NCBI GenBank assembly: GCA_945883395.1
Contig: CAMCXP010000003.1
Coordinates: forward strand, 1-49,630
DNA from: Melioribacter roseus P3M-2
GTDB taxonomy: Bacteria; Bacteroidota; Ignavibacteria; Kapaibacteriales; Kapaibacteriaceae
Direction of reading: 5' to 3'
Length of the DNA stretch: 49,630 nt
Both the position numbers and the translations under genes were made by a program. The notes beneath the pieces are model-generated. The model saw only the letters and a program-made list of their open reading frames with translations. It did no database searches and was not told where the DNA came from. Position 1 is the stretch's first letter. The number at the start of each line of letters is the position of its first letter. Positions 1 to 49,630 of this stretch are shown piece after piece.

Positions 1-1
1 T

Positions 2-148
2 GGTCTCCTCAAAGCGAAGAATATCACCTGGAGAGAGACTGAATGTCGTCAAGGAAAGTCCACTATCAGTGGGACTTGTGGAATTCGAACATGCCATAAG
101 GCAGCATACCAAGACAATGACAGCGGCGGAGGAGAGTGCGAGGCGCAT
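2..148 (-). CDS. Lipoprotein, N-terminal part only (runs off the left edge)
   Basis: ATG at 148 reads MRLALSSAAVIVLVCCLMAC-SNSTSPTDS..., a signal peptide II with lipobox LMAC; frame is open to the window edge. Confidence 0.7.
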   Translation of the reverse strand, partial: MRLALSSAAVIVLVCCLMACSNSTSPTDSGLSLTTFSLSPGDILRFEET

Positions 149-181
149 ATGTTTGGAAGTATCGTGAGGGAATGCAAGGTG

Positions 182-1777
182 TTACAAGCTATGGAACATC
201 GCACGAAGAACTCCGCCATTCGACAGCTCAACAACTATCATGTAGAGTCCGGCCGATAGTTGCGGGATACGAATGCGCGTGCTTTCATCGTTCAGTGCAT
301 CGATCGACGTCTGATGTATGATGGTTCCGCGGAGGTCAATGAGCGACATTGTACCGCGGCACCCTGCTGGAAGGCCAGACAGTGCAACTGCGTCTACGTC
401 CTCACGCACTGTCAGGTTAGTCACATCGCGCACCTGATCAACAGAAGTCGCAGGTGATTCGATGAACGCCAGCATCGCCTGCGCATACCATCGTGCGAAA
501 TAGTCATTCGGATGGAGTGAGTTTGCAAGACAAGATTCGACGCCCTTTCGTGCAAACACAGCTTCGCTCAATGTCGTCATATCCAGCATGGCAACGCCGC
601 GCTGTGTTGTAAGCGATCGTAGTTCTGCTGCAAATGCACGAAGGATCGCAGCGCCGTCCCGTGGTGCTCCAGCCCCCGCCGTATCAGGAATCATGTTTGC
701 AAGCAGAAGAAACTCGGTGTTCGGCAGATGTTTGCGCACACTATCAATGCAGCGTTGTGCGTTGTGACGAAACTGTGCTGGCGTAGTCTGACCCCAGATG
801 TCATTCATGCCCATGTCGAGAATGATGAGGTCGGGCGCATTAGGTACCGCCAGTGGTACGATGTAGTTCGCTGCCCATTCGATCGTCTTGCCAGAGCACG
901 AGCTATTGTGCAGTGTAACAGCTGAGCGACCCTGTGCATGCAGTTCATCAGCAAGGAGCTCGCAGTATCCTCGCATATAGGGGGCTGCTGTAGGAAAGTT
1001 CTTTTGATCGACAAGCCCACCGCTCACATTGTGTCCACTCGTGATGCTCATCCCTACAGCTTGGATCGTCAACGGCGCACGTCGCGCAAGAATGCCCTCA
1101 ACGCCAGGGAGGGGATGCACGGTGGTAGGTGGGAACACCGATTCGGGAACTGTCCAAGTTGAACGATCCGGCACATAGGTAACGCGTGTCCATGACGTGT
1201 GCGACGTGTTCATCAGTCCGTTCGGAGAACCATTCCCACGCTTGCCAGGTGTGATGCTCACGGTACGTGAGACGCGAGCAGATTGTTGCTTGATCATGCG
1301 CCCCTCAACCGTCACGTCACTGCCAAGAGTGTACACGTCGCTACCATCGTAGTTGTCGATTCGTACAATACTGCGTGGATGGTAGAGAAGTGGCGCAGTC
1401 GATCCTACTCCATCGAGCAAGACATACTCGGAATAGATGGTATCGTTCGTGGGGAGGAAGAAGGATGAGAGAAGCTTCCATCGTTCCTCTCGCATCGGCT
1501 CCGTTGTATAGCTTGGGAACTCGTAGTATCCCCCCGACGTCGGTGTTACGTAGGCCCATGCGGCTCGAGCTGGGCTGCACGACCACTGTGCTTCTGCGGC
1601 ATTGACTGACATGAGCAGTGCGCCGGTCGAAGAGTAGAACGCGCACGATCCGCCGGCATAGTACATCGTTGATGGCGTTGCCGGCACTGATCCAGCAGGG
1701 ATTTGTGCTGCAACGTGCATATGCAGATACAAGAGCAGTGCACAACATGTGGCAAAGGTTCGGATGTTCAGTCGCAC
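182..1777 (-). CDS. Secreted SGNH/GDSL-family hydrolase with T9SS C-terminal-domain-like tail
   Basis: Block I VGMSIT, block III DMGMND, block V NSLHPND; C-terminus IDLRG...LSAGLYMIVV. Start moved from 1987 to GTG at 1777, just before the hydrophobic signal peptide, to avoid overlap with the divergent gene. Confidence 0.75.
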   Translation of the reverse strand: MRLNIRTFATCCALLLYLHMHVAAQIPAGSVPATPSTMYYAGGSCAFYSSTGALLMSVNAAEAQWSCSPARAAWAYVTPTSGGYYEFPSYTTEPMREERWKLLSSFFLPTNDTIYSEYVLLDGVGSTAPLLYHPRSIVRIDNYDGSDVYTLGSDVTVEGRMIKQQSARVSRTVSITPGKRGNGSPNGLMNTSHTSWTRVTYVPDRSTWTVPESVFPPTTVHPLPGVEGILARRAPLTIQAVGMSITSGHNVSGGLVDQKNFPTAAPYMRGYCELLADELHAQGRSAVTLHNSSCSGKTIEWAANYIVPLAVPNAPDLIILDMGMNDIWGQTTPAQFRHNAQRCIDSVRKHLPNTEFLLLANMIPDTAGAGAPRDGAAILRAFAAELRSLTTQRGVAMLDMTTLSEAVFARKGVESCLANSLHPNDYFARWYAQAMLAFIESPATSVDQVRDVTNLTVREDVDAVALSGLPAGCRGTMSLIDLRGTIIHQTSIDALNDESTRIRIPQLSAGLYMIVVELSNGGVLRAMFHSL

Positions 1778-1896
1778 AGCGTTCCTAGGCAACGTGAGTT
1801 GAGTTAGCAATGTACGTCTGTTTCGTAGTTTACACGCACTCTTTAGGTCTCGTAGGGCAGACTCGTAAGGGATCATCCGCGCAGGGGGGGCATGGC

Positions 1897-4800
1897 ATGG
1901 TGTGGCTACGCCATCACGTGATACGTATCGTTGGTATGTGCTGGTTACTGAGCACATCGACTGCGCTCGCCCAGGTACCATCGACAAACGGAACTGACTT
2001 CTGGCTGACCTTTATGCAGAACTCTGGTGTGCCGTCGACGTATCTGTTCCTGGGTGCTGATACGGCAGCTACAGCCAAGATCTACATGGGAAACACCCTG
2101 CTCGCTACTGTAGCAATTCCAAACGACGGAAACGTGGCGTATCCGGTGGTGGCCGCGGGAGCGACCATAACCACGAGCGACGTGATCTCTGTCGGCAAAG
2201 CGATACGTGTTACCAGCGATCGGCCAATCTCGCTTAGTCTATTCAATACACTCTCGACGAGCACCGATGCTACGATCGTCTACCCGGTGCCAGCGCTTGG
2301 CGATCGCTACGTTGTGCCTTCGTATCGTCACTATGCGAGTGCTAATTGGTCGAGTCAGGTAGCCGTTGTGAGCTATCAAGACGGAACGGTGGTGGAGATC
2401 ACGCCAACAGCAGAGATCAAACGCACAGGCGGTGGATCGCGTCCGGCGAATACGCCGTTTCAGATCACACTGAACCGCGGCGATGTGTACCAGTTTCAAA
2501 CAGTACGTTCGCCAGACGATCTGACTGGTACCCAGATTCGGGTGGTCGCTGGTGGATCATCATGCAGTGGGGTTGCGGTGTTTAGCGGACATCAGCGAAC
2601 TACGGTGCCATTTACGTCGAATCAAACGCGTGATCACTTAGTCGAGCAGATACCACCGACGCGCTCGTTGGGGAAGACGTTCGTTGTGCCCCCGGTTGCC
2701 TATGCTACCAAGCATGTGGTGCGCATAATCGCATCTGAGCCGGCAACGACGGTGACCTTTGATGGAACTGTTGCATCGATTGCGCAGACAGGGGGCTTCC
2801 TTGAGTACACGGTAAATGCGCAGACGTTCCATACTATTGAAACTGATAAGCCTGCACTTGTCGCGCTGTACGCGATGTCCTGGACGGACGGTTTCGATCT
2901 CGTGCGGGGTGTCGGCGATCCGTTCATGGTGATCATTCCACCAATTGAACAGCGCACCAAGTACTTCACGGTCAACGCCTTTGTACCGCCAACATCCACG
3001 CAGCCACTGGTGGTCAATAACTGGCAGCAGAATCTCTACTTAGCGTTGATTGCTGATGCGAATGACATAAATCAGATTGCGCTTAACGGACTCGCACTAT
3101 CGTCGCTTGTAGGTAAGACCACGTTGCCTCGCGTGTATAACACAACGCCCATCGACGCAACGCGTACATGCGTCACGATCAATGTGCCAGAGGGTGTCCA
3201 CACTGTTAACGCGCGCAGTGGGAAAGGTGTTGTCGGCATCTTCTATGGCTTGTCGACGTTTGATTCGTATGGCTTTCTTGCTGGATCCGACTTCGCAAAT
3301 CTTCGTACAACGATTCGTGTGGCGGATACTCCGTATTGTCTCGGACGTGAGCTGACGTTCATCGCAGAGAGCCAGGATTCGGCTGATATCTCTCGGTATG
3401 CATGGTACTTCAACCACGATCAGTCAACCGCAGAAGGCAAGCGCGTAACGCGGCGATTCACAAAGCCCGGTCAGTACACGGTGCGAGTAGTTTCGACACG
3501 CCTTGGTTGCTTCACTGACACCTCGAGTATAACATTCACCGTGAGTCAGCCGGTGGTGCTCAACGTGAGCGCACTGTCGACCTCTCTATGTGCCGGACAA
3601 GACATTGTGGCGCAGGCGCGTGTGCCTGATTCGCTTCGCATTCGTTCGATCCGATGGGACGTTGCACGTGGTCGCGCCCAGGCACGAACGGATACCACGA
3701 AGAGCACAGTGCGGTACAGCGTCGCAGATACTGGGACCGTAGTGCTGCGTGTACTCGTGGTCGATACCAATGGGTGTGAAGCAGTCGACAGCGTACGTAT
3801 ACGTGTTCATCCGCTTCCTGTGGTGGACGTTCTTGATACCCTGCGTATATGTGAAGGACGGGATACATCGGTAACCGTTCGTGCGCCGGTCGGTCCTGGA
3901 TACACGTATCAATGGTCTGGTCGGGATGAGGTAAGTCGACGCACCATCTATGGTGCGCGCAACCTGCCCGTTGTTGGACTTCGTTGCGCCACAGCTGGAC
4001 GTATTCTTCTGGATCTCGTGGTGACGAATCAATTCGGGTGCAAGACTATCGACTCGGTGATTGTGATCGTCCACGATCTACCGCGTATCACCATTGGCTC
4101 CGACCGAGCTGTTGTGAGCTGTGTTGAAGGCGAAGTGCCGGAGGTTGTGCTTGGCGATAGCTTACGCATCGATGGGGGAGACCCTCCATATCGCTATCAA
4201 TGGTCGGAGGCATCGGGCGGTAGCACGTCGATTGTTACGTCAACGACATCTCCGAGCATTCGCGTACGGCCGACGGTTACCACAACGTATGTTCTTCGTG
4301 TAACCGATAGTAGGCGTCCTTCAGCATGTACGTCGGTGCGTCAGTTCACGGTGGAAGTCAGCGATCGGCCAGTTGCTGATGCCGGACCGGATCTCGTGAT
4401 TTGTGCATGCGATACCGCTCGCCGCATGATCGGCTTCGATACGCAATGCGGTGTTCCGCCGTTCCGCTATGTATGGACTCCCACAACGGGTCTAACGAAC
4501 CCTACCTCGACCACCACTGCAACAACAGAGGCACGACCATCGGTAACCACAACCTACGTGCTCCAGGTCTCCGACGCTCGCAATATCACCGTGTTCGACA
4601 CCATCGACGTTGCCATTGCGCCGTGCCCAACCGTAGAGCTTGAGCCCGTTGTGTATGCATGCGCGGAAGGCGATGCAACGATTAGGGTAGGCGGAACAGC
4701 TCAGTCGCTCGGATCAACAATTCGCTGGGAACCGTCAACACTTGTTGATGACACAACATCCTTCACGCCGCGCATCACACTCCCATCACGCATGGATTCG

Positions 4801-6666
4801 ATTGTCCTCACAGCAACTGTCGTTACACCCGAGGGTTGTCGTGGCGCGGGAGCAACTGTGGTGCGACGTGCAGACTCCATACGAGTTGATGCGGTTGCGT
4901 CGCCCTCGTGTGCTACCGACACTGTGTGTCGAGGTGATAGTGTTGCGCTTGATGCCATCGTCACAACAGATGCTGCTGTAAGCAGTGTAACGTGGACAAT
5001 CGACAACGGCATCGTGATGCAGGGGGCACGCGTCTCCGTGCGAGTGAACGAAGATACCCGTTGCATTGTCGACGTGATTACAGCGCAAGGTTGTCGTGCA
5101 ACTGATACAGTTGACGTGTGTGTAGCGACACGGCCAAACCTAATTCTGCGCGACACTGCAGTGTGTGTTGCGAATCGTGGCGCGATTGATGTTCGGGTCC
5201 CAGCACCTGTGGCAACGTGTGGCATCGCACCGTTCGTCTATACATGGGAGCCCGCCTCGGCTGTGCGTGTGCCAAATCCGAATGAGCCATGGAACGCCAT
5301 CGTGCAGACAGATACCACGATGGACATCATCGTGCGAGTTACCGATGATGCTGGTGCCGGCGTGTCAACCGTTGATACGATGCGTATCACGATCGGTCGA
5401 CCGCCAGTGCTTGATCCACTGCCAGATACCGTGATTGTCTGTGGTGCAGGTGATGCTCCGGATGTCCGCGTTCGCGTGCATGGCGCATGGCAGTCAGGTG
5501 TGGCTGTGTGGACGGTTGGTGGTGATACAATCTCCATCGTTCCGTTGGTGCCGTTCAATGCAATACTGCAGGTCCCTACTGCTCTTGTGCCTTCTGTTCG
5601 GGTTCAAACGGTGTATCTCGATGTTGTCACAGACGGTGCGTGTAGGACACGTGATTCACTTGTCCTTGCCGTGTATGATCCACCACGTGTTGACCTGCGC
5701 ACGCAGACGTCAAGCTGTCCTTGCGACTCTGTAGTAATCGTTGCCGACATCGCCACATCAAGCAGCATTAGGTCAGTTGTATGGTATGCCGACGAGATCG
5801 ACCCCGATACAAGCGGACCGGTGATTGTTGCTGTCGATACGAACGCGGTTGCTGTACAACCTCGTGGCCGCACGATCTATCGCGTACACGTAACAGATGT
5901 GCGCGGATGTTTGCGTGTCGCGAGTATTCTGCTCGAGACTGGTTCGGCTGCAGTGGTCCCAACCATCCGCATCGACACAGTGCGCACGCCGCCGCTTCGT
6001 GACGAAGTTGCAATTCCGTTGCTGTTAGAGGGGGCCCGCCAGGGATTAACCTGCGAGCAGACGACTGTTCGTTGCACGCTTACGTATGACGAGTCGTTGT
6101 TCGAGCCATTTCCTCGACTTGACTATGGCGCGATCATGCAGAACACGGTTGAGGTTCGTAATGGTCTGCGACAACGTGTTCTCGTGCTGGAGCTTCCGTA
6201 CCGCGGTGCAACCGGTGATGTTGACACACTCACGGTTCTTCGTGGTCGAGCACTCATTGGCTATCCGGGCAGAACGCCACTCACGCTTCAGGACATCGTC
6301 TGGAACAACGGATGTGTTGAAGTGCCTGGAGCCGGAGTTGCTGGTGAGCTTGTACTTGATTCTCTCTGTGAGACGCCCGATGGTGCTCGCCGACTGCTGG
6401 TCTTCAATGCTGTGCCCTCACTGCGCGCGCATCCGCATCCCGTGCGTGATGTCGTGACGTTCGATGTTGCCGCGTGTGAACCAGGTGTACATCGACTCGA
6501 GATCTTGGATCTCGATGGTCGGATCGCATCCTCAGCGTCTGTTGTTGTCTCCCCCCAAGGTCGCGCGCAACACACGATGACGTTGCCCCTACTGCAGGGT
6601 GTCTACGTCGCTACGCTTCGTTCGTCCGGCTGCGTCTGCCGAGAACTCCTTGTGATTCACCGGTAA
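1897..6666 (+). CDS. Giant T9SS-secreted surface protein: IgGFc-binding-like N-terminal domain, PKD domain, Ig-like stalk repeats, cohesin-like domain, CTD
   Basis: Signal peptide ending ALA-Q; GTDFWLTFMQN, DATIVYPVPALG, DHLVEQIPP, GDPFMVIIPP, SYGF motifs of the IgGFc-binding N-terminal family; repeated W-x-P...TTTYVL...GC stalk units; C-terminal AHPHPV...ILDLDGR...GVYVATL. Start ATG 1897 preferred over 1810. Confidence 0.85.
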   Translation: MVWLRHHVIRIVGMCWLLSTSTALAQVPSTNGTDFWLTFMQNSGVPSTYLFLGADTAATAKIYMGNTLLATVAIPNDGNVAYPVVAAGATITTSDVISVGKAIRVTSDRPISLSLFNTLSTSTDATIVYPVPALGDRYVVPSYRHYASANWSSQVAVVSYQDGTVVEITPTAEIKRTGGGSRPANTPFQITLNRGDVYQFQTVRSPDDLTGTQIRVVAGGSSCSGVAVFSGHQRTTVPFTSNQTRDHLVEQIPPTRSLGKTFVVPPVAYATKHVVRIIASEPATTVTFDGTVASIAQTGGFLEYTVNAQTFHTIETDKPALVALYAMSWTDGFDLVRGVGDPFMVIIPPIEQRTKYFTVNAFVPPTSTQPLVVNNWQQNLYLALIADANDINQIALNGLALSSLVGKTTLPRVYNTTPIDATRTCVTINVPEGVHTVNARSGKGVVGIFYGLSTFDSYGFLAGSDFANLRTTIRVADTPYCLGRELTFIAESQDSADISRYAWYFNHDQSTAEGKRVTRRFTKPGQYTVRVVSTRLGCFTDTSSITFTVSQPVVLNVSALSTSLCAGQDIVAQARVPDSLRIRSIRWDVARGRAQARTDTTKSTVRYSVADTGTVVLRVLVVDTNGCEAVDSVRIRVHPLPVVDVLDTLRICEGRDTSVTVRAPVGPGYTYQWSGRDEVSRRTIYGARNLPVVGLRCATAGRILLDLVVTNQFGCKTIDSVIVIVHDLPRITIGSDRAVVSCVEGEVPEVVLGDSLRIDGGDPPYRYQWSEASGGSTSIVTSTTSPSIRVRPTVTTTYVLRVTDSRRPSACTSVRQFTVEVSDRPVADAGPDLVICACDTARRMIGFDTQCGVPPFRYVWTPTTGLTNPTSTTTATTEARPSVTTTYVLQVSDARNITVFDTIDVAIAPCPTVELEPVVYACAEGDATIRVGGTAQSLGSTIRWEPSTLVDDTTSFTPRITLPSRMDSIVLTATVVTPEGCRGAGATVVRRADSIRVDAVASPSCATDTVCRGDSVALDAIVTTDAAVSSVTWTIDNGIVMQGARVSVRVNEDTRCIVDVITAQGCRATDTVDVCVATRPNLILRDTAVCVANRGAIDVRVPAPVATCGIAPFVYTWEPASAVRVPNPNEPWNAIVQTDTTMDIIVRVTDDAGAGVSTVDTMRITIGRPPVLDPLPDTVIVCGAGDAPDVRVRVHGAWQSGVAVWTVGGDTISIVPLVPFNAILQVPTALVPSVRVQTVYLDVVTDGACRTRDSLVLAVYDPPRVDLRTQTSSCPCDSVVIVADIATSSSIRSVVWYADEIDPDTSGPVIVAVDTNAVAVQPRGRTIYRVHVTDVRGCLRVASILLETGSAAVVPTIRIDTVRTPPLRDEVAIPLLLEGARQGLTCEQTTVRCTLTYDESLFEPFPRLDYGAIMQNTVEVRNGLRQRVLVLELPYRGATGDVDTLTVLRGRALIGYPGRTPLTLQDIVWNNGCVEVPGAGVAGELVLDSLCETPDGARRLLVFNAVPSLRAHPHPVRDVVTFDVAACEPGVHRLEILDLDGRIASSASVVVSPQGRAQHTMTLPLLQGVYVATLRSSGCVCRELLVIHR

Positions 6667-6670
6667 CCAC

Positions 6671-8743
6671 ATGCGCCGAATGCTTGCCACCATAGCTGCT
6701 CTCGTCGTGATATGCGTGCATTGCATGGTCGCACAACCATGGCGTGGCGGTGCGGAGCTCACTGGTAGCATGCTGATGCCGCGGTCGACATTGAGCGAGC
6801 TTCCATCGTTCCCGACATGTTGTCAGACGTTGAATCCGACGAGCGGATGGGCGCTCGGATTGCGTGGTGTGCTTGTCCGTGACGTTGCGCCCGCATTATC
6901 GCTCGAAGCACAGCTTGGCATCTCATATGGTCAGCTTCGCCTTGCTCGTACAGAGTCGATTGGTTTTGCACTTGATGGCACAGATAATCAGGCGACAGTG
7001 ATCACGACACTCACGGAGACGTCGCTCGCGCTCGCGTTAGGCAGTGTTGAGACGCGCTTGCTTGCAGCATGGGCGCCACTATCGTCCGCGCCGGGCTTGC
7101 ACTTCGCTGGCGGTGTTGGAGGTTATCTGCCGCTGTATGCACGATTGCGCCAGGCTGAACAGTTGCTTTCACCAACGACGGCCGTGTTTAGTGATACCCG
7201 AACACGAGAACGTCTCACTGTCGATACAACAGTGGCAAGTGTCGTGTCGTCCTGGCTATCGGCGCAGCTTGGCGTCGGCGTGTACCTTCCAATGTCGGAC
7301 AACATTGATCTCCGTGCTCGACTGATGGTCGAGTTACCGCTTTCGTCTCTCGCGGGTGATGGAACACGCGTGCTCTCTCTTGGAGGGGTGCGACTCGACC
7401 TCCTGGCGATGTGGAAGTCGATACCCAAGCCTGTACAAATGGATACGCAGCATATTGACAATCCGATTCCTGTCTCTCGCCCTCTCGCGGTTACGACAAA
7501 CCTGATTGCAATGGCCCCATCTCCGGCTGGCACAATCGTGGTGCAGATAGATGAGCAATTTGATGTTGATATTCACGCGTTGCTGCCATTCGTGTTCTTC
7601 GATGTTGGGTCTGCACAGATCCCAGAGCGCTATGCTGGGAATGTTGATCCTTCGACCTTTCATGAACGTGCAGTTGTCTATCAGAAGCGCGCCGAACAGG
7701 CGTCGGTGGCCGACCGAACGCTGGCGGTCTATTATCACATTCTCGACATCGTTGGACGTCGACTCCGCGATGAGTATCCATCGGCTCGACTCACGGTAGC
7801 TGGATACGTTGATGATCAGGGAGTCGAAACAGGGAATGTGCGTCTTGCCAAGAGACGTGCTGAGACGGTTGTACAGTATCTCACATCGAGGTGGCAGATA
7901 GCATCGGAGCGGATCAGTATCGTATCTGGTATCCGCTCGCCAACAGCTGCGGTCACATCGATGCCCGACGTACAAGATCGACGTGATGGATATGAGGAGA
8001 ACAGACGTGTCGAGCTGTCTTCGACCATAGCTGCTGTGCTCGATCCGGTCGTCGTCGCTGATACAACACGAGTGATGACGCTGCCACCTATGAGCTCATC
8101 TGTTATTGCCACGGACGTTCGTGGCGCGACGTTGAAGACCTGGTGGAACACTGATCAGGACTCTGTGCGACAAGTCCTGCAGGCAGATGTCGGAGATGTT
8201 GATGATTGGCTTGAAGCTGGAGAAGGGCCGCATCTTCAGCGCATTGATGTTCGCTTCTCCGATCCGCTCCAACGTGTCAGGAGGGTCCAGTATAATGCTC
8301 TCGTGAGACGCCAAGCGGATTCGGCATTTGCGTCATCAGTATTGCCTGTGCGATACGACGTACAAGCACGTAGGCGGTACTCCGGAGATGCTGATAGCAC
8401 TGAGAGTCGTTTCATGCTGACGCAGTTCGAGTACGGTACCGGTAGAATGCTTGCTGTCCAGTCGTCTATCATCGACCGTTACATCAACCCTGAGATTACG
8501 CCACGCACATCAATCACGATCACAGGTTTTACTGATAGGAAAGGTGATGCAACGCGGAATGCCGAACTCTCAATTCTGCGTGCACGCGAAGCGTCCGCAA
8601 CAATCGTTGGGGGAGCGAAGCGGGCTATCCTAGGCGAAGGGGAGGCCGGCTCATCTGCAAGACCACCGTTCGTCAATCAGTTGCCTGAGACGCGACTCTA
8701 CAATCGCACGGTCGAGATCTTGCTACGAACGCCGATTCGCTGA
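6671..8743 (+). CDS. Outer-membrane beta-barrel fused to two OmpA-like peptidoglycan-binding domains
   Basis: Signal peptide, about 230 aa of amphipathic beta strands, OmpA-like domain 1 (FVFFDVGS...GYVD...LAKRRAETV...ENRRVEL) and domain 2 (ITGFTDRKG...LSILRA...NRTVEI). Confidence 0.85.
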   Translation: MRRMLATIAALVVICVHCMVAQPWRGGAELTGSMLMPRSTLSELPSFPTCCQTLNPTSGWALGLRGVLVRDVAPALSLEAQLGISYGQLRLARTESIGFALDGTDNQATVITTLTETSLALALGSVETRLLAAWAPLSSAPGLHFAGGVGGYLPLYARLRQAEQLLSPTTAVFSDTRTRERLTVDTTVASVVSSWLSAQLGVGVYLPMSDNIDLRARLMVELPLSSLAGDGTRVLSLGGVRLDLLAMWKSIPKPVQMDTQHIDNPIPVSRPLAVTTNLIAMAPSPAGTIVVQIDEQFDVDIHALLPFVFFDVGSAQIPERYAGNVDPSTFHERAVVYQKRAEQASVADRTLAVYYHILDIVGRRLRDEYPSARLTVAGYVDDQGVETGNVRLAKRRAETVVQYLTSRWQIASERISIVSGIRSPTAAVTSMPDVQDRRDGYEENRRVELSSTIAAVLDPVVVADTTRVMTLPPMSSSVIATDVRGATLKTWWNTDQDSVRQVLQADVGDVDDWLEAGEGPHLQRIDVRFSDPLQRVRRVQYNALVRRQADSAFASSVLPVRYDVQARRRYSGDADSTESRFMLTQFEYGTGRMLAVQSSIIDRYINPEITPRTSITITGFTDRKGDATRNAELSILRAREASATIVGGAKRAILGEGEAGSSARPPFVNQLPETRLYNRTVEILLRTPIR

Positions 8744-8745
8744 TC

Positions 8746-10704
8746 TTACTTGGCAATCACTACTGTATGCTGCGAGAGCATGCTGCCGTGTCGATCGAGC
8801 AAACGAACGAGATACATGCCGCCGTCGAGATGTGTGCCATCGATACTGATACGAAGGCCCTGCGGCGCAAGCGACATTATGCGCTCTCCGAGGAGCGACG
8901 TTACAACGACACTGTTGGCATGATCGAGGATCGGCGAGACAAGTGTGAATGCTCCATTCGTAGGATTTGGGAACACGCCCGATACAAGCCGTCCGGTGGC
9001 ATCGTACACAGATGTTCCTCCACCATTGTCGGTGGTGTCTGTGCCGCCCCCTGTGGTATCGTTCATCCAGCTTCCTGTGGTGTCGCCCACGTACTCGATT
9101 GCTCCTACATCGTACAGGCCGTACGCTGGGATGTCATTGCCCGCGAGGTCACGTGTACCAACGCTTTTGCCAAGCAAGCGTTGTACATCGACACCGCCAT
9201 TGAATGCGCGAGATAACGGAGAGCTGATCGCGTACGCTGGAATTGTCTCTGGTGCAGCTGGCCAAAGAACGCTTGCGTACCCAGCTTGCACAAGGCGTGG
9301 ATCGCCGATCCATCCCGTTGGCTTGCCATCAACGCTCTCCTGTTGTGCTCCAAGACGGAGTGAGTTGAGATCGCGATAGATCGTTCCCTGATAGTCAATC
9401 GTGATGGATGATGATGGTGACCAGTAGACGTTACCTGCGAGGTGAGCTTCATACTCGACAGGCACACGAACATGTGGAACGTTGCCTGTCGTGATGATCA
9501 CATTGTTGTAGATCCGAACGTTCTCAATGCCAGGATTCCATTTCGTGATGCCAATGCCAGCGAGTTCGGGATTTGATGCTGAGGGCGAGGTGTAAATCGT
9601 GTTGTTGTAGATATATGCATCACGGATCGTCGTTGTGGTGCCGCCCTTGAACACTGTGATTGCACTTGCATTCTTACGTCCGTCGTTCACGCTGATGTTG
9701 TAGCGACACGTGTTATTGGCCCACGGACGCGCGCCATCATACTGCCCGAGCAGGTAGCCGCCACCAGCGTTGTCGTGTGAATAGCAGTACTGAATCACCG
9801 AGTTCGTGACACCGCCATCAAGGTCGAAACCAAGTCCGTCACACGAGCTATTCGTTGCATTGCGATAGCTCTCGCTGAATTGAATCGTCACATTGTTTGC
9901 ATCATAGGCCCAGATGCCCCCTGGCCCACCACAATGCACATTGTCGCGTCCGTTCTCATAGGCAACGCAATACTCTATGAGTGCTCCATCAGTGTTGCTC
10001 ACGACAATGCCATTGCCACGAATACTCTTGGGGTCGGCGAATCCAGGATGATTGTAGGCCTTGCAACGTCGAATCGTTACGTTCTTATGTGGGTATCCAA
10101 CCTGTGAGAAGAAGCCATACACTTGAATTCCATCGTACAGATTGTCGTGTACATCAAGATCCTCGAGCAAGACATTCTCGTAGCCCGAGTTACCTTGCCA
10201 TGCGCCAACACGCACGCCGGCCTGACCAAAGTCGGAGACCACGAGATTCTTCAGCACGATGTTCTTGTACTTCACATCGCCTGCGACATCTAGAAAGAAC
10301 TCAACGCCGGCCTTTGTGTTTTTATTCATCCCGGAACCCTTGATGATCAGGTTCTCGATGTGAATGCCCTGTGAGTTGTACACGTAGATTCCGTACCCAT
10401 CCTCAGCGAGAATCGTCGCTCGCGATGACGTTCCATATGTGCTGATCACGAACGGATCAACAGCGCTATTGGCATCCTTGTCATCGAAGTACAGTCTGCC
10501 GGTGAACGTCTCACCGCCATACAACAGCAGTGAATCACCTGCATTGAAGTCGACATTCATCGTGGGCCGTAGCGTGCGCCAGGCTGTTGAGGGGTGCGTG
10601 CCGTTGTTTGCATCGTTGCCAGTGATGCTCACATAGTAGGTGCTTGCCCGCACCGGCATGATCGACAGTGCAACGAGGCAGATAATGAGGGAAAGGCGCG
10701 ACAT
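8746..10704 (-). CDS. Right-handed parallel beta-helix (pectin-lyase-like) secreted protein with T9SS CTD
   Basis: TYYVSITGNDANNG start motif, Asn/Gly-rich beta-helix repeats (DGLGFDLDGG, YCYSHDNAGGG), DVGAIEY, Gly/Thr/Asp linker, VFPNPT...GMYLVRL CTD; SD GGAG upstream. Confidence 0.85.
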   Translation of the reverse strand: MSRLSLIICLVALSIMPVRASTYYVSITGNDANNGTHPSTAWRTLRPTMNVDFNAGDSLLLYGGETFTGRLYFDDKDANSAVDPFVISTYGTSSRATILAEDGYGIYVYNSQGIHIENLIIKGSGMNKNTKAGVEFFLDVAGDVKYKNIVLKNLVVSDFGQAGVRVGAWQGNSGYENVLLEDLDVHDNLYDGIQVYGFFSQVGYPHKNVTIRRCKAYNHPGFADPKSIRGNGIVVSNTDGALIEYCVAYENGRDNVHCGGPGGIWAYDANNVTIQFSESYRNATNSSCDGLGFDLDGGVTNSVIQYCYSHDNAGGGYLLGQYDGARPWANNTCRYNISVNDGRKNASAITVFKGGTTTTIRDAYIYNNTIYTSPSASNPELAGIGITKWNPGIENVRIYNNVIITTGNVPHVRVPVEYEAHLAGNVYWSPSSSITIDYQGTIYRDLNSLRLGAQQESVDGKPTGWIGDPRLVQAGYASVLWPAAPETIPAYAISSPLSRAFNGGVDVQRLLGKSVGTRDLAGNDIPAYGLYDVGAIEYVGDTTGSWMNDTTGGGTDTTDNGGGTSVYDATGRLVSGVFPNPTNGAFTLVSPILDHANSVVVTSLLGERIMSLAPQGLRISIDGTHLDGGMYLVRLLDRHGSMLSQHTVVIAK

Positions 10705-10788
10705 AACGATCTCCGAAATTCACAGCTCTAGAGGTTGGTACGTTGTCTGCGCTCGTATATACGGAAAGTCGACGAAATCGCCAATCGC

Positions 10789-11799
10789 CTACCCACGCCG
10801 CCAGCGGTTGGCCACATTCACCAAGAGGAGCATCACGGGGACTTCGATCAGGGGGCCGATCACGGCCGCAAAGGCCTGACTCGACGAGAGGCCAAAGACA
10901 GCGATGGCCACGGCGATTGCGAGCTCGAAGTTGTTCGACGCAGCTGTAAACGCCAACGTCGTGGTCTTCTCGGGATCTGTTCCCATGCGCCTGCTCAACC
11001 ACCAACTCACACCGAACATCACGAGGAAGTACACGGTAAGGGGCACACCGATCCGCACAACGTCGAGCGGCAACGCAAGCATCGTGGTTGCCTTCAGACT
11101 GAACATGAGAATGATGGTACCAAGAAGCGCGATAAGCGTCAGTGGACTAATCGCTGGGAGGAACTTCTGCTCATACCATGTTTCGCCACGCAAGCGCACC
11201 ATGGCGAATCGTGTGATCGCTCCTGCGGCGAGAGGAATGCCAAGGTAGATCGCAACGCTCTCGGCGATTTGTGGGACGCTGATGTTGATCTGTGCAGCCT
11301 CCATGCCGATCATCGGCGGGAGCCACGTCATGAAGAACCATGCGTAGATGCTGTAGAAGAACACCTGGAACAGACTGTTAAACGCAACAAGCCCGGCAGC
11401 GTATTCGCGATTGCCGCAGGCAAGGTCATTCCACACGATCACCATCGCAATACACCGTGCAAGACCAATCATGATCAAGCCTTGGACGTATGCTGGATAG
11501 TCTGCAAGGAAGACGATGGCGAGAATGAACATCAACACTGGACCAATGATCCAGTTCTGCACGAGTGAAAGTGTGAGGACCTTCCAGTCCATCACTGCCT
11601 GTCCGACAAGTTCGTACTTCACCTTGGCAAGGGGCGGGTACATCATCACGATCAGACCAATCGCCAACGGGATGTTCGTTGTGCCCGAGCTCATCAGTTC
11701 AATCGATGCAGCCAGCTCTGGGACAAGCGCGCCAAGCGCTACGCCAATCACCATGGCTGCGAGGATCCATACGGTAAGGAAACGATCGAGCAGTTTCAT
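10789..11799 (-). CDS. acr3: ACR3-family arsenite efflux transporter
   Basis: [54 protein letters not shown] motifs; multiple TM helices. Confidence 0.95.
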
Positions 11800-12224
11800 C
11801 GAGTCTCCTCCGATGACGTAAGGTGCGTAGGAAGCTCGCGCACCATAGCGGCGATTTCATCGCGCACCCGACGGTACACAGGTAATGCATCGTCGTCGCT
11901 CATGCCCTGCGTAAGTCGAGGCGGATCGTCGAACGAAATATGCGTCATGCGTGAGCCGGGAAGCACCGGACAGTGCTCGCGGGCGGAGTCGCAGACCGTA
12001 ACGGCAAGGTCCCACGTCACCGCAGGAAGCTCATCAATCGTTTGCGACGGTTGTGTGCTGATATCGATGCCTACTTCGTGCATCACCGCCACGGCTCTCG
12101 GGTTGAGTCCATGAGCTTCAATGCCTGCGGACGCAACGTGTGCATCTGGGAAGTATATTCGTGCGAAGCCGGCAGCCATCTGACTACGACAGCTGTTGCC
12201 TGTGCAAAGGAAAAGGATGTTCAT
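11796..12224 (-). CDS. arsC: Arsenate reductase, LMW-PTPase fold (thioredoxin-coupled type)
   Basis: [12 protein letters not shown]-loop, distal redox pair [13 protein letters not shown] motif; ATGA overlap with acr3; start taken at MNILF. Confidence 0.93.
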
Positions 12225-12368
12225 GCCTGCAAACATCGTGATTGGCACTGATCAACACCAGTATCTCGATGTGATCGAATTGTAAACAACCGCCGAACAG
12301 TATGCATCGATGTCTGGTTGCGCATGGTCTTGCTAACTTGTTCCCACACGAATGAAGGCTGAGCTGAT

Positions 12369-13535
12369 ATGCTGTTCATATGCATAGTAGTCGCGATGAT
12401 GAGTGCGCACGTGATGTTTGCGCAAGGCGATCCACCGGAGTTTCGGTACCCGATTGAGGGCCAGCTTGGTGTTGATTACTTCCTTGTCAATCATGTTGAT
12501 CAGGATCCGGTGCAAGGGGCGATCCGCGACTATGCCTGCGGCAAGCAAACGTACGATGGACATCAGGGAACCGACTTTGTGCTGGCGTCATTTCGCCAGA
12601 TGGATTCAGGAGTGCATGTACTTGCTGCAAGTAGGGGGCGGGTGATTGCGGTTGTTGACACCTTCCCTGACCGCAATAAAGTATCTGTTGTTGCCCGAGG
12701 CTTCGGTAACTACATCGCACTTGAACATCCAGGTAACTGGATATCGTACTACGCTCACAATCGAGCAACGTCAGCCCTTGTACGTGTAGGGGATACTGTC
12801 GAAGCCGGACAGAGGATTGCTCTCGTTGGATCGAGCGGCAATAGTGAAGACCCTCATGTGCATTTCGAAGTATGGCGGGTTGTCGACCCGTTTTCCGGAA
12901 CGTGCTCTCAGTCGCAGTCGCTCTGGCGCAATCAGCCAGTGTATCGCACTGATCTTCGGGTGATCGATGCGGGGCTCACAACATGGCCCCCTGCACTTGA
13001 TACTCTTCGTGAACGACCTCCTACGGTGTCGACAATCGTACAGTCGGACTCCTCGATTACCGCATGGGCACTTGCACAGGGACTTCGCCCAACAGACAGA
13101 TATAGAATCGTCTGGCTCGCCCCTGATGGCACGCAGTGGTTTTCCTTCGAGGCTGATGCTGGACTAGAATCTAACTACATGTATTGGTGGTCGTGGATCC
13201 GACGTCCAGATGTTAATGGACGATGGAATGTGGTCATCACAGTTAACGCCAAGGAGGTCTACAGAGCATCCTTCGACGTCACAGGCGTTGTAGGTGTTCC
13301 AGAGGGTAAGATGGCCTCGTACAGCCTCGAGCAACATCGGGACGTCATCCGTGTTCACAGTGTGGCGCAGGTGCAGGTTGAGATATACAACATGCGTGGT
13401 GTAATTTGCGCACGACATGATCTTCATTCCACTGTCGGTGCATTCGTCTTGCCCGAGGCAACTGGGACATATCTCGTTGTCGTGCGACGCGGACTGCAGA
13501 TCGTTGCTCGGAGCGTCGTGTCTAGAACAGAATAA
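12369..13535 (+). CDS. Secreted M23-family metallopeptidase with a CTD-like tail
   Basis: Signal peptide; HQGTD (HxxxD), GFGNYIALEH, YAH, GSSGNS-x-PHVHFEV; C-terminus EIYNMRG...GTYLVVV. Confidence 0.85.
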   Translation: MLFICIVVAMMSAHVMFAQGDPPEFRYPIEGQLGVDYFLVNHVDQDPVQGAIRDYACGKQTYDGHQGTDFVLASFRQMDSGVHVLAASRGRVIAVVDTFPDRNKVSVVARGFGNYIALEHPGNWISYYAHNRATSALVRVGDTVEAGQRIALVGSSGNSEDPHVHFEVWRVVDPFSGTCSQSQSLWRNQPVYRTDLRVIDAGLTTWPPALDTLRERPPTVSTIVQSDSSITAWALAQGLRPTDRYRIVWLAPDGTQWFSFEADAGLESNYMYWWSWIRRPDVNGRWNVVITVNAKEVYRASFDVTGVVGVPEGKMASYSLEQHRDVIRVHSVAQVQVEIYNMRGVICARHDLHSTVGAFVLPEATGTYLVVVRRGLQIVARSVVSRTE

Positions 13536-13571
13536 GTACGTCTAACGATCATCACTTGCGGGGGCAGGTCA

Positions 13572-15272
13572 ATGAGTTTCGTTGTAACGATGACTATCGC
13601 AGTGCTATTGGGACAGTGCATTGCAGTTTGCCAACCATCCACATTGCTCTATTACGTCTCGGGACGACCGAATGAGCACGGTATCTGGGTTTCACGTGAG
13701 ATGCCCGACGGGAAGTATCAGCGTGGCACAAAGGTGCTCCTTGATGGGAAGTTCGACGGCAACGCGGTCGATCCTGATTTGGTGATGTTGCCTGATGGGC
13801 GTCTTCGGATGTACTACTTCAAGGGCTACTTCGTATCGCAGCCCCCTCCCAACGCTGGCCCCAGTCCGATCTTCAGCGCTGTCAGCACAGATGGTGTGAA
13901 CTTCACCATCGAGCAACAGGTGTTTGCGTACGATAACATCTTTGATCCTTCGGTGATTGCTCTTGGAGGTAACGAGTATCTGATGGCATGCACCCAGATG
14001 GGTAATATGTCGGTCAATACGGTGCTCGCACGAAGCAGCGATGGTGGTGCAACGTTTACCTATGAGGCGACACTTCAGAATACGGGTGTCCCTGAACTCC
14101 ATCGATTCGACGATGGCACAGTTCGCTTGTACTATGGCGGACCAGATGGCATCATGAGCAAGACGTCGCAGGATCGTGGCAAGACATGGACGCAAGAGCC
14201 CGGCTCGCGCTGCAAGGGGCAAGGGTTCATCGGCGACCCTGGCGTGTATCGATCAGATGATCAATCGTGGTGGTTGTTTGTTAAGGGATTCAACGGCACC
14301 AACAATCAGCGTCCGTCCGGACATAAGATTCAGCGTGCTCGCAGCACTGACCGCGGCATGTCGTTTGCCATTACCGACCAGCTCGTGCTCGATAGTGCCA
14401 GCGTGCCGGAAGGCATTGCATTCACATCGCGCTGCGAGATCGCCCAACAGGCCACGCCACAAACTGTATGTGCGGGTGAGAACGCTACGTTTTCGCTCAC
14501 GATGGACACCGCAGGTATAGGTGCAGTGTCCTACCGTTGGTACCGCGGCACAACACGATTGTCTGATGATGCACGATATCGTGGGTGTACTACATCGACG
14601 CTATCGATGAGCAACATTGGGGCAAGCGATGCAGGTGAATACACGTGCCACATCTCAATGTTCGTAGCAACGATAGCCATACGATCGTTGATTTCTACAG
14701 CTGCTGCGTGCTCTGTTCGCGAGATGCCTTCCATCACAACGAATCTCGACGACACGACGCGCGCTAATGTTGGTGCAACGGTGACGCTCCGTATTGCTGG
14801 GCGTGGCGAAGCTCCGCAGTGGCAGTGGTATCGCAACGGCACACCACTTCCTGCCGCAACAGCGGATCAGCTCGTGATCGACAATGTGCAATTGAGTAAT
14901 GATGGTGATTCGTACGCAGTTGAATTGCGAGATGCGTGCGATACGCTTCGATCGATGGCCACCACATTGCGCGTTATAGATCCGACAAATGTCGACGAGA
15001 TGGCACTCCAACCACACATTCGTGTAACGCCGTGTCCAGCAGCCGATGTCGTCATGATTGACCTAGATGGATCAGCTGATCGTCTGACGCATATTGACGT
15101 CATTGATAACACAGGACAGCGCTGTGCGACGTTTGATGTGCGCGGAGCGCGCGAAGTTGGAAGCTCCGTTCTTCACATCAGTGTAGCACAGTTGCCGAAT
15201 GGCGTGTATCATTGTATCGGACGTGGTCTGCAGGGTCATGTCGCTGCAGCTAGGATACATGTGATTCATTAA
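13572..15272 (+). CDS. Secreted BNR/Asp-box beta-propeller (sialidase-like) protein with two Ig-like domains and T9SS CTD
   Basis: Asp-box repeats STDGVNF, SSDGGATF, SQDRGKTW, STDRGMSF; Ig motifs YRWYRG...DAGEYTC and WQWYRNG; CTD PCPAAD...IDNTGQ...LPNGVY. Confidence 0.8.
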   Translation: MSFVVTMTIAVLLGQCIAVCQPSTLLYYVSGRPNEHGIWVSREMPDGKYQRGTKVLLDGKFDGNAVDPDLVMLPDGRLRMYYFKGYFVSQPPPNAGPSPIFSAVSTDGVNFTIEQQVFAYDNIFDPSVIALGGNEYLMACTQMGNMSVNTVLARSSDGGATFTYEATLQNTGVPELHRFDDGTVRLYYGGPDGIMSKTSQDRGKTWTQEPGSRCKGQGFIGDPGVYRSDDQSWWLFVKGFNGTNNQRPSGHKIQRARSTDRGMSFAITDQLVLDSASVPEGIAFTSRCEIAQQATPQTVCAGENATFSLTMDTAGIGAVSYRWYRGTTRLSDDARYRGCTTSTLSMSNIGASDAGEYTCHISMFVATIAIRSLISTAAACSVREMPSITTNLDDTTRANVGATVTLRIAGRGEAPQWQWYRNGTPLPAATADQLVIDNVQLSNDGDSYAVELRDACDTLRSMATTLRVIDPTNVDEMALQPHIRVTPCPAADVVMIDLDGSADRLTHIDVIDNTGQRCATFDVRGAREVGSSVLHISVAQLPNGVYHCIGRGLQGHVAAARIHVIH

Positions 15273-15286
15273 GTTCAGGACACAGC

Positions 15287-15700
15287 ATGATGAGCCTATC
15301 GCGGATCTACAGCAGCATCTCGCGAGCTGTTGCGCGCATCGCTGGACGTCCCTCGACCTTTGTCGCGGCACTCAGTTGTGTAGCGCTTTGGATATCGTCC
15401 GGACCCTTGTTCGACTTCAGTGATACGTGGCAGCTCGTTATCAATACGGCCACCACGATCGTGACGTTTCTCATGGTATTCTTGATTCAGAGCACACAGA
15501 ACCGCGACACCGAAGCTATCCACCTCAAGCTTGACGAGCTTATTCGTGTTACGCAAGGGGCTCACAATCGCATGCTCGATCTTGAAGAGCACGAGGAGCA
15601 GCAGCTCGATGAACTCCGTGAGCGCTATGAGCAGTTAGCTCGCAGTGCGCGAGAGGGTACTACGGGCAGTGAAGAGGATACGGGTTCGCCGGAGTTGTAA
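15287..15700 (+). CDS. Low-affinity iron permease family protein (Fet4-like)
   Basis: GPLFDFSDTWQLVINTATTIVTFLMVFLIQSTQNRD...KLDELI signature. Confidence 0.9.
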   Translation: MMSLSRIYSSISRAVARIAGRPSTFVAALSCVALWISSGPLFDFSDTWQLVINTATTIVTFLMVFLIQSTQNRDTEAIHLKLDELIRVTQGAHNRMLDLEEHEEQQLDELRERYEQLARSAREGTTGSEEDTGSPEL

Positions 15701-15704
15701 GGGG

Positions 15705-16985
15705 CTACTTACGCCGGATTTCACGAATACCAATCATGCGATGTCCCAGTATCTGAACAGTGCGACGTTGGTTGTTCGCAGCGACACAAACATACATTCC
15801 TGGTGCATGTTCATGAAGTGCTTCTTCGGAGCTCACGGTTGTGATGTACGCACCAGTGATGTCGTACACACGGGCAGGGTAGGTGAACGCACTCTCTGTG
15901 TCTGCTGACTCTTGAACGGATGTGGTGTGCGATGCAAGTACACGCACGATAGTGTCGGCAATGGCAGCGGGTGTGCCTGGACCCTCGTTTATGAGTACAA
16001 CAACACTTGCGCGCAGTGAGGGAACCCATAGAGCTGACGATGTGTACCCGCGTATCTCACCGCCATGACCGTAGACAATCTGTCCACCGACTGTGAGACG
16101 CCGAACACCGAGTCCGTACGAGTTGGGTGCTACGAAGGCAGTGAACTCAGACATCGACGTCGACGAAAGAACGCCGTCGGTAAACAATCGGTGGTAGAAC
16201 TCCGCATACTGACGTGCCGTTGAGATCACGGCGCCAGCTGCCCAGGCACCGCTCCACTCTGCCATCATTGGTGTTGCCGATGCATCACGTCCGCCTAACC
16301 AGCGATGCGCAAGTTCGCCGACGAGTGAGTCCTGCGGGAAGAGCCGCATTGAATCACGTTGCAGTGGCGTGGTGATGTACCGTGCGATAAGCTGGTGCAG
16401 TGGTATGCCGCCAACGATCTCAGCGATCGTACCGGCAACAAGGTAGTTGGTATTGCAGTAGGCCCAGGCAGTCCCAGGTGCAGTAGCAGCTGGTGGGATC
16501 ATCGCGAACAGTTCGTCACGTTTCCAGATGCGACGTGGGTTTGCGAGCACGGAGTCGCGATATGATTGCCCCCCTGCATACTCACCCAGTCCACTCGTGT
16601 GATTGAGGAGTTGTCGTATCGTAATCGTTGAATTGATGTATGGATGCGGCGGCAGATGCATCGACACTGCATCGTCGAGGTCGAGCAAACCCTCCTCTTG
16701 CATGCGGAGGAGGACGATGGAGGTTATTGTCTTCGTGTTGCTTCCAATCGCGAGCACCATGTCGTCGGTGATGGGGCGATCCTCATACGAAAGCCCAGCA
16801 CAGGGTGTGTAGCGCTGACCGTTCCACACAACAGCTACAGATACACCTTGGATGTCGAGACGCTGTTGCACGGCGTCAACCGCATCCTGTAGCTTCATCC
16901 GTAGAAGCTCATCCGAGGTTGCATGCGTGAGAGTGATACTTGCTAGCGCAATGTAGATGCAAAGACGTTTGTAGGGATTAGCCAT
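15705..16985 (-). CDS. Secreted serine hydrolase (beta-lactamase/D-Ala-D-Ala carboxypeptidase family) with a short CTD-like tail
   Basis: IGSNTK (SxxK), LLNHTSG, YCNTNY (YxN), GHGG; tail VYDITG...PGMYV. Start moved to ATG 16985 (signal peptide), since the 17234 start overlaps the TBDR. Confidence 0.85.
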   Translation of the reverse strand: MANPYKRLCIYIALASITLTHATSDELLRMKLQDAVDAVQQRLDIQGVSVAVVWNGQRYTPCAGLSYEDRPITDDMVLAIGSNTKTITSIVLLRMQEEGLLDLDDAVSMHLPPHPYINSTITIRQLLNHTSGLGEYAGGQSYRDSVLANPRRIWKRDELFAMIPPAATAPGTAWAYCNTNYLVAGTIAEIVGGIPLHQLIARYITTPLQRDSMRLFPQDSLVGELAHRWLGGRDASATPMMAEWSGAWAAGAVISTARQYAEFYHRLFTDGVLSSTSMSEFTAFVAPNSYGLGVRRLTVGGQIVYGHGGEIRGYTSSALWVPSLRASVVVLINEGPGTPAAIADTIVRVLASHTTSVQESADTESAFTYPARVYDITGAYITTVSSEEALHEHAPGMYVCVAANNQRRTVQILGHRMIGIREIRRK

Positions 16986-17063
16986 GCCAGAAACCTTGAG
17001 TGGAATGCGTTGGAGAAGGTACAGTGGTGAGAGGTTTAAAACGCAGTTCGAAGATGTCCTTCG

Positions 17064-17071
17064 TACCTTTG
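17064..17071 (+). promoter_or_regulatory. Bacteroidota-type -7 promoter box TACCTTTG upstream of the TBDR
   Basis: Exact TAnnTTTG match in the intergenic region. Confidence 0.6.
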
Positions 17072-17115
17072 CGACCGTTCGATGAACGGGAACTATCACC
17101 ATCACGGAGTCTGAA

Positions 17116-18990
17116 TTGATCGCTAGGGGGAGTGCACTCATCGTGAGTGTCATTGGTATGTTGTTTGCGCACGGTGGCAGCATTGGAGCGTCTATGCTCC
17201 GTAATGATGTGCGCGTTCCGGCTGATTCACTCAAGCGCGATACGGCGGTCTATCGTATGGCGCCAGTGACGGTGATTTCGAGCATCTCGCGCATGGATCC
17301 AGTGCATGCGCCATTCAGCCTTGCTGTGATTCGAGCTGAGGACATTCAAGCGCAACCGATTCGCGCAGTGAGTGATGTGCTCGCATATGTTCCTGGCGTG
17401 GATCTGCGTCAGCGCGGACCGCTTGGCGTGCAGAGCGACATTGCAATTCGTGGTGGAACATTTGAGCAGACCGCGATCATGATCGATGGACTGCGCCTGA
17501 ATGATGTGCAGACCGGACACAATACATTTAGCATTCCGTTCCTTCCGACTGACATAGAGCGTATCGAGGTGGTAAAGGGTGGCGCAGCACGCGCGCTGGG
17601 CGCTGGTGCGATGGACGGAGCAGTGAACATCGTGCTGAAGCAGCCTACGTCCGATCCATCATTGCATGCATCAGTGATGGGTGGTGATGCATCGTTCCGT
17701 GAGGCGCGCGTATCTGCATCGATCGGAAGCGAGACGTTGACGCACCGAGTGAGTGCACAGATCATGGACCATGCTGGGTGGGCTCCATCGACTGATGTAT
17801 CGCTTCAGACAGCGATGTACCACGGTGTTCTGTCGCTCGGTGAGACACGCACAAGCGTCATTCTCGGATTGAGCAATAAGGCGTTTGGAGCAAGCAGGTT
17901 CTATACGCCGAACTTCCCTGAGGCATGGGAGAAGATCACGACCGTGATCGGCGGTGCAACGTTTGATGCACCCCTTTCCGAAAGCTTTGAGATGTCGGTG
18001 CGTGCACTTGCGCGCTTGAACGACGATGAATTCCGCTTGAAGCGTGATGATCCATCATTCTACACCAATACGCACAGCACGCAGCAGTACACTGTGCAAG
18101 GACGACTCACGCGCCATGATGAAGATCGCGCAACATCATTGTTGGTCGATGCAGGGTCTGACGCTATCAACAGCTCGAATCTCGGCAAGCATGATCGCGT
18201 GCGTGGGAGTGCAATCATCGAACACGTTGAGCGGTTCGGTAATCTGCGCGTAACGCTTGGTGGTGGTGTCGTAGCCTTTAGCGATCGACTCCCGTTACCA
18301 ACTGGTGGTGTTGATGCGTCCTACTTGCTATCACAGGAAGCGTCATCAAGTGACATCGTCTTTGCTTCTGTGCAGACCAACGGACGCATTCCGACATATA
18401 CGGATCTCTACTACAGCGATCCAGTAACGACAGGTAATCCGAACTTGGTGCTCGAGCGAGCAACAACAGCAGAAGTCGGGTACCGTCATGCAACGGCATC
18501 ATCGATGCTCAACGTCGCGCTCTATGCACGTGATGGACGGAACATGATTGACTACGTGTTTGATTCCGCAGGGAATTCCACAGCAGAGAACATCACCACT
18601 GTAGAGATTCGTGGTCTTGACGCATCATACAGCACAACGCTTGCGCTTGGTCCGCTCTCGTACTTACGCGTCGGCCTCATGTATCAAAGCGTGAAGGGAT
18701 CTGCCACGGCCCGCACGTCATTCGTTGCTGATAATCTGCGCACGCAGGTCATCGTTGAAACGCGCTGGCAGTTGCCGTTCGACATTCAGGCGTCGTACAT
18801 CCCACGTCTCATCGAGCGTGTAACAACGCCAACATTGTACCTCGTGCACGATGTACGACTGATGCGATCATTTGGGATCGTGACGATCACTGCAGAGGCA
18901 ACGAATCTCACTGACCAACGCTACGTCGAAACTGGCTGGGTCGTCGTCCCACCACGCTGGGCTCGTTTGGGTGCAGCGGTGCAGCTGTGA
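17116..18990 (+). CDS. TonB-dependent outer-membrane receptor (small, BtuB-like size; substrate unknown)
   Basis: Plug motifs VLAYVPGVDL, IRGGTFEQTAIMIDG, DIERIEVVKG...GAVNI; barrel end NLTDQRY...GAAVQL; GNPNLVLE. Start uncertain (TTG 17116 or ATG 17158). Confidence 0.92.
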   Translation: MIARGSALIVSVIGMLFAHGGSIGASMLRNDVRVPADSLKRDTAVYRMAPVTVISSISRMDPVHAPFSLAVIRAEDIQAQPIRAVSDVLAYVPGVDLRQRGPLGVQSDIAIRGGTFEQTAIMIDGLRLNDVQTGHNTFSIPFLPTDIERIEVVKGGAARALGAGAMDGAVNIVLKQPTSDPSLHASVMGGDASFREARVSASIGSETLTHRVSAQIMDHAGWAPSTDVSLQTAMYHGVLSLGETRTSVILGLSNKAFGASRFYTPNFPEAWEKITTVIGGATFDAPLSESFEMSVRALARLNDDEFRLKRDDPSFYTNTHSTQQYTVQGRLTRHDEDRATSLLVDAGSDAINSSNLGKHDRVRGSAIIEHVERFGNLRVTLGGGVVAFSDRLPLPTGGVDASYLLSQEASSSDIVFASVQTNGRIPTYTDLYYSDPVTTGNPNLVLERATTAEVGYRHATASSMLNVALYARDGRNMIDYVFDSAGNSTAENITTVEIRGLDASYSTTLALGPLSYLRVGLMYQSVKGSATARTSFVADNLRTQVIVETRWQLPFDIQASYIPRLIERVTTPTLYLVHDVRLMRSFGIVTITAEATNLTDQRYVETGWVVVPPRWARLGAAVQL

Positions 18991-19009
18991 TCAGATAGGC
19001 ATCAACGTA

Positions 19010-19042
19010 AACGCCCCATCACGAACATCGTGATGGGGCGTT
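19010..19042. terminator. Hairpin between convergent genes, probable bidirectional terminator
   Basis: AACGCCCCATCACGA-aca-TCGTGATGGGGCGTT, perfect 15-bp stem. Confidence 0.8.
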
Positions 19043-19074
19043 GTTGTTTCGCGTCTATTCTTGAGCTGAGGCGC

Positions 19075-19710
19075 TTAGAACATGTAGCCGATCACGACAC
19101 CAACTTGGAAGTTGCCGATGAAGTCATCATCGCTGCGTGCAACCTTTGGAAGTGTATTCGACAGACCGTTATAGAGATGTCCGCCAAATCGGAAGTTGTC
19201 GATTGTGTATCCAACTTCAGCACAGATGCCGAGGTCGAGTGGACTCATGCCATCGGGATCGTTATCATCGAAATTGATCGACTCTGTTTGCGTCAGACCC
19301 AACGCTGTAGCAGTGAACTCACCTGCAATGCCGTAGCCCAAGTACGGACCAACGCCGAAATTCCAATTGCTTGTTCTGAAGTTGAGCTTTACGGGAACTT
19401 GGAGGTAGATCGGACTAGCTGAAATCGTTACGATGCTGGTTGAGCGCTTTGCCCCCTTACTTGTTACCTCGACACCAGTGCCAACGAAAAATGCGCTTGA
19501 GAGGGGAATGTCGACCACGCCTCCCACCATCCACGTGCGAACCGACGTGAGTTCCGTTGCGAATCCCTCGTAGTTGTACGTCGATGAGTTCAGCGCCGCC
19601 TTAACCCCGAAGCGTGGTTGCATGTTGACCTCTGGCTGCGCCTGTTCTTGTGCTGTGGCCGTGGAAACTGCTCCAACGGCAAGTACTGCAGTGATGAACT
19701 GCTTGATCAT
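19075..19710 (-). CDS. Small outer-membrane beta-barrel (porin family, PorT-like)
   Basis: Signal peptide, FGVKAALN, YLQVPV, GVGPYLGY, terminal VVIGYMF beta-signal. Confidence 0.88.
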   Translation of the reverse strand: MIKQFITAVLAVGAVSTATAQEQAQPEVNMQPRFGVKAALNSSTYNYEGFATELTSVRTWMVGGVVDIPLSSAFFVGTGVEVTSKGAKRSTSIVTISASPIYLQVPVKLNFRTSNWNFGVGPYLGYGIAGEFTATALGLTQTESINFDDNDPDGMSPLDLGICAEVGYTIDNFRFGGHLYNGLSNTLPKVARSDDDFIGNFQVGVVIGYMF

Positions 19711-19955
19711 GGAATACCCCTAAAACTCATGAACGATGAAACAACATCTGCCTCGGTGCTGCAGACCCATGCAAAGATCGGGCGCTCTCGCCTACCTCGC
19801 AAGATGTGGGGTGCAAGTGGCTTCGATACGCAAACGCGGCATGGTAAGGGGCTAACACCACTGTTGCACGGATGGCGGTGATCATGGTCGGCAAATTACG
19901 CTGGCCCACAACAACCGGAACATGGCGTGGTACTCACCATATCTTACATTTGTAG

Positions 19956-20678
19956 ATGAAGATCTTCCTCGTAATCCTCCTCGCTGCATGCACGGTGCAT
20001 GCACAGCAACCAGACCTCAGCTCCCTTAACTGGGACGGTAGAATCGTCTATGAGTGCAACTCGATCAAGAGTGAGGGCCTCAAAGAAGTCTCCCGCTTCA
20101 TTTCAGATGGAGCACGGACAGTGTACATCGGAACGCCGATTGCGCTGTACACGTACGGCGTCCTCGCATCAGCGATCGATGAGCCGTCAGCTGCAAATCG
20201 CTACGCCGCGCAGACGGGACTTCAGGCGGCGACAGCACTTGTGCTGTCGTATGGGATTGCTGTAGGAGCCAAGAACATCGTTAATCGTGAGCGTCCCTAC
20301 GTAGCTCATCCCGACCTCATTGTTAACGGTGAGGGGAGAGTTGATACACATATGAACTCCTTCCCATCCGGACACACCACGGGAACGGCAGCAATGACAA
20401 CGACGCTGATCTTACGGTATCCGAAATGGTATGTGATTGCCCCTTCCGTTGGATATGCCCTCTGGATGGGATTCTCGCGCATGAACCTCGGCGTTCACTA
20501 CTTCACGGATGTTATGAGCGGGTATGCCATCGGAGCAGGTGTTGCCTGTGGCGTTCATCTGTTGAGCAATGAACTCTTCAAGCTCGCCGAGCCAATTCTC
20601 CCGTCTGATGGTTCTCTTGCTGTTGGTCTCGGCGGTACGCCAACAAATCCGGTCTTCACGCTCTCGATGACCTTCTAA
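19956..20678 (+). CDS. PAP2-family phosphatase with signal peptide
   Basis: KNIVNRERP (C1), SFPSGHT (C2), SRMNLGVHYFTDV (C3). Confidence 0.92.
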   Translation: MKIFLVILLAACTVHAQQPDLSSLNWDGRIVYECNSIKSEGLKEVSRFISDGARTVYIGTPIALYTYGVLASAIDEPSAANRYAAQTGLQAATALVLSYGIAVGAKNIVNRERPYVAHPDLIVNGEGRVDTHMNSFPSGHTTGTAAMTTTLILRYPKWYVIAPSVGYALWMGFSRMNLGVHYFTDVMSGYAIGAGVACGVHLLSNELFKLAEPILPSDGSLAVGLGGTPTNPVFTLSMTF

Positions 20679-20709
20679 GCCGCTATCCAGTTAAGTCCAA
20701 CAACAAAAA

Positions 20710-20738
20710 AACCCCATCACGCTGGTCGTGATGGGGTT
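20710..20738. terminator. Terminator hairpin between the PAP2 gene and tRNA-Lys
   Basis: AACCCCATCACG-ctggt-CGTGATGGGGTT, preceded by an A-tract (U-tract on the minus strand). Confidence 0.8.
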
Positions 20739-20748
20739 GTATCGTCTG

Positions 20749-20822
20749 TGCTCCCTCGGGGACTCGAACCCCGGGCCCTCTGATTAAGAGTCAGATGCTC
20801 TAACCAGCTGAGCTAAGGAAGC
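20749..20822 (-). tRNA. tRNA-Lys (CTT)
   Basis: Acceptor GCTTCCT/AGGGAGC, D-arm TAGCTCAGCTGGTTAGAGC, anticodon arm TCTGA-CTCTTAA-TCAGA, T-loop GGTTCGAGTCC; CCA not encoded. Confidence 0.97.
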
Positions 20823-20825
20823 GCA

Positions 20826-20856
20826 CAAAGATACGGAGCTCCCGGAAATCTGCAAG
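20826..20856 (-). promoter_or_regulatory. tRNA-Lys promoter: CTTG-N19-TATCTTTG
   Basis: Resembles the Bacteroidota -33/-7 architecture; the -7 box ends 3 nt before the mature tRNA 5' end. Confidence 0.7.
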
Positions 20857-20877
20857 GGTAAGGGGGCGAAAACGACA

Positions 20878-20911
20878 CGAGCCGCTCATCCTTGGAAGAA
20901 TGAGCGGCTCG
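20878..20911 (-). terminator. Hairpin downstream of hppA
   Basis: CGAGCCGCTCAT...ATGAGCGGCTCG, 12-bp stem. Confidence 0.65.
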
Positions 20912-20935
20912 CATGATTGTGCGATGTGCGATACC

Positions 20936-23053
20936 TTACTTGAACATCTTCAGCAGGATGCCACCGTTCGCTGCAAACGCACCTGCGAATACGAGCGAGA
21001 TGATGGCCATGAGCTTGATGAGGATGTTCAGGGCCGGACCAGATGTATCCTTGAACGGATCACCAACGGTGTCGCCAACAACAGCAGCCTTGTGCGAGTC
21101 GCTGCCCTTACCACCATGGACACCTGTTTCGATGTACTTCTTGGCGTTATCCCATGCACCACCAGAGTTGGCCATGCTGATGGCAAGCATCACGCCGACC
21201 ACAAGCGAGCCGATGAGGACGCCGGCGAGCATCTGCACGCCAAAGAGGAAGCCAACGAGGAGTGGCGTGAGAATCACAAGCAGACCCGGTGCGATCATCT
21301 CGCGAATCGATGCTGCCGTTGAGATGTCAACGCACTTTGCATAGTCCGGCTTAGCTGTGCCTTCCATCAGACCAGGGATGGTACGAAACTGACGGCGAAC
21401 TTCTTCGATCATAGCAAAGGCTGCCTTGCCGACGCTCTTCATTGTCATGGCGCTGAACGCAAACGGCAACGCGCCGCCAACAAGAAGTCCAGCAAGAACA
21501 TTTGCATTTGTGATTTCAAGCGACAACGTGTTGCCACCAGTTTGCGCACGTGTGAGGAAGGCACTTGTGAGTGCAAGCGAGGTGAGCGCCGCCGAGCCAA
21601 TAGCAAAGCCCTTACCGATGGCAGCTGTCGTATTACCCGCAGCGTCCAGCGCGTCGGTACGCGTGCGAATGTCTTTACCCATCTGTGCCATTTCGGCGAT
21701 ACCACCAGCGTTGTCCGATGTTGGACCATACGCGTCGATCGTCAGACCAACAGCGATCGTTCCAAGCATACCGATCGCTGTAAGCGCGATACCGTACATG
21801 CCAGCAAAGGTGTATCCAACAACAACGCTTATCGCGATCAGTAACATCGGGATCACAGCCGAATTATACCCCAGGGCAAGACCGTAGATGATTGTGGTTG
21901 CCGCACCCGTCTTTGATGCATCGGCAACTTCACGCACCGGCTTGTAGCGATGTGACGTGTAGAATTCGGTAACAAGACCAATCGCAAGGCCAGCAATCAA
22001 ACCAACGGCAAGTGCGATGTACACACCCATTGCTGCCACCGTCACGGTACCAACCATGAAGGTGTTGTTGCCAAACGCCCACATCGTGATCGGGTATAGG
22101 GCAACAAGCATGAACAGCGTCGAAATGATCAGCGCATTCTTGAGTGCGCCTTCTACCTTGTCCTCCTGCGTTGCACGCACGAATGGAAGTGCAAGGATCG
22201 ATGCTACAATACCAATGCCGTTCACAAGCATCGGGAAGAGCAGAATATTCAAGTCTGTGCCACCCGTTGCTTGGTAGCCTACAGCACCAATGACGAGCGC
22301 TGCACATGTCGATTCAGCAACCGAACCAAAGAGGTCTGCACCCATGCCTGCGATGTCACCAACGTTGTCACCAACGTTGTCAGCGATCACTGCAGGGTTG
22401 CGAGGATCATCTTCAGGAATTCCTGCTTCGATCTTACCCACAAGGTCCGCGCCGACGTCAGCAGCCTTGGTATAGATACCGCCACCAACACGTCCGAAGA
22501 GTGCTACAGCAGATCCGCCAAGACCGAAGCCGGAGAGGATCTCCATTTGCTGTTCAGCAGTCAGACCAGGGACCAACGAGTCGATACCTAGCCACACAAG
22601 AATCAGACCAATTACGGCAAGACCCGTGAGACCAAAGCCCATCACCGCACCCGATTCAAACGCCACGCGGAATGACTTCTGCAGTGACTCACGTGCAGCC
22701 GATGCCGTACGTACGTTGCCGACCGTGGCAATGCGCATACCGATGTATCCTGCCGCTACGGATGTTCCCGCACCGATGAGGAAGGCAACAGCTGTTTCAA
22801 GACCGTGCTGCACTGTTGCGGCGATCACAACAGCAAACAAGGCCATGAAGATGGAGAGCACGCGATACTCGCGGCTCAAAAATGCCATTGCACCCTCTGC
22901 GATCGCAGAGGAGATTTCCTTCAAGCGCAAGAGTTCTTCTGGGTTAGCAGCACCGTCCTCGATTTTTACCGCGAGTACGCGCTGACGGAAGAACAATGCC
23001 ATGATCAGAGCGAGCAGTCCCAGCCCTCCGATCAGTCCTACGACGAGATTCAT
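20936..23053 (-). CDS. hppA: Membrane-bound pyrophosphatase, K+-dependent, plant/AVP1-like H+-pumping type
   Basis: [46 protein letters not shown] (Ala = K+-dependent), [14 protein letters not shown]. Confidence 0.96.
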
Positions 23054-23098
23054 GCGGTCCCTTTCACGTGGTCCATCAAAAAAATGATCAGTTTTTCG

Positions 23099-23106
23099 TA
23101 CGTTTG
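23099..23106 (+). promoter_or_regulatory. -7 promoter box TACGTTTG for tRNA-Val
   Basis: Exact TAnnTTTG ending 11 nt upstream of the tRNA. Confidence 0.65.
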
Positions 23107-23117
23107 TGCTCTCGCAA

Positions 23118-23191
23118 GGACGCTTAGCTCAGTTGGTTAGAGCGTTACGTTGACATCGTAAAGGTCACTGGTTCGAATCCAGTAGCGTCCA
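23118..23191 (+). tRNA. tRNA-Val (GAC)
   Basis: Acceptor GGACGCT/AGCGTCC, anticodon arm TTACG-TTGACAT-CGTAA, T-loop GGTTCGAATCC. Confidence 0.97.
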
Positions 23192-23222
23192 CACCAGCCC
23201 CCTTGCTTGGGGTCAAAGATAC

Positions 23223-23251
23223 AAAGCCTGTCACTGTGTGATGGGCTTTTT
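23223..23251 (+). terminator. tRNA-Val terminator
   Basis: AAAGCCTGTCAC-tgt-GTGATGGGCTTT stem (two G-U pairs on the plus strand) running into a T-tract. Confidence 0.7.
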
Positions 23252-23282
23252 ACGTCCACACCAACCTTTGACTCTTCAATGA

Positions 23283-23316
23283 AAATGCCCCGGATCTCAT
23301 GAGATCCGGGGCATTT
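23283..23316 (-). terminator. Perfect 34-bp palindrome downstream of citrate synthase, probable terminator
   Basis: AAATGCCCCGGATCTCA|TGAGATCCGGGGCATTT. Confidence 0.75.
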
Positions 23317-23337
23317 GGTGTTATGGCAGTTGCGTGA

Positions 23338-24609
23338 TTAGGCCTTGGCGCTGAGCTCTTCGAGGGTGAGCGACTTCGGGCGAACAATTGGGGATGACAT
23401 CATGCGGTTGACAACCATCTGTGAGCACAGACCGATCGCACGGGACACACCAAACATCACTGTGTAGAAGTCGAACTCTGTCATGCCATATGCATAGAGC
23501 AGCGAGCCCGATGCAGCATCAACGTTCGGCCATGGGTTCTTCGCCTTACCGTGCTCCGTGAGGATGCCTGGGACCAGACGGAAAATCTTGTGCACGATCT
23601 GGACGTTTTCGTCGGTCAGGCCATTGTTAACACCGAAATCATGGAACGCTGTGAAGCGTGGATCAGTTACGCGGAGAACGGCGTGACCATATCCCGGAAT
23701 GACTTGTCCGTTGTTGAGTCGGCTCCATGTGTACTCTGTGAGCTGCTCATCTGTTGGTACGCCACCGAATTGCTCGCGGACGTCCATGATGAAGCGCAGA
23801 CACTCTTGGTTCGCAAGACCGTGCAACGGGCCGGCCAGACCACACATAGCAGCTGATACGCTGTAGAACGGATCGCTGAGTGCCGAGCTCACAACGTATG
23901 ATGTCATGGCGCTCACGTTACCGCCTTCGTGGTCTGAGTGGAGCACGAGGTACAGACGAACGAGTTCCTTCCACGCTGGGTCGTTGCTGACACCGAGCAT
24001 GTGCGCGAAGTTGTTCGACAGGTCGTTGTCGTCTGCAAGCGGTGCAATCACCTCGCCCTTGTTGAAGCGAATGCGGTAGATCGCAGCTGCTATGCCCGGC
24101 ATCGATGCAATCAGGCGGATCGAATCATTGACCATCGACTGCCACAGTGCGTCCTTGCCTGCCCCCTTGTCGTAGGCTGCACGGAACTCGCTCTCTCGCT
24201 CCAACGTAAGCAAGCCAACACTAAGCATCGCCATTGGATGTGAATCCTTCGGCATTGCATTGAGCGTATCAACCACATATTGCGGCACAACGTAGTGCTT
24301 GGCAAATGCAGCGCGAAGTTCGGCAAGTTCTTCCTCTGTTGCACGCTCGCCTGTGACGAGCAACCAGAAGGTCTCCTCCGGCGTGATATTCGTAAGGTCG
24401 AGGATTGGGGCGTTGCGAATGCGCAAGCCTTCGTCGGCTGAAACGCTTGATGTATCGCATACCAAGGCGGGAACTCCACGCATACCGCCGAGCACTTGCT
24501 CGATGGTGACGCTGCCGAGAACAGTCTCGCCATGCTCCTTGAGAAGGCTTGTGCGCTTTGCACGAAGTACTTCAGCTTGTGAAACGAGTTTGGTATGTAG
24601 GATGCTCAT
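23338..24609 (-). CDS. gltA: Citrate (Si)-synthase, eukaryote/mitochondrial-like type
   Basis: GGMRG, LHSDHEGGNVSA, GLAGPLHGLANQE, IPGYGHAVLRVTDPR, KNPWPNVDA; start ATG 24609 with GGAG and TAGTTTTG (24636-24643) upstream. Confidence 0.95.
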   Translation of the reverse strand: MSILHTKLVSQAEVLRAKRTSLLKEHGETVLGSVTIEQVLGGMRGVPALVCDTSSVSADEGLRIRNAPILDLTNITPEETFWLLVTGERATEEELAELRAAFAKHYVVPQYVVDTLNAMPKDSHPMAMLSVGLLTLERESEFRAAYDKGAGKDALWQSMVNDSIRLIASMPGIAAAIYRIRFNKGEVIAPLADDNDLSNNFAHMLGVSNDPAWKELVRLYLVLHSDHEGGNVSAMTSYVVSSALSDPFYSVSAAMCGLAGPLHGLANQECLRFIMDVREQFGGVPTDEQLTEYTWSRLNNGQVIPGYGHAVLRVTDPRFTAFHDFGVNNGLTDENVQIVHKIFRLVPGILTEHGKAKNPWPNVDAASGSLLYAYGMTEFDFYTVMFGVSRAIGLCSQMVVNRMMSSPIVRPKSLTLEELSAKA

Positions 24610-24703
24610 AGGGTCAACTCCAGTGGTATAACTTGCAAAACTACGAAAGCTAAAGGACGGAAAGAACGTAACTTTATCGTTAAACGGTTCGTTAGACGCA
24701 CCC

Positions 24704-25999
24704 ATGAAGAAAATCGGCGTTATCATCTCGCACGAATACCGGATCCGTGTTCGGGCTAAGTGGTTTATCATCTCTACACTTTTGGCTCCGCTCGGAGTTG
24801 CCCTGCTGATCGCTGTGCCCGTAATCGCAGCATTGCTTGCAGGCGACGGTACCGAGGGGAAGATCGCCCTAGTCGACCGAACCGGATTGATCGCTCCGGC
24901 GGTTGTGGCCTCGGATACGGCCCGATTTGAGCTGGTCGGCTCACGGTCGGAGCGGGACCTCGCGCAAGCGGTTCGGGACGAGTCAATCCAGGCCTACGTG
25001 GTGATCCCGGAGAATGTCCTGGATTCAGGTGCAGTAACGATGTATTCTCGAGGTGGCTCGGGTATTGCCTTCTCGTCGTCGATTGAAAGCGCGATCGAGC
25101 CGGTCGTTACGCGTGCACGCCTTACGCAACGTGGAACAGACACCTCGGTGATCGATCTGGTCGAGCAGGGCGTCCGCGTTATCGGCCTCAAGCAGACAGA
25201 CGAGGGTGTGAAGGCCGATACCAGCGAAGCATCTGCGATGATTGGCTACATCAGTGGCTTCGTGATCTACATGCTGATCTTCCTGTACGGCTCGATGGTG
25301 ATGCGCGGTGTGGTCGAGGAAAAGGCCAACCGCATCATCGAAGTGATTGCCAGCTCTGCACGCCCCTTCGAGATCATGATGGGGAAGGTTGTCGGTATTG
25401 GCCTCGTCGGGCTCACACAGCTAAGCGCGTGGTTTGTGCTCGGCAGCATTGTAACGACGGTGGCAGGTCTTGCACTGTCATCATCATTGCCAGCGCCGGA
25501 TCCAACGAATCCAATGATGCAAGAGGGCGGACTGAGCGCAGTGCTTGCGCAGGAGGGTATCGCCCTTCCTGAGATTCACATCGTATCGATTCTAATGTTC
25601 ATCTTCAACTTCTTCGCAGGCTACTTCCTCTATGCATCGCTCTTCGCAGCTGTTGGCTCAGCCGTCGATCAAGAAGCAGATGCAAACTCGTTGTCGTTTC
25701 CAGTTACACTCCCAATTGGTATCACGATGCTGTTTATCGGGAATGTTATTGCCACACCAAACGGTACACTTGCTACGGTGTTGTCGATGATCCCGCTGTT
25801 CTCGCCGATCTTGATGACGGTTCGCGTTGCAGCAACCGATGTGCCGTGGTGGCAGTTGGTTGGGTCGATGGTGTTCAGTGTTGCGGGTTTCTTTGGCGCT
25901 ATATGGATTGCTTCGCGCATCTACCGCATCGGCATTCTGAGTTATGGAAAGAAGCCGTCGCTGAAGGAGATCGCGCGCTGGATTACTCAGCGTGTGTGA
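24704..25999 (+). CDS. ABC-2 type transporter permease (NatB/YhaP-like)
   Basis: N-terminal TM, periplasmic loop, YGSMVMRGVVEEKANRIIEVIASS...MMGKVVG, YASLFAAVGS, IYRIGIL-x-YGK. Confidence 0.92.
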   Translation: MKKIGVIISHEYRIRVRAKWFIISTLLAPLGVALLIAVPVIAALLAGDGTEGKIALVDRTGLIAPAVVASDTARFELVGSRSERDLAQAVRDESIQAYVVIPENVLDSGAVTMYSRGGSGIAFSSSIESAIEPVVTRARLTQRGTDTSVIDLVEQGVRVIGLKQTDEGVKADTSEASAMIGYISGFVIYMLIFLYGSMVMRGVVEEKANRIIEVIASSARPFEIMMGKVVGIGLVGLTQLSAWFVLGSIVTTVAGLALSSSLPAPDPTNPMMQEGGLSAVLAQEGIALPEIHIVSILMFIFNFFAGYFLYASLFAAVGSAVDQEADANSLSFPVTLPIGITMLFIGNVIATPNGTLATVLSMIPLFSPILMTVRVAATDVPWWQLVGSMVFSVAGFFGAIWIASRIYRIGILSYGKKPSLKEIARWITQRV

Positions 26000-27923
26000 T
26001 TACAAGGGGCAGGGTGTAGGTAGCACCTGGCTCTTCAATCACAATCGAGTAGCCGCCGCTGGCAAATCCTGCTGTCGACATGGAGTGTTCTGTTGTACCA
26101 GACGTGATGCGGTCGCGTACCACGACGCGTCCATCGACGGACACAATACTGATACGCGCCTCGCGCTGTGACGACGTCCGCATGATGCGCACGCGATCAG
26201 CCGCTGGGTTTGGTGCAACGCTGTAGCGTTCCTGCGCGGAGCTGTGATGCTCATCCGCAGATGTTACGGTCGACTTCACGATCGATGCCAGAACGCGTGA
26301 GCGTGTGCCCGTGTTGATTCCAATCAGTGAATCACACGTCACGGTCCACGATCCATCCGCTGCACAATACATGATCGTGTCGATGATCGTACTACGCTCA
26401 CCATCGCGACGCGCATAGGTAATGTTCAGGGGCAGCGTAGTGAATATTGGCCAACCTTGTGTGGTTGGTTGTACTTGACGAATGCGTACGCGCATGTCGG
26501 TGATGTTGTGTTCAACGTCGAGCAATGCCCAACCTTTGCTGGTAACCCATTCGTTGAAGAACGCCGCAGTCCGATCACCTAATGCAGGCTGCATCGCGAT
26601 ACGGAAGTCGTCCGTCGTTGCATTGCCAAAGGTGTTGTCGGCCACGTAGGCTTTCATCGCATCGAAGAAGGCAGAATCGCCGGCGATGGCACGCGCCATT
26701 GCTAGTACAACTGCACCCTTCTGATAAATCGTCGCAGGGTAGTTCGATGATGGCGACGTGCGCGGATAATCCTCGAGTGCGAAGGTACCCTCACGTGGTG
26801 CGATCTGCGTGATGTACGTGCGTGCTTTCGATTGCACGGATGCAAGGTAGGCGGCAGCACCACGCAGATGCTCTAACCACACACTTTCGCTGAAGGTCGC
26901 AAAACTCTCACTCAGCCACGCGTAGCGGAAGTCTTGCGGTGTAACGCAATCGCCAAACCACTGATGCGCAAGCTCGTGCGCAGCAACGATGTTTGCGGTG
27001 TCGCGCCGTTGCACTTCACTGAGTGCAATGGCAATCATGCCTTGATGTTCCATTGAGCCAAGCTGCGAGGTGTAGTACCCAACTTTCGAAAACGGGTACT
27101 GACCATATAGCCTCGAATAGGTCTCGGTCATGCGCGGCACACGTGAAAATGCAATCGCAGCCGATGCGCTATCACGACGGCGCATGTAGAAGATGTGCGG
27201 TACAACACCTGGCGCTGTTTGCGTGATGTAGCGTCCGGCTGCAAACGTGAGCAAGTATGTCGCCGAGGGACGGGTTTCTGTCCACTCATACGTTGCACGA
27301 CCGTCGGGCGCAACTGCAACTGGCGTAGCTACACCATTGGATGCAACAAGCCATTGGGCGTTTGGCACGGTGAAACGCGCATGAAACGTGGCCTTATCCG
27401 ATGGATGGTCATAACACGGAAGCCAGTGTTGCGTTGCCGAGACGTTCGGGCTCGCGAAGCCAACACCCAAACAATACAGAACGCTATCCTGGTAGTGCAC
27501 GCCGCCCCATGCCGAGGGTCCGCCCTCGTTGGTCATGGTGCCACTGTAGAACACATCGATGGTATCACATTGGTTGCGCTTAACACGTGCGTTGATCGCA
27601 ACGGCGTAGTGCATTGTATCGACGTTGTCCGTTCCCACGCGAGGTGCTGATGTGCGCGAACGCTGCTGTTGGATCACAAACACCGAATCGATGGTCAGTC
27701 CACGCAGATTGATAGGGAAGGTCGACACCACAGTGTCGGCCATCCAACGCACGGCGATGCGGCAGCGTCCGACGATTGTCTTTGCAGCTGGATTCGGGAA
27801 GGTGATGTCGGCATCGTAGTGCTCAACATCAAACGCCTGTGGTCGGAAGAACGTTGGCGAGGAGACTTGTGAGAGCGCGGGTGTTGCGCTCACAAGAAGC
27901 AAGGCGAGGAGGAAACGTACCAT
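25983..27923 (-). CDS. Secreted M1-family aminopeptidase with T9SS CTD
   Basis: WLPCYDHPSDKATF, GSMEH (GxMEN-like), HELAHQWFG-x-WLSE, YQKGA; CTD VAPNPAAD...VDGR...SGGYSI. Confidence 0.92.
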   Translation of the reverse strand: MVRFLLALLLVSATPALSQVSSPTFFRPQAFDVEHYDADITFPNPAAKTIVGRCRIAVRWMADTVVSTFPINLRGLTIDSVFVIQQQRSRTSAPRVGTDNVDTMHYAVAINARVKRNQCDTIDVFYSGTMTNEGGPSAWGGVHYQDSVLYCLGVGFASPNVSATQHWLPCYDHPSDKATFHARFTVPNAQWLVASNGVATPVAVAPDGRATYEWTETRPSATYLLTFAAGRYITQTAPGVVPHIFYMRRRDSASAAIAFSRVPRMTETYSRLYGQYPFSKVGYYTSQLGSMEHQGMIAIALSEVQRRDTANIVAAHELAHQWFGDCVTPQDFRYAWLSESFATFSESVWLEHLRGAAAYLASVQSKARTYITQIAPREGTFALEDYPRTSPSSNYPATIYQKGAVVLAMARAIAGDSAFFDAMKAYVADNTFGNATTDDFRIAMQPALGDRTAAFFNEWVTSKGWALLDVEHNITDMRVRIRQVQPTTQGWPIFTTLPLNITYARRDGERSTIIDTIMYCAADGSWTVTCDSLIGINTGTRSRVLASIVKSTVTSADEHHSSAQERYSVAPNPAADRVRIMRTSSQREARISIVSVDGRVVVRDRITSGTTEHSMSTAGFASGGYSIVIEEPGATYTLPLVITHAE

Positions 27924-27938
27924 GGCGTACAACATACC

Positions 27939-27971
27939 AAAAAGGGCCACCGCCGTGAAGCAGTGGCCCTT
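27939..27971 (-). terminator. Terminator of the 27993-30302 gene
   Basis: AAGGGCCAC(c)GC-cgtgaa-GC(a)GTGGCCCTT, fully paired on the minus strand with one G-U, followed by a U-tract. Confidence 0.8.
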
Positions 27972-27992
27972 GGAGAGATCAAGAGAGGCGCC

Positions 27993-30302
27993 TTAGCGGA
28001 TGATCTGCAGCGGCAGCGCAAAGTTGGTTGTGCCGTTTGTCACGTGCACCATCACCATGCCCGACGGCAGCGATGCTGTTGCAAGCTGCATCGTTGTTTC
28101 ACCAGCGACCACGTCAACTGTCTGCGTTGCAAGCGTTACACCCGTCATCGACACAACACGAATTGTTGCTGTGCCAGTTGTCGCGATGAAGCGCAGCGAA
28201 GCTGATGCAGCAGCCGGGTTCGGGAAGAGGTTGACACGTGTGCCGACGGCATCGACAGGTACGTCGACGCTTGTCGTGCTCATCACAAGTCCGATGCTGA
28301 CTTCTTGATCGAGGCGCTGATTGTCAACGATGATCGTCTCAACTGTCGGTGCATAGTCTACACGGTCGGCTTCGAGTGTGACGGTGCCATAGGAAAGCTC
28401 CGTGAGTTCGTATGCGCCTTCGTTCTCCGACATCGCAAAGTCGATTACATCGCCTTGCTCGTCGCGTGCGAGAATCAGCGTGCCCACAACAGCGGCATTG
28501 CCTTGTGGTGTTTCTTCGCCAACCTTATGAACGATGCCACCACGCTTGTCGTACACCCATCCGCGGACGCGACCCTTGCCGCGCTCACCCTTTGCTGTGT
28601 CGAGCAGAATATCGTGTTGGAGCGCAACCATCATGTCGCCTACCTCAACGCGTGTTGCGTTGAGCCATGAGCCAACTGCCTTCTCACCCATGCGCATCCA
28701 ACCAGGGATGTATGGTCGTGCACCCGGCATACCGAAGACGATGTAGACGCCTGGTGTGAGGTTTGCAAATGCGTAGTTGCCGTTTGCATCCGTTTCGACG
28801 CTGTAGGCCTTGTTCTTGATGATCACGGAGTCGCCATTTTCCTTTGCACGACCCACAAGCTGATGTGCAACAACCTTACCATTGACGCCAGCGCTGGTGT
28901 AGAAGTTCTTCATCGTTCCCGTAAAGCCATTCTGGTATACCGGACGCTTGTCCATTGGGAAGTCGATACCGTCTTCGTTTGCGCTGATGTTGATCGTCGT
29001 TGCTTGCGTTGCGTCATTGGTGTTATTCCAGAACTCAACGAGATATTCGATCTGCTTGTCACGTCCAAGAACTGTTGCTGTGCCGATGTATGGGATGCCA
29101 GCTTGAATCCTGACTTCGTAGAGTCCGTCAGCATTTGTTTCAGCTACCACACGACGCATCTGTGCGTTGGCCGCGAGTGGATCACGTGAGCGCACTTCGA
29201 AGACAACTAGTGCCTTGAGTCCGCCGTTTGTTTCTGCATCGAAGACACGTCCAGCGATTACAACCTTGACTGCTTCAGCACGCTTTGCGACAACGAAGTT
29301 GATCGTCTCAGCTTGGTCACATTCAATAGTGACACTCTTTGCGTCCGCAAGTTCAACCGCATTTTCAAACCATTCTGCAACGAATGCTTCACCTTCAACA
29401 CGAAGCTTGTAGGTGCCTGCAGGAACCTTCAGTTCGTACTTGCCGGCAACAATCTTCGCTGTGTAGACCGGACGATACCCAACACTCGTATCACCGTTGG
29501 GTGTGCGAACGATGCGCTCCATGCGCCATGCTGTTACAACACCGTTTGCTGTGGCATTTGCCCCTTCGATCGTGACCGCGCCCTTGAAGGTTGCGCATGT
29601 TTCTTCCTTCGGCTTATCGCCACCGATTTCAAGAACATACGTCTGATACGTCATGATGATCTGACCGCCGACTTCAACCCATGCTTTGATCTTGATCTCG
29701 TAGCGACCTGCACGTGGGCTTTCCCAGACAATAAGGCCTGTCTCTTGATCAATCGTCATGCCTTCCGGACCATTCACGATGCCGTAACGAATCTTCGTGC
29801 CGGCGTTTGTCTCTGCACGAACAGGATAGGTGTAGCGCTTTCCTGCAGAGCCGTTCTTCAAAGGAACAGAAACGATAATGACCTTCTTCTCGCTCTTATC
29901 CTTGATCGTAACCACCTTGATCATCGTGCGGGCACTCTCTTCGTTGCCCCAAACGGCGCGCACGAAGAATGTGTATGTACCAGCTGCGAGATTCTCCACG
30001 TTGTACGTGTAGAAGTTCTCGCGAGGGGGCTTGGCAGGGTCGACAACTACTGAGCCGATCTTGGTGAACTTGGTGAGGTCTTCGGTTTCCTTCGATGCCT
30101 GATAGACGTTGTAGGAGCCAGGGACATCATTGCCCTGCATTCCGAACCAGCCTAGCATGACATACTGTGAACCGTTGCTGTTGTCGAGAACCTTCGCCTG
30201 AAATCCTTCCGGACCTGGGCGCTGTTGCGCGAATGAGGCAACGAACCCCATGGCGAACACGACCATTGCGAGCGCAAGGCGTGATAGTGATGCTACGTTC
30301 AT
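27993..30302 (-). CDS. T9SS-secreted multidomain surface protein (FN3-like, putative Ig, several carboxypeptidase-regulatory/Cna-B-like domains, CTD)
   Basis: Signal peptide ending ASFA-Q; GPEGMTIDQETGLIVW Ig motif; repeated ETNADG-Y, ETDANGNY, SENEGAY; CTD LFPNPA...SMTG...LPSGM; SD GGAG. Confidence 0.85.
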   Translation of the reverse strand: MNVASLSRLALAMVVFAMGFVASFAQQRPGPEGFQAKVLDNSNGSQYVMLGWFGMQGNDVPGSYNVYQASKETEDLTKFTKIGSVVVDPAKPPRENFYTYNVENLAAGTYTFFVRAVWGNEESARTMIKVVTIKDKSEKKVIIVSVPLKNGSAGKRYTYPVRAETNAGTKIRYGIVNGPEGMTIDQETGLIVWESPRAGRYEIKIKAWVEVGGQIIMTYQTYVLEIGGDKPKEETCATFKGAVTIEGANATANGVVTAWRMERIVRTPNGDTSVGYRPVYTAKIVAGKYELKVPAGTYKLRVEGEAFVAEWFENAVELADAKSVTIECDQAETINFVVAKRAEAVKVVIAGRVFDAETNGGLKALVVFEVRSRDPLAANAQMRRVVAETNADGLYEVRIQAGIPYIGTATVLGRDKQIEYLVEFWNNTNDATQATTINISANEDGIDFPMDKRPVYQNGFTGTMKNFYTSAGVNGKVVAHQLVGRAKENGDSVIIKNKAYSVETDANGNYAFANLTPGVYIVFGMPGARPYIPGWMRMGEKAVGSWLNATRVEVGDMMVALQHDILLDTAKGERGKGRVRGWVYDKRGGIVHKVGEETPQGNAAVVGTLILARDEQGDVIDFAMSENEGAYELTELSYGTVTLEADRVDYAPTVETIIVDNQRLDQEVSIGLVMSTTSVDVPVDAVGTRVNLFPNPAAASASLRFIATTGTATIRVVSMTGVTLATQTVDVVAGETTMQLATASLPSGMVMVHVTNGTTNFALPLQIIR

Positions 30303-30380
30303 GATAGCTCCAATGATGTGCAGTGAAACACGTGGTGACAATCGTTCTTCACCAGGTACAAACCACGACCTGCGGTTGGG

Positions 30381-30965
30381 TTACAGCGTTAAGGTTATCG
30401 TGCCGAGGGTTTGCTCCTGGCCAGCGCCCACAAAATAGCGATCCTTATTCAAGACCACGTACAGCGTCAAGGTAACGCTCCGCGGTTGGCCGGGCTGTCG
30501 GGGCTGTTCAGCAATAATGATTGCCGCCGTATTGGTGTTGGCTTCGGATGGATAGACCTGTACGCCATTGCCGAAATCTGCCGAGAAGCTGACCTCGCCC
30601 TTGACCAAGTTGTACGATAACCCGTTGCCAGGGAACGAGTCTACGCGGACACGGAACTCCTTGAGCATCGGGCTTTTCTGGGGGTCTGGTACAGTCTCCA
30701 TGGTGCAGTCAATCCAGAACCGCATTGGCGCTACGGTGGTATCGATGCGGAACGTGGGTAGCCCCTTAATCCGGTACGAGCCCGAAGCAGCGGTGAAATC
30801 GACGTTGATGGTCCGCGGTGTGATCTTCACGGCAGGGGTCACCGGGGTTTCCGTGCGGGGAGCGTCGGAGTCGAGAGGAGATATGCACGATGGGATCAGC
30901 GCGACAACTGACATCGTCAGAAGCGCGGCAATAATCGTGGAACGAGTGGTCTGTGTGATACGCAT
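30381..30965 (-). CDS. Lipoprotein of unknown function in the sigma/anti-sigma operon
   Basis: Signal peptide II with lipobox IPSC; beta-rich mature part; 11 nt downstream of the anti-sigma gene. Confidence 0.75.
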   Translation of the reverse strand: MRITQTTRSTIIAALLTMSVVALIPSCISPLDSDAPRTETPVTPAVKITPRTINVDFTAASGSYRIKGLPTFRIDTTVAPMRFWIDCTMETVPDPQKSPMLKEFRVRVDSFPGNGLSYNLVKGEVSFSADFGNGVQVYPSEANTNTAAIIIAEQPRQPGQPRSVTLTLYVVLNKDRYFVGAGQEQTLGTITLTL

Positions 30966-30976
30966 TTGTCTATCTG

Positions 30977-32137
30977 TTAAAAGCGAACGGCAACGCCGTA
31001 CGTAAGTCCGAGTTTGGAAGAAGAGAACCAGGCACTATTGAACTGGTAGGCCATGGCCGTACCCTCAACACCGAGCATGAACGACAATGGTCCGGCAGGC
31101 GAGTATTGGAATCCAGCCGTTAGACGTCCGAGTGGACCAAACGATGTGCCACCGAGCAGAACTTGTCCGAATGGCGCGAAGCCCGACGACCCAAGTTGCG
31201 AGAGTGTGTAGCGATACGCAGCGCCGGCCCACATCGACTGTGGCTGCTGTTGATACTGAATGACTTGTCCGTTTACATTGCCCTGGAACGACATCGGGAA
31301 GACTTCGCTCCCCATTTCAAGTCCAACGGCATGATTGTCCGACAGTTGATACAGTAAACCAAGGCCGACATTCTCGTACCATGTCGACTGCGCCGGCGCG
31401 TTGACATCAACGAGCGTTGATGCGGACATGCCGCGCATCTGGACGATGAACGCAGGGAAGATCATTGAGCGCATTACAATCGGCTGCAGCGCAGTTTGCT
31501 GAATCATACGCTGATCCGATGCTTGCGACAACGTCATCGCATTCGTGAGCGTTACACGTTGCGCAGGTTGCATTGCAACAGCAGGCATCTCTGTACGCTC
31601 GGTGTTCTGCTCTGCAAGGGGCTGCTCAACAGCTGGTTGTGACGGTGTACGATCGAGCTCAGCACGCAATGCCACGTTGTCCCGACGCAGTGCAGCGAGT
31701 TGCGCGTCGTGCGTGCATGGCTTCTCGACGATGATGGTCTCGCCGGCCTTCACTGCTGGTTGCTGTGGCTGCATCGCTTGTTGCTGCGGCGTGTCAGACT
31801 GCATTACGCCCCACGTGATTGCTGTAGCTGTTGCTGCGGCAAGAAGAGGGATACCAATCTTAGGGAGCCATGTCGAGAGCAGACTGCCGCCCACGGCTCC
31901 GGCTGCTGCGCCCGCAAGGGGTCCGGCAAAGCCGAGTCCGCTAAAGACCGAAGAAGTGAGTGCTATCGGTGGTACCAATGCCACACGATCGTTCTGCACA
32001 GCAGAACGAATCGCGAGTTGCTGCTTGAATTCCGACCGAAGGTCAGCATTCACAGCAAGCTCACCGAAGAGCGATGACTCATGCATGGCTTCAAGGTCGC
32101 CATCGAGTAAGTCGTTGATATGATCGCGGTGGTCCAT
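30977..32137 (-). CDS. Putative dual-membrane-spanning anti-sigma factor (anti-sigma domain, TM helix, tether, C-terminal beta-barrel)
   Basis: N-terminus INDLLDGDL...LFGEL...LRSEF resembles a zinc-free zf-HC2 anti-sigma domain; no signal peptide; TM IGIPLLAAATATAITWGV; Q/P/A-rich linker; 8 amphipathic strands ending YGVAVRF; directly downstream of an ECF sigma. Confidence 0.72.
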   Translation of the reverse strand: MDHRDHINDLLDGDLEAMHESSLFGELAVNADLRSEFKQQLAIRSAVQNDRVALVPPIALTSSVFSGLGFAGPLAGAAAGAVGGSLLSTWLPKIGIPLLAAATATAITWGVMQSDTPQQQAMQPQQPAVKAGETIIVEKPCTHDAQLAALRRDNVALRAELDRTPSQPAVEQPLAEQNTERTEMPAVAMQPAQRVTLTNAMTLSQASDQRMIQQTALQPIVMRSMIFPAFIVQMRGMSASTLVDVNAPAQSTWYENVGLGLLYQLSDNHAVGLEMGSEVFPMSFQGNVNGQVIQYQQQPQSMWAGAAYRYTLSQLGSSGFAPFGQVLLGGTSFGPLGRLTAGFQYSPAGPLSFMLGVEGTAMAYQFNSAWFSSSKLGLTYGVAVRF

Positions 32138-32149
32138 ACCAGTACCGAT

Positions 32150-32713
32150 CTATTCTTTTGAAAATTCGTTGAGATACGGTTCAAGGATTTCCTTGATCCG
32201 TTGTCGAGCCCGAAACACGCGAACCTTCGCAGTCTCAAGCTTGATGTTGAGCATTGCGCTGATCTCGTTGTACGACAGACCGTCGTACTCCCGAAGAACA
32301 AATACTTCCCTTTGGTCGTGGGGCAGAAGCTCCATGGCCATCGTTATCAGATTCATCATTTCCGAGCGATCTGCCTCGCGAGAGATGCCAGGATTGTAGA
32401 GTGCTTCATCAAACTCTACGGCCTGCGTCTGTGAACGCTTCTTTTCGTTGAGACACAGATTCCGACAGATCGTCAGTGCATAAGCGCGAACGTTTTCAAG
32501 ATACTCGATACGCTCGGCGCTCTGGTAGAAACGCATAAACGTGTCCTGAAACACGTCATACGCGCGATCTCTGCTCCCGAGTACGCGCATGCAATACGCG
32601 AACACGTTGGGCGACAGTCGTGTATACAACTCACTAAACGCAATCTCGCGACGTTCCGTGCGAAGCAACGCGAAGAGTTCAGTGTCGCTATATTCCGTGA
32701 GCTGACGCTCCAT
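32150..32713 (-). CDS. ECF-type RNA polymerase sigma-70 factor
   Basis: Region 2 AFSELY...DVFQDTFMRF...ICRNLCLN; region 4 LPHDQREVFVLREYDGLSYNEIS...KVRVFRAR. Confidence 0.95.
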   Translation of the reverse strand: MERQLTEYSDTELFALLRTERREIAFSELYTRLSPNVFAYCMRVLGSRDRAYDVFQDTFMRFYQSAERIEYLENVRAYALTICRNLCLNEKKRSQTQAVEFDEALYNPGISREADRSEMMNLITMAMELLPHDQREVFVLREYDGLSYNEISAMLNIKLETAKVRVFRARQRIKEILEPYLNEFSKE

Positions 32714-32731
32714 AGATCACAATAACTTGAA

Positions 32732-33427
32732 ATGACGCAGAACGTTACGGGCACAGAGACCCTGTCGTACACAATCGTGCGCAGCCAGCGCCGCACGATG
32801 TCGGTCGAAATACAACCGCACGGCATTGTTGTTGTGCGGGCACCGAATCGTATGCCATTGTACGAAATCGAGCGGTTTGTTGCCTTGAAATCTGCCTGGA
32901 TCCAGCGCCGTGTCCGCGATGCGGAAGCCCGCAGGGCACTTGTGCCCCAACTGACCAGCCCGCGATCGTTCTACCACCGTGGGGAGGTTCGTACGTGGGG
33001 CTTTACTGGCGATGGTGCGGATCTCACCGTCCCAAGCCGGGTCAAAACAGAAAACGCCGCCATCAGCTACGTTGAGCGATGGCAGCGTTCAGAGGCAGAA
33101 CATGTGTTTTCGACCATGATTGACGATGCGCTGCCAAACATCGGCGTGCCAGGTCTGCGCTATTGCGGTCTGCGGATTCGTGTGATGCGTCGGCGCTGGG
33201 GCTCGTGTTCGTCAACAGGGCACGTCACGTTGAACGGACACCTGATTCGTGTCCCTGATGGATGCATCCGCGGTGTTGTGGTGCACGAGGTGTGTCACCT
33301 GGCTCACCTTCATCACGGACCCGCCTTCCATCAACTTGTTGCCGATGTGTTCCCCGACCACGCGCTTGCCGATGCAATTCTCGATGCATGGACGCACGTG
33401 CTCTACGACGGCGTTCTTACGCCTTAA
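32732..33427 (+). CDS. YgjP/DUF45 (M48-like) zinc-dependent hydrolase
   Basis: RSQRRTMSVEI, VVVRAP, MRRRWGSCS, VVHEVCHL-x-H-x-HG-x-x-F. Confidence 0.9.
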   Translation: MTQNVTGTETLSYTIVRSQRRTMSVEIQPHGIVVVRAPNRMPLYEIERFVALKSAWIQRRVRDAEARRALVPQLTSPRSFYHRGEVRTWGFTGDGADLTVPSRVKTENAAISYVERWQRSEAEHVFSTMIDDALPNIGVPGLRYCGLRIRVMRRRWGSCSSTGHVTLNGHLIRVPDGCIRGVVVHEVCHLAHLHHGPAFHQLVADVFPDHALADAILDAWTHVLYDGVLTP

Positions 33428-33839
33428 CGCAGATCTCGTCGAATGCACTCGTGAGCGATGCGGCAATCATCTCAGGTGTGCGACCCTCAATGTGATGGCG
33501 TGGCATAAAGCCTACCATTTCACCATCGCGCATCAGGGCGATTGCAGGTGAGGACGGCGGAACACCCGTGAAGTACGAGCGCGCTCGCTCGACGGCCTCG
33601 AGGTCCTGTCCGGCAAACACTGTTGTGATGTTGTCTGGCAATGTGTGATGCTTGAGCGCAAGCGCCACGCCCGGACGTGCACCGCCAGCGGCGCAACCGC
33701 ATACCGAGTTGAGCACAACCATCGTTGTGCCAGGCTGCTTCATCGCCACATCAACATCATCTGCTGTGCGAAGCTCCTTTACGCCGAGCGATGTGAGTTC
33801 TTCGCGCATTGGTTGGACGAGCATTGGATCGTATGGCAT
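33417..33839 (-). CDS. Bacilliredoxin, BrxA/BrxB family
   Basis: PMREELT, NSVCGCAAG-x-ARP (CGC motif), TVFAGQD, PSSPAIAL, RHHIEGR. Confidence 0.93.
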   Translation of the reverse strand: MPYDPMLVQPMREELTSLGVKELRTADDVDVAMKQPGTTMVVLNSVCGCAAGGARPGVALALKHHTLPDNITTVFAGQDLEAVERARSYFTGVPPSSPAIALMRDGEMVGFMPRHHIEGRTPEMIAASLTSAFDEICVKA

Positions 33840-33842
33840 TTC

Positions 33843-35285
33843 TTACTGTTCCCCTAAGTTGTGTTGTTGTAAAACGGTAGTGAGGTATTCCATTGCGAGT
33901 GGACCAGCAATCACGGGAAACTCCGTGTCGAAGTCGGCTCGTTTGGATGGATCAAGTGAAAATGCTTTGTGAAGAAACGGAATTGCCGAGTGCGGCTGTC
34001 CGGCAGCACACAACGTCTTGGCCGTTGCATAATACCCTTCAGCCCAACTTGGCACCAAACGCACGCACTCATTAAATCCGCGCAGCGCTTCGAGTACATC
34101 GCCGGTTTCCAGCACGCTTGATGCGTAGTCGAACCAGCACTCGACATCGTCGGGGTGTAACTCAAGTGCTTTTCGATAGGCAGCAAGCGATTCAGGAACG
34201 CGGCAAAGGTTGAACAGTGCATCGGCCTTAGCATACCATAAGTCTGCATACGCTGGGTCGATCGCAAGTGCCGCTTCATAATCGCGCAGAGCAAGTTCGA
34301 ACTGCTCCATCGCGTCGTGGCATGTGCCACGTCCGTAAAGCGCCTGCGCATGTGTGGGATCAGCGGTGATAACCTTGGTGAACATCTGCGCTGCATCTTC
34401 AAAACTTCCGCGTTCCTCCAACGAGGATGCGAGGTTGTGCATCACAGGCACATCGGTTGGGTCGGCAGCATGCGCATGCGTATACGACGCAATAGCTTCT
34501 TCGACACGGCCAAGTGCAGAGTACGTGTTGCCCATGTTGAACCACGCATTCACGAAGTTGGACTTGATCACCGTTGCCATATCGTAACAGCGCACGGCTT
34601 CCCGCAGAGCCCCCTTCTTACCCATGATCACGCCTTTGTTGAACCACGCATTGGGTTCGTACGGCTCTGCATCAATGAGTGTGTCGTAAATGGCAGCGGC
34701 TTCGGTGTACTGTTCGAGTGCTTCGTGACAGATTGCCATTTCGAAGAGTGCATCGCGCTGAAACTGCTCGTGACGTGCAATCACGGCGAACATGCGCAGT
34801 GCTTCGTCGTAGCGCTCACGTTTTTGCAAGATGAGCGCCTTGGTGAAGAGCGCGTCGAAATTCTCGGGGTCTTGCGCGAGCGCTGCATCGATGAGCGTCT
34901 GTGCGTCGTCGAGACGTCCGAGTTGCTCAAGTGCGATGCCGCGGTTGATGATGAGCTCGGTGTCGATAGGATCAAGCGACGATGCGCGATCGTATGCGTC
35001 GAGAGCATCTGTCCAGCGACCAAGACTGCTGAGCGCGATCCCGAACTTATGCCATGCATCGGGAGAGTACAGGGCACGCTCGGTCCACATCTTGGCGAAC
35101 ACAAAGGCGTCCTCAAACGCGGACGTCTCAAGGCAGTAGTGAACAACCATTTCAAGGGATTCGATCGACGGAGCCCCTTGCTGCCAGTTCCCACTGCGCA
35201 CAGAATCCCGGAACCGACGGAGCGTCTCATCGAGCTCCTGCCGATTCAGTTCATCGTTGTCGTCGTCGTAGTCGAACTCCATCAT
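33843..35285 (-). CDS. Tetratricopeptide-repeat protein
   Basis: About 11-12 consecutive TPRs (e.g. AWFNKG...A...YD.A; AWFNMGN...A...Y); acidic N-terminus. Confidence 0.92.
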   Translation of the reverse strand: MMEFDYDDDNDELNRQELDETLRRFRDSVRSGNWQQGAPSIESLEMVVHYCLETSAFEDAFVFAKMWTERALYSPDAWHKFGIALSSLGRWTDALDAYDRASSLDPIDTELIINRGIALEQLGRLDDAQTLIDAALAQDPENFDALFTKALILQKRERYDEALRMFAVIARHEQFQRDALFEMAICHEALEQYTEAAAIYDTLIDAEPYEPNAWFNKGVIMGKKGALREAVRCYDMATVIKSNFVNAWFNMGNTYSALGRVEEAIASYTHAHAADPTDVPVMHNLASSLEERGSFEDAAQMFTKVITADPTHAQALYGRGTCHDAMEQFELALRDYEAALAIDPAYADLWYAKADALFNLCRVPESLAAYRKALELHPDDVECWFDYASSVLETGDVLEALRGFNECVRLVPSWAEGYYATAKTLCAAGQPHSAIPFLHKAFSLDPSKRADFDTEFPVIAGPLAMEYLTTVLQQHNLGEQ

Positions 35286-35365
35286 GATGCACGCAACATA
35301 ATCGATGTTGGGGAAGGTCGTTTGTGGACGTTTTCCACCGGACGGTAGTGCATTGTGAGGGGGGC

Positions 35366-36538
35366 TTACATCACCTCAAATACAAGGAACTTAAGGTACT
35401 GGGTTTCGGGCATGGCCAGCAGCACGGGGTGGTCGGGGGCCTGCGAGCCCCGGTGAATGAGGCGGAGCCGACGTCGAACCCGCGCAGATTCGCGGTAGAT
35501 GATGTCGAGCAGGTCGTGCTCGGGCACAATCTGGGTGCAGGAGGCGGTCACGAGGATGCCACCACTGTCGAGCAGCTTGAGGGCCGTGCGGTTGAGCTCG
35601 GCGTAGCCGGCAAGTGCCCCACGGAGTGCGCCTCGGTGCTTGGCAAACGATGGGGGGTCGAGAATCACCATGTCCCACTTGCGACCCTCGGCAACCTGTT
35701 CGCGCAGGTAATCGAAGACGTTTGCCTTCACAAACGAGCAGGCATCGAGGTTGTTGATGATCGCGTGGTGCTGGGCCGATTCGATGGCGGGTGCCGAACT
35801 GTCGATACCGACAGCTTCGCGCGCACCACCCCTAACCGCATTGAGCGCAAAGCCGCCGACATTACAAAAACAGTCGAGCACGGTGCGCCCCGCAGAGAGA
35901 TCGGCTACAATGGTTCGATTGAGCTTTTGGTCAAGGAAATATCCCGTCTTCTGACCGGCCGTGATGTCGACTTCGAGGAGAATGTCGTTTTCGCGGAATT
36001 GCACTGTGCTTGGCACCTCGCCCCATATCACGCCCTCAATAGGCTCGAGGCCTTCCTTGGTGCGCATTTGCGAGAGGTTCTTCTCGATGATGCCGGTAGC
36101 GGCGGGGAACACGCGGCGCAGTGCCGACACGATGAGGTCCTTCCTGCTGTCCATGCCTGCCGAAAGCGTCTGGATGACAAGCGTGGTGCCGTAGAGGTCG
36201 ACGATCAGACCCGACAACAGGTCGGCCTCTCCAAAGACCACGCGATAGGCTTCAGCGTTTGGCAACATCAGCGCGCGCAGTCGTGCAGCGCGTGTGATAC
36301 GCTCGACGAAGAAATCTTCATCGACCACGTCGATTTCGCCGCCGAGCAGTCGAATGGCAATCTTTGAGAGGGGATTGTAGAACCCCGTGCCAAGCGACGC
36401 GCCATCGGATGTGCTGAGTCGGATGAGACTGCCGGGCTCCATTTGTGGGATTGCCGAGAGGTCAGTCGTGAACACCCAGAGGTGTCCTTCTTTGATACGA
36501 CGCTCTTCGCGTGGACGGAGCGTGAGGATTGGAAGCAT
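35366..36538 (-). CDS. rlmI: RlmI-like class I SAM-dependent rRNA methyltransferase
   Basis: PUA-like GHLWVF, EADLLSGLIVD, GQKTGYFLDQ, VLDCFCNVGGF, ILDPPSF, TASC, DHP...ETQYLK; start ATG 36538. Confidence 0.88.
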   Translation of the reverse strand: MLPILTLRPREERRIKEGHLWVFTTDLSAIPQMEPGSLIRLSTSDGASLGTGFYNPLSKIAIRLLGGEIDVVDEDFFVERITRAARLRALMLPNAEAYRVVFGEADLLSGLIVDLYGTTLVIQTLSAGMDSRKDLIVSALRRVFPAATGIIEKNLSQMRTKEGLEPIEGVIWGEVPSTVQFRENDILLEVDITAGQKTGYFLDQKLNRTIVADLSAGRTVLDCFCNVGGFALNAVRGGAREAVGIDSSAPAIESAQHHAIINNLDACSFVKANVFDYLREQVAEGRKWDMVILDPPSFAKHRGALRGALAGYAELNRTALKLLDSGGILVTASCTQIVPEHDLLDIIYRESARVRRRLRLIHRGSQAPDHPVLLAMPETQYLKFLVFEVM

Positions 36539-36573
36539 GTGGCAAGCTACGGAGAAGATATATTGTTGCACCT

Positions 36574-39500
36574 ATGCGCCTCCTTCGCATCATCGTCATC
36601 ATGCTCGTCTGCGTCAGCGGCGCACTCCACGCGCAGCGACAAGCAGAGAACTGGTATTTCGGCGAACTCGCCGGCATGAATGTGCGCTCGTCACCGCCGG
36701 TGATTCTCACCGACGGCGTGATGAATACCCGCGAAGGGTGCATCACGGTGTCTGATACGGCCGGACGGTTGCTGTTCTACTCCGATGGCTCGGATGTATG
36801 GACAAAGAATCATGTGAAGATGCCGGGTGGCGTTGGACTCTGGGGGTTTTCGTCGTCGACACAGTCGTGTATCGTGATTCCTTGGCCGGGGCGTCCATCG
36901 CGCTACTTCTTGGTCACAGTCGATGCGGTTGAACGCAGCTATGGCCGCGGCATCAGCTACTCTGTGGTCGACATGACGTTGAACGGCGGCAATGGCGATG
37001 TGCTGCTGTTGAATGTTCCGCTGCAACCGGGCGCATCAGAGAAGATCACGGCTGTGCGCCATGCTAACGGCGTTGATGCATGGCTTATCGGACATGAGAT
37101 TGGGACGAATACGTTCCTCGTCTACAGTGTTACGCGCAACGGCATCAACGCAACACCCGCGACGTATCGACTGGGTCCGGCGGTGCAGTTTGGCGATATC
37201 GGCTATCTGCGCTCGAATCCCCAAGGCACACGTCTTGCGATGGCAACATCAACGCCTGGTCGACTCTCGCTGTTTCGCTTCGATCGCGCAACAGGAGCAG
37301 TGTCTTCAGCAGTAACGCTTGCGCCAGAGCTCACCTATGGTGTGGAGTTCTCGCCGAACGGTTCGTTGCTCTACGCATCATCGTACTCAAGCACATCAAT
37401 CGACCAATACGATTGTTCTGTCGCCGATGCATCGATCCCCAGCACACGCATGTCGATCGGACGCTCTGGTGCGGTGGCGAACGGTGCTCTGCAGCTTGCA
37501 CCGAATGGTTGCATCTATCTCGCGCATGAAAACTCACCAACGATCAGCGAGATCGCACGTCCGAACGTGCGTGGCACGGGATGTCAATACCGCGATCGTG
37601 TTGTCGATCTCGGCGGACGCATGAGTCGACTCGGGTTGCCGAATATGTTTCCGGCTGTCTTCTCCAACGAAACAGTGTACGACATCGTCGTTGCTGACGG
37701 GTGCGTTGGCGATACGCTGGCGATGGTCGTGTCGCCAAAGGACTCTGCAACATCGGTACAGTGGGACTTCGGCGATCCCGCGTCGGGCTCGACGAATCGC
37801 TCGCGACAAAACCCAACGTCGCATGTGTATCGCACACCAGGGACGTACATCATCAAAGCAACCTTCCGTTCGTCATCGGGCAGTACGATGGAGCGCGAAG
37901 CAACTGTGAAGATCGGCGCGCGTCCTGCGATCTCCGCCGGACCCGACATCACGATTTGTAAGGGGCAGGTTGCGGCTCTCACCGTGCTTGGTAATGCAAC
38001 ATTCTCGTGGTCACCGGGATCAGTGCTCAACGATTCAACGTCTGCCAAACCGCGAGCAACGCTTACTAACACCACAACGTTTATCGTCACTGGGCGAAGT
38101 CCGGAAGGCTGTGCATCCTACGACACTGTCTCCGTAGTCGTTAATGAAGGCACGCTCACAACATCGCCCGACACCACGATCTGCGATGGGTCGAGCGCAA
38201 GCCTACGCGCATCGGGTGCATCCACCTATGAATGGTCGCCCGCGACGGGGTTAGACGACCCGCGAAGTGCAACGCCGCGTGCGCAACCTGCGCAGACAAC
38301 GCAGTACCGCGTGATTGGTCGAAGCGGAACATGCATCGACACTGCATTCATCACCGTCACCATCGCGCCACAGCCAACTGCGCGTATCATTCCTGCAGAC
38401 CCACATTCGTGTCCGGGCGTGCCGGTTGTGCTGGAAGCATCGGGGGGCGCTCGCTACCAATGGCTCCCATCGTCTGACATTACCGATCGCACTACTGCAC
38501 GTGTAACTGTTGCGCCGCAAACCACAACCACGTACACCGTTGTGGTGTTCTCTGCTGAAGGATGTGTCGACACAGCCAGTGTGACCGTGCGTGTTGGCGG
38601 AAGCATCAGCGTTGATGTGCCGCGCGACACCGCAGTATGTGCAGGCACCGATCTCACGCTCACGTGCACCACACCGGGCAATGTGCAATGGATCGATCGC
38701 TCGAGCGGACTCGTGCTGCCGGGAGCAACGGTGACGATTACCGCCACGGCCAGTACATGGATTGACGTCATCGTCGAAAACAACGGATGCAGCGGACGTG
38801 ATAGCATGCGTGTGGATGTGATTCCACCGCCGCCACTGCAAGCTCGCGCCGACACAACGATTTGTATTGGCGACACCATCACGTTGTGGGCACGTGGTGC
38901 CGAGCGCTACGCGTGGACGCCCACCACGAGTCTGGCAGCAGCCAATCAAGCAAGCACCAGCGCATGGCCTGTGCGAACAACAACGTATGTGGTGCAAGGA
39001 TGGGACGCACGTGGATGCACTGTGGTCGACTCGGTAACGGTCACTGTTGTACCGCCACAGGCAGTGCAAGTGCGGTCTGAAACGATAGTGAGTGCAACCG
39101 GCGGACAGATCCGTGTGCCGATCCAAAGTGACAGTCAGAACCCACTCATAGGTCCACTCGTCCTCACACTACGCATCCGCGAGGATGTTGCCGAGGTCAG
39201 CGTCGTCCCGCACCCGAACGTCACACGCGTTACGCGCACCAGCGCCGGAGGCGTTGCGATCATTACCATCGAACTTTCGCAGAGCGTCGCGCCACCGGTA
39301 TTTGTTGAGCTCGATGTGCGCATGCTCCTCACGGGTGTCAACGATCGTGCAATCCTTGTGAACGCGCAGGTAGGGGGCTCGTGTAGCACACCAGGTGATG
39401 CGACGATTGGAATCACCGCGCAGCAGTGTGCCAGTTCGGCCCGCGTTGTGAGCATTGGCGCCAGCGGACCCCGCATGCTTGATGTACTGCAAACCAGTGA

Positions 39501-39729
39501 TCACACATTGACCGTCGTGTGGTCGAGCAGCGCCATCGGACGTCACGACATCAGTATCATTAATGTGCAAGGGGCTACCATGTGCGCCACATCGTGGTCG
39601 CGCGTTGTGCGCGACGCGCAGACATCAACCGTCAGCTTCGCGACCGACCATCTCGCATCAGGCATGTACCTCGCATGCCTTGTCACTGCCGAGGGGGCTC
39701 TCTACGTCCCGGTGATGGTCCAGAAATGA
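36574..39729 (+). CDS. T9SS-secreted protein: beta-propeller, PKD, Ig-like stalk repeats, cohesin-like domain, CTD
   Basis: AQRQAENWYFG, SDTAGRLLFYSDG, YGVEFSPNG, LQLAPNG, LGLPN; PKD WDFGD...HVY..PG.Y; WSP..GL....P.A.P..TT.Y repeats; tail INVQG...LASGMY. Confidence 0.87.
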   Translation: MRLLRIIVIMLVCVSGALHAQRQAENWYFGELAGMNVRSSPPVILTDGVMNTREGCITVSDTAGRLLFYSDGSDVWTKNHVKMPGGVGLWGFSSSTQSCIVIPWPGRPSRYFLVTVDAVERSYGRGISYSVVDMTLNGGNGDVLLLNVPLQPGASEKITAVRHANGVDAWLIGHEIGTNTFLVYSVTRNGINATPATYRLGPAVQFGDIGYLRSNPQGTRLAMATSTPGRLSLFRFDRATGAVSSAVTLAPELTYGVEFSPNGSLLYASSYSSTSIDQYDCSVADASIPSTRMSIGRSGAVANGALQLAPNGCIYLAHENSPTISEIARPNVRGTGCQYRDRVVDLGGRMSRLGLPNMFPAVFSNETVYDIVVADGCVGDTLAMVVSPKDSATSVQWDFGDPASGSTNRSRQNPTSHVYRTPGTYIIKATFRSSSGSTMEREATVKIGARPAISAGPDITICKGQVAALTVLGNATFSWSPGSVLNDSTSAKPRATLTNTTTFIVTGRSPEGCASYDTVSVVVNEGTLTTSPDTTICDGSSASLRASGASTYEWSPATGLDDPRSATPRAQPAQTTQYRVIGRSGTCIDTAFITVTIAPQPTARIIPADPHSCPGVPVVLEASGGARYQWLPSSDITDRTTARVTVAPQTTTTYTVVVFSAEGCVDTASVTVRVGGSISVDVPRDTAVCAGTDLTLTCTTPGNVQWIDRSSGLVLPGATVTITATASTWIDVIVENNGCSGRDSMRVDVIPPPPLQARADTTICIGDTITLWARGAERYAWTPTTSLAAANQASTSAWPVRTTTYVVQGWDARGCTVVDSVTVTVVPPQAVQVRSETIVSATGGQIRVPIQSDSQNPLIGPLVLTLRIREDVAEVSVVPHPNVTRVTRTSAGGVAIITIELSQSVAPPVFVELDVRMLLTGVNDRAILVNAQVGGSCSTPGDATIGITAQQCASSARVVSIGASGPRMLDVLQTSDHTLTVVWSSSAIGRHDISIINVQGATMCATSWSRVVRDAQTSTVSFATDHLASGMYLACLVTAEGALYVPVMVQK

Positions 39730-39756
39730 AAAACGCCACCCAAAGGGCGGCGTTTT
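39730..39756. terminator. Bidirectional terminator between the PKD gene and tRNA-Thr
   Basis: AAAACGCCACCC-aaa-GGGCGGCGTTTT. Confidence 0.8.
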
Positions 39757-39758
39757 GA

Positions 39759-39834
39759 TGGAGCCAACTATCGGACTTGAACCGATGACCTGCTGATTAC
39801 AAATCAGCTGCTCTACCAGCTGAGCTAAGTTGGC
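39759..39834 (-). tRNA. tRNA-Thr (TGT)
   Basis: GCCAACT/AGTTGGC acceptor, anticodon arm GCTGA-TTTGTAA-TCAGC, GGTTCAAGTCC, encoded CCA. Confidence 0.97.
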
Positions 39835-39851
39835 GACCCGATTTGGGAGCA

Positions 39852-39882
39852 CAAAAATACAAAAGGTCGGGTTTAAAACAAC
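39852..39882 (-). promoter_or_regulatory. tRNA-Thr promoter: GTTG-N19-TATTTTTG
   Basis: Bacteroidota-like -33/-7 boxes with the same 19-nt spacing as the tRNA-Lys promoter. Confidence 0.7.
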
Positions 39883-40472
39883 TCCGGCGCTACAGCTTCT
39901 TCGATCATTTCGCACCAGATGTGGCCAATCAGAATGTGCGACTCCTGAATGCGGGCCGTGACGGTGGATGGGACGACGACCGAATGGTGACACAACGCAC
40001 GGAGTGTTCCGCCGCTGCCGCCGAGCAGACCGATGGTGGTTACGCCTTGCGTGGTGGCTTGTTCGACCGCACGGACAATGTTGGATGACGTCCCGCTGGT
40101 GCTAATTGCTACCAGGACATCCCCGGGTTGACCGAAGGCTTCGACCTGACGTGCGAAGATGTTGTCGAATCCGTAGTCGTTGCCGCCTGCCGTGAGCACG
40201 CTGGTGTCGACCGTGAGTGCAAGCGCTGCTATGGCCCGACGTTCGACGCCGCTGCGCAAGCGGACAACAAGTTCGGCTGCGAGATGCTGACTATCAGCAG
40301 CACTGCCACCATTGCCACAGAAGAAGATGCGCTTGTTCGCAGCAGCACACGCCGCAAGTACTGCACCACACGCAGCGATGTCCGCCGTACAGGTTTCTGC
40401 AAGACGTTGCTTTGTTGCAATCGATTCGCCGATGATGTCAGCGATGCGCTGTTCGTTGAATGCTTCTGGCAT
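39873..40472 (-). CDS. gmhA: Phosphoheptose isomerase (D-sedoheptulose-7-phosphate isomerase)
   Basis: CGNGGSAADSQHLAAE, TAGGNDYG, FARQVEA, ISTSG, TARIQESH. Confidence 0.93.
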   Translation of the reverse strand: MPEAFNEQRIADIIGESIATKQRLAETCTADIAACGAVLAACAAANKRIFFCGNGGSAADSQHLAAELVVRLRSGVERRAIAALALTVDTSVLTAGGNDYGFDNIFARQVEAFGQPGDVLVAISTSGTSSNIVRAVEQATTQGVTTIGLLGGSGGTLRALCHHSVVVPSTVTARIQESHILIGHIWCEMIEEAVAPELF

Positions 40473-41301
40473 GCAGCAAATTACGCGTCACAACGGCTCC
40501 GACAACGATGATGCCCCCAACAATTGCTGTCTGCGAGGGTACTTCGCCATGCCCAAGGCCAACCCAGATAGGGTTCAACAGGGGCTCAATCACCGTAATG
40601 AGCACGGCTTCGAGCGCCGTGACGTAGCGCATGGCCCATGCATACAGGATGTAGGAGATTCCGAGCTGCACCACACCGAGCAAGACAAGGTTGACCATGA
40701 CCGATGGCTCTGGGGCGAAGGGCGTGATGAAGGGGATGCAGACGAGTGCAGTGAGGATGTTGCCGAAGAGGATACTCTCCATGTTCGATGTGCCTCGCTG
40801 CGCACGCATGAAGAGCGCTACACCTGCAAACGCAATTCCACTGGCGATGGCAACAGCGTCGCCAACGATCGTGCCGCCCTCAAGCGAGTCGAGGAAGAAC
40901 ACGCCCATGCCAAGCACCACAGCACACACGGAGATGATGTCGATCCGCGAGATGCGCTCGCGCGCAACAAGCCAACTGAGCAGACTTACCCACACAGGTG
41001 CGGTGTACTGGAGGAAGATGGCATTCGCAGCCGTCGTGAGCTTGGTGGCAGAGACGAAGAGGATGACGGTGAGTGCGTAGGAGACGATGCTGCCGATCTG
41101 CGCGCGCGACCATGTGGGCGCAACACGACGGTTCCATGCGAAGATGACGAGTGCTGCGATGGCACTGCGTGCACCGGCAATGGTGAGTGCATCAAGCGGT
41201 ATGCTCTTGATGAAGAACCCACCGGTGCTCCACAGGATGGCACACAACGTAAGCGCGAGGAGTGCCCGCGTGTGCAGCGTTGCGGATTGCTCCTGACTCA
41301 T
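40438..41301 (-). CDS. EamA/DMT-family transporter
   Basis: 10 TM, LWSTGG, ATKLTTAANAIFLQYTAP, IEPLLNPIWV...GE.P. Confidence 0.92.
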   Translation of the reverse strand: MSQEQSATLHTRALLALTLCAILWSTGGFFIKSIPLDALTIAGARSAIAALVIFAWNRRVAPTWSRAQIGSIVSYALTVILFVSATKLTTAANAIFLQYTAPVWVSLLSWLVARERISRIDIISVCAVVLGMGVFFLDSLEGGTIVGDAVAIASGIAFAGVALFMRAQRGTSNMESILFGNILTALVCIPFITPFAPEPSVMVNLVLLGVVQLGISYILYAWAMRYVTALEAVLITVIEPLLNPIWVGLGHGEVPSQTAIVGGIIVVGAVVTRNLLHARSIQRTAHR

Positions 41302-42161
41302 CGCAGGAATTGTGCGCTGCGCGATGATGCAACGATCATGTCCATACGCGCGTTGCCCTGGGACATGCTCACTGTTTGACGACTGCTCGTGGAGAGCGCT
41401 TCGGCAGGGTAGCGATTGTCGAGCGGTACCGTGAGCGAGATGTCAGCAACGAAGGTCGACTTCGATGGCATGTCGCCAAACCGCAACGTGAACGTCGGTG
41501 CTTCGGCCCGCGCCGTGATTGTTGCCGTTGGCAGTGATCCCGATGAATCGATCGATGCAAAGGTGACGGTGCCGGTGAGTTTCTTCATTGCGCCGGAGAG
41601 TACCGGACCAAGCACCTTGCGGAAGGCGGGGATGTTCATCTTCCACGTCGCGCCAAGCGCAACGGCCTTCGCAGGGTCCATCAACTTACTGGTTTCTGTG
41701 CCCCCTTCACTTTTGACAACTTCACTGAGCAGTGCTTGGACGTCGTCGCTGACGGGTGCATTGTCGACGGTGAACACGCTACCAGAATCGGAGAACCAGC
41801 AGCGCACCTTGGTGCCTGTTGGAAGCACATCAATGGTGTCGGTAAGCGTGAGCTTGCGGAAGTCGCGGATCACGAGATTCTTTTCCTTCTCCTGTCCGTT
41901 GACAGTTACGCTGACAACGTTGCACTGCGCCGAAAGAACGACTTCGCGGTAATCGACGGAGTCGCCGCGCTGCATGTCCTCGATGTAGACCTTGGTCTCG
42001 TTGCGTGTTACAGCACGCGTGTTGAGGAGGTACCGATCGTACTCCTTGATCTTGCGACCAAGCTTGAGATCATAGGGCTTGAGGAGCTGTGCCGATGCGC
42101 CAACGCATCCGATGAGGAGTGCGATGACGAGGAGAAACTTAAAACAACGTTGATTCTGCAT
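41298..42161 (-). CDS. Secreted hypothetical protein
   Basis: Signal peptide MQNQRCFKFLLVIALLIGCVGASA-Q; beta-rich; ATGA-coupled to the EamA gene; start moved to 42161. Confidence 0.75.
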   Translation of the reverse strand: MQNQRCFKFLLVIALLIGCVGASAQLLKPYDLKLGRKIKEYDRYLLNTRAVTRNETKVYIEDMQRGDSVDYREVVLSAQCNVVSVTVNGQEKEKNLVIRDFRKLTLTDTIDVLPTGTKVRCWFSDSGSVFTVDNAPVSDDVQALLSEVVKSEGGTETSKLMDPAKAVALGATWKMNIPAFRKVLGPVLSGAMKKLTGTVTFASIDSSGSLPTATITARAEAPTFTLRFGDMPSKSTFVADISLTVPLDNRYPAEALSTSSRQTVSMSQGNARMDMIVASSRSAQFLR

Positions 42162-43512
42162 ATCTGCGAATGTAGGCCTTAACGTCGAACTTCTTTGCGC
42201 ATCCGTTGGCATTCATGTAGCGAATCTTGCCGTAGACGGGACGTTCAAACCAGGCGCGATCGTGCACGCCCCCTATGCTCCATGCTACGCCAACGTATCC
42301 GTTCGGATCACGTCCGTCGAGCGCATACGTGTCGTTGAGCGCAATGCCGATGGCAAGCGATTCTTCTGGTGATGCACTCCATTCGAGGATCTTCTTCGCC
42401 CAGTACATGCGCATGTATCCATGCAGTTTGCCGGTAGACAACAGCTCGCGCTGTGCGGCATTCCAGAGCTCATCGTGTGTTACTGCCTGCTGCCATTGCT
42501 CGAAGGTATACACGTACTGGCGTGGATCGTCCCGATGCTCGTTGAGTGACTTTTGCGCCCACGCTGCAAAGCCTTCAAAGGAGTCGTAGTTGGGATTGTA
42601 GAACGTGAAATTGTCGGAGAGTTCACGACGTACGATGAGTTCTTCGAGATAGGACTCAACTGGACAGTCCTCAGCGCCTGTGCGTGGAAGACGATTCACC
42701 TCGAGCGCTGCACGCTGCGGCGCAAGCTGTCCGAAGTGGAAGTATGGCGACAAGTTCGACTGACCCGGCTTTGTGGGATCGTTGCGGTCTTGATAGCGTT
42801 CAATGTGTGCCGTGAAGGCATCCAGCAGTGCACGCCCTTGCTGCTCGCCCGGCGTAAGCCATGTGATGGGTGCAAGCGATGTGTCGACGCGCAGCGTTGA
42901 TCGAACGTGATTCCAATCCGTCGGCTGCGGCATGGCAGCAGGTGGGAATGGGTGACGCTCAATCGCTGGAAAATCCTCGAGGAACGTTGGCAACAGTCGC
43001 TTGATCTTCGGACGAATCGTGTACGCAGCAAACTCGAGCTTGGGTGAGCAATGCCATGCGGGGATCACGTTGTGCGCATCCACTTGATGCACCGCAACCG
43101 ACGTTGCAGCGCACACCGCATCAACCCATTGCGTCTTGATGCGAAGCGGTTCGAAGTCTGTGACAAGGAGCGATGGCGTCGTTGCTGCACAGTATGCAGG
43201 AACCTGTTCGCGTGGATCGCCGAGCAGCATCGTGAAGGCGATGTTGTGCGACGTGCAATCGCGCTCGAATTCCTCGAGTCCGCGCAGCATGAAGTCGTAC
43301 TGACGGAGCGTTGCACCAAGAAACTCGGGAACCAGGCAGAACACAACGTGCAACGGAACACGTCGTGCGATGGCGATCTCTTGTGCGTAGAGCAGTGCCC
43401 AATTGTCGCGGAGCCGTCGGTCGCGATTAACCCAGTAGACCACCGGACCCGAGCCTTGGGGTTCTGGGCGTTCAGGGGTGAGAATGCGGACGCGCTCCGG
43501 ACGAATACTCAT
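42139..43512 (-). CDS. phrB: Class II CPD DNA photolyase
   Basis: VYW.NRD.R..DNWAL, QVDAHNVIP, SNLSPYFHFGQ, EELIVRRELSDNF, GKLHGYMRMYWAKKILEW, DGRDPNGY. Confidence 0.95.
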   Translation of the reverse strand: MSIRPERVRILTPERPEPQGSGPVVYWVNRDRRLRDNWALLYAQEIAIARRVPLHVVFCLVPEFLGATLRQYDFMLRGLEEFERDCTSHNIAFTMLLGDPREQVPAYCAATTPSLLVTDFEPLRIKTQWVDAVCAATSVAVHQVDAHNVIPAWHCSPKLEFAAYTIRPKIKRLLPTFLEDFPAIERHPFPPAAMPQPTDWNHVRSTLRVDTSLAPITWLTPGEQQGRALLDAFTAHIERYQDRNDPTKPGQSNLSPYFHFGQLAPQRAALEVNRLPRTGAEDCPVESYLEELIVRRELSDNFTFYNPNYDSFEGFAAWAQKSLNEHRDDPRQYVYTFEQWQQAVTHDELWNAAQRELLSTGKLHGYMRMYWAKKILEWSASPEESLAIGIALNDTYALDGRDPNGYVGVAWSIGGVHDRAWFERPVYGKIRYMNANGCAKKFDVKAYIRRYAESTLF

Positions 43513-44276
43513 GATTTGATCTCAATTCCACCAAGGACTACCGTTGCGTCGATGATGAGTGTTGGGCCGATGACGTTCTCGTCGCGATACTTCCGCGTTT
43601 CGTCATCAATGCCACCAAGAATAGGTGTGCCCTTCACCGAGATGTTCCAATGCGGTGGTACACGAATCTCGATGCCACCCATCACGCATGTTGCTTCGAG
43701 CACGGCAAGGTTGCCGTCGATCTCCGCGCTGCGTAGGTCAATCTCGAGTCCGCCCATGATCGATGAAATCGAACCACCCTTGAACTGCTTGCTCACAACG
43801 CGTGTGCTTGAGCCGCCCATCAACGCGTTCGACTCTAGGTAGTCGCTCTCGTAGGGGAGTCCTTCGCCGTGTTCGTTTGTTGGTGCGGCCGTTGCTGATC
43901 GTGCACGACGCATCGTACCGCGCAGCAGGGAAAGTCCGCTCAGGATGAACACGATCGGCCAGAACGCACTCCAGAATCCATCAATGATGTCGAGTGAGCT
44001 CAGTTGCAGGAGAATGCCAACCGTGAAGAGAATCATGTTGCCGAGGAACGAACCATTGCGCGTTGCAACGCGGGCCAGTGCCCAGATCGCGAGGATCGAC
44101 GGCCACCACGTACGGAGGATGCCCCACACATCGAGGTCGATCACACGTGTGGTGTCGAGCAGGAGTCCGATGCCGAGGACAATGAAGATCAGACCAAACA
44201 CGATAGGACCAGCGGAGCTCCGCTTCGGAGCTACGTTGAACTGGTACATAAACGATGTGGGATTTTGAGGATCCAT
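43509..44276 (-). CDS. LiaF-like membrane protein (4-TM N-terminal domain plus DUF2154-like beta-solenoid)
   Basis: GLIFIVLGIGLLL...WWP.IL...FWPIVFILSG; C-terminal MGG repeats FKGGSISSIMGGLEIDL, MGGIEIRVPPHW, LGGI; SD GGAGG. Confidence 0.85.
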   Translation of the reverse strand: MDPQNPTSFMYQFNVAPKRSSAGPIVFGLIFIVLGIGLLLDTTRVIDLDVWGILRTWWPSILAIWALARVATRNGSFLGNMILFTVGILLQLSSLDIIDGFWSAFWPIVFILSGLSLLRGTMRRARSATAAPTNEHGEGLPYESDYLESNALMGGSSTRVVSKQFKGGSISSIMGGLEIDLRSAEIDGNLAVLEATCVMGGIEIRVPPHWNISVKGTPILGGIDDETRKYRDENVIGPTLIIDATVVLGGIEIKS

Positions 44277-44297
44277 CGCGTCCTCCAACAACGGTAG

Positions 44298-45515
44298 TTA
44301 GACAAGCGTTCCGCACTCGGCACAGTCGGGACATTCCGACGGCGAGGCGGCTTGTGTACGCTCGAACTCGGCAATAGTTGCGACTACTTCGCGGAGCTGC
44401 TCTTCGTTGAGCTCAGGGAAGATTGGAAGCGACAGTACCGTTGCCGCAAGACAGTTCGACACAGGGTAGTCGGCGTCGTTGAAGCCGTGCTGTGTAAAGC
44501 ACTCCTGACGGTGGAATGGCACAGGGTAGTAGACTTCCGACCCAATACCAGCCGCTTGGAGGTGTGCACGCAGTGCATCGCGATGTGCCGAGCGAATAGT
44601 GTACTGGTTGAAGATGTGCACATCGGGTGCGCCACCGGGATTCATCACTGCTGGGAGCAGGATGCGGTTGTGTTCGTCGAATTGTGTGTGACCGGGAGCT
44701 TGGCTCAGTCCGGCCTCAATGAAAAGACGCGTGTAGATGTCGGCGTTGCGACGTCGCGCGGCGTGCCAGGATGCAAGATGGGGGAGCTTCACGCGAAGCA
44801 CCGCGCCTTGCATTGCATCGAGACGGAAGTTGCCACCCATGATCTTGTGGTAGTAGCGTGGCTCCATGCCGTGGTTGCGGATCTGACGCAGACGCACATT
44901 CAGCTCGTCGCTATCTGTCGTGACCAGGCCACCGTCGCCAAATGCGCCCAAGTTCTTCGTTGGGTAGAACGAAAAACATCCGATGTGTCCAATTGATCCA
45001 ACGCGACGTCCGTCGGCGGTTTGTGTGCCGATTGCTTGTGCTGCATCCTCGATCACAGGGATGTTGTGCTCTGCCGCAATTGCCATTATGGCATCGATGT
45101 CGGCGGCCTGACCAAACAAGTGCACCGGAATGATCGCCTTTGTGCGTGGCGTGATCGCCTTGCGCACTGCTTCTGGGTCGATGTTGTAGCTCACGTGATC
45201 GACATCCACCAGCACAGGCGTTGCGCCAACACGTGCAACACAGCCAGCGGTCGCGAAGAACGAAAACGTTGGGATGATCACTTCGTCGCCCGGACCGATG
45301 TTGTAGGCCATCATGGCCATTAGCAGAGCATCGGTACCGCTCGATACGCCGATGGCGTGCTTGACGCCGAGATAGGCTTCGAGCTCGCGCTCCAATGCGT
45401 CTACTTCGGGTCCCAGAATGCTCACCTGCGACTCTGCAACGCGAATCAGTGCGGCGTCGATCTCGTGCTTGAGCGTGTGATACTGTAATTTGAGGTCAAG
45501 AAGCGGGACGGGCAT
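44298..45515 (-). CDS. DegT/DnrJ/EryC1/StrS PLP-dependent sugar aminotransferase
   Basis: PLLDLK.QY, GVSSGTDAL, PVHLFGQ, IEDAAQAIG, FSFYPTKNLGAFGDGG, GGNFRLD, LSLPIFP; start ATG 45515. Confidence 0.95.
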   Translation of the reverse strand: MPVPLLDLKLQYHTLKHEIDAALIRVAESQVSILGPEVDALERELEAYLGVKHAIGVSSGTDALLMAMMAYNIGPGDEVIIPTFSFFATAGCVARVGATPVLVDVDHVSYNIDPEAVRKAITPRTKAIIPVHLFGQAADIDAIMAIAAEHNIPVIEDAAQAIGTQTADGRRVGSIGHIGCFSFYPTKNLGAFGDGGLVTTDSDELNVRLRQIRNHGMEPRYYHKIMGGNFRLDAMQGAVLRVKLPHLASWHAARRRNADIYTRLFIEAGLSQAPGHTQFDEHNRILLPAVMNPGGAPDVHIFNQYTIRSAHRDALRAHLQAAGIGSEVYYPVPFHRQECFTQHGFNDADYPVSNCLAATVLSLPIFPELNEEQLREVVATIAEFERTQAASPSECPDCAECGTLV

Positions 45516-45531
45516 TGAGAACTCGAGAATC

Positions 45532-45981
45532 ATGCAACAGAATTCAACAAAAGTAGCGAGAACATCCCGACGCACGATGCTTATCAGCATTGGTGCGCTG
45601 CTGGCATCGTGGACAGGTGCTGAGGCACTTCGACGATTCCTTGCGCCCACAAGTGACGCATCGAGTCATGCCCACGATCTTGGACCACTCGATGGTGTCG
45701 TCGCCGACGGTGCACGCAAGGAGCTGACAATCGGCGGTACGCGCGTGCTGATTGCTCGGAGAGGCAATGACGTGCGCGTGCTCGACCTCACCTGTACCCA
45801 CGCTCGGTGTCCACTCGAGGTGCACCTGCCATCGAATCGTATTCGTTGTGCGTGTCATGGAGGAGCGTTCGATCTCGAGGGCAACGTCCTCAATGCGCCG
45901 CCTGTGCGCCCCCTTTCAACACATCAAGCCCGTGTCGTCAATGGCAACCTCTATGTGCGCATCCATCAGGAGCACACCTAA
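45532..45981 (+). CDS. Rieske 2Fe-2S protein with Tat-like N-terminal anchor
   Basis: SRR followed by a hydrophobic helix, RRFLAP; boxes CTHARC and CACHGG; GNVLNAPP.RPL. Confidence 0.9.
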   Translation: MQQNSTKVARTSRRTMLISIGALLASWTGAEALRRFLAPTSDASSHAHDLGPLDGVVADGARKELTIGGTRVLIARRGNDVRVLDLTCTHARCPLEVHLPSNRIRCACHGGAFDLEGNVLNAPPVRPLSTHQARVVNGNLYVRIHQEHT

Positions 45982-46904
45982 TGCAGCAGACCGCATGGAT
46001 CGACACTGCGCGACGGATGTGTCTTGGGGTGTTTGCAATGCTCATCGGTGTCGAGCTGGTCACGGGGCTCCTGCTGGGCTTGCTCTATGAACCATCGCGG
46101 ATGCCTGCAGCAACACCCGACGGACGTCCAACAACGATGCTGATGGGTGAGCGCGTCGAGCGCGTTGGACCCTTCACCGACACCGTCGGAACTCCGTCGA
46201 CGCCGAGCTTTGTGCCTGCGCGCCCCGGCGAGCTTGTGCCAAGTGCTGCCGCAGCAAGCGTGCAAGTGCACATCGCTAATGCTCCGGGTGGTGCCATTGC
46301 ACGCGCTGTGCATCACACGCTCGCGGGATGGCTAGTGGTGTTGGCCTGCATCGTCGTTGTGTTATCTGCCATAGCGCGCGCGTATCAGCACGCTGCATCG
46401 ACCTGGGTGATGTCGATCGGGATGCTGATTATCGCCCTCGCCGCGGCATGGACTGGACGGATGTTGCCTGATGATATCTATGCCGAGGTGAGCCTTCGAA
46501 TTGTCGGACACGAGCTGTTGGAAGCGCCACTTGGCGATGCGCTCGTGGCGGTGCTGGGCATCGTGCCTGGCGAGCCCATGCTCGCGCGGACGTACTTCGT
46601 GCACATCCTAGTTGGCGCTGCGTCGGTATGGCTGGCCTATGTGCTCTGGCGGGAACGCCAGCACGTGCCGCTCGTCGTCGGCGCAGGCCTTGCGGTGGCA
46701 ATCATGGCTGCGATCATGCCGATCCACGCATTTGGTGCGCGGGATGCGGTTACGGGGCTTGCAGGCACCGTCCAAGTCGACCCCTGGTGGGTGATTCGCC
46801 CCCTTCACGAGCTGGTTGGCGTGCTCGGTGCCGAGCTCGCGGGGTATGTGATGCTTGGTGGTACGCTCGTGCTGGTCCTGCTCCCGGTCTGGAGGCGTCC
46901 ATAG
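45981..46904 (+). CDS. Divergent cytochrome b-like membrane protein
   Basis: E.VTG..L...Y.P, A.ASV, G...RAVHH, AY....TW, WTG.MLP, P.G, L.RTY.VH, PWW; TAA/ATG overlap with the Rieske gene. Confidence 0.78.
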   Translation: MQQTAWIDTARRMCLGVFAMLIGVELVTGLLLGLLYEPSRMPAATPDGRPTTMLMGERVERVGPFTDTVGTPSTPSFVPARPGELVPSAAAASVQVHIANAPGGAIARAVHHTLAGWLVVLACIVVVLSAIARAYQHAASTWVMSIGMLIIALAAAWTGRMLPDDIYAEVSLRIVGHELLEAPLGDALVAVLGIVPGEPMLARTYFVHILVGAASVWLAYVLWRERQHVPLVVGAGLAVAIMAAIMPIHAFGARDAVTGLAGTVQVDPWWVIRPLHELVGVLGAELAGYVMLGGTLVLVLLPVWRRP

Positions 46905-46935
46905 GGCTTGCATCCGTGGGCACGGGAATGCTCCC

Positions 46936-46943
46936 TATCTTTG
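46936..46943 (+). promoter_or_regulatory. -7 promoter box TATCTTTG upstream of ald
   Basis: Exact TAnnTTTG ending 40 nt before the ATG. Confidence 0.6.
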
Positions 46944-46983
46944 CGCTCTTGATTCACTTCAATCCAACAAAGGACAGACGTAT

Positions 46984-48096
46984 ATGTTGATCGGCGTACC
47001 AAAGGAGATCAAGCCGAGTGAGAAGCGTGTTGCTCTCACGCCTGGTGGAGTTGAAACCCTCCGTCAGCACGGCCACGATGTGATCGTTGAGACCAACTGT
47101 GGTGTTGGTTGTGGATTCACGAATGATGACTACATCGCAGCTGGTGCGAAGATCATCGATACAGCTGCTGAGGTGTATGCTCAGGCCGACATGATCATGA
47201 AGGTCAAGGAGCCAATCGCACCTGAGTACAATCTCATCCGCAAGGGTCAGACGCTGTTCACGTACTTCCACTTTGCTGCATCACGCGAACTCACCGAAGC
47301 AATGGTGAAGAGCGGCGCAACGTGTATCGCGTACGAGACAGTTCAGAAGACAGACGGATCGCTACCGCTGCTCATCCCGATGTCGGAAGTTGCTGGACGT
47401 ATGGCACCACAAGAAGGCGCAAAGTACCTCGAGCACCCAATGGGTGGACGTGGTGTGTTGCTCGGCGGTGTACCTGGTACAAAGCCAGCGAACGTGATCG
47501 TCCTCGGTGGCGGTGTCGTTGGTACAAACGCAGCGAAGATCGCAGCGGGCTTTGGTGCTCGCGTGACAATCTTCGACAACAACCTGTACCGTCTGCGCTA
47601 CCTCGATGATGTGATGCCGAAGAACGTCATCACACAGATGTCAACGAAGTCGAACATCCGTGAAGCAGTCAAGGATGCCGATCTCGTGATCGGTGGTGTG
47701 TTGATCGTTGGTGCAAAGGCACCACACCTGATCACACGCGACATGCTCAAGACGATGAAGGAAGGTTCTGTAATCGTTGACGTATCGGTTGACCAAGGCG
47801 GTTGCGTTGAGACATGCAAGCCAACAACACACGCAGATCCAACGTACGTGGTCGACGGTGTTGTACACTACGGTGTTGCAAACATGCCAGGCGCTGTGCC
47901 GTACACATCGGCTATCGCGCTCACGAACGCAACGCTCCCATACGCAGTGCAGCTTGCCAACCACGGTTGGAAGAACGCATGCAAGGCAAACAAGGAACTC
48001 GAATACGGTCTGAACGTCGTCGAAGGCAAGATCGTCTACGAAGCAGTTGCAGAAGCATTCGGTATGGACTACGCACCGGTAACGGCAGTTCTGTAA
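46984..48096 (+). CDS. ald: Alanine dehydrogenase
   Basis: MLIGVPKEIK..E.RVA, KVKEP, FTYFHFA, PMSEVAGR, GGGVVG.NAA, DQGGC.ET, VANMPGAVP. Confidence 0.97.
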   Translation: MLIGVPKEIKPSEKRVALTPGGVETLRQHGHDVIVETNCGVGCGFTNDDYIAAGAKIIDTAAEVYAQADMIMKVKEPIAPEYNLIRKGQTLFTYFHFAASRELTEAMVKSGATCIAYETVQKTDGSLPLLIPMSEVAGRMAPQEGAKYLEHPMGGRGVLLGGVPGTKPANVIVLGGGVVGTNAAKIAAGFGARVTIFDNNLYRLRYLDDVMPKNVITQMSTKSNIREAVKDADLVIGGVLIVGAKAPHLITRDMLKTMKEGSVIVDVSVDQGGCVETCKPTTHADPTYVVDGVVHYGVANMPGAVPYTSAIALTNATLPYAVQLANHGWKNACKANKELEYGLNVVEGKIVYEAVAEAFGMDYAPVTAVL

Positions 48097-48127
48097 GCTC
48101 GTATTTCAGAGAACGATGCATAGATTT

Positions 48128-48150
48128 GAGGGCCCCTACATGGGGCCCTC
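48128..48150 (+). terminator. Hairpin after ald
   Basis: GAGGGCCCC-tacat-GGGGCCCTC followed by GTTCGTTT. Confidence 0.65.
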
Positions 48151-48170
48151 GTTCGTTTATGGAGATTGCT

Positions 48171-49520
48171 ATGACTGCTATCCTACGTTCAGTTCTTATT
48201 GCCTTGCTGCTCTGTGCTGCATCGTATGGTGCATATGCGCAGATAGAACGTCAGATCAGCTTCGACGAAGCGGGCAAGATCTTCGTCGTGTCCAAGTCGA
48301 TGAACGACGAGTACCAATGGTTTGAGCCAGTCGAGACCTTCCTCGAGGCACGTCTGTTCAAGATGAGCGACTCGGCGTTTGTGCTCGAGATCCTGCGTCG
48401 TGCCGATCAAGGCAACGAGCGTGAGCGACGCCAACTCTCGATGGTGGAGATGGCAGCATTGCGTTCACGCATTCAAACAGCGGCATCACCTTCGGTCGAT
48501 ATCGGTGGTTTGGATCAGAGCGGACGCAGCACGTTGTTGTGGGGCAGCACACTGTGGTCGCTCTTCTACTACGGAACAGCAGTTTCAATTGTCTTTAGTT
48601 CTGACGGTAGCGTCAGTTCCGCACCAACCTATTTAATCGCGGGCGGACTTGGCTACTTCGTGCCTGCGCTGTTAACGCAGAATGCCAACGTGACGGCCGG
48701 TGCGGCCTCGTTGGCTGTGGGTGGCATGTTTCAGGGGGCTTTGCATGGTTGGGCACTTGGCGGATTGATCTCTGGATCGAATCTCTCCTCACGTACGGGC
48801 TTCGCACTGTCGATCCTTGGTGGAGTGTCTGAAACCGTTGCAGGCTATGTGATCGGTTCGAATACAGGAATCTCGGAAGGTGCGGCTGGCGTGATCAACA
48901 CCACAGAGTTCTACGGAGCGGCGGGTGGCGCACTGGCAGCATTGACGATCATGGGTAACGTCACTGAAGGCGATGCAGGAATTCGCGTCCTATCAGGTCT
49001 TGGACTTGTTGGTGCCGCCGGTGGTATTCTTCTTGGCAATGAGATCATCAAGTCGCAACACATTACCAACTCGGATGCAACGGTCTATGCGCTGACGGGT
49101 GCGCTTGGTCTTGGCCTGCCCTATGCCGTTCTATCAGCCGTGAGCACAGACAACGTATCGACGAGAGTTATAACCGGGATTGGGCTCTTGGGAGCAGCAG
49201 GGGGCTTATACCTCGGTACAAGGCTTATTGACGGACTCGACTATCGTGAAGGCGACGGCTCCACGTTCCTTCTCAGTACACTCGCCGGAGGTGTTATCGG
49301 CGTTGGTATTGCACAGCTCGTGGATTCACCCCGGGCTATTGGGCCGCTCGTGTGGGCATCGGCAGCAGGTGGGTTCCTCATCGGTCGTGCCCTTGCACGT
49401 CCGGACGCAGAGGGTACGTCCATGGGCAAGCTCGACGTGAACTTCAATCCGCTCGGACTCGTCCTCGGCGCTCGTTCGAACGTTCCGATGCCAATCGGCT
49501 CGGTGACTTATCGCTTCTGA
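48171..49520 (+). CDS. Exported Gly-rich multi-helical hydrophobic protein with C-terminal beta-signal-like tail
   Basis: Signal peptide ending AYA-Q, SD GGAG; many GxxxG-rich helices; ends PIGSVTYRF. Confidence 0.8.
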   Translation: MTAILRSVLIALLLCAASYGAYAQIERQISFDEAGKIFVVSKSMNDEYQWFEPVETFLEARLFKMSDSAFVLEILRRADQGNERERRQLSMVEMAALRSRIQTAASPSVDIGGLDQSGRSTLLWGSTLWSLFYYGTAVSIVFSSDGSVSSAPTYLIAGGLGYFVPALLTQNANVTAGAASLAVGGMFQGALHGWALGGLISGSNLSSRTGFALSILGGVSETVAGYVIGSNTGISEGAAGVINTTEFYGAAGGALAALTIMGNVTEGDAGIRVLSGLGLVGAAGGILLGNEIIKSQHITNSDATVYALTGALGLGLPYAVLSAVSTDNVSTRVITGIGLLGAAGGLYLGTRLIDGLDYREGDGSTFLLSTLAGGVIGVGIAQLVDSPRAIGPLVWASAAGGFLIGRALARPDAEGTSMGKLDVNFNPLGLVLGARSNVPMPIGSVTYRF

Positions 49521-49630
49521 GCGAGCAACAGACCAGACGTTAGCACGACCGTTACTCCAGCAATGAGCACGTGCTCGAGGGTGAGTCCCAGCACGTACAG
49601 CGCACCGAGAAACTGCACCACGATAATGGT
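49508..49630 (-). CDS. C-terminal end of a membrane protein (enters from the right edge)
   Basis: Open frame TIIVVQFLGALYVLGLTLEHVLIAGVTVVLTSGLLLAQKR-stop, hydrophobic. Confidence 0.55.
   Translation of the reverse strand, partial: TIIVVQFLGALYVLGLTLEHVLIAGVTVVLTSGLLLAQKR

Follow-up and report, generated by a model that had tools for sequence, protein, structure and literature searches.

The window, by which we mean the whole 49,630-nucleotide stretch of DNA analyzed here, carries a coupled Rieske/cytochrome b gene pair whose cytochrome b, as judged from its sequence and a structural model, has the outer (bL) haem site only. The Q cycle rests on two membrane-spanning b haems, and a cytochrome b with the outer site alone could not run it in its textbook form. 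We put at roughly 55% the probability that the pair forms an auxiliary, Q-cycle-less, menaquinol-oxidising complex of a Rieske protein and a one-haem cytochrome b that works beside alternative complex III (ACIII), a reading that draws on observed homology, fold, ligand residues, conservation, selection and spread.

The two genes are the following:
45532..45981, + strand: Rieske [2Fe-2S] protein, 149 aa, an N-terminal helix/anchor and then a short beta-rich head domain (Pfam PF00355, 9e-14)
45981..46904, + strand: cytochrome b homologue, 307 aa, six predicted membrane helices, A to F (PF13631, phmmer, hhalign, AlphaFold2, Foldseek)

The Rieske stop and the cytochrome b start overlap by one base in TAATG, as the original prediction had it, and the Rieske gene lies directly upstream of the cytochrome b gene, with an overlap of 1 or 4 nt, at 11 of 11 loci having upstream DNA. 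A complex prediction for the Rieske protein (A4) and the cytochrome b (A2) scored 0.22 against a mark of 0.32, a value that we count neither for nor against their binding.

Family membership of the cytochrome b comes from PF13631 (Cytochrom_B_N_2), at 33.9 bits against a cut-off of 27. PF00033 (Cytochrome_B) had no match in the G000 assembly at E 0.01, and PF00032 (Cytochrom_B_C) had no listing for this protein at E up to 1. The NCBIfam entry NF040969 (ExtP, a b-type cytochrome of a selenite/tellurite reduction operon) reached 42 bits against a cut-off of 290, a score that reflects only shared cytochrome b6-like homology, and an Atlas search with the protein returned generic cytochrome b clusters only, with every score below 0.9. 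The AlphaFold2 model of the cytochrome b (pLDDT 92, pTM 0.88), which contains no cofactors, is closest in fold to 7q21_B among PDB entries (Foldseek E 1e-7, TMq 0.67), and the top 50 matches are all cytochromes b. Helix A of the model runs from residue 2, so the protein would lack an N-terminal surface helix; the loop between helices D and E has 5 residues. The C-terminal (subunit-IV) part comprises helices E and F only, the chain ending after F.

The positions that bear on the haem sites are these:
46311..46313, + strand: H111, first His of helix B (bL ligand position), with R108 before it; 37/37 rows; aligns with the first His of QcrB helix B
46353..46355, + strand: V125, place of the missing helix-B bH ligand (hhalign column)
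46602..46604, + strand: H208, first His of helix D (bL ligand position); 37/37 rows
46644..46649, + strand: L222-W223, place of the missing helix-D bH ligand (hhalign and alignments)

A phmmer search of the PDB matched RAVHH to RQMHH and ARTYFVH to DRFYIAH of the Corynebacterium glutamicum QcrB 7q21_B (E 3.3e-5). Comparing the family profile (A2) by hhalign with a set of ten cytochromes b (A3; nine rows with the helix-B second His and one two-His row) gave a probability of 99.8 and an E of 9.2e-30 over 272 columns, with the helix-B second His falling on V125 and the helix-D second His on a gap beside L222/W223. The same histidine register comes out of three independent alignments, and phmmer, hhalign and the alignments bear out the original placement both of the two kept histidines and of V125 and L222/W223 at the bH site. 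Column 125 holds W in 11, L in 10, V in 7, A in 3, F in 2 and I in 2 of 37 rows and His in none, and none of the 37 aligned relatives has His at 125, 222 or 223. The surroundings of bL are kept (R108 and G159 in 37/37 rows, G29 in 36/37), and the periplasmic helix halves carry 2.48 bits versus 1.82 for the cytoplasmic halves (70 positions each, Mann-Whitney p 5e-7).

We weighed whether an inner haem could nevertheless sit on non-His ligands, or on residues that the alignments misplaced. His137 and His228 of the cytochrome b do lie in cytoplasmic loops, and helix A contains C14-x-G16, reminiscent of CxGG in b6-type cytochromes. These residues are thinly shared, however: a His occurs within 2 columns of each loop position in 8/37 rows, Cys14 is present in 10/37 and Gly16 in 9/37. 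Trp is frequent at that helix-A glycine column (10/37), as it is at the bH His column (11/37). The cytoplasmic halves are, moreover, the least conserved part of the protein, and across the 37 relatives they hold no His, Met, Cys, Lys, Tyr or Glu at 40% or more, so the alternative bH ligands that the original prediction had allowed for found no candidate residue; a loop residue, Tyr135 (51%), is the sole potential-ligand residue type over 40% on the cytoplasmic side. Since the three alignments also give one register, we consider a second haem very unlikely.

Every one of the 37 aligned relatives, the most distant at 20% identity, shows the two-His state; the frames are intact, and the cytochrome b is single-copy in 29/29 genus genomes (split into two pieces in G009 and G329). 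Between unsaturated pairs (dS <1), the cytochrome b had an omega (dN/dS) of 0.10-0.21 and the Rieske protein one of 0.09-0.10, giving 0.09-0.21 over both, and independent DNA contigs from other runs cover both genes. Missing bH ligands are thus a family trait kept under selection rather than decay. That an ordinary cytochrome b has recently decayed, or was sequenced wrongly, is refuted, nothing having been found in favour of this. The original prediction had taken the intact frame to argue against simple decay and had looked to orthologues for a decision; these lose the same His pair under purifying selection, and none of the 37 has four His. With no alternative ligand at the bH site, no four-His relative and purifying selection on the pair, the proposed bL-only module without a Q cycle stands at the level of sequence and model.

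The pattern extends beyond these relatives. The two-His pattern, with no His at +13 to +15 of helix D, is seen in 41 of the 72 rows compared (query plus 71 hits), and a deep, mostly two-His cytochrome b clade makes up 28 of 58 tree rows. Past surveys filtered on four histidines, and two-His families may be under-counted. Our literature search brought up no account of two-His cytochromes b from either Ignavibacteria or Kapabacteria. The host lineage consists of freshwater bacteria.

The quinol pocket is altered as well:
46782..46793, + strand: P268-W269-W270-V271, counterpart of the Qo motif P-E-W-Y (hhalign register)

The 'DPWW' originally proposed as the PEWY counterpart is one residue off register, as hhalign and relatives with PEW[YF] show. 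In P-W-W-V, Glu has become Trp and Tyr has become Val, with W269 in 31/37 rows and W270 in 34/37, and PWWV is absent from the Qo variants PEWY, PDWY, PVWY, PPWF and GPWY in the part of PMC4122944 that describes them. These two replacements set the pocket apart from a functional Qo site, and it might bind something other than quinol. Trp in place of Glu could even mean binding without turnover, which would suit a non-catalytic pair acting as a redox sensor of the quinone pool or as a structural or assembly subunit of another respiratory complex. Such a role appears unlikely to us, as neither protein has an output or signalling domain, the operon has no conserved regulator, and every Rieske redox residue is strictly kept. 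A LiaF-like gene does lie two genes from the pair, but on the other strand, and distant loci have only a 147-aa, remnant-sized homologue. Nothing favours the quinol-redox sensor that had originally been offered among three functions, and of the three the sequence best fits a linear quinol oxidoreductase.

On the periplasmic side, the cytochrome b carries an addition of its own:
46089..46244, + strand: family-specific periplasmic insertion, residues 37-88 (~52 aa), from helix A to the ab helix; predicted long beta hairpin

A Pro/Thr-rich insertion after helix A had been foreseen and is present, but it measures ~52 rather than ~40 aa and is predicted to be a beta hairpin, not a loose linker. DSSP on the AlphaFold2 model assigns strands at E50-62 and E65-79 within a block of pLDDT 88-95, and P38, S39, G48, D67, T68 and S88, together with the preceding Y36, are at least 80% conserved. 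The conserved hairpin, or H249 and H276, might form an outward exit in a true bifurcation, with the low-potential bL electron leaving to a partner, oxygen or another acceptor. The insertion is conserved and confidently structured in the model; H249 is found in 13/15 close rows and H276 in 14/15, as well as in 25/37 rows of the wider set (outer side); and the strict retention of R108, G29 and G159 suggests a working redox haem. Against this, the pair has no conserved partner gene, its neighbours being a sugar aminotransferase and an alanine dehydrogenase, and a Pfam scan of 32 cytochrome b relatives revealed no fused redox domain. By alignment, H276 also falls at a Qo-pocket position, where it may do no more than accept protons in place of the missing Glu. 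We therefore hold bifurcation to be doubtful.

The Rieske protein, by comparison, retains its redox machinery:
45565..45582, + strand: twin-arginine motif S-R-R-T-M-L, then a hydrophobic stretch (from the Rieske translation)
45793..45810, + strand: box I, C88-T-H90-A-R-C93, with ligands C88/H90 and disulfide Cys C93; C88, T89, H90, A91 and C93 invariant in 12/12 rows
45847..45870, + strand: box II, C106-A-C108-H109-G-G-A-F113, with ligands C106/H109 and disulfide Cys C108; C106, C108, H109, G110, G111 and F113 invariant in 12/12 rows

The S-R-R-T-M-L motif, in which R13 and R14 are invariant in 12/12 Rieske rows, presumably directs Tat export to the periplasmic side. In the AlphaFold2 model (pLDDT 84 overall, >93 at residues 50-140) a helix spans residues 5-37. 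C88, H90, C93, C106, C108 and H109 are invariant in 12/12 rows, as are P123, P124 and P127 of the proline loop. Both disulfide cysteines (C93, C108) and HGGAF are thus where the original prediction saw them. The 12 rows include partners of two other cytochrome b types from the same order (L015, L017), and HGGxF occurs in those partners too.

Features of the low-potential type are present in the Rieske protein, namely a short head domain and, in box II, Gly in place of the usual Ser after HG and Phe in place of the usual Tyr. Its closest PDB relatives are 8hn2_A (7.9e-22) and then 5cxm_A (2.6e-19), in which CHGAKY and CHGAEF, respectively, align with HGGAF. Loss of the Ser and Tyr hydrogen bonds is tied to lower Rieske potential in the relevant part of PMC10172866, which gives an Em of +160 mV for the C. 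tepidum Rieske protein (8HN2) and +135 mV for Synechocystis PetC3 (5CXM). By analogy, the cluster here would be expected near +135 to +160 mV. The original low-potential reading of HGGAF was right. The motif is shared throughout the clade and is akin to what low-potential Rieske proteins have in Chlorobi and in PetC3; as an oddity of this gene pair it is rejected, being normal for menaquinol-type Rieske proteins.

This expected potential bears on the direction of electron flow. Electrons could in principle run the other way, from periplasmic donors through the Rieske protein and haem b into the quinone pool, making the complex a quinone reductase. G000 has a second Tat/lipoprotein Rieske protein whose gene adjoins one for a protein of 401 aa that has one CINCH haem motif and a C-terminus like that of outer-membrane proteins; we take these two to resemble porin-cytochromes, and they could belong to a periplasmic electron-uptake route. 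An NCBIfam scan beside this second Rieske gene left four of five genes without a family. The second Rieske locus and the Rieske-cytochrome b locus lie on different contigs, however, and from a cluster near +135 to +160 mV menaquinone reduction would be uphill, with no transmembrane haem pair through which the membrane potential could drive it. On these grounds the reverse reaction seems improbable.

Two further features lie downstream of the pair:
46984..48096, + strand: alanine dehydrogenase, conserved downstream neighbour on the same strand (TIGR00518, 529.7 bits against a cut-off of 391.85)
48127..48151, + strand: terminator-like hairpin after the alanine dehydrogenase gene, 10 pairs, 8 of them G-C; a hint only, the number of sites not exceeding that in shuffles

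The pair is flanked by a divergent gene for a DegT-type sugar aminotransferase and by that for alanine dehydrogenase, with no adjoining cytochrome c gene, in agreement with the original prediction. Alanine dehydrogenase follows the cytochrome b gene at 13/13 related loci. One RNA-library contig covers 45599-48194, and alanine dehydrogenase is possibly co-transcribed with the pair. After the cytochrome b gene there is a weak 5-pair hairpin at 46918-46933, from the same kind of scan with a site number not above shuffles. In close relatives (93% and 89% alike) both genes of the pair lie on RNA contigs, which come from two libraries of a single study and break at the divergent start region, through which DNA contigs continue; the RNA-library contigs are a weak hint that the pair is expressed in these relatives. 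RNA run X20 left parts of the stretch without cover, which has no bearing either way.

The original prediction had also offered the module as a partner of a canonical cytochrome b. PF00033 is too weak for this cytochrome b family in G000, and family profiles were therefore used instead: the A2 and A3 profiles match only this ORF among 16,036 in the G000 assembly, and PF13631 finds no gene there besides this cytochrome b. As G000 is 88.7% complete, absence from it alone is a soft argument, and the weight lies on the genus data. The A2 and A3 profiles revealed no second cytochrome b at any of 13 loci (L002-L014), nor in any of 29 genus genomes. Over 24 genus genomes, PF00033 gave at most one weak match each; 15 of the 17 lie inside the orthologue, and the other two span 46 positions with internal stops. 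With no canonical cytochrome b in the 88.7%-complete assembly, the loci or the genus genomes searched, the partner idea is rejected for this lineage.

Genes for a parallel route are present, with both ACIII and haem-copper oxidases encoded in the assembly and its genus. G000 has ACIII genes and a caa3-type operon, and ActD occurs in 28/29 genus genomes, the one without it being 69% complete. ACIII is the more likely working quinol:cytochrome c route of the genus. For menaquinone synthesis there is one MqnA/D-type match, at 35.9 bits against a cut-off of 26, and a MenB search gave four matches, all under cut-off and likely enoyl-CoA hydratase paralogues.

Beside ACIII, we envisage the pair as a membrane complex reduced to its periplasmic-side machinery. 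This would comprise a Rieske head, exported by Tat and carrying a low-potential [2Fe-2S] cluster, together with a Qo-like pocket for quinol and a single b haem on H111/H208. We infer the haem count, substrate, electron direction, dimer and fate of the second electron as follows. Haem bH on the inner side would be gone, as would the Qi site of quinone reduction, to whose loss the short N-terminus, the 5-residue D-E loop and the poorly conserved cytoplasmic halves point; the electron could then not be recycled across the membrane and a Q cycle would be impossible. Menaquinol would most likely be oxidised at the periplasmic face, and electrons would pass through the Rieske cluster to c-type carriers in the periplasm, which would hand them to haem-copper oxidases; we identified no electron acceptor of the Rieske protein. 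The second electron would reside transiently on the single b haem and then return to the high-potential path in a 'short-circuit', for which the contact between the two bL haems of a dimer is a possible way. Energy would be conserved only as the quinol protons released outside, and the complex would act in parallel with ACIII.

Short-circuits have been considered for ordinary enzymes. The portion of PMC7908018 devoted to them describes residual flux through short-circuits when the Qi site is disabled, and a proposal that b6f short-circuits sustain the whole photosynthetic chain with the Q cycle dispensable; it also reports that the bypass in ordinary bc1 carries too little flux for a physiological role. 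This last point counts against our proposal, and a natural enzyme would need a retuned site. Less likely than the auxiliary role, in our view, is that the pair is a naturally evolved, stand-alone 'half' complex III from the deep, mostly two-His clade, a dimeric one-haem enzyme in which the normally suppressed short-circuits are the normal route. In one version, bL-to-bL transfer between monomers would be combined with semiquinone re-reduction; in the other, bL would pass its electron through the beta hairpin to a periplasmic low-potential acceptor.

A conserved and selected Rieske/cytochrome b pair with the outer haem site alone, in a lineage where no second cytochrome b was found, amounts to a natural experiment that could show what a Qo site and haem bL do alone. 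It bears on debates over short-circuit suppression, inter-monomer electron transfer and the ancestral form of these complexes. For annotation and metabolic reconstruction, it means that not every Rieske/cytochrome b pair is a proton-motive complex III.

Among known systems, the PetC-PetB menaquinol:cytochrome c oxidoreductase of Chlorobi, a sister lineage of the host, likewise pairs a Rieske protein with a cytochrome b and has no c1 subunit. The Chlorobi Rieske and cytochrome b genes form an operon next to which no cytochrome c gene is known. Both systems have a short low-potential Rieske protein, that of C. tepidum (8HN2) being the best solved relative, and a 'long' cytochrome b carrying a subunit-IV part. 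The section of PMC10172866 on the Chlorobi complex names as its acceptor cytochrome c-556, which is anchored in the membrane. In the data set given in PMC4122944, which was filtered for all four His, the cytochromes b of Chlorobi have PEWY. In contrast, the cytochrome b described here lacks both bH ligands, reads PWWV, has the 52-aa hairpin insertion and, at 307 aa, ends after helix F. Actinobacterial QcrB, such as that of C. glutamicum (7q21_B), the top PDB match by both sequence and fold, shares the helix-B RxxHH and the LPDD motif after helix C. It differs in its four His, its Qi site, the long extension at its C-terminus (534-539 aa) and its place in a bcc-aa3 supercomplex.

Partial precedents for the missing ligands exist. 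The passage of PMC4122944 on Pyrobaculum (Crenarchaeota) describes a cytochrome b with a naturally lost inner-haem ligand and suggests loss of that haem, and that of PMC5600118 on cyanobacterial subfamily K describes Glu/Gln for the helix-2 His, no haem-bn glycine, and a function and haem number called obscure. Each of these lacks one ligand, whereas both are absent here; subfamily K is, in addition, a short cytochrome b, mostly without its own subunit IV, while ours is long and has its own coupled Rieske gene. The Rieske protein resembles Synechocystis PetC3 (5CXM), whose role is unknown, in having both Ser and Tyr replaced, the latter by Phe; PetC3 is, however, reported to be lipid-anchored and not to be encoded with a cytochrome b, whereas this Rieske protein is translationally coupled to one. 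Finally, bc1 and b6f mutants with a disabled Qi site or a broken Q cycle oxidise quinol via short-circuits, as we propose here. Those are laboratory variants of four-His enzymes, whereas the present pair belongs to a natural, conserved family with a remodelled pocket.

Two genes on the plus strand make up the locus:

45532-45981, plus strand: Rieske protein of 149 aa (Pfam Rieske domain, 9e-14)
45981-46904, plus strand: cytochrome b homologue of 307 aa (PF13631, 33.9 bits against a cut-off of 27)

As the original prediction held, the two are coupled, with one base of TAATG common to both frames. At its N-terminus the Rieske protein has the twin-arginine motif SRRTML followed by a hydrophobic helix, and its AlphaFold2 model consists of a helix (residues 5-37) and a beta-rich head (pLDDT >93 over residues 50-140). 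All 12 aligned Rieske sequences share box I (C88-T-H90-A-R-C93), box II (C106-A-C108-H109-G-G-A-F113), and the prolines of the proline loop (P123, P124, P127) without change, and the protein carries a complete cluster site and an export signal. HGGAF had been read as implying a low potential. The closest solved structures of the family are the Rieske protein of C. tepidum (8HN2, 7.9e-22) and PetC3 of Synechocystis (5CXM, 2.6e-19), with reported midpoint potentials of +160 mV and +135 mV, respectively, and the lower values have been linked to a missing Ser hydrogen bond and, in PetC3, to a missing Tyr hydrogen bond as well (PMC10172866). The low-potential claim is thus sound, but HGGAF is ordinary for a menaquinol-type Rieske. 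Two further cytochrome b types of this taxonomic order have Rieske partners reading CHGGEF and CHGGRF, so HGGxF is not special to this pair.

We compared the cytochrome b with known structures and with its own family, using a 37-row family alignment and a ten-row comparison alignment of cytochromes b, nine rows of which keep the second His of helix B and one of which is a two-His protein. A phmmer search of the PDB placed RAVHH over RQMHH and ARTYFVH over DRFYIAH of C. glutamicum QcrB (7q21_B; E 3.3e-5). Profile-profile alignment (hhalign; probability 99.8, E 9.2e-30, 272 columns) put the second His of helix B at V125 and that of helix D at a gap beside L222/W223. Three independent alignments therefore concur that helices B and D keep the first His and lack the second, and the relatives share this state: none of the 37 family rows has His at 125, 222, or 223. 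H111, H208, R108, and G159 are present in 37/37 rows and G29 in 36/37; going by known bc1 structures, these are the residues that hold and pack the outer haem bL in canonical enzymes.

Evidence for a replacement inner ligand was sought in the same family alignment, where His, Met, Cys, Lys, Tyr, and Glu all stay below 40% in the cytoplasmic helix halves; the loop residue Tyr135 is conserved at 51%, and His137 and His228 of the window protein are not family traits, with a His within 2 columns in 8 of 37 rows each. Trp occupies the bH His column in 11/37 rows and the helix-A glycine column in 10/37, and from these residues the cavity looks filled. Across the six helices, mean information is 2.48 bits in the periplasmic halves versus 1.82 in the cytoplasmic halves (70 positions each; Mann-Whitney p 5e-7). 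The AlphaFold2 model (pLDDT 92, pTM 0.88) has only cytochromes b as its best PDB fold matches (7q21_B, E 1e-7, TMq 0.67). A conserved periplasmic pocket is formed by WTGRxLPDD, the cd helices, and PWW, and at the expected Qi location the N-terminus is short and the D-E loop 5 residues long. We infer that each cytochrome b subunit holds one haem and that the Qi site is gone.

Two details of the earlier description needed revision. DPWW had been named as the PEWY counterpart; hhalign and relatives with PEW[YF] instead set the register at P268-W269-W270-V271 against P-E/D-W-Y, which places Trp at the glutamate position. H276, eight residues past the motif proline, is found in 14 of 15 close rows and 25 of all 37, and may be a stand-in proton acceptor for the missing glutamate. 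The insertion after helix A is present as described, at about 52 residues (37-88) rather than some 40. Its P38, S39, G48, D67, T68, and S88, and the preceding Y36, are at least 80% conserved, and the model folds it into a long beta hairpin whose strands cover residues 50-62 and 65-79 (block pLDDT 88-95). Orthologues in the genus come in two lengths: a short form of ~307 aa whose last helix is F, like the window protein (end at 46904), and a long form of ~340 aa that adds a seventh helix at the C-terminus and closes with FGN.

A word-indexed search for relatives of the cytochrome b gave 21 matches, and searching 1.84 billion representatives exhaustively gave 72 at E<=1e-3 and 19 at 1e-10. Related loci, drawn from Ignavibacteria/Kapaibacterium-type MAGs, have a directly upstream Rieske gene with a 1- or 4-nt overlap (11/11 with upstream DNA), a divergent upstream DegT-type aminotransferase (11/11), and a downstream alanine dehydrogenase (13/13). 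With the family profile, each of the 29 species-representative genomes of the genus shows a single copy; two copies are split, by a contig end or a frame change, and three matches read through one stop close to the end of the short form (around model position 310-312). In a class sample of 301 genomes, full-length matches (E <=1e-59) occur in 11 genus genomes, including the host assembly, and one sister-genus genome; in 62 further genomes other cytochromes b give weaker, partial matches. Selection is purifying on both genes, with omega (Nei-Gojobori, pairs with dS <1) of 0.10 to 0.21 for cytochrome b and 0.09 to 0.10 for the Rieske gene; farther pairs were saturated. Decay of an ordinary cytochrome b is ruled out by the shared ligand state, these omega values, and the 29/29 presence.

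In a ligand census of 72 rows (the query and its 71 matches), 41 rows have the pattern of both first His (helices B and D) and neither second His, and 15 rows show the full set of four; 2 lack the helix-B second His only, and 14 are fragmentary or mixed. Excluding the last 14, a quick maximum-likelihood tree of 58 rows (LG+G4, SH-aLRT support only) places the window protein in a 20-row clade (support 99) within a 28-row clade (support 95) of 27 two-His rows and one three-His row, and the ligand state requires at least three changes; because all rows are matches to a two-His query, census and tree are biased samples. Eight actinobacterial-type QcrB-like rows (P0046, P0053, P0054, P0063, P0064, P0066, P0080, and P0082) also lack both second His, six having Gln or Arg at the helix-B position, and their nesting among four-His QcrB points to independent losses of inner-haem ligands. 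Among loci of the same taxonomic order, the cytochromes b at L015:979-2397 and L016:85-1155 (genomes G029 and G039) have Tyr in place of the second helix-B His (+14), a kept PEWY, and an insertion of ~100 aa after helix A; L015 also has His at helix-D +15 and a CHGGEF Rieske partner. The cytochromes b of L017-L020 lack both inner ligands.

A canonical partner was looked for in the host assembly (2.05 Mb, 168 contigs, 88.7% complete). PF00033 had zero matches there, PF13631 matched the window gene alone, and profiles from both alignments matched only the window's ORF among 16,036 of >=60 aa; the same two profiles found no second cytochrome b at related loci. Each of 24 other genus genomes (many 97-100% complete) has at most one weak PF00033 match (17/24 with a match; best E 1.2e-9). 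Of these 17, 15 lie within the family-profile orthologue and two are 46-position matches containing stops.

The assembly encodes an alternative complex III (ACIII) with multihaem ActA-like, 1065-aa ActB-like, NrfD-type ActC, and ActD (2.1e-53) proteins and a cytochrome c; a caa3-type operon (cytochrome c, COX2, COX1 [1.8e-148], CtaA, CtaB); and a fragment of a second oxidase, a partial COX1 that lies at the end of a contig, close to a P-type ATPase. These lie at C112:1-4412, C42:1-3413, C126:1-5476, and C89:1-335 (loci L021-L023 and L026), with ActC across two contig ends. Cytochrome bd was not found in the assembly. ActD is present in 28/29 genus genomes, the sole miss being 69% complete. For menaquinone there is a hint in one MqnA/D-type match of the futalosine pathway (35.9 bits, cut-off 26); MenB matches were all below cut-off. 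A second, Tat/lipoprotein-type Rieske (SRRHFL...LVAGC; CTHAGC/CSCHGAQF; 4.6e-13 to the Rieske profile) lies at C1:38826-40827 (L025:1827-3828), after a 401-aa ORF and a 99-aa membrane protein. The 401-aa ORF, which has no Pfam/NCBIfam match, combines a signal-like N-terminus with one CINCH haem-c motif and an aromatic C-terminus, and may resemble porin-cytochromes; the set could form an electron path in the periplasm or outer membrane. In the window, 48180-49520 encodes a Gly/Ala/Ser-rich multi-helix membrane protein outside Pfam/NCBIfam families, kept downstream of alanine dehydrogenase in five related loci (L002, L003, L004, L012, and L014). Three large secreted proteins (8746-10704, 25983-27950, and 27993-30341), one an M1 peptidase, carry Por_Secre_tail, a type IX secretion sorting domain, which fits a Bacteroidota-group protein degrader.

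Runs containing the window stretch are mostly freshwater or lake metagenomes. RNA evidence consists of contigs from two libraries of one study (X19 and X20) that cover relatives of this locus. One X19 contig of 3212 nt, 93% alike, runs from 45599 to 48194 and is a weak hint, with DNA carry-over possible, that Rieske, cytochrome b, and alanine dehydrogenase share one assembled RNA contig; another X19 contig stops at 45425. X20 contigs cover 44949-45532 and 45558-46192 (the second 89% alike). DNA contigs bridge 45425-45599, where RNA-library contigs break, a weak hint, given possible DNA carry-over, of divergent transcription starts near 45530-45560. Only 16 nt separate the likely aminotransferase start (MPVPLL, 45515, minus strand) from the Rieske start (45532), so both promoters must sit within the adjoining coding regions. 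A terminator-like hairpin has 10 pairs after alanine dehydrogenase and only 5 after cytochrome b; such sites are not above shuffled counts.

With one haem, menaquinol would be oxidised on the outer face. One of its electrons would pass to the Rieske cluster, then to cytochromes c of the periplasm and to the oxidases; the other would stay briefly on haem bL and then return to the high-potential path, a short-circuit in canonical-enzyme terms, perhaps via bL-bL contact in a dimer. An enzyme working in this way would conserve scalar protons alone, and it would operate alongside ACIII, perhaps in particular redox conditions. When the Qi site is disabled, residual flux is described as running via short-circuits and leaks; short-circuit flux is too low in bc1, and in b6f it is proposed to support the entire chain, making the Q cycle dispensable (PMC7908018).

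Precedents exist for missing ligands. Kao and Hunte excluded sequences without any one of the four His and suggested haem loss in Pyrobaculum cytochromes b, which miss the fourth (PMC4122944). Dibrova et al. described a cyanobacterial subfamily K with the helix-2 His replaced by Glu/Gln and an obscure function (PMC5600118). In excerpts of the I. album genome paper, ACIII alone is mentioned (PMC3362086). We found no literature on such a cytochrome b in Ignavibacteria/Kapabacteria, and published per-subfamily ligand-state figures or supplements may already show a similar clade. Against these partial precedents, what appears new is a stand-alone Rieske/cytochrome b pair, with a haem count of one deduced from its ligands, as a core gene of a genus.
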